Part shown: one piece after another, positions 1 through 27,066 of the stretch
Numbering within the stretch: position 1 is the stretch's first letter
Layout: each line of letters opens with the position of its first letter
From: Bacteroidales bacterium
GTDB taxonomy: Bacteria > Bacteroidota > Bacteroidia > Bacteroidales > PWNQ01
NCBI GenBank assembly: GCA_046484255.1
Contig: JAWOBQ010000028.1
Coordinates: 1 to 27,066, forward strand
Direction: 5' to 3'
DNA length: 27,066 nt
Notes under the pieces: model-generated
Seen by the model: the letters and a program-made list of their open reading frames with translations, nothing else
The model's database searches: none
Told to the model about the DNA's origin: nothing
Made by a program: the position numbers and the translations under genes

Positions 1-315
1 AAACAAAAACAAGAGCACCAATGGGAGTTTAATGCAAGCCCCCCTAAGCTGGATAAAAATCTGCAAAGCCTTATTGAGTCTGTATTAGAAGATTATAAAT
101 CCCAAATGATGAATGCGACTATGGACCGGCATACCAACCTGGCCAGGGCAATGGCAAAACGATCGGCTATAAAAAAAGGAAGTAAACTGGAGCAAGAGGA
201 GATCAAGTCGTTGATCAATGCTTTGTTTGCCTGCCAAATGCCGGAATATTCATTAGATGGAAAACACATTATCAGGATCATTAAGCATGATGAATTAAAG
301 GAAAGATTTAACTAA
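1..315 (+). CDS. mutL: DNA mismatch repair protein MutL, C-terminal dimerisation domain (5'-truncated by window edge)
   Basis: Frame is open from base 1 to the stop at 313-315. ...LARAMAKRSAIKKGSKLEQEEIKSLINALFACQMPEYSLDGK...ELKERF matches the Bacteroidota MutL C-terminus. It lies upstream of two rhomboids, as is typical in Bacteroidota. Confidence 0.85.
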   Translation, partial: KQKQEHQWEFNASPPKLDKNLQSLIESVLEDYKSQMMNATMDRHTNLARAMAKRSAIKKGSKLEQEEIKSLINALFACQMPEYSLDGKHIIRIIKHDELKERFN

Positions 316-325
316 AGAAAAAATT

Positions 326-1162
326 ATGAGCGGACAATACAGCCCAAGAGGATTTTCTGTTTTACCCCCTGTGGTCAAGCATCTCTTGATCTTAAACGGT
401 TTGTTTTTTTTAGCCACCCTGACATTTGCCGGAGCCTTTAATTTTGACCTTTCTCAGTACATGGCCTTGCATTACCCGGCTTCGGATAAATTCAGTCCTT
501 ATCAGTATGTGACATATATGTTTATGCATGCCAATTTTGCACATATTTTCTTTAATATGTTTGCTTTATGGATGTTTGGTTATGCATTGGAAAATATCTG
601 GGGTTCGCAGCGATTTTTGATTTATTATATTGTGACAGGCTTAGGGGCCGCTTTTATTCAAACTTTTGTAAATTATTTGGAATTCTCTTCCATACAATCG
701 GCAATTGATTCTTATACGAATTCACCGGATCCGGAGGCTTTTGCTTTGCTGATGCGGGAAAACTTTGAAGGGATGTATAACCATAGTGCTGTCAATGAAT
801 TCATCAGGAATTTTCGACAGAACCCGGGGGATACAGCATTGTTACAGCGCTCTTATGAAATAGCGGACATGTTTTACCAGAAAAAGATCAGCACGCCCAC
901 AGTCGGAGCTTCCGGAGCCGTATACGGGATCTTGCTGGCTTTCGGGATGATCTTTCCCAATGTGCTGATTTATATATATTTCCTTTTCCCGATCAAAGCA
1001 AAATACCTGGTTATGTTTTTGGGAGGCATCGAATTATATACCGGCATTGCCTCCAACCCGGGCGACAATGTGGCGCACTTTGCCCACCTGGGAGGCATGA
1101 TCTTTGGATATGTTATGATACGGATGTGGAAAAACAAAACCAATCAAAACCGATTCTTCTGA
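326..1162 (+). CDS. Rhomboid family intramembrane serine protease (catalytic motifs intact)
   Basis: YMFMHANFAHIFFNMFALWMFG (TM2 HxxxN), GASGAVYG (catalytic Ser) and AHFAHLGG (catalytic His). Has a long loop insertion before the GASG helix. Confidence 0.93.
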   Translation: MSGQYSPRGFSVLPPVVKHLLILNGLFFLATLTFAGAFNFDLSQYMALHYPASDKFSPYQYVTYMFMHANFAHIFFNMFALWMFGYALENIWGSQRFLIYYIVTGLGAAFIQTFVNYLEFSSIQSAIDSYTNSPDPEAFALLMRENFEGMYNHSAVNEFIRNFRQNPGDTALLQRSYEIADMFYQKKISTPTVGASGAVYGILLAFGMIFPNVLIYIYFLFPIKAKYLVMFLGGIELYTGIASNPGDNVAHFAHLGGMIFGYVMIRMWKNKTNQNRFF

Positions 1163-1163
1163 T

Positions 1164-1931
1164 ATGCGAATTACACCACAATCTGCAAACTTAAAAGCTT
1201 TTTATCAACAGTATACCCTGGCGATATGGTTAGGGGCGGCGAATATTATTGCCCTGGCCCTGGTAAAGGCAGATTTCTTCACCATCCTTTTCTATACCTA
1301 TTTGCTGATCTTCACCGGTCGTATATTTTTTGACTTTATCAGCAGGAAAGATTATTTAAATATTTGGTTTTTGGGAGTACTGGCTTCCGTTGTGATATAT
1401 GCATTATTCGCCTCCACGCTAAGCGTATTTCCGTATAAGGGATTGGTAGTTGCTTCTCTTGCCGGAGGTGCTCTGGCCCTGATCGCCGCCAGTGCTACAT
1501 ATATGCCGGAAGCTCCTATACGCTTGTTTGTATTCGGCCCCTTCCCTTTTAAATACCTGGCTATTGGCCTGATCATACTGGATGTATTTACCGCCGATGC
1601 AGACGTGCAGGCAGCCGGGACTGGTGTTGCGCACTTTGCCCATCTGCTCGGAGCTGCAACCGGATTTGCTTATATTTACTTTCGGCAGAAAGGAATTAAG
1701 ACAGATAAACTATTCAGCTGGTTCTATACCTCATCAAAACCGGGAATGAAAGCTAAAAAAGGAGGAAAATACCATCATACCCCACCCCCACGCGATGATC
1801 ATGAATACAGGAAAAAGAAAAAAGAAGAACAGGAAAAACTGGATGAGATCCTGGATAAAATTTCAAGATCCGGCTATGAAAGCCTGACGAAAAAAGAAAA
1901 GGAACTCTTGTTCAGACAAAGTAAAGATTAA
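1164..1931 (+). CDS. Second rhomboid-like membrane protein with degenerate active site and charged C-terminal helical domain
   Basis: AHFAHLLG is retained, and the C-terminal EQEKLDEILDKISRSGYESLTKKEKELLF is typical of the second Bacteroidota rhomboid. The GxSG region reads VVASLAGGALA and HxxxN is absent. Confidence 0.8.
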   Translation: MRITPQSANLKAFYQQYTLAIWLGAANIIALALVKADFFTILFYTYLLIFTGRIFFDFISRKDYLNIWFLGVLASVVIYALFASTLSVFPYKGLVVASLAGGALALIAASATYMPEAPIRLFVFGPFPFKYLAIGLIILDVFTADADVQAAGTGVAHFAHLLGAATGFAYIYFRQKGIKTDKLFSWFYTSSKPGMKAKKGGKYHHTPPPRDDHEYRKKKKEEQEKLDEILDKISRSGYESLTKKEKELLFRQSKD

Positions 1932-1943
1932 ATATCCATTAAA

Positions 1944-3086
1944 GTGCGTTCTAAAAAAAACAAATCACAGCTTTCTATTTTTAATCGCCTGGTTTTTATA
2001 GTGAATATTCTGGTTGGCATGGCATTACTTTTTTCTTTTGCTGCTTCCTGGATCTCTCCGCAAAAATTTTGGCCTCTCGCTTTTTTTGGGCTTGCTTTTC
2101 CGGTTTTTTTCGTGCTAAACCTGTTGTTTGCCGTATACTGGCTTTTCGTTAAAAGGATATATATGCTGGTTTCCCTGCTTCCGTTTATTGTCGGGGTTTT
2201 TATGCCCGGAAGCCATTTGCGGTTTAACAAAGCAGCTGAAGAGAATAACAACAGCAATTCCATTAGGGTGTTAACCTATAATGTAAATGCTTATGAGCGT
2301 GATCAATGGAAAGGTAATAACCACTTTCCCCACACCACTGCTTTTATGGAATTTTTCCGGGAGGAAGAACCGGATATTCTTTTTTTGCAGGAGCATCTGG
2401 CTTATGATGATATTGAACGTGAGATCCGTGAAGAAATACAAAATTCGACCGGGCAAACACATTATTATCTGAAAAAATATTATAATACCTTTGAAACTTC
2501 GCAATGCATAGGGATATTCAGCAAGCACCCGTTTGTTCGCCATGGTTTTAAGCAAAGCCAGTTCCGGGAACGTGAGCGAACGTATTTTGTTTTTGCTGAT
2601 ATTGCTTTGCCCACAGATACCGTCAGGGCATATAGTGTCCACCTGCAATCCAATTATCTGAAAAAAGAAGGCGAATTGTTTACGAAAAGCCCGGATATCA
2701 CCAACCGTGACTATCAAAAACTGCTACATGAACAAACGATGAGTTTAACCCGGAAGCTAAAATATGCATTTCAGCACCGGGCTGTCCAGGTAGATGAATT
2801 GGTTGCTCATATAAAAGACAGTCCTTATCCGGTAATTTTAGGCGGTGACTTTAACGATACGCCCGGCAGTTATACATATTCACGGATAAACAAACTTTTA
2901 AAAGACAGTTACCGTAAGCGATCGGCAGGCAAAAGATACACCTATTACGGCGATTTTCCCTCTTTCCGGATCGATTATATTTTTCACGATAACATTTTGG
3001 AAGCCAGCAATACCCGGATTGTAGAACATCCTTATTCAGATCATTATCCGGTGGTAACACAACTAAAAATGAACACTAAACCATGA
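1944..3086 (+). CDS. Endonuclease/exonuclease/phosphatase (EEP) family protein with N-terminal membrane anchor
   Basis: VLTYNV, DILFLQE, GGDFNDTP, RIDYIF and SDHYPV motifs; about three hydrophobic N-terminal helices; GTG start. Confidence 0.92.
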   Translation: MRSKKNKSQLSIFNRLVFIVNILVGMALLFSFAASWISPQKFWPLAFFGLAFPVFFVLNLLFAVYWLFVKRIYMLVSLLPFIVGVFMPGSHLRFNKAAEENNNSNSIRVLTYNVNAYERDQWKGNNHFPHTTAFMEFFREEEPDILFLQEHLAYDDIEREIREEIQNSTGQTHYYLKKYYNTFETSQCIGIFSKHPFVRHGFKQSQFRERERTYFVFADIALPTDTVRAYSVHLQSNYLKKEGELFTKSPDITNRDYQKLLHEQTMSLTRKLKYAFQHRAVQVDELVAHIKDSPYPVILGGDFNDTPGSYTYSRINKLLKDSYRKRSAGKRYTYYGDFPSFRIDYIFHDNILEASNTRIVEHPYSDHYPVVTQLKMNTKP

Positions 3087-5131
3087 ACTTCGAACTCATA
3101 TCCGAATTTAAACCTACGGGAGACCAGCCTGAGGCTATACAACAGCTGACTGAAGGTATTTTGCGGGGGGACCCTGCCCAGGTTTTGCTGGGAGTGACCG
3201 GCTCGGGCAAGACCTTTACCATAGCCAATGCTATAGAGAAGGTTCAGCGTCCTACGCTGGTACTGAGCCATAATAAAACTCTGGCTGCTCAATTATATGG
3301 GGAGTTTAAACAGTTTTTTCCCAATAATGCCGTTGAATATTTTGTTTCTTATTATGATTATTATCAGCCGGAAGCCTATATTCCGGTTACGAACACCTAT
3401 ATTGAAAAAGATCTTTCTATCAATGAAGAGATCGAGAAACTTCGTTTAAGCGCTACTTCTTCCCTGCTCTCCGGGCGGCGGGATGTGATTGTTGTTTCCT
3501 CTGTTTCCTGTATTTATGGTATTGGCAATCCGGATGAGTTTAATAAAAATACAGTGTATCTTCGTGCCGGAGATGTGATCCCGCGTAACAAATTGTTGCA
3601 ACAACTGGTCACCAGCTTATATAGCCGTGCTGAAGCAGAATTTAGCCGTGGCACTTTCCGGGTTTCCGGCGATACCGTAGAAGTGTTTCCGGCTTATTCC
3701 GATGATTATGCTTATCGCCTGCTATTTTGGGATGATGAACTGGAAGCCGTGGAGGCCTTTATTCCAGAGACCGGAAAGGTAATCGAGAAGCTGGAAGAAG
3801 CGATTATTTATCCGGCCAATATTTTTGTTACGTCCCAGGAGCGCATGAACCATGCCTTAACGCAAATCCAGTTAGATTTGGGGGAACAGCTGAGCCATAT
3901 GAAGGAAAATGGCAAGCACTATGAAGCACAGCGTCTGAACGACCGGGTTACTTATGATGTGGAAATGATGCGGGAATTGGGGTATTGCAGTGGGATAGAG
4001 AATTACTCCCGGTATTTCGACGGGCGCGAGCCCGGAACACGTCCGTTTTGCCTGCTGGACTATTTTCCGGATGACTACCTGACGGTGATCGATGAAAGCC
4101 ATGTGACCATTCCCCAGCTTCATGCCATGTATGGAGGAGACAGAAGCCGGAAAGAAAACCTGGTGGAATATGGATTCCGCCTGCCGGCCGCCCTGGATAA
4201 CCGGCCCCTGAAGTTTGATGAATTTATGGAGCTGAATAAGCAGATTATCTATGTGAGTGCTACCCCCGGAGATTATGAACTGCAACAGGCCGGTGGAGTG
4301 GTGACAGAGCAACTGGTAAGACCTACAGGACTTTTAGATCCGCCGGTGACAATAAAACCTACGATGAACCAGATCGATGACCTGCTGGAAGAAGTGCGGC
4401 AGGTCATTACACGGAAGGAACGTGTATTGGTAACTACACTTACTAAACGCATGGCGGAAGAACTAACAAAATACCTGCTGGAGATCAATGTAAAAACACG
4501 CTATATCCACTCGGATGTGGATACGCTGGAGCGTGTGGAGATCCTCAGAGGATTGCGCAGCGGAACATTTGATGTGCTGGTGGGTGTCAACCTGCTGCGG
4601 GAAGGCCTGGACCTGCCCGAAGTCTCACTTGTCGCAATTATGGATGCCGATAAAGAAGGTTTTCTGCGATCGGAAACATCACTGACACAAACTGCAGGAC
4701 GGGCAGCCAGAAATATCAATGCGAAAGTGATTATGTATGCCGATAAAATTACAGGATCTATGAAACGTACTATCGAGGAAACTGAACGCCGTAGGGAAAA
4801 ACAACTTCAGTTTAACCTAAAGCATAATATCACCCCCACTTCCATGAAAAAAACCGAAAGCAGTATTCGGGGACAAACTGCCGTGCTTGATATTAACGGA
4901 GAGAAAGTGAAAGCCTATGCCGGACCGGATAAAGAAAGTATGGCCGCAGACCCCGTAGTGGAATATATGAGCAGAGACCAACTGGAAAAGGCCCTAAAGA
5001 AAACGGCTAAAAAAATGGAATCTGCCGTGAAAGAACTGAACTTCCTGGAAGCTGCACAATATCGCGACGAAATGATGGAGATGGAAAAACGACTGAAAAA
5101 TATGAATAAAAAACTCCCGGATAATATGTGA
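3083..5131 (+). CDS. uvrB: Excinuclease ABC subunit B
   Basis: PTGDQPEAI, Walker A GVTGSGKTFT, YYDYYQPEAY beta-hairpin, DESH, GINL-like GVNLLREGLD and C-terminal UVR domain (LNFLEAAQYRDE). ATGA overlap with the EEP stop. Confidence 0.98.
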   Translation: MNFELISEFKPTGDQPEAIQQLTEGILRGDPAQVLLGVTGSGKTFTIANAIEKVQRPTLVLSHNKTLAAQLYGEFKQFFPNNAVEYFVSYYDYYQPEAYIPVTNTYIEKDLSINEEIEKLRLSATSSLLSGRRDVIVVSSVSCIYGIGNPDEFNKNTVYLRAGDVIPRNKLLQQLVTSLYSRAEAEFSRGTFRVSGDTVEVFPAYSDDYAYRLLFWDDELEAVEAFIPETGKVIEKLEEAIIYPANIFVTSQERMNHALTQIQLDLGEQLSHMKENGKHYEAQRLNDRVTYDVEMMRELGYCSGIENYSRYFDGREPGTRPFCLLDYFPDDYLTVIDESHVTIPQLHAMYGGDRSRKENLVEYGFRLPAALDNRPLKFDEFMELNKQIIYVSATPGDYELQQAGGVVTEQLVRPTGLLDPPVTIKPTMNQIDDLLEEVRQVITRKERVLVTTLTKRMAEELTKYLLEINVKTRYIHSDVDTLERVEILRGLRSGTFDVLVGVNLLREGLDLPEVSLVAIMDADKEGFLRSETSLTQTAGRAARNINAKVIMYADKITGSMKRTIEETERRREKQLQFNLKHNITPTSMKKTESSIRGQTAVLDINGEKVKAYAGPDKESMAADPVVEYMSRDQLEKALKKTAKKMESAVKELNFLEAAQYRDEMMEMEKRLKNMNKKLPDNM

Positions 5132-5207
5132 GGGCAGCCTAAAATGAAAAAGAAATGACACGAATGGAATATGCCACGAATGCATGATTTTAAGGTGATA
5201 TAGTTTT

Positions 5208-6569
5208 TTATTTTATAAAATACCATTTAAAATCTTTGCAAAAAAACAGCCATCCATGATAAAATATTTTATGGTAACGGATTGGCAATTCTTTATTTAG
5301 GTATCGAAATCCGATGATCTGCCCGATAATCGTCATCAGGATTGTAACCATAGCCACAAGCATAAGTATCTGTATCATTGTAATATTGGGATAAAATATT
5401 TTCACAACAAAAATGGCAATAATATCTCCTGTAATATTTGTTAGATTCATAAATAACACTTTATACATATTATTAGCCGGTTTATTGATACTGTCCAGGG
5501 CTACACCGGCAAAACGGTCGATGGGTAAAAACAAGGCATAAATGCAAAATACGCGGAAGACATTAGCCATTTCTGCATAATCCCGGCCTCCCAAAAGCAC
5601 TACAAAAAATTCTGCAAAGATCAGCCCCGGAACAGCCACGAGCATAAAGAAATACGTCATAGCTCCACTATAGGTATAGAATAGTTTTCTGATCTCGTCC
5701 CATTGTTTATGAATACTGGCCTTTGACATTCTGGGAAATGAAGTAGCCGAAAGGCTGGTTAAAGGGATCGCGAGTACTTCAGTAAGTTTCATTGGGATAC
5801 TGTACATGGCTACACCGGCAGAGCCTAAAAAAGGACTTAATCCGAGAATGAAAGTATCCATACTTTTCAAAAGGTTTGAGCCAATAAGCGTACCCATAGC
5901 ATATTTTCCGAAATTCAGTATCTTTTTGCGGTGTCTTCCGGTACTCTGTTGAATATATTCAATGCCATCCCAGCCAAAGGCCATAACAAGTACAGAGGAA
6001 AGCAGGTTTACAACAAGATGAGCAATTAGCACACTGAGTATCCCCATTTGAAAAAAGAAGTAATTCAAAGCCAGAAACAAAACAAAGCTGCCGATATTAA
6101 AGAACTTGATATAAAGAATTTTATCAAACCTCTGCCATGCTTGCAAAACGCTTAAAGCATGGTTATAAGGCAAGTTGATAAAAGCCAGCAAGGGATACCA
6201 TTTAAAAAACAATACATATCCGGATTTTTCAATAGATTCGCGAAAAAGCAGGTTAATAGTGATTAGAATTATTGCGATGACCAGGGTTAAGGCTAAGCTG
6301 ATCATATAGTTGGAACCCATTAATTTTTTTTGTTCCTTTTTATCCGCTCCGGAGAGAAAACGTACCAGGGCCATTTTGGTCAGCCCAAAGCGAAACATTT
6401 CAATGAATACCGCTGCAGTAACATATAATACCCATTCGCCAAAAACTTCTTTTTCAAAACTGCGAGTGAGGATCACGAAACTCAAAAATCCCAGGGCCGC
6501 AAATATGGTATTCCCCGAAAGGCTTTGAATATCTTTGTCGTGTACCCATCTGTTCAGTATGACGCTCAA
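5208..6569 (-). CDS. Wzx-like oligosaccharide flippase (MOP/polysaccharide biosynthesis family)
   Basis: 453-aa multi-TM protein: LTRSF...FGEWVLY, GVAMYSIPMKL and SATSFPRMSKA resemble Wzx/MATE-like exporters. Confidence 0.75.
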   Translation of the reverse strand: MSVILNRWVHDKDIQSLSGNTIFAALGFLSFVILTRSFEKEVFGEWVLYVTAAVFIEMFRFGLTKMALVRFLSGADKKEQKKLMGSNYMISLALTLVIAIILITINLLFRESIEKSGYVLFFKWYPLLAFINLPYNHALSVLQAWQRFDKILYIKFFNIGSFVLFLALNYFFFQMGILSVLIAHLVVNLLSSVLVMAFGWDGIEYIQQSTGRHRKKILNFGKYAMGTLIGSNLLKSMDTFILGLSPFLGSAGVAMYSIPMKLTEVLAIPLTSLSATSFPRMSKASIHKQWDEIRKLFYTYSGAMTYFFMLVAVPGLIFAEFFVVLLGGRDYAEMANVFRVFCIYALFLPIDRFAGVALDSINKPANNMYKVLFMNLTNITGDIIAIFVVKIFYPNITMIQILMLVAMVTILMTIIGQIIGFRYLNKELPIRYHKIFYHGWLFFCKDFKWYFIK

Positions 6570-6773
6570 AATCGTGATTGTTATTTTTGTGATGTCAGGT
6601 ACACGTTGGCATTGATACCTGTCATTGTTTCGGTGTCAAAAATAAACAAACCACAGCTTTTTCCCTTAAAAACGTTTAAAAAGAATTTGCATCCGTCATC
6701 CCTGGGTGGGTTCACTTCAGTCGCTTCGCGAATATACTGCTAAACAGGCGGAATACCCGGAGCTTAAACAAGG

Positions 6774-7634
6774 TCAGCGGATACGTTGGATAATATCCTG
6801 CAGTATCCGGTTTATGGCATTTTCCGGGTCATATTCAGGAACGGTAAGCTGCCCGATCATTGCATTAAGGAATACTTCATCATAAGGAATGATCCCGGCT
6901 ATTTCCATTTTTGTTTTATGGCAATAGGTCCTGATCCTGCATGTCATTTCCGGATTAATATCTGCTTTATTTACAATAACTTTTACAGCTATCTTAAAGT
7001 GATCCGCTAACTGTTTTGCGCGTTTCAGATCCGCAAGCCCGGCAAGAGTAGGTTCTGTTACTACGACCACCAGGTCGGCGCCGTTAATAGAAGCGATCAC
7101 GGGGCACCCTACACCCGGCGGGCCATCCGTTAAAATATAATCTGCATTTACCCTCTTTGCCAATTCGCGTGCTTTTTCCCTGAGCTTCGCCACAAGCTTT
7201 CCGGACAAGTCCTCTCCTATGCCCAGCCGGGCATGGAGCATAGGCCCAAAACGGGTAATGGATTCATACCACGCACTGCTTTGTGAGCGGATCATATGTA
7301 TAGCATTTTCAGGACAGGCATGCATGCAAAGCTTACAGCCCTCACAATGGATTTCATCCACCCTGAAATTTCCCTGCGTTTCGATAATGGCATTGAAACG
7401 GCATAGCTCAAGACAAATGCCGCACTGGGTGCATTTCCCGGCATCTATCCGGGCAGTAGCTCCCCCCGCAAAAGGATAACTTTGTTTTATCTCCGGTCTT
7501 AATAAAAGATAAAGATTGGCCGCATCAACATCGCAATCCGTAAAAATTGTATTCTGCATCCAAGATGCCAGTGCCGCTACAAGGCTTGTTTTTCCGGTCC
7601 CTCCTTTGCCACTGATCAAAGTTATCTGTTTCAT
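6774..7634 (-). CDS. MinD/ParA-superfamily P-loop ATPase with inserted 2x[4Fe-4S] ferredoxin domain (second paralogue)
   Basis: ISGKGGTGKT, DCDVDAANL, CTQCGICLELC, CEGCKLCMHACP and DGPPGVGCPVIAS. Confidence 0.92.
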   Translation of the reverse strand: MKQITLISGKGGTGKTSLVAALASWMQNTIFTDCDVDAANLYLLLRPEIKQSYPFAGGATARIDAGKCTQCGICLELCRFNAIIETQGNFRVDEIHCEGCKLCMHACPENAIHMIRSQSSAWYESITRFGPMLHARLGIGEDLSGKLVAKLREKARELAKRVNADYILTDGPPGVGCPVIASINGADLVVVVTEPTLAGLADLKRAKQLADHFKIAVKVIVNKADINPEMTCRIRTYCHKTKMEIAGIIPYDEVFLNAMIGQLTVPEYDPENAINRILQDIIQRIR

Positions 7635-7645
7635 ACGTTTAAAAT

Positions 7646-7701
7646 TGTTCCTTGTTCGGTGTTCCTTGTTCGGTGTTTCGTTGTTCGTTGTTCCTTGCTT
7701 G
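7646..7701. repeat. Degenerate heptamer tandem array (TGTTCCT/TGTTCGG, about 7 units)
   Basis: Read directly: TGTTCCT TGTTCGG TGTTCCT TGTTCGG TGTTTCG T TGTTCGT TGTTCCT TGCTTG. Confidence 0.9.
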
Positions 7702-7844
7702 CCCCCGATTGAATATTGCTATCGCAATTCAACCCAGTTGATTAGAAAAAATCAACCCCTGTGAAATATGAAGAGATTTCACGGGATAAACGGGGCAAGC
7801 GGGGTAAACCGTGAAACGCGACGTTAGGAGCATATTTAACGGGA
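7697..7844. repeat. Cluster of nested REP-like hairpin elements
   Basis: Hairpins ttgaat...attcaa, gttgatt...aatcaac and gtgaaat...atttcac, followed by three stacked closing arms: cgggataaa, cggggcaag and cggggtaaa. Confidence 0.8.
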
Positions 7845-7950
7845 GGTTCTGTGTTCGCTTTTTCTCTCAGTCTCTTCGTTCTCTTAAGTCGCTTCGTTCG
7901 CTCAGGTCACCCTATCACCCTCTCATTATCACCTCAACGCATTAGGCCTA

Positions 7951-8020
7951 CTACTATCTACTATCTACTATCTACTACCTACTACCTACTACCTACTACC
8001 TACTACCTACTACCTACTAC
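7951..8020. repeat. Heptamer tandem array (CTACTAT)3(CTACTAC)7
   Basis: Ten contiguous 7-bp units counted directly. Confidence 0.97.
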
Positions 8021-8038
8021 GCCTCATTCCCTGCGCGC

Positions 8039-8063
8039 ACCCCGAACCCCTAAAGGGGAAGCC
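8039..8063. repeat. Solo REP-like palindromic unit (accccgaacccctaaaggggaagcc)
   Basis: Internal palindrome cccctaaagggg; near-identical to the internal arm of the long MITE at about 22070-22095 (reverse strand). Confidence 0.7.
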
Positions 8064-8174
8064 CGTCGCACACTGACATACCCTTCCGGCAGTTCGCCTC
8101 TTCGCATTTAATCATCCTCCTGTGTGCGGAACGCCTCGGCACGGGTGTTTCATATGTTCATTTTATAAACACGT

Positions 8175-9056
8175 TCATCGATCAAGATACCTGATTATAT
8201 TTTTATATAAGGCATGGAACAATTTATCATATTCCTTGCTAACATCCACAAATAAATTTCCTTTAGAATAATGTGCGGCCAATTGCCGGTCGAAAGGGAT
8301 CTCCATTAATACAGGCAAATTTTCCTGTTTCAAATAATCATATAACTTTTGCTGTCCGGATATTGCGCGGTTTATAACCACGCCGGCAGTTTTGTTTATT
8401 TTTTTCAGGGTCTGGGTCATTAGCTTAAGGTCGGAAAGGCCAAACGGTGTGGGTTCGGCCACGACAATTACAAAGTCTGCATCGTGGATAGTTTCTATAA
8501 CGGGACAAGAAGTACCGGGAGGGGAATCATAGATAACAATTTCTTTTTCGGGTGTTTGTTTTTTTAATTCGCGGATCACCGGTACAGCAAAAGGACTTCC
8601 GATCTCCAGCCGCCCTTCCCTTATGCTATGTTTTCCGGTTTGTAACAGATTGATCTGACCTAATTTTTTGTCATATTCCTGTATTGCATCATACCGGCAT
8701 GCCCATAAACACGCTCCACAACTTTTACATAAGTCGGGCATAACCTGAATATGCGAAATGTCCTTAACGAACATAATCGCATTAAAGGCACAAATTTTGG
8801 CACAATCGCCACAATATGTACATCGGGTTTTATTAATCCGTGGGATAAGGGCATTGACATCCATCAGATGTTCAGGTTTTCCCGGGAAAAACAACTGAGC
8901 ATTGGGTTCTTCCACATCGCAATCCGAAAGGGTAACAGCCTGGGCATTTAATTTTTTAATGGCAGCAAAAAGGTTCACGGCTACGGTCGTTTTCCCAGTT
9001 CCGCCTTTTCCACTGGCTACAGCGATCTTTATGTTTGGGTGCCTATTCTGTCCCAT
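8175..9056 (-). CDS. MinD/ParA-superfamily P-loop ATPase with inserted 2x[4Fe-4S] ferredoxin domain (first paralogue)
   Basis: ASGKGGTGKTT, DCDVEEPN, CTYCGDCAKICA, CKSCGACLWAC, DSPPGTSCPV and EPTPFGLSDL. Confidence 0.92.
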   Translation of the reverse strand: MGQNRHPNIKIAVASGKGGTGKTTVAVNLFAAIKKLNAQAVTLSDCDVEEPNAQLFFPGKPEHLMDVNALIPRINKTRCTYCGDCAKICAFNAIMFVKDISHIQVMPDLCKSCGACLWACRYDAIQEYDKKLGQINLLQTGKHSIREGRLEIGSPFAVPVIRELKKQTPEKEIVIYDSPPGTSCPVIETIHDADFVIVVAEPTPFGLSDLKLMTQTLKKINKTAGVVINRAISGQQKLYDYLKQENLPVLMEIPFDRQLAAHYSKGNLFVDVSKEYDKLFHALYKNIIRYLDR

Positions 9057-9059
9057 TTA

Positions 9060-9395
9060 TTAATGATCACAAAGGTTTTCCCCGGTTTCCAGCCGGCTAA
9101 GCATCAATTCTTCTACAGCTTGCTTTGCAGGGCGGGGCTCCACGCCCAGGCGAACCTGAATGCCATTTTGTTCAAAAATGACTTTTGCTTTTTGGCCCAT
9201 ACCTCCGGCAATTATTTCGGTCACTCCAAGCTCATGCAGCCACTTTGGATAAACGCCCGGCTGATGCAACGGCGGTTCCAGTCTCTCTTCCCTGATAATG
9301 CTGTCATTTTCTATGGTAATGATCACAAAGGCTTCACATTGTCCAAAATGCGGACATAACACTCCCTTAATAGTTGGAATAGCTATTTTCTTCAT
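9060..9395 (-). CDS. NifB/NifX family (FeMo-cofactor-binding-like, MTH1175-type) protein
   Basis: Likely start MKKIAIPT at 9395 (the track ORF extends to 9419). LCPHFGQCEAF, IIAGGMGQKA and C-terminal GENLCDH. Confidence 0.88.
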   Translation of the reverse strand: MKKIAIPTIKGVLCPHFGQCEAFVIITIENDSIIREERLEPPLHQPGVYPKWLHELGVTEIIAGGMGQKAKVIFEQNGIQVRLGVEPRPAKQAVEELMLSRLETGENLCDH

Positions 9396-9450
9396 AATAA
9401 TTTGTTTAATAAAGGGCAACCCGGAAGATCCGGGTTACCTTTTGCTGATT

Positions 9451-9699
9451 TTACTTGTTCCCAAAGCGGTTTCCTTCCCCCATACCTCTTCCGGGACGAT
9501 TACCACGCCTGCGCGCGGCTCTTCCACCCCGGAATCCTCGCGCCAGACCCAAACCACGCGCCAATAAACCCTGCCGGGCCTTTCTGTTTTCCTGTAGTTC
9601 TTCTTCTGCCTGAGCTTTGGTTTCAGGGTTGCATAACCCTTCTTTGCGTCCGGTCATCGGGCCTTCACCCGTTGGACCTGTTCTGTCATAATTTGGCAT
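9451..9699 (-). CDS. DUF5320-like small Gly/Arg-rich protein
   Basis: Likely start MPNYDRTGPTGEGPMTGRKEGLC at 9699, followed by a GLGLARGFRGGR...GRGMG tail. Confidence 0.8.
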   Translation of the reverse strand: MPNYDRTGPTGEGPMTGRKEGLCNPETKAQAEEELQENRKARQGLLARGLGLARGFRGGRAARRRGNRPGRGMGEGNRFGNK

Positions 9700-9731
9700 A
9701 ATACTCATGTTTTTTAGTTCGTGAATCAAAG

Positions 9732-10148
9732 TTAGTTCTTGAATTTATTTATTAAAGATTCCAGGCTTTCCTCCTTAGAATCTAAGGTAACCATTTCGAT
9801 ATTCAAAGCATTAAGTGCATCGGCAGCTTTCGGGCCGAAATCCCCGGAGATTATTTTGCAAACTCCGCGCCCGGCCAACAACTGAGCCGCCATAGGCCCC
9901 GCACCTCCTGAAGCATCTTTGCCGGGGTTCTCTATAAAATCTACCTGCCCGCTTGCCGGATCATAAAGCATAAAATAATTGCATCTCCCAAAACGTAAGT
10001 CCATCAAGCTTTCCCGGCTGGCTTTTTCGGCACTTACCGCCAATATGCCTTTGCCGGAAACAGGTTCAAACCCACGCAAATCACGCCGATGCCCTTTACC
10101 AAAACCTTCCCCCCGGAAACCTTTTTCTTTTGAGCTCTTGTTTGTCAT
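9732..10148 (-). CDS. NifB/NifX family protein, Orange-protein (ORP)-like
   Basis: MDLRFGRCNYF, NPGKDASGGAGPMAAQLL and ISGDFGPKAADAL. Likely start MTNKSS at 10148 (the track ORF extends to 10175). Confidence 0.88.
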   Translation of the reverse strand: MTNKSSKEKGFRGEGFGKGHRRDLRGFEPVSGKGILAVSAEKASRESLMDLRFGRCNYFMLYDPASGQVDFIENPGKDASGGAGPMAAQLLAGRGVCKIISGDFGPKAADALNALNIEMVTLDSKEESLESLINKFKN

Positions 10149-10200
10149 CCTGATCAAGTTTAAATGATTATACAATGTTTTTTATCTGATTCTTAAATCG

Positions 10201-10611
10201 CTATTCCACTAATGGATTGATATGCCGCGTATCATGCCCGCCGCAAACAGCACAAATATTCTGCTTCTTTTTGCTCGTCTTAAATACCGAATGACAATGG
10301 CCGCAACGATACCACTCATCATCAAAATGTACATTCCCTCCTTCAATGATCAAAGAACGGGTTTCATTTAGCATTACAGCCAGCTTTTTTAACGCCCGGT
10401 CATAGATCCGTGTAAATGTAGGCCTTGAAACATCCATGATCTCAGCCGCTTTGTCCTGAGAAAGTTTATTATAATCCGCCAAACGGATCGCTTCATATTC
10501 TTCATATAATAACTTTACCGGATTATCTACCGCTTTTGGTATGCCAAAAGGCCTGTAACCTCGAACCCCGGGAGGGTTCATCATCTTTCGTCTGCGCTTT
10601 GGTCGGGGCAT
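10201..10611 (-). CDS. DUF134 family predicted DNA-binding protein with C-terminal Zn-ribbon
   Basis: MPRPKRRR, EEYEAIRLAD, SQDKAAEIMDVSRPTFTRI (HTH), ALKKLA...IIEGG, CGHC...CAVC. Confidence 0.9.
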   Translation of the reverse strand: MPRPKRRRKMMNPPGVRGYRPFGIPKAVDNPVKLLYEEYEAIRLADYNKLSQDKAAEIMDVSRPTFTRIYDRALKKLAVMLNETRSLIIEGGNVHFDDEWYRCGHCHSVFKTSKKKQNICAVCGGHDTRHINPLVE

Positions 10612-10627
10612 AACTATTATTTTTCTG

Positions 10628-10659
10628 CAAAGATAATGAACATTTGTTCATAACGCAAG
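10628..10659 (-). promoter_or_regulatory. Bacteroidota sigma70-type promoter of the DUF134 cluster with internal palindromic operator
   Basis: On the minus strand: CTTG, 20 nt, TATCTTTG (-33/-7). The spacer contains ATGAACA-AA-TGTTCAT (plus strand 10636-10651). Confidence 0.75.
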
Positions 10660-10786
10660 CAAAAAACAATATTTTTTATGCATTTGCATGTAAAAGCCAC
10701 TCAATTGGGCTATGCCAAGCGGATTTAGTGAAGGGGAACAGCTTTTGGGAATCAGGGGAAGAAGACCTGCAGCCTGTTTTGGAGGC

Positions 10787-13087
10787 TCATTGATTAAGAT
10801 ATTGACCGATCAATTCAATAAGATCTTCTTTTGTAATGGGTTTAGCGATATAGTTATCACAGCCGGCATCCAGGCATTTTGCCCGGTCACTGCTAAAGGC
10901 ATAAGCGGTCTGTGCGATAATGGGAAGTTTAATATCCTTGTTTCTCAAATATTTGGTAACATCCAATCCATCCATATCCGGTAGCTGGATATCCATTAGG
11001 ATCAGTTTTATGTCCGGGTTGTTCCGGAGCATTTCGAACACCTCTTCACCTTTTGTGGCTCTACTCACTTTCAGGTTATAGCGTTTTAAAACCTTGTCGT
11101 AATAGAAAAAATTCACATCATCATCTTCAACGATAAGAATATGTTTTCCGAGGAAATCCATTTTGTCGGTATGTTTTTCAGTTTTTCTCATTTCATTTTC
11201 ATGTTTTTCACATGGTTTATAATCAATAGTAAAGTAAAAGGTACTTCCTTTTCCGGGTGTGGAGTCGAACCATATTTCTCCGTCCATCATTTCCACGCAG
11301 GCTTTGGAAATTGACAATCCCAGGCCGGTCCCTTCATAGCGTTTTTCAGAGCTATCATACGCCTGGTAGAATCGTTTAAAGACAAGCTCTTTCTGTTTTT
11401 CTCCTATGCCGATACCAGTATCTTTCACATAAAAAAGTAAGCTGGAATGTTCTGGTTTGCAACCGAATTCGATACTTCCTTCTTCAGTATATTTGGCGGC
11501 ATTTTGCAGAAGATTGATAAGCACCTGGCGTAAGCGTGTTTTATCGGTAATCGCACAAATATTTTGTTCTGGCGCTTTACAAATTAGCTGCAGATGAGAC
11601 TTTCCTTTATTTTCCAGTTCATTACTTAAAATATTATTCAGTTCGATAAGCATTGAATTAACTTCAGTACTTTCCAGTTCCAGGGATGTATGGCCCGCAT
11701 CGATTTTGGAGATATCAATGATATCATTGATAAGATTAAGCAGGTGGCTTCCGCTGGAAGCAATAAAACCGGCATATTCCTTAACCTCATTGGTGTCCAG
11801 ATATTCTTCCAGGATAAGATCAGCAAATCCTACGATTGCATTCATAGGGGTTCGGATTTCATGGCTCATATTGGCAAGGAAGAGCGATTTAAGGCGTTCC
11901 CCTTCCTGAGCTTTTTCTTTGGCGTTTATTAGTTCCTGTTCATTTTCGATGCGTTTAGTGATATCACGATAATGCCAAAGCATTTCCGTTTTCCGGTTTT
12001 CCATTTGTACCGGTACAAAATCCCGTTCAAATACACGACCATCCTTTAAATAAAACACTTCATTCAAGACCGTTTTTCCCTTTGCAATGTTCTCATTGGT
12101 ACGAGTAATAAAATCCTCTTCTTTTGTAAAAAAAGCTTTAGCTTGTTCGGCCAACTCCCGGCAATTTTCTCCCTCTAACGATTCCGGGCTCAGGTTTATG
12201 CCGAATAAATCACAAAATTGCCGGTTCACCTTATATATTTCCCTTTGGGGGGTTTCTATCAATATCCCGCCGGGGATATTAGACAACAAGGCCGATAAGC
12301 GATAGGTTTCGTTTTTATAGTTGTTCCGGCTATCCTCAAGCGCATGCTCCATTTGTTTACGCTTGTCTATATTGATCAAGATGCCTTGGATCCCAACGAG
12401 CTTGTCTTTCTTATATATGGGTTTGGCATTGGTCTGAATCCATACTACCTTACCGCTTTTCGTTATAAACCGGTATTCGGATGGCGCAGAGTAGCCCGCC
12501 AGTACTCTCTGAAAGTTCTTTATTCTTCCGGATAAATCTTCCGGATAAACCAGCTCCGTAAAACTGCGGCCAATTAAATAATCCGGCGAATAACCGCTGA
12601 TAAGCTCTACATTCGGCGATATATATGTTATAATAGCGTTAATGTCAAGCTTATATACAACCTCGTTCATGTTTTCCACCAACTCCCGGTAGTTTTGTTC
12701 ACTATACGCCAGCTTTTTTTCAGCTTGTTTCTGTGCGGAAACATCATAAAAAACGGTTGCAATATGCGACTTTCCTACAGCATAGACCTGCACTTTATAC
12801 CAACGTTCAAGATGTTCAAAATAATGTTCATGGTCCTTAATCCCGCCGTTTATCGCAATTTCTTCAAAATGATTCAGACATAAAGAATTTTTCCATTTTA
12901 TTCCAGAAAACAATGTACTTACTTTTTCCCCCTTTACCTTTTCAATGCCTGTGATGCTTTTATAAACCGGATTTACTTCGATATACTCATAATCTTCCGG
13001 CTTCCCCTGCTCATCCCGGATCACTTTGAGACAAGCATAACCAAAAGGCGCATTATCTATAACAGACTGATATATGCTGTTTTCCAT
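10787..13087 (-). CDS. Cytoplasmic PAS-domain hybrid sensor histidine kinase/response regulator
   Basis: Three PAS-like repeats, H-box FLANMSHEIRTPMNAI, N box NLLQNAAKYT, G boxes DTGIGI / GTGLGL / GKGSTF, and C-terminal receiver (IVEDD, LMDIQLP, QTA, AKP). No TM helix is evident. Confidence 0.95.
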   Translation of the reverse strand: MENSIYQSVIDNAPFGYACLKVIRDEQGKPEDYEYIEVNPVYKSITGIEKVKGEKVSTLFSGIKWKNSLCLNHFEEIAINGGIKDHEHYFEHLERWYKVQVYAVGKSHIATVFYDVSAQKQAEKKLAYSEQNYRELVENMNEVVYKLDINAIITYISPNVELISGYSPDYLIGRSFTELVYPEDLSGRIKNFQRVLAGYSAPSEYRFITKSGKVVWIQTNAKPIYKKDKLVGIQGILINIDKRKQMEHALEDSRNNYKNETYRLSALLSNIPGGILIETPQREIYKVNRQFCDLFGINLSPESLEGENCRELAEQAKAFFTKEEDFITRTNENIAKGKTVLNEVFYLKDGRVFERDFVPVQMENRKTEMLWHYRDITKRIENEQELINAKEKAQEGERLKSLFLANMSHEIRTPMNAIVGFADLILEEYLDTNEVKEYAGFIASSGSHLLNLINDIIDISKIDAGHTSLELESTEVNSMLIELNNILSNELENKGKSHLQLICKAPEQNICAITDKTRLRQVLINLLQNAAKYTEEGSIEFGCKPEHSSLLFYVKDTGIGIGEKQKELVFKRFYQAYDSSEKRYEGTGLGLSISKACVEMMDGEIWFDSTPGKGSTFYFTIDYKPCEKHENEMRKTEKHTDKMDFLGKHILIVEDDDVNFFYYDKVLKRYNLKVSRATKGEEVFEMLRNNPDIKLILMDIQLPDMDGLDVTKYLRNKDIKLPIIAQTAYAFSSDRAKCLDAGCDNYIAKPITKEDLIELIGQYLNQ

Positions 13088-13162
13088 ATGTAAAAGTTTG
13101 TGCTAAAGTAATAAAATCAATTGGACCATACGTATATAACGATGAAATGTATAAAAAATTTA

Positions 13163-13293
13163 GAGGCTGGTCGAAAACACAAAATTTATTAAACCCTAAA
13201 GGGTGAAGACGCTGAAAATCAGACTCCCTTTAGGGATGGGGTAAAGCTGATTTTTAGCGGCTGTGATACATTTAGTGTTTTTAGACCGGACTC
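13163..13293. mobile_element. MITE, long form (131 bp)
   Basis: Imperfect TIRs gaggctggtcgaaaacac...gtgtttttagaccggactc; about 100 bp are near-identical to the reverse complement of the 21988-22139 copy. Flanks are aattta/aagtaa. Confidence 0.8.
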
Positions 13294-13359
13294 AAGTAAT
13301 GTATTAAAATTATAAACAGATGAAAACTTTTATATATTTTTGACATCTGTTTGAACCTT

Positions 13360-13398
13360 GAGTCCGGGTTCTAAAAAGGCTATTGTGATTTTCAGCGA
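13360..13398. mobile_element. Solo MITE end
   Basis: gagtccgggttctaaaaaggctattgtgattttcagcg resembles one end of the MITE family; no partner end was found. Confidence 0.55.
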
Positions 13399-13466
13399 TT
13401 GCAAATCATAAATGTTTATATCTGACTCACATTTATTAATTCAGGGAACCCCAAAAATTTATACAT

Positions 13467-16400
13467 ATGCACAAGTTCTTATTGATGGTTACGGCCATAT
13501 TATTTTCGTTTGCTTTGATGTCTCAGGAGGGCACTGCTTTGCTTCGGTTTCCGGACATTCATCAAAACAAGATCGTATTCACGTATGCAGGAGACTTGTA
13601 TACAGTGGGCACAGAGGGTGGCACCGCCCGCAAGCTGACTGCTTTTGACGGTTATGAGATGTTTGCCCGTTTTTCTCCTGACGGCAGCCAATTAGCTTTT
13701 ACGGCTGAATACGACGGCAACCGTGAGGTATATATCATGCCCTCCGGCGGAGGGGAGCCCGAACGTATGACATATACGGCAAATCTTCAGCGTGATGATG
13801 TTTCCGACCGGATGGGTCCCAACAACATAGTTATGGAATGGAAACCTAACGGGAAGGAGGTGGTATTCCGTTCCCGGAAACAGTCGTTTAACGCGTTTGT
13901 GGGTCAGTTATTCAGTATTTCTACTGATGGAGGGATGGAAACGCAGCTTCCGGTACCGCGGGGTGGTTTTTTGTCGTTCAATGAAGATGGTTCAAAGATG
14001 GCTTATAACCGGGTTTTTCGTGAGTTCCGCACCTGGAAATATTATCGTGGTGGAATGGCTGATGAGATCTGGATCCATGATTTTGAAAGTGGGGAGACCA
14101 AAGCCATTACCGATCATGTAGCCCAGGATATCATCCCCATGTGGCATAAGAACACCATTTATTTCATTTCCGACCGCGACCGCACCATGAATCTCTATGC
14201 CTATGATCTGGACACGGAAGAGTTGCGTAAGCTCACAACCTTCACCGATTATGACATTAAGTTTCCTGCCCTTGGAGAAGAGTCGATTGTATTTGAAAAC
14301 GGAGGCTATATTTATCGTTTTGACATAGCCAGCGAGACGTACGACCGGCTTGAAATACACATCCGGGATGATCGTGAGCGAGGGCGTCAGGATTGGGTAG
14401 ATGCATCCGAATATATTAACAATGCCCATGTTTCTCCGGACGGCAAGCGCGCCGTATTTGGTGCCCGTGGTGATATCTTTACGGTTCCGGCTGAAAACGG
14501 GATCACCCGAAACCTGACACAAAGCTCCGGAGCACACGACCGCAACGCGAAATGGTCGCCCGATGGCCGGCATATCGCTTATATTTCCGATAAATCCGGA
14601 GAATATGAATTGTATATCATCGAACAAGACGGAAGCGAAACAGCTATACAGTTAACCGAAGATGCAGAAACCTATAAGTTTAAACTGGCCTGGTCGCCCG
14701 ACAGTAAGAAACTGTTGTGGAATGATAAAAAAATGCGGTTGCGCTATATTGATATAAATTCACAAGAAATAACACAGGTAGCGGAATCTCAAAAATGGGA
14801 GATCACAAATTTTGACTGGTCGCCGGACAGCAAGTGGATCGCGTATGCAGACCGTGCTATGAATGAAATGTCACAGATCTTTCTGTATAATACCGATGAA
14901 GGAGAAAACCATGAAGTTACCGGCACATGGTATAGCTCCACTTCGCCGGAATTCAGTGAAGGGGGAAAGTATCTGTATTTTGTTTCCAAACGCTCATTCT
15001 CTCCGATCTACAGTGAAACCGAATGGAATCATGCTTATCGCGATATGTCAAAGATCTATTTAGTGACTTTAACGAAAGACACCCCCTCTCCTTTTGCACC
15101 GGAAAACGATGAAGTTACGGTACAGGAAGAGGATCAGCAGGAAGAAGACGGGAACAATACGGTGGAGATTGATATAGACGGCATTAAAGACCGTATCACT
15201 GCTTTTCCGGTGAAAGCTTCGAATTATGGCAGTTTGAGCGCGGCAGATAACAAGCTGTATTATAATGAACGCTCATACAGTGATTCCAAAACAAAGCTGA
15301 AGATGTTTGATCTGGAAAAGGAAGAAGAAGAAACATTAGGTCATGACATTAGTTTTTCCATTGCAGCCAGAGGCAAAAAAATGCTTGTAAAACAAAACAG
15401 TGATTATGCGATCGTATCGTTACCTTCATCGAAAATTGAACTTAAAGAGACGATGGACCTTTCAGGGATGAAGCTAATGGTAGACAAGCGGGCGGAATGG
15501 GAACAAATCTATGACGAGAGCTGGCGCCAAATGCGTGATTTCTTTTATGATCCCGGCATGCATGGGTTGGACTGGGAAGGAATACACAAAAAATACAAGC
15601 CATTGGTAAAACATGCCCGTAGTCGGCATGACCTGAACTATATAATTGGCGAGATGATCGGCGAGCTCAATGTAGGACATGCTTATGTGAATGGAGGCGA
15701 CAGCCGGAGTGTAGAAGAAATTTACACAGGTTTACTGGGGGCTGAATTTGAAAAAGATGCATCGGGTTACTTTAGGATCACTAAACTGTTGAGCGGCGAG
15801 AATTGGCGCAGCAACCTGCGTTCCCCTTTAACCGGGATCGGAGTTAACCTGGATGAGGGTGATTTCATTCTTGCCATCAACGGTAATTCCTTAACGGAGG
15901 TGGATAATATTTATAAGGCGCTACTGAATACTGCAGGAAAGTCTGTAGAGCTCCGGGTTAATAATGAAGCCACAGAAGAGGGAAGCCGCACGGTCATTGT
16001 CGAACCTGTAAAGGATGAGTCCAGACTTTACTATTTCAACTGGGTAAGAAGCAATATCGAACGGGTAAACGAAGCCACAGACGGGCAGGTTGGGTATATA
16101 CACATTCCCAACATGGTAGCGGAAGGCTTGAACGAATTTGCCAAATATTTTTATCCTCAGCTTGATAAAAAAGCGCTTATTATTGATGACCGCGGCAATG
16201 GAGGGGGTAATGTTTCACCTATGCTGATCGAACGGCTCAAACGGGAACTGACACGGGCGAGTATGGCCCGGAATGTAGAGGTTCCCGGTAACATTCCCCG
16301 TCAAATGATGCGTGGACCTAAAGTATTGCTGATCAACCAATATTCCGCTTCGGATGGGGATTTATTTCCTTATTCATTCAAAAAGCATGATATGGGAACG

Positions 16401-16694
16401 GTGATCGGTGTTCGTTCATGGGGAGGTGTCGTTGGCATACGGGGTTCTCTGCCGTTTATAGACGGCGCGGATATGCGAAAACCCGAATATGCTTCGTATT
16501 CTGCCGAAGAAAGAAAGTGGATAATTGAAGGGCACGGTGTAGAACCTGATCTTGTCGTGGAAAACGACCCGGCAAAAGAATTTGGCGGTGAAGACCAACA
16601 GCTGGAAAAGGCCATAGAAGTTATTCTGAAGCAATTGGACGAATACAAAGAGCTTCCTGAGATCCCGGAATTTCCCGATAAATCGGGGGAATAG
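13467..16694 (+). CDS. Tricorn protease homologue (S41 family peptidase), exported
   Basis: Signal peptide; LLRFPDI, beta-propeller repeats (FSPDG, WSPD), PDZ region, GYIHIPNM, IDDRGNGGG, catalytic SASDGDLF and RSWGGVVG. Confidence 0.95.
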   Translation: MHKFLLMVTAILFSFALMSQEGTALLRFPDIHQNKIVFTYAGDLYTVGTEGGTARKLTAFDGYEMFARFSPDGSQLAFTAEYDGNREVYIMPSGGGEPERMTYTANLQRDDVSDRMGPNNIVMEWKPNGKEVVFRSRKQSFNAFVGQLFSISTDGGMETQLPVPRGGFLSFNEDGSKMAYNRVFREFRTWKYYRGGMADEIWIHDFESGETKAITDHVAQDIIPMWHKNTIYFISDRDRTMNLYAYDLDTEELRKLTTFTDYDIKFPALGEESIVFENGGYIYRFDIASETYDRLEIHIRDDRERGRQDWVDASEYINNAHVSPDGKRAVFGARGDIFTVPAENGITRNLTQSSGAHDRNAKWSPDGRHIAYISDKSGEYELYIIEQDGSETAIQLTEDAETYKFKLAWSPDSKKLLWNDKKMRLRYIDINSQEITQVAESQKWEITNFDWSPDSKWIAYADRAMNEMSQIFLYNTDEGENHEVTGTWYSSTSPEFSEGGKYLYFVSKRSFSPIYSETEWNHAYRDMSKIYLVTLTKDTPSPFAPENDEVTVQEEDQQEEDGNNTVEIDIDGIKDRITAFPVKASNYGSLSAADNKLYYNERSYSDSKTKLKMFDLEKEEEETLGHDISFSIAARGKKMLVKQNSDYAIVSLPSSKIELKETMDLSGMKLMVDKRAEWEQIYDESWRQMRDFFYDPGMHGLDWEGIHKKYKPLVKHARSRHDLNYIIGEMIGELNVGHAYVNGGDSRSVEEIYTGLLGAEFEKDASGYFRITKLLSGENWRSNLRSPLTGIGVNLDEGDFILAINGNSLTEVDNIYKALLNTAGKSVELRVNNEATEEGSRTVIVEPVKDESRLYYFNWVRSNIERVNEATDGQVGYIHIPNMVAEGLNEFAKYFYPQLDKKALIIDDRGNGGGNVSPMLIERLKRELTRASMARNVEVPGNIPRQMMRGPKVLLINQYSASDGDLFPYSFKKHDMGTVIGVRSWGGVVGIRGSLPFIDGADMRKPEYASYSAEERKWIIEGHGVEPDLVVENDPAKEFGGEDQQLEKAIEVILKQLDEYKELPEIPEFPDKSGE

Positions 16695-16717
16695 CAGATA
16701 GTCCGTATTATTTTGTC

Positions 16718-16748
16718 AAAGGCTGTCCCCAAAAGGGCAGCCTTTTTT
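16718..16748. terminator. Intrinsic terminator between convergent genes
   Basis: aaaggctgtccc-caaa-agggcagccttttttat: GC stem with U-tract on the plus strand and a shorter one on the minus strand. Confidence 0.8.
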
Positions 16749-16797
16749 ATTTGTCAAAACATCATGCAGTGTTGAATAAATCTGGCCAGAACATATC

Positions 16798-17061
16798 CTA
16801 CCATTCGAAATTTATATCCGGCAGGGAAGAAAGATGAGTCGTAAAACGTTTTTCGCTGAACCCACGATCACTGGTTAGCTCATATGCCACACACTGAGCG
16901 ATAAGTTCACGGGCCTGGAAATCAGTGAACCCTTCCTCCGAAAGCCGCTTTAATGTGGAGCGTGTAATCTCCGGCTCTCCTTCTTCAAGATGAAGATCAA
17001 TAAGATCATCTATCTCAGCCATTAAATCCTGGTCTCCAATTGAAAAATCTGATTCCATCAC
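16798..17061 (-). CDS. Small acidic hypothetical protein (87 aa)
   Basis: Helical pattern GEPEITRSTLKRLSEEGFTDFQARELIAQCVAYEL; A-rich upstream region and TATTTTTG box at 17098-17105 (minus strand). No family assigned with confidence. Confidence 0.7.
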   Translation of the reverse strand: MMESDFSIGDQDLMAEIDDLIDLHLEEGEPEITRSTLKRLSEEGFTDFQARELIAQCVAYELTSDRGFSEKRFTTHLSSLPDINFEW

Positions 17062-17197
17062 AGTTTTTTTTTAGTTAATAACAGCACTAATATACCACAA
17101 AAATATATAATAAAGCTATTTGAAACGATTTATTTTTCTCTCATCAGAAAATTAAAAACGCATATCCGCTGAAAGGGTTAACGCCTTGCTGTAAAAG

Positions 17198-17230
17198 CAA
17201 AGATATAAGCATTTTTAATCGTGCAGCAAA
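17198..17230 (-). promoter_or_regulatory. Candidate sigma70-type promoter
   Basis: On the minus strand: TTTG, 21 nt, TATCTTTG, directly downstream of the ebfC stop. Confidence 0.5.
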
Positions 17231-17241
17231 CATTCATGATA

Positions 17242-17538
17242 TCAGAGAAGCCCCGGGGGAAGCATATCTTTAGCCGAGTTGATCATCTCATCTTCGGCAA
17301 TAATTTCAGCCTTATTGAGTGCTTTGTTAGCAGCTTCCATAATCAGCGCCTCCATAGCGCCTGCTTTTTGCTCTTCATAAAGCGCAGGGTCTATATGTAC
17401 AGAAAGCAACTTGCGATTGCCATTGACCACGATTTTCACTTTTCCTTCAGCAGCTTCCCCTGTGCTTTTTTCTTTTTCAAGCCTGTTTTTTAATTCAAGC
17501 TGTGCTTCTTTTAGCTGATCTTTCAAATTTCCAAACAT
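17242..17538 (-). CDS. YbaB/EbfC family nucleoid-associated protein
   Basis: GEAAEGKVKIVVNGNRKLLSVHIDP, EALIMEAANKAL and C-terminal LPPGLL. Confidence 0.9.
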   Translation of the reverse strand: MFGNLKDQLKEAQLELKNRLEKEKSTGEAAEGKVKIVVNGNRKLLSVHIDPALYEEQKAGAMEALIMEAANKALNKAEIIAEDEMINSAKDMLPPGLL

Positions 17539-17686
17539 AACTTCATTTGTGTGTTCATCACTGTAATACTCAAAGGCCGGTATTTTGGTATCTACAAAGA
17601 TTAATAAATAATCTTATAGGTTAAGTCATCCGGTTATGCCATGCAAAAATACAATATTAATCAGAGCATTTATATATTCCGGCAAT

Positions 17687-20680
17687 TTATTGTTCTTCCC
17701 GGAAGAGGACGCCCTTATTTTTTCGACCGTCAATTTTGGCGATCAAAGGTTCTTGAAAGCGCACATGGCGAATATATTGATCTTCATACACAGCATCTTT
17801 TTGGTCCAGGTATTCCACATCGTAGTATCCGTCGTTTTCATGTGGGTTAACCGTAAAGTATCCTACCTGAAAGGCAGTAAGGTTTTGGAAAAAATGGGTT
17901 CCCTGCGAGGGGTCGATCCGGTAATCCGGCAGCCCTGCTTCCACAATAAGCCGTGCCTGGGATATTTGAGGCCATTTAACCGGGATTCCCAGCCAGGGGT
18001 CGGTAGACCCCCAGCGCCCGGGCCCTATCAGGATATAATTTTCGTTTTGCTCCCGGAATTTGGCATTTAGCTTCTCCAGCTCATTGGCAATATCGGGATT
18101 TTTCGAAGCCTCAAAAGATCCTGTTTTGATATAGATCACATCCTGTATTCCTTTTATTTCACCATTCCCTAAGGCTTTGTTAGAGAATATGATCGTATCC
18201 TCATATTTAATATCGTGGTCAAGGTCTACCTTAACCTGCTCATTTGATTCTACTATTGGCCTGATCTGAAGCATGCTAAAAACCATAGGGTGATTTTTCG
18301 GGGTATTCATATTTACGGCAAATTCGATCTCAATAGGGTTGTTCATTGCGCGTTGACCGGTACCCAGGACATCACAAAGGATGTCTGCCAGTGGGAAAAC
18401 ATTACTTTTCAAGATATTCGCAAAAGTTACGATTTTTTTTCCTTTATAATTCACCCCGTCACGGATCACATTGTTTTCCAGATCAAAGGTCGAGAACACA
18501 TGTTTAAAGTCGCGTGATTCTGCTACATCTTTAATACGTATTTTTTTCAGGTTAACGGCATCATCGACAGAAGGATGAAAGCTATCGATTTTCAAGTCCA
18601 GTGCATAAAAATATTTTTGTGTATCTCTTAGTGCCATATCGGGAGAAGAGAGCTGCAATATTTTTTTAGGATACCGGGGCGAAAACCTTAATGCCTGTGC
18701 ACCGTCGACTATGTATTTTCCCAGCCCTATGGCGACACTGACAATTCCATCTTCAGGTTTTTCCGGCCCCAGGGGATAAAAGTTAATGGAGCGAGCTACT
18801 CCGGAAATAGTAGGGGAAAACAGATCGCCCAGTTCTTTTCGTTCACTGCCGATCACCTCCTGTAGTACGATGGCCATTTTTTCTTCATCGATCACGTTGG
18901 AAGTAGCCTCCATATAGGCTTTGCTGCTTTTATAAAACACCGATGCATAGACGCTTTTGATCGCATTCCCGAGCAGTTCAAGCATCTGCCGTTCATCATT
19001 TTCAATACAAGGGATCATATAGGTTTTGTATATTCCGGCAAAAGGCTGGTAATGGGAGTCTTCCAGCAGGCTGGATGAGCGTATGGCGATAGGGTTTTTC
19101 ACTACCTGTATGAAAGCCAGCAAGTCTTTATGGATACGAAACGGCAGGCGGGCATTGACAAAATGCTGCAGGATCTCATCATCCGATTTTTCGGTGAGTG
19201 CAATTTCATACAGTTCATTTTCTTCCATATACTCATCAAATACATCGGTGCTAAGCACTACCGTCCGGGGGATAGTAATGATCACATTCTCGTATTTATC
19301 CATCAGCTTATGCTTTTTCAGCAGGGAGTCTATAAAAGCTAATCCACGTGCTTTCCCGCCAATGGAGCCTTCGCCGATGCGCGAAAAGATCAGGTACTCA
19401 TCAAAGCGGTCACGGTAAAATTTAGCAATCACCCCTCTCCCCTTTCCTCTTCTGTAGGAAGCAATCGTATCAAAGAGAAAGCGACGGATCTCTTCCAGGG
19501 AACTGAAATGCTCCGGCCGTAAATATTTCAACATTTCGGCTATAGGGAATAATGCCCGGGCATTCAACCATTTAGAAATATGATTGCGGTTAATATGATA
19601 ACTCAGCGTCTCCTCGGGAATGGCATAAAGTTTTTGCTGAAACGATTGCAGGTCTGTGGCCCTGTCAATCTCTTCGCCGGTAGAAGGATCCAGAAAAATA
19701 AAATCTCCAAAAGCAAAGTTCTGCACAATATAATCTCTGAGTTCTTTGAGCAGAGTTTTAGAATTCTTATTGATAAAGCCTACACGCTCCCGCCGGGCCA
19801 GTTTTTCATTCGCCTTTTCACTGGATTGCAGCAAAAACGGCAGGAACTTGTCTTCTTTACGCACTTTTTGGCATAAGCGTACACCGGCATATTTATCCAT
19901 CTTATTATTCCGGTAATAACTGATATCTGAAATGATCCCTAACAAGTTATTTTTATATTTCTCGTAATAGGCAACAGCCTCTTCATACGTTCTGGCCAGC
20001 AATATTTTAGGTCGCCCGCGCATGCGAAGCATTTTCTGGTGTTCATTAAGGCCTTCGGCCATAAACTGTTTAGACTGTTTAAAGATAATGCGGTAAATAT
20101 TAGGAAGATAACTGGAATAAAAACGGATATTATCTTCCACCAGTATAATAACTTGCACGCCCACCTGCTCTACATCATGCTGAACATTCATGCTGTCTTC
20201 GATCAGTTTGATAATGGCCAGGAGCAAATTGGCATTCCCCAACCAACAAAAAACGTAATCAATAGCGCTTTGCTCTTCATTGCTCAGTTTTTCCTTTATC
20301 TCCCGTGAAAAAGGAGTGAGCACTACAATGGGAATGTTTTCATACTTGTTTTTTACTGAGATCGATAACTGAAAGGGATCCATGTCGCCGATACTCAACA
20401 TGCAAATAACAAGGTCGATCTGCTCGTTTTCCAGGGTTTTGAATGCTTCTTCTGCAGAAGAGACGTGGAGAAAATGAGGAGGATAGCGAAGGTTTAGAGA
20501 AACATATTCATTAAAGATTTGTTCATCAATGCGCCCGTCCTCTTCCAGTAAAAAAGCGTCATAAGTAGAGCAGATCAATAATACTTTACTGATACGCTTA
20601 CGCATCAGGTTGTCGAAGGATGTTTCAGAAAAATAATATTGTTTTTCCGGTGAAAAGCTGGAATAATCTTGTGTATTCAT
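17687..20680 (-). CDS. PEP/pyruvate-binding (PPDK_N-like) protein with two N-terminal receiver-like domains
   Basis: GSIGGKARGLAF, AIRSSSLLEDSHYQPFAGIY, MAIVLQEV, EIEFAV, LQIRP and C-terminal GRWGS...PSQGTHFFQNL. No PEP-binding TIM barrel. Confidence 0.88.
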   Translation of the reverse strand: MNTQDYSSFSPEKQYYFSETSFDNLMRKRISKVLLICSTYDAFLLEEDGRIDEQIFNEYVSLNLRYPPHFLHVSSAEEAFKTLENEQIDLVICMLSIGDMDPFQLSISVKNKYENIPIVVLTPFSREIKEKLSNEEQSAIDYVFCWLGNANLLLAIIKLIEDSMNVQHDVEQVGVQVIILVEDNIRFYSSYLPNIYRIIFKQSKQFMAEGLNEHQKMLRMRGRPKILLARTYEEAVAYYEKYKNNLLGIISDISYYRNNKMDKYAGVRLCQKVRKEDKFLPFLLQSSEKANEKLARRERVGFINKNSKTLLKELRDYIVQNFAFGDFIFLDPSTGEEIDRATDLQSFQQKLYAIPEETLSYHINRNHISKWLNARALFPIAEMLKYLRPEHFSSLEEIRRFLFDTIASYRRGKGRGVIAKFYRDRFDEYLIFSRIGEGSIGGKARGLAFIDSLLKKHKLMDKYENVIITIPRTVVLSTDVFDEYMEENELYEIALTEKSDDEILQHFVNARLPFRIHKDLLAFIQVVKNPIAIRSSSLLEDSHYQPFAGIYKTYMIPCIENDERQMLELLGNAIKSVYASVFYKSSKAYMEATSNVIDEEKMAIVLQEVIGSERKELGDLFSPTISGVARSINFYPLGPEKPEDGIVSVAIGLGKYIVDGAQALRFSPRYPKKILQLSSPDMALRDTQKYFYALDLKIDSFHPSVDDAVNLKKIRIKDVAESRDFKHVFSTFDLENNVIRDGVNYKGKKIVTFANILKSNVFPLADILCDVLGTGQRAMNNPIEIEFAVNMNTPKNHPMVFSMLQIRPIVESNEQVKVDLDHDIKYEDTIIFSNKALGNGEIKGIQDVIYIKTGSFEASKNPDIANELEKLNAKFREQNENYILIGPGRWGSTDPWLGIPVKWPQISQARLIVEAGLPDYRIDPSQGTHFFQNLTAFQVGYFTVNPHENDGYYDVEYLDQKDAVYEDQYIRHVRFQEPLIAKIDGRKNKGVLFREEQ

Positions 20681-20704
20681 GAACTGGAGGCTCGTTTTTA
20701 TATA

Positions 20705-21895
20705 TTAATCTTTATTTTCCCTGTAGGTATCAATGGATTGTATCATGCCTGTAGAGGGGTAATACCGTATTTTCGTGTAATGCACGGGCAGGCAGTGAAC
20801 GACTCCAAACTGGCTGACAGGCAATTGCACTTCCGCCCGGGGTGTATCTCCCCGGCTAACCATAATCCCGGCATATTCAGGAACGCGGTAATAAAATCCA
20901 TTCACCTGCCTTGTGGAATCATAGTTCTCCTGGATGTGCTCCTGCATTTTGTCTGCATTTCGCTGCCGCTCGAGCTCCAGGAAAATTGGCTGTCCGTGGT
21001 TATTATCTGCCGCATCCAGTACGCCCTTTGACTCGGAAAAACGAAACAAAGGCTCCTTCACATGATATGTTTCAGCAGAAGGCAGGTAAGTGTAGCGGTA
21101 ATGATACTCCTGATTTGTTTCTAAACCGGAAAATAACTTCATATATTCCTCTTCCATTTTATCCAGTTCCTGCACCATAAATTCTATGGTCTCTTTACTG
21201 TAAGGCGTTTCCTGAAAGCCGGTTAAAAGGTTCATTTTTTGTTCGTTCAGCTTCAGAATAAAGTCGGAGGCGTCTTTTGCCCTTTGTTTCACGGGTTTTT
21301 CTACCATTTTCCGTTTTAAAACCTTTTTTTCAACCGTGATTGTGTCCTGATGGATCTTCTGGATCACCGTGTCCACTTTTTCATACATATTATAATCAGG
21401 GAAATGTTTAAATGTTTTGGAATGATCATTACTGTCTCCATCAATGATTAAGTGTTTTTCCCCTGCAGTATAAACACCGGAGGTGCTGTTTACATTCATG
21501 ATCAGCCCGTCTTCCGTTAGTTCTATTCCGATACGCTCGTCTGTTTCCATGCCTTCATTGTTCAGCGCCACAAAATAATACTGCTCCGGATCGGGCTCGT
21601 AAAAAGTAGATATTTCAATGTCTTTAATCTCATAGGAAGATTTTTTTTCTTTGATCACATTATTCAGCCCCAGGAATTTGGAAGCATAATCCGCAAAAGG
21701 GCCCGGAAAACTTTGCGTTTTTTCAACCGTTACATCAACTACGATATGGTTACGTGGCAATGCATAATAAAGCCCTTCTTTTTTCGCTTCTTCATTTTCA
21801 GGAAATTCACTGGCCGGCGTCACATGAAACGGAGGCTGTTGGCTGGCACAACCCCAGATTGAGAATGTAAATAACAATAAAAACAGGCGGTTCAT
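20705..21895 (-). CDS. DUF4831-like lipoprotein
   Basis: Lipobox SIWG-C; GLYYALPR, GPFADYASKFLG and YYRVPEYA...SQFG match my recollection of the DUF4831 family. Confidence 0.75.
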   Translation of the reverse strand: MNRLFLLLFTFSIWGCASQQPPFHVTPASEFPENEEAKKEGLYYALPRNHIVVDVTVEKTQSFPGPFADYASKFLGLNNVIKEKKSSYEIKDIEISTFYEPDPEQYYFVALNNEGMETDERIGIELTEDGLIMNVNSTSGVYTAGEKHLIIDGDSNDHSKTFKHFPDYNMYEKVDTVIQKIHQDTITVEKKVLKRKMVEKPVKQRAKDASDFILKLNEQKMNLLTGFQETPYSKETIEFMVQELDKMEEEYMKLFSGLETNQEYHYRYTYLPSAETYHVKEPLFRFSESKGVLDAADNNHGQPIFLELERQRNADKMQEHIQENYDSTRQVNGFYYRVPEYAGIMVSRGDTPRAEVQLPVSQFGVVHCLPVHYTKIRYYPSTGMIQSIDTYRENKD

Positions 21896-21987
21896 AGGAT
21901 TGGATTTTAAATGAGTTAGTATTTAAACGCCTTTAAATCAACTTTAATATTTGTATTGAAGCGTATCTTTAAATATTTGTAAATTAA

Positions 21988-22139
21988 GAGTCCGGTCGAA
22001 AAACACTAAATGTATCCCAGCCGCTAAAAATCAGCTTTACCCCATCCCTAAAGGGAAACTGATTTTCAGCGGCTTCACCCTTTAGGGTTCGGGGTAAAAA
22101 GCCGGTAAAAATCAAATGTGACCTTATTAGACCGGACTC
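21988..22139. mobile_element. MITE, long form (152 bp) with 6-bp target-site duplication
   Basis: TIR GAGTCCGGTC...GACCGGACTC, flanked by aattaa (21982-21987) and aattaa (22140-22145). Confidence 0.88.
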
Positions 22140-22422
22140 AATTAAGCTTTGTGCAAAAAAAATGAAGTATATCATATGCGTAGCAGCAAGGCGAAGCGGT
22201 ATAATAATCCTGCGCCTTAAAACCGGCAAAGCAGATGATGGGCTACAGCTCAATGAAATACTAAGCTGAATCCGTGCACAGCCATTTGCAAATTTCAGCC
22301 AATATCCCTGTACTTTACCACGAATCGTTTTATGCATCCTGCTCATTATACTATTATTTTGTGTTATTCAGCAAAGCTTTATTAGTTAACGAAAATACAA
22401 TATTCCTTGTTTATAAGGCCTT

Positions 22423-23868
22423 TTATTTTCGGGAGATTGCCCATAAACTTAAAAAAACCAGCATTCCGTTCAACAAAAGGAGCTCAAAGCCAAAGTTATA
22501 TCCACCAAACAATTTTTCCGAATTTAGGCTGAGCAAATAACACAGCAATGGCGATGCAATAGCAATAAGCGGCACAAATTTATCCAGAACCTTGCGTTTG
22601 GTAAATATGCCAAAGGTAAACATGCCTAATAAGGGGCCGTACGTATATCCTGCAATCGTAAACAATTTAGAGATCACCGACTCATCATTAAGTTCATTAA
22701 AGATAATAATAACAGTCATAACCGTTATGGCAACTCCGGCATGCACATATTGCCGGGTGTTGATCTTTTGTTTTTCCGAGAGTTTATCATTTTTGTCTAA
22801 TCTCAGAAAGTCTATACTGAAAGAAGTTGTCAGGGAGGTCAGCGCACTATCCGCACTGGAATAAGCTGCAGAGATCAAGCCAATAAGAAAGATAACGCCG
22901 GCAATACCGGGCAGATAGTTTAGTGCAATTAAGGGGAACAGATCATCTGTGGTCTTCATGATCTCAATATTATTAGCCTCGGCGTAGAGATACATCAGCA
23001 CCCCCAGTGACAGGATCAGGATATTAACGGGCACCAGCGCCCGGCTCATCCAATAGATATTTTTTTTCGCATCCTTAAGGTTACGGCAACTCAGGTTTTT
23101 TTGCATCATATCCTGGTCCAGACCAGTCATGACAATGGCGATAAAAACCCCACTGATAAACTGCTTCAGGAAAAAATAGCGGTGCTGCCAGTCCAGGATC
23201 AGCACTTTTGAATATTTACTTTCTGCTATGGCTTCCACCATTCCCGCAGCACTCAAATCCAATTCTTTTCCGATAAGAATGATGGAGATGATGATGGTCC
23301 CCAGCATAAAAGTTGTCTGCAGAGTGTCGGTCCATACAATGGTCTTGATCCCCCCCCTGTAGGTATAAAGTACCATTAAAAGGATAAATACAAACACTGT
23401 AGCCCAAAAAGGGATCCCCCAGGCATTAAAGACAAAAAGCTGCAATACATTTACCACCAGAAACATCCGGAAGGAAGCGCCGATCACCCGTGAAAGCAAA
23501 AAATAAAAGGCCCCGGTTTTATACGACCAAAAACCCAGGCGTTCTTCCAGAAAAGTGTATATCGAGGTGAGTTTCATGCGGTAATATATAGGCAAAAGAA
23601 CTTCTGCAATAACGGCATACCCCAGCAGATACCCAAAAACGATCATCATGTAAGTTCCCAGTGAAGAACCTACATCCCCCGGGATAGAGATAAAAGTAAC
23701 ACCGGAAAGCGAAGCGCCGATCATGCCATATGCTACTACAATCCATGGCGACTGCCGGTTCCCCACAAAAAAACTTTCATTATTGGCACCGCGGGAAGTC
23801 AGCCAGCTGATCAGCAATAACAGGACTGTATACAAAAGAAATGTAATTAATATCCCGAGGGGAGTCAT
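22423..23868 (-). CDS. Sodium:solute symporter (SSS family)
   Basis: [47 protein letters not shown] and AAYSSADS. Confidence 0.93.
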
Positions 23869-23931
23869 AAACGAAATTGTTTCTATAATTTTGCGGCTAA
23901 ATTAGTGCTTTTAATAAATTTGGAAACAAAA

Positions 23932-24558
23932 ATGGAACATAATATTCCTTCGCGTTTGGTTGAAAATACAGTGAATGAGCTGAGCCGTCTTCCGGGGATT
24001 GGCCGTAAAACAGCCTTGCGCCTGGCCCTGCACTTGCTGAATGAAGCGCCGGAAATATCCGGGGCATTGGGGAATGCAGTGCTGGAAATGCGTGAAAATA
24101 TACAGTATTGCCGCCAATGCCACAATATATCCGATACCGAATACTGCCGGATATGCTCTACGCCTTCCCGCGATAGCAAGGTGATTTGCGTTGTCCGAGA
24201 CGTGCGCGATGTAATGGCTATTGAAAACACAGCCCAGTTTAAAGGCCTGTACCACGTGCTGGGTGGAATTATCTCTCCCATGGAAGGCATCGGCCCTGAG
24301 GATATTACCGTCGAATCCCTGGTGAAACGCGCAAATAACAAAGACCTTAAAGAAATCGTCCTCGCATTGCCCTCTACGATCGAAGGCGATACAACAAGCT
24401 ATTATATTATTAAACAACTAAACAGGCTTGAACTGAAAATATCTGCCATCGCCAGAGGAATCGGGGTGGGCGATGAACTGGAATATGCCGATGAAGTTAC
24501 CCTCGGAAGATCAATTGCTAACCGCGTACCCTACGGAAAGGAAAATGAGGAACTATGA
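23932..24558 (+). CDS. recR: Recombination mediator RecR
   Basis: [16 protein letters not shown] (HhH), [16 protein letters not shown] (Zn finger), YHVLGG, TIEGDTT and [12 protein letters not shown]. Likely start ATG 23932; TAATTTTG box at 23886-23893. Confidence 0.97.
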
Positions 24559-24622
24559 CAGCCGGACAACTTTATGCATGCTTTTGGGTGTCTGTAAATA
24601 ATGTATGCCATAAATAATATGT

Positions 24623-24692
24623 GAGTCCAGCCTAAAAAGGTCTCATTTGATTTTTAGCGGGTGTAATCATTTTTGAGTTTTTAGAGCAGCTT
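24623..24692. mobile_element. MITE, short form (70 bp, degenerate)
   Basis: gagtccagcctaaaaaggtctcatttgatttttagcgg...gagtttttagagcagctt; flanks atatgt/atatgg. Confidence 0.75.
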
Positions 24693-24915
24693 ATATGGCA
24701 TGGATAACGAATATATATTTAATCACATTAGCCAATTGCAAAAAATATTTCGTATTTTCGCGAAATACTAAAGTATAAAAATTAAACGTTTTCGTGAAGG
24801 AATAAATTTAATATTTTTGCATGTTTTGGAATAGAGTTTGTTAATTGAGAGTAGAAAAATGATAAAGGGACAGATCAAACACATTTTTTTAATAACAAAA
24901 ATGGAGGACGTAATA

Positions 24916-25353
24916 ATGAAAAGATGTATGAGTTTATTTTTTGTTTTGATATTGGGACTATATAGTTATTCCCTGGAAGGCATGGAAGCAGTATCCTCAT
25001 TCCAGGGTGGCGGTCCGGAGTTTAAATATGATGTTGAGAACAACCGGCTTAATCTTGGCACGACCTATCTTGATGAGCTTGAGGAGTTCAATCTGGAGAT
25101 TAACTTTTTGAATACCGGCGATGAGCCTTTGGTTGTTACACGGGTTTGGGGTTGTTGTGGTACTAATATTAAAGGTTGGACCCGCGAGCCGGTCATGCCC
25201 GGGGATACAGGTGTAATAAAAGTAAAATTCCGGCTGGCTCCGCGTACGCAAAGCATTAGTCGTACGGTAAGTGCAAAATCCAACGATCCCGCAGGCACAA
25301 AAGTACTCCGGATCGTGGGAAAAGTAGCTGAACGGGCTGAGGATGAATTTTAA
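24916..25353 (+). CDS. DUF1573 domain-containing exported protein
   Basis: Signal peptide from MKRCMS (ATG 24916; the track ORF starts at 24838). NTGDEPLVV...GCCG...EPVMPGDTGVIKV and SNDP match the DUF1573 Ig-like pattern. Confidence 0.82.
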   Translation: MKRCMSLFFVLILGLYSYSLEGMEAVSSFQGGGPEFKYDVENNRLNLGTTYLDELEEFNLEINFLNTGDEPLVVTRVWGCCGTNIKGWTREPVMPGDTGVIKVKFRLAPRTQSISRTVSAKSNDPAGTKVLRIVGKVAERAEDEF

Positions 25354-25528
25354 AATGATAGTCCCTGATTGATATTCATAGATAATTGCAGTTATTATTT
25401 GTCATTGGTTTGATAACCAATCCAATGAGATGCAGGAATTAGTATGTAGTCAGGATATTCAATAATAAGTAAGACGCAGGATATAGAGCACAATTTTATG
25501 ATCAATGAATTACTAAATATTGAGGAAG

Positions 25529-26662
25529 ATGATATATAAGGTATTAACTTGGTTATCACGCATATTGTTTGGTGCAGTTTTTATTTTTGCCGGTTTCACC
25601 AAAGTGATAGACCCTTTGGGCAGCACATATAAATTTCAGGATTATTTTCTGGCCTTCAATGCCGAATGGATGTTTTCACTTGCTTTACCTCTGGCGATTT
25701 TAATGAGTTCCGTTGAGCTGATCCTTGGCATAACCGTATTGTTGGGACTGAAAATGCGGGTGAGCGCCTGGGGGGCTCTTTTGTTTATGGGATTTTTCAC
25801 GCCCCTGACATTATACATCGCGCTCTATAACCCGGTGCCGGATTGTGGATGTTTCGGCGATGCCGTGGTTATCAGCAACTGGGAGACATTCTATAAAAAC
25901 CTGCTCATCCTGGCCGCAGCTATCGTGATATTTATCCGGCGCAAAACATTTAAGCCTATGTGGTCGCCCAAAAAAGACTGGTTTATTATAGCCGGTATTG
26001 CCATAGCTGTGTTCTGGCTATCGATTTACTGCCTTCGGAATTTACCCATTATGGATTTCAGACCCTGGAAAGTAGGAAATAACGTAGCCGAATTGGTCAC
26101 CCCCACGGAAGAGGTCTCTGAAACGTTCCTGATCTATAGAAATAAAGAAACCGGAGAGGAAAAAGAATATCCTGCCGATGATTATCCCTGGGACGACCCG
26201 GAATGGGTTGAAAAATGGGAATATGTCGATACCCGTACTGAAGTTATTCAGCCTTTTGAAGAAGCTGAAATAAGTAATTTTGTTATTGTGGATGAACAGG
26301 GAAATGAATATACCGAAGCGTTTATTAATAATCCTGAACCTCAGTTCCTGCTTATTTCGCATGATCTGGGCTCCACCAAAACAGAGGCTTATACGGAAAA
26401 AATCAACGGGTTTGCTGAAAAAGCTGAAAAAGAAGGGATTTCGTTTATTATGCTTACCGGCTCCCTCTTTGAACAAGTGGAAAAACGCAGGGAAGAGTAT
26501 AATATACATTACCCTGTATACCAAAGCGATCCCATAGAGCTGAAAACCATTATCCGTTCTAATCCCGGACTGCTACTCCTAAAAGATGGGATTGTACTGG
26601 ACAAATGGCACTACCGGAATATTCCGCCTTTCGATGAAGTGAAACAAAAATTTGATCTTTAG
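25529..26662 (+). CDS. DoxX/MauE-like membrane protein (BT_3928 type) with C-terminal thioredoxin-like region
   Basis: GFTKVIDPLG, PVPDCGCFGDA, LPIMDFRPWKVG and IIRSNPGLLLLKDG. Likely ATG 25529 (the track uses TTG 25520). Confidence 0.85.
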   Translation: MIYKVLTWLSRILFGAVFIFAGFTKVIDPLGSTYKFQDYFLAFNAEWMFSLALPLAILMSSVELILGITVLLGLKMRVSAWGALLFMGFFTPLTLYIALYNPVPDCGCFGDAVVISNWETFYKNLLILAAAIVIFIRRKTFKPMWSPKKDWFIIAGIAIAVFWLSIYCLRNLPIMDFRPWKVGNNVAELVTPTEEVSETFLIYRNKETGEEKEYPADDYPWDDPEWVEKWEYVDTRTEVIQPFEEAEISNFVIVDEQGNEYTEAFINNPEPQFLLISHDLGSTKTEAYTEKINGFAEKAEKEGISFIMLTGSLFEQVEKRREEYNIHYPVYQSDPIELKTIIRSNPGLLLLKDGIVLDKWHYRNIPPFDEVKQKFDL

Positions 26663-26708
26663 CCCTTTTAAAGATCGATTTGTGTTCCTGAAGTCCGGTT
26701 TAATGGAT

Positions 26709-26779
26709 GCGCCCGGTCGAAAAAGCTCATCGTTGACCTTCAGCGGGTATAATAAATTTTGAGTTTTTGGACCAGACGC
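26709..26779. mobile_element. MITE, short form (71 bp) with perfect 6-bp target-site duplication
   Basis: TIR gcgcccggtcgaaaaagctca...tgagtttttggaccagacgc, flanked by atggat (26703-26708) and atggat (26780-26785). Confidence 0.85.
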
Positions 26780-26830
26780 ATGGATATTATTATTATCAGA
26801 GCGGGTATATTAAAAAAAAACAATAAACCA

Positions 26831-26861
26831 TTTGGCAGTTCAAAATCATTTCGTAATTTTG
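26831..26861 (+). promoter_or_regulatory. Bacteroidota sigma70-type promoter of arsR
   Basis: TTTG (26831-26834), 19 nt, TAATTTTG (26854-26861), 22 nt before the ATG. Confidence 0.7.
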
Positions 26862-26883
26862 CAAACAACTTAAATAAAAACTC

Positions 26884-27066
26884 ATGCCAGCAAATCAGGA
26901 GAAATACACTGAAGAGATCATGCATACAGCTATGATCGCCAAAGCCTTGAGCCATCCTTTACGCTTATATATCTTAAAAAGGCTCAGCAAAATGAACACC
27001 TGTTGCTATAGCGGAGATATAGCTGAGCAGTTAAATATTGGTCGCTCTACCCTCTCCCAGCATCTG
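26884..27066 (+). CDS. ArsR/SmtB family transcriptional regulator (3'-truncated by window edge; not in ORF track)
   Basis: Translated by hand: MPANQEKYTEEIMHTAMIAKALSHPLRLYILKRLSKMNTCCYSGDIAEQLNIGRSTLSQHL, with KALSHPxR and STLSQHL HTH motifs. Confidence 0.92.
   Translation, partial: MPANQEKYTEEIMHTAMIAKALSHPLRLYILKRLSKMNTCCYSGDIAEQLNIGRSTLSQHL

Follow-up and report, generated by a model that had tools for sequence, protein, structure and literature searches.

In Nostoc punctiforme and other Nostocaceae, the small dispersed repeats (SDRs) SDR1-8 are said to insert into one another. SDRs are very small repeats with precise, targeted insertion (Elhai et al. 2008, as cited in PMC4390886 and PMC5861425), and the passages of these two papers that deal with SDR5 have it inserting between nucleotides 3 and 4 of HIP1. 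REP, REPIN and BIME elements, which go with RAYT (TnpA-REP), carry a GT[AG]G or CGTC tag at the 5′ foot of a hairpin (PMC3116915, PMC3733652, PMC6006769). Subclass 1.2 of TnpA-Y1 is characterized, in the parts of Quentin et al. 2018 (PMC6006769) that describe it, by a Y---Q--HH signature, low copy number and the lack of IS200-type ends, and is placed mostly in Cyanobacteria and Bacteroidetes.

Nostoc SDRs and REP/RAYT elements are the closest known systems to the nest of hairpin units analyzed here, which lies in a stretch of 27,066 nt from a Bacteroidales bacterium (the window, meaning the whole stretch at its full length). Like SDR1-8, and SDR4-6 especially, as the citing papers present them, the units are well below MITE size, have a precise target and come without an obvious transposase; they are also a few tens of nucleotides long, dispersed and precisely inserted in a short target, which is how the SDR type is quoted in PMC4390886 and PMC5861425. 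They differ in that SDRs are cyanobacterial, whereas our units belong to a Bacteroidales-like freshwater-sediment metagenome-assembled genome (MAG) and, as judged via the citing papers, appear unrelated in sequence; moreover, the units here are 30-50 nt long, and they target a related hairpin at its clamp/stem boundary. With REP elements, the units share short imperfect palindromes that are extragenic, many-copy and clustered in mosaics, a 4-nt 5′ tag, a conserved bulge or mismatch, and the presence of Y1/HUH genes in the same genomes. However, the tags here are TTTA, CTTG, CCTG or TTTG instead of GT[AG]G or CGTC, and the units nest at a fixed internal site, whereas REPs form inverted doublets.

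Results

Architecture of the Nest

The original prediction, made from the letters of the window, had described three stacked hairpins that could be excised exactly, one from within the other, and a plausible fourth unit of opposite orientation around them. Direct reading of the sequence confirmed the nest at 7697-7844. Excision of the 35-nt U3 (7756-7790) leaves an intact U2, excision of U2 with U3 inside it (7733-7799) leaves an intact U1, and excision of U1 with all of its contents (7703/7704-7808) leaves U4, a hairpin on the opposite strand (Table 1). Each of these excisions gives back a GC-clamped hairpin, the host being restored letter for letter, and the outermost hairpin, U4, proved to be a real member of a 32-copy family.

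Read on the minus strand, the sense strand for the gene downstream of the nest, the openings follow one another as ...GTTTCACGG, TTTACCCCG, CTTGCCCCG and TTTATCCCG. The core and closing of U3 come next, then those of U2 and U1 in turn, and finally GCAAGCAAGG. Both inner junctions read CCCCG^TTGA on this strand, and a target duplication is absent at both, again as predicted, with a 1-nt ambiguity in that CCCC^G is an equally possible cut. Where U1 meets U4, the boundary falls within a run of C and could be shifted by up to 2 nt; this run is one base shorter than in paralogues.

Folded as single-stranded DNA, the intact units give z values from -4.8 to -6.0, with the 4-nt leader left unpaired. 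The whole nest folds with z = -7.2, and the wider region has z = -4.9 relative to shuffles. The computed fold of the nest is a closed three-hairpin junction.

Table 1. Positions of the hairpin units, repeat arrays and flanking genes in the window
Feature	Position	Strand	Description
MinD/CooC-like Fe-S ATPase gene	6774..7634	-	
Repeat mosaic, 540 nt	7635..8174	-	between two Fe-S MinD-like ATPase genes
Heptamer array (GAACAAG/GAACACC/GAACAAC)n, gene strand	7649..7697	-	between nest and start codon at 7634
U4 start	7698..7702	+	leader CTTG and first clamp C, parted from the rest by reverse-oriented U1
U1 3′ part	7703..7732	-	core TTGAAT-TGCGATAGCAAT-ATTCAA and closing T-CGGGG
U2 3′ part	7733..7755	-	core TTGATT-TTTTCT-AATCAA and closing CTGGG
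U3, innermost unit	7756..7790	-	TTTA TCCCG TGAAAT-CTCTTCAT-ATTTCA CAGGGG; hairpin z = -5.1
U2 5′ part	7791..7799	-	leader CTTG and clamp CCCCG, parted from core by U3
U1 5′ part	7800..7808	-	leader TTTA and clamp CCCCG
U4 remainder	7809..7843	+	CCG TGAAAC-GCGACGTTAGGAGCAT-ATTTAA CGGG
Second heptamer array (CTACTAT/CTACTAC)n	7952..8022	+	inside mosaic
MinD/CooC-like Fe-S ATPase gene	8175..9056	-	

Unit Families and Their Filling Stages

On its canonical strand, a unit consists of a 4-nt leader (TTTA, CTTG, CCTG or TTTG), a clamp YCCYG, an AT-rich stem that begins T[TG][GA]A[AT]T, a loop specific to the sub-family and a closing in which one bulged or mismatched base usually precedes GGG(G), giving a length of ∼30-50 nt. 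The genome of the window (G000) holds 32 copies of the U4 sub-family, 11 of type B, 9 of U1 (3 uninterrupted and 6 carrying U2), 8 of H3, 17 of the U2 type in three loop variants and 4 of U3. When the search pattern put forward with the original prediction was run on this genome, it returned 92 matches, and in 16 of these the 6-nt inverted core was perfect, compared with 9 and 6 matches and no perfect core in two controls. The stacked-opening pattern YCCYGYTTRYCCYGTKRAWT matched 11 times in the genome vs. 0 times in the backwards control. By these counts against controls, the nest is beyond chance. No Rfam family matched.

We compared filling stages of the same hosts in the same flanks across G000. 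The U1 host is empty at two loci (C326 and C200), holds an intact U2 without U3 at a third (C339) and holds U2 with U3 inside, written U2[U3], in the window. Similarly, the type B host has no guest at 7 loci, has U2′ as its guest at three (C287, C249 and C128) and has U2′[U3] at C149; of the H3 hosts, 5 are empty and 3 are filled. Tabulating singlets against nests thus gave empty, singly filled and doubly filled hosts with a constant junction, which favors site-specific insertion over local duplication. Local duplication was also ruled out by the units themselves, since U1, U2 and U3 differ in stem and loop. A DDE-type MITE was rejected because no junction has a target duplication.

All 17 U2-type copies and all four U3 copies of G000 are nested and never free. 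The hosts of U3 are four U2 variants, with the loops TTTTCT, CTATTGCT, TATATTCC and, in congeners, TTTTTCTT, and every one of the four is also seen with no U3 in it. U3 must thus have entered this site on at least four occasions, unless conversions account for the pattern. Over G000 and four related genomes, we counted at least 14 distinct host/insert pairs. In all of them, the joint comes directly after the YCCYG of the host, the guest has the host's orientation and no target is duplicated; in G000 and the related genomes alike, the leader travels with the guest regardless of host. About ten further nests in G000 obey the same grammar. The exceptions are three or four loci (C312, C258, C259 and C289) that lack one 9-nt opening, from which it follows that secondary slippage between tandem N4-CCCCG words also acts. 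Many filled and empty copies may have spread inside larger mosaics, so that independent events would be fewer than loci.

From these sequence comparisons, we consider it likely that the nest arose by dedicated, successive, site- and orientation-specific insertions of tiny non-autonomous hairpin units. A unit, with or without a guest of its own, would be placed between the clamp and the AT-rich stem in the 5′ arm of a family member (YCCYG^T), would keep the orientation of its host and would duplicate nothing; each inserted unit carries a new copy of the target, and so nests could build up. In the window, U1 would have entered the U4 clamp in reverse, followed by U2 into U1 and then by U3 into U2. 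An enzyme acting in trans would probably recognize the folded single strand and cut at the clamp/stem boundary, the leading candidate being a Y1/HUH enzyme of subclass 1.2. Composites can recur in new hosts.

Such arrangements could in principle also come about with no dedicated enzyme, by gene conversion or by microhomology-mediated template switching among hairpins of similar sequence, together with slippage among the 9-nt openings. All hosts share short flanks of the junction (YCCYG on the left and T[TG][GA]A[AT]T on the right), the dispersal of mosaics at ∼80% identity makes paralogous exchange plausible, and the loci without one opening show that slippage occurs. Yet the homology amounts to just 5 nt plus 3-6 nt, and a first insertion at the exact site would go unexplained for at least six host types and three or four insert types. 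The leader is always carried along, although it has no homology to the host, and the restriction of U2 and U3 to the inside of hosts suits targeting better than random switches. On balance, we regard template switching as unlikely and dedicated insertion as the better account.

U4 represents a second kind of insertion site. An intact CTTGCCCCG is present in 6 of the 32 U4 copies, and in most of the remaining copies U1, type B or H3 occupies that place. Guests in the U4 clamp are always reverse-oriented (CTTGCC^..^CCG, ambiguous within the C run). Their junctions follow ..AC(G)(G)^, reverse to the host, and differ in arm position from the nest junctions, which follow YCCYG^ in one orientation and without duplication. 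One formal rule fits both sites, namely a C^G step where clamp and AT-rich stem meet, on either arm, with the guest orientation relative to this step differing between nest-type and U4-type sites. A simple IS608-like rule of insertion 3′ of one tetranucleotide does not cover the nest and U4 sites together.

Genomic Setting of the Repeat Mosaic

The window is contig C115 of G000, an assembly of 2.59 Mb in 363 contigs with 89.5% completeness and 42.5% GC. Sequencing runs containing the stretch are freshwater sediment metagenomes only, and the neighboring proteins look anaerobe-like; the best relatives of the adjacent protein, at ∼50% identity, come from many phyla and include Bacteroidales MAGs, Saccharicrinis and Lentimicrobiaceae. 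A cyanobacterial origin, which the heptamer repeats might suggest, was rejected in view of the gene content and the relatives. Two MinD/CooC-like Fe-S ATPase genes flank the nest and point the same way, both being encoded on the minus strand. In six congeneric species, the same two genes overlap or stand 49-50 nt apart, which makes the 540-nt spacer as a whole specific to this lineage. Divided into 20-nt bins, the spacer has 9-49 other matches in the genome for each bin, which means that it is a mosaic made wholly of repeats, and whole mosaics are dispersed in the genome at the level of identity given above.

The mosaics stand in fixed polarity shortly upstream of start codons. Their end is always (GAACAAG)n plus GAACAAATTTAAACAT, with the ATG following immediately, and this end directly precedes the long ORFs of at least 20 other genes (loci with it include C17, C56, C326, C339, C287 and C105). 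On the unit-sense strand, 30 of the 32 U4-family copies have an ORF that starts no more than 450 nt away, vs. 9 of 32 in the other direction. Both the strand bias and the conservation of the GAACAAATTTAAACAT end before so many different genes, as well as the closed three-hairpin junction of the folded nest, would suit a multi-hairpin block that is mainly a selected 5′ leader, with an mRNA-stabilizing or regulatory structure and, after it, an A-rich landing pad that is unstructured. The various module combinations would then be the outcome of selection acting on RNA structure rather than of single hairpins moving. We find this quite improbable as an explanation of the nest: the exact restoration of hosts upon excision and the guests' own leaders would be left unexplained, and Rfam gave no match. 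Selection may nevertheless hold for the mosaic while the hairpins are still insertions, and to that extent it is compatible with dedicated insertion.

Several other features of the mosaic were observed. Its layout resembles a dispersed 5′-leader cassette or a start-codon-proximal insertion preference. Heptamer arrays always flank the hairpin units, as (CTACTAC)n and (GAACAAG)n and, in relatives (e.g., G001:C21), as (GCGATGA)n and (CGAAACC)n. At 8120-8174 of the window, the distal end of the mosaic (..AACATATGAAACACCCGTGCCGAGGCG..) resembles the sequence after another mosaic, in the C260:4225 region (AAACATATGAAACACCCATGCCGAGGCGT), and the insert may have been copied along with part of another locus.

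Other repeat families were seen as well. A MITE-like family of ∼330 copies (GAGTCCGGTCTAAAAAGGTCACATTTGATTTTCACCGGCTT TTTACCCCGAACCCTAAAGGGTGAAGCCGCTGAAAATCAGCC...; for example, at C80, C108 and C218) shares the TTTACCCCG word with the hairpin units and also holds CCCTAAAGGG mini hairpins, like those flanking type c Y1 genes in genome G121. A third repeat family, GTGTTTGATTCATAATGTTCGAGATCAAGG (CTTGCCCCGTTTTTATCGGGTG)n TTTACCCCGTTTTTTTTATCGGGG CGTGCGAACCGAACGAAGTGAGCTCTTGAACACC, found for instance at C284:2842, C205:1550 and C114:3264, displays the same leader-plus-clamp grammar in the form of 22-nt head-to-tail arrays.

Related Genomes

G001 has two triple nests, and G006 one, in which the same U2[U3] sits in another outer host; they lie upstream of other genes. 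The U3 copies of G001 are both letter for letter identical to that of the window, and that of G006 has one base different. Other pairs at the YCCYG junction are U1[U3′] and U4[U2-like] in G001, U4[U2-like] in G006, and U3[Z] and U2[U2] in G018, a genome from a different family of the order. The rule of self-targeting formulated in the original prediction thus extends to related genomes.

These nests also bear on whether that in the window could be an assembly artefact, a chimeric path through similar repeats of a metagenome bin. The bin does consist of 363 contigs, and repeats reach very high summed depth in the source metagenome; however, the U2[U3] triple nests of G001 and G006 come from separate, independent assemblies of two other species, and the roughly ten further nests of G000 show the same grammar. 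We consider an artefact scarcely credible.

The U2[U3] segment is 93-95% identical across these species, compared with ∼64-65% for the orthologous proteins at the window locus, and the distal flanks, at ∼31-40% identity, do not align. Conservation so far above that of the proteins indicates recent spread or strong constraint.

Among 401 genomes of the order, the leader-plus-clamp motif YTTRCCCCGTKRAWT has a background of 0-1 matches per genome, the backwards control being much alike, and is enriched patchily in at least six families. The unit-rich genomes have 6-42 matches: 42 in G078, 31 in G134, 19 in G236, 17 in G000, 14 in G253, 9 each in G001 and G379, 8 in G018 and 6 in G035. Some of them contain head-to-tail arrays of units, such as a 45-nt period repeated five times in G078.

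A search of relatives for less-nested alleles found none: no single orthologous locus with varying nest depth was seen, and six congeners are without the entire mosaic at the locus. A joint from 7732 to 7800, corresponding to exact loss of U2[U3], is present in sediment runs, where it is indistinguishable from the paralogues C326 and C200; the strain-level sequence consists of three freshwater-sediment runs, with contigs too short to place the joint at the locus, and the joint was given no weight as evidence. Scans of metagenome contigs with the U3 and U2 cores gave 0 matches.

Candidate Enzymes

G000 has one clear Y1_Tnp gene (C330:3402-3719), the single good match in the genome. Its protein carries HIH as the HUH motif and YVKNQEEHH, which is the Y---Q--HH signature of subclass 1.2, and on these features the gene itself, as distinct from the hairpins, falls in that subclass. 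Within C330:3312-3760, the N-terminal 17 codons of the gene are out of frame in an A7 run (..AGCACAAAAAAACAG..); the broken frame could mark a pseudogene, a homopolymer sequencing error or slippage. The flanks of this gene hold other small hairpins, not nest-type units, and a search of G000 and its genus for Y1 genes flanked by units found none, which within this genus differs from the REP/RAYT layout.

Arrangements in G379 and G113 are hints that a Y1 enzyme might be involved. G379 has a single Y1 gene (type d, subclass 1.2), which is bracketed by TTTACCCCG-TGAAAT doublets: it lies within C177:3500-5200, between copies 2 and 3 of a module that is repeated three times with 564- and 856-bp spacing, and each module copy holds an inverted doublet of TTTACCCCG-TGAAAT hairpins. 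In G113, one unit of the TTTACCCCG-TGAAAT type follows 73 nt after a Y1 gene of G000's own type (type c). In eleven other genomes, by contrast, type d Y1 genes have GCCCTTTCAGGGC-type mini hairpins in their flanks instead.

In the set of 401 genomes, the distribution of neither Y1 type, c or d, follows that of the unit-rich genomes. Most genomes with a type c or d Y1 gene have 0-1 unit motifs; at the threshold used, four unit-rich genomes (G001, G035, G078 and G236) lacked a type c match, and for type d, G001 and G035 gave distant matches only (E about 1e-27 to 1e-31). In G134 and G236, the stretches enclosed by unit pairs were searched for an autonomous copy and held only housekeeping genes, and one apparent unit from that search was dismissed as a chance match inside a GIY-YIG ORF.

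Within the reading of dedicated insertion, a Y1/HUH enzyme is a tentative candidate for the mover, one that we would not yet favor over other possibilities. The analogy to HUH systems is reasonable in view of the tag plus hairpin, the lack of duplication, the orientation specificity and the head-to-tail arrays, for which rolling-circle copying could, by the same analogy, be the source. The original prediction had proposed minimal hairpins that target their own kind and are mobilized in trans by HUH systems; self-targeting, the fixed site and the absence of duplication stood, and the searches tied no Y1/HUH enzyme to the units.

Other layouts around these genes were observed in passing. Type d genes (in G251, G015, G022, G275, G061, G313, G239, G258 and G014, among others) have clusters of 13-nt mini hairpins (GCCCTTTCAGGGC, GCACCAAAGGTGC and GCCCCGTTGGGGC) on either side, a REPtron-like layout for subclass 1.2. 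At nine places of G121:C1, a type c Y1 gene lies within a 750-bp element that has 22-25-bp terminal inverted repeats (GGATCAATTCATAAAGTTGTGG) and is present in 9 copies; this is unexpected, as the subclass is described as low-copy and without IS ends.

Discussion

Mobility of the hairpin units is supported by strong comparative inference from sequence, and the attribution to a HUH enzyme is tentative. At their nest junctions, the units share with IS200/IS605 ends and PATEs, as PMC6006769 describes these, oriented insertion beside a short sequence, the lack of duplication and the recognition of hairpins. They differ in that a single hairpin without distinct left and right ends is the whole element, in that the target lies inside a stem and in that there is a second, reverse-oriented class of insertion, into U4. 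A two-ended IS200/IS605 derivative is not what we found, the element being a single hairpin; an autonomous partner was not found in the genome, its genus, G134 or G236.

The attC sites of integrons, which bound gene cassettes, are arranged as 5′-RYYYAAC...GTTRRRY-3′. The likeness lies in the G^TT of a folded hairpin with extrahelical bases, and by letters, GTTGAAT/ATTCAAC and GTTAAAT/ATTTAAC fit GTTRRRY/RYYYAAC. We rejected an integron attC: the geometry here is inverted (5′-GTTRRRY...RYYYAAC-3′), no genes are enclosed, and U2 and U3 are off the consensus.

A broader proposal would make the self-nesting hairpins the Bacteroidota counterpart of the cyanobacterial SDRs, with both moved by Y1/HUH enzymes of subclass 1.2. 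We rate this as rather improbable. If it were true, it would give the orphan subclass-1.2 enzymes a function and SDR-type elements a mechanism. In a weaker form, the proposal would amount to a hairpin-targeting, single-strand insertion machinery that also builds mobile 5′ leaders for genes. The clean rule, the natural filling stages and the short list of candidate enzymes make the question testable with oligonucleotides. Units of 30-40 nt that recognize a fixed position in their own relatives would be near the lower size limit of mobile DNA, and because the mosaic is inserted in an operon and comes before at least 20 start codons, these repeats may also rewire gene expression.
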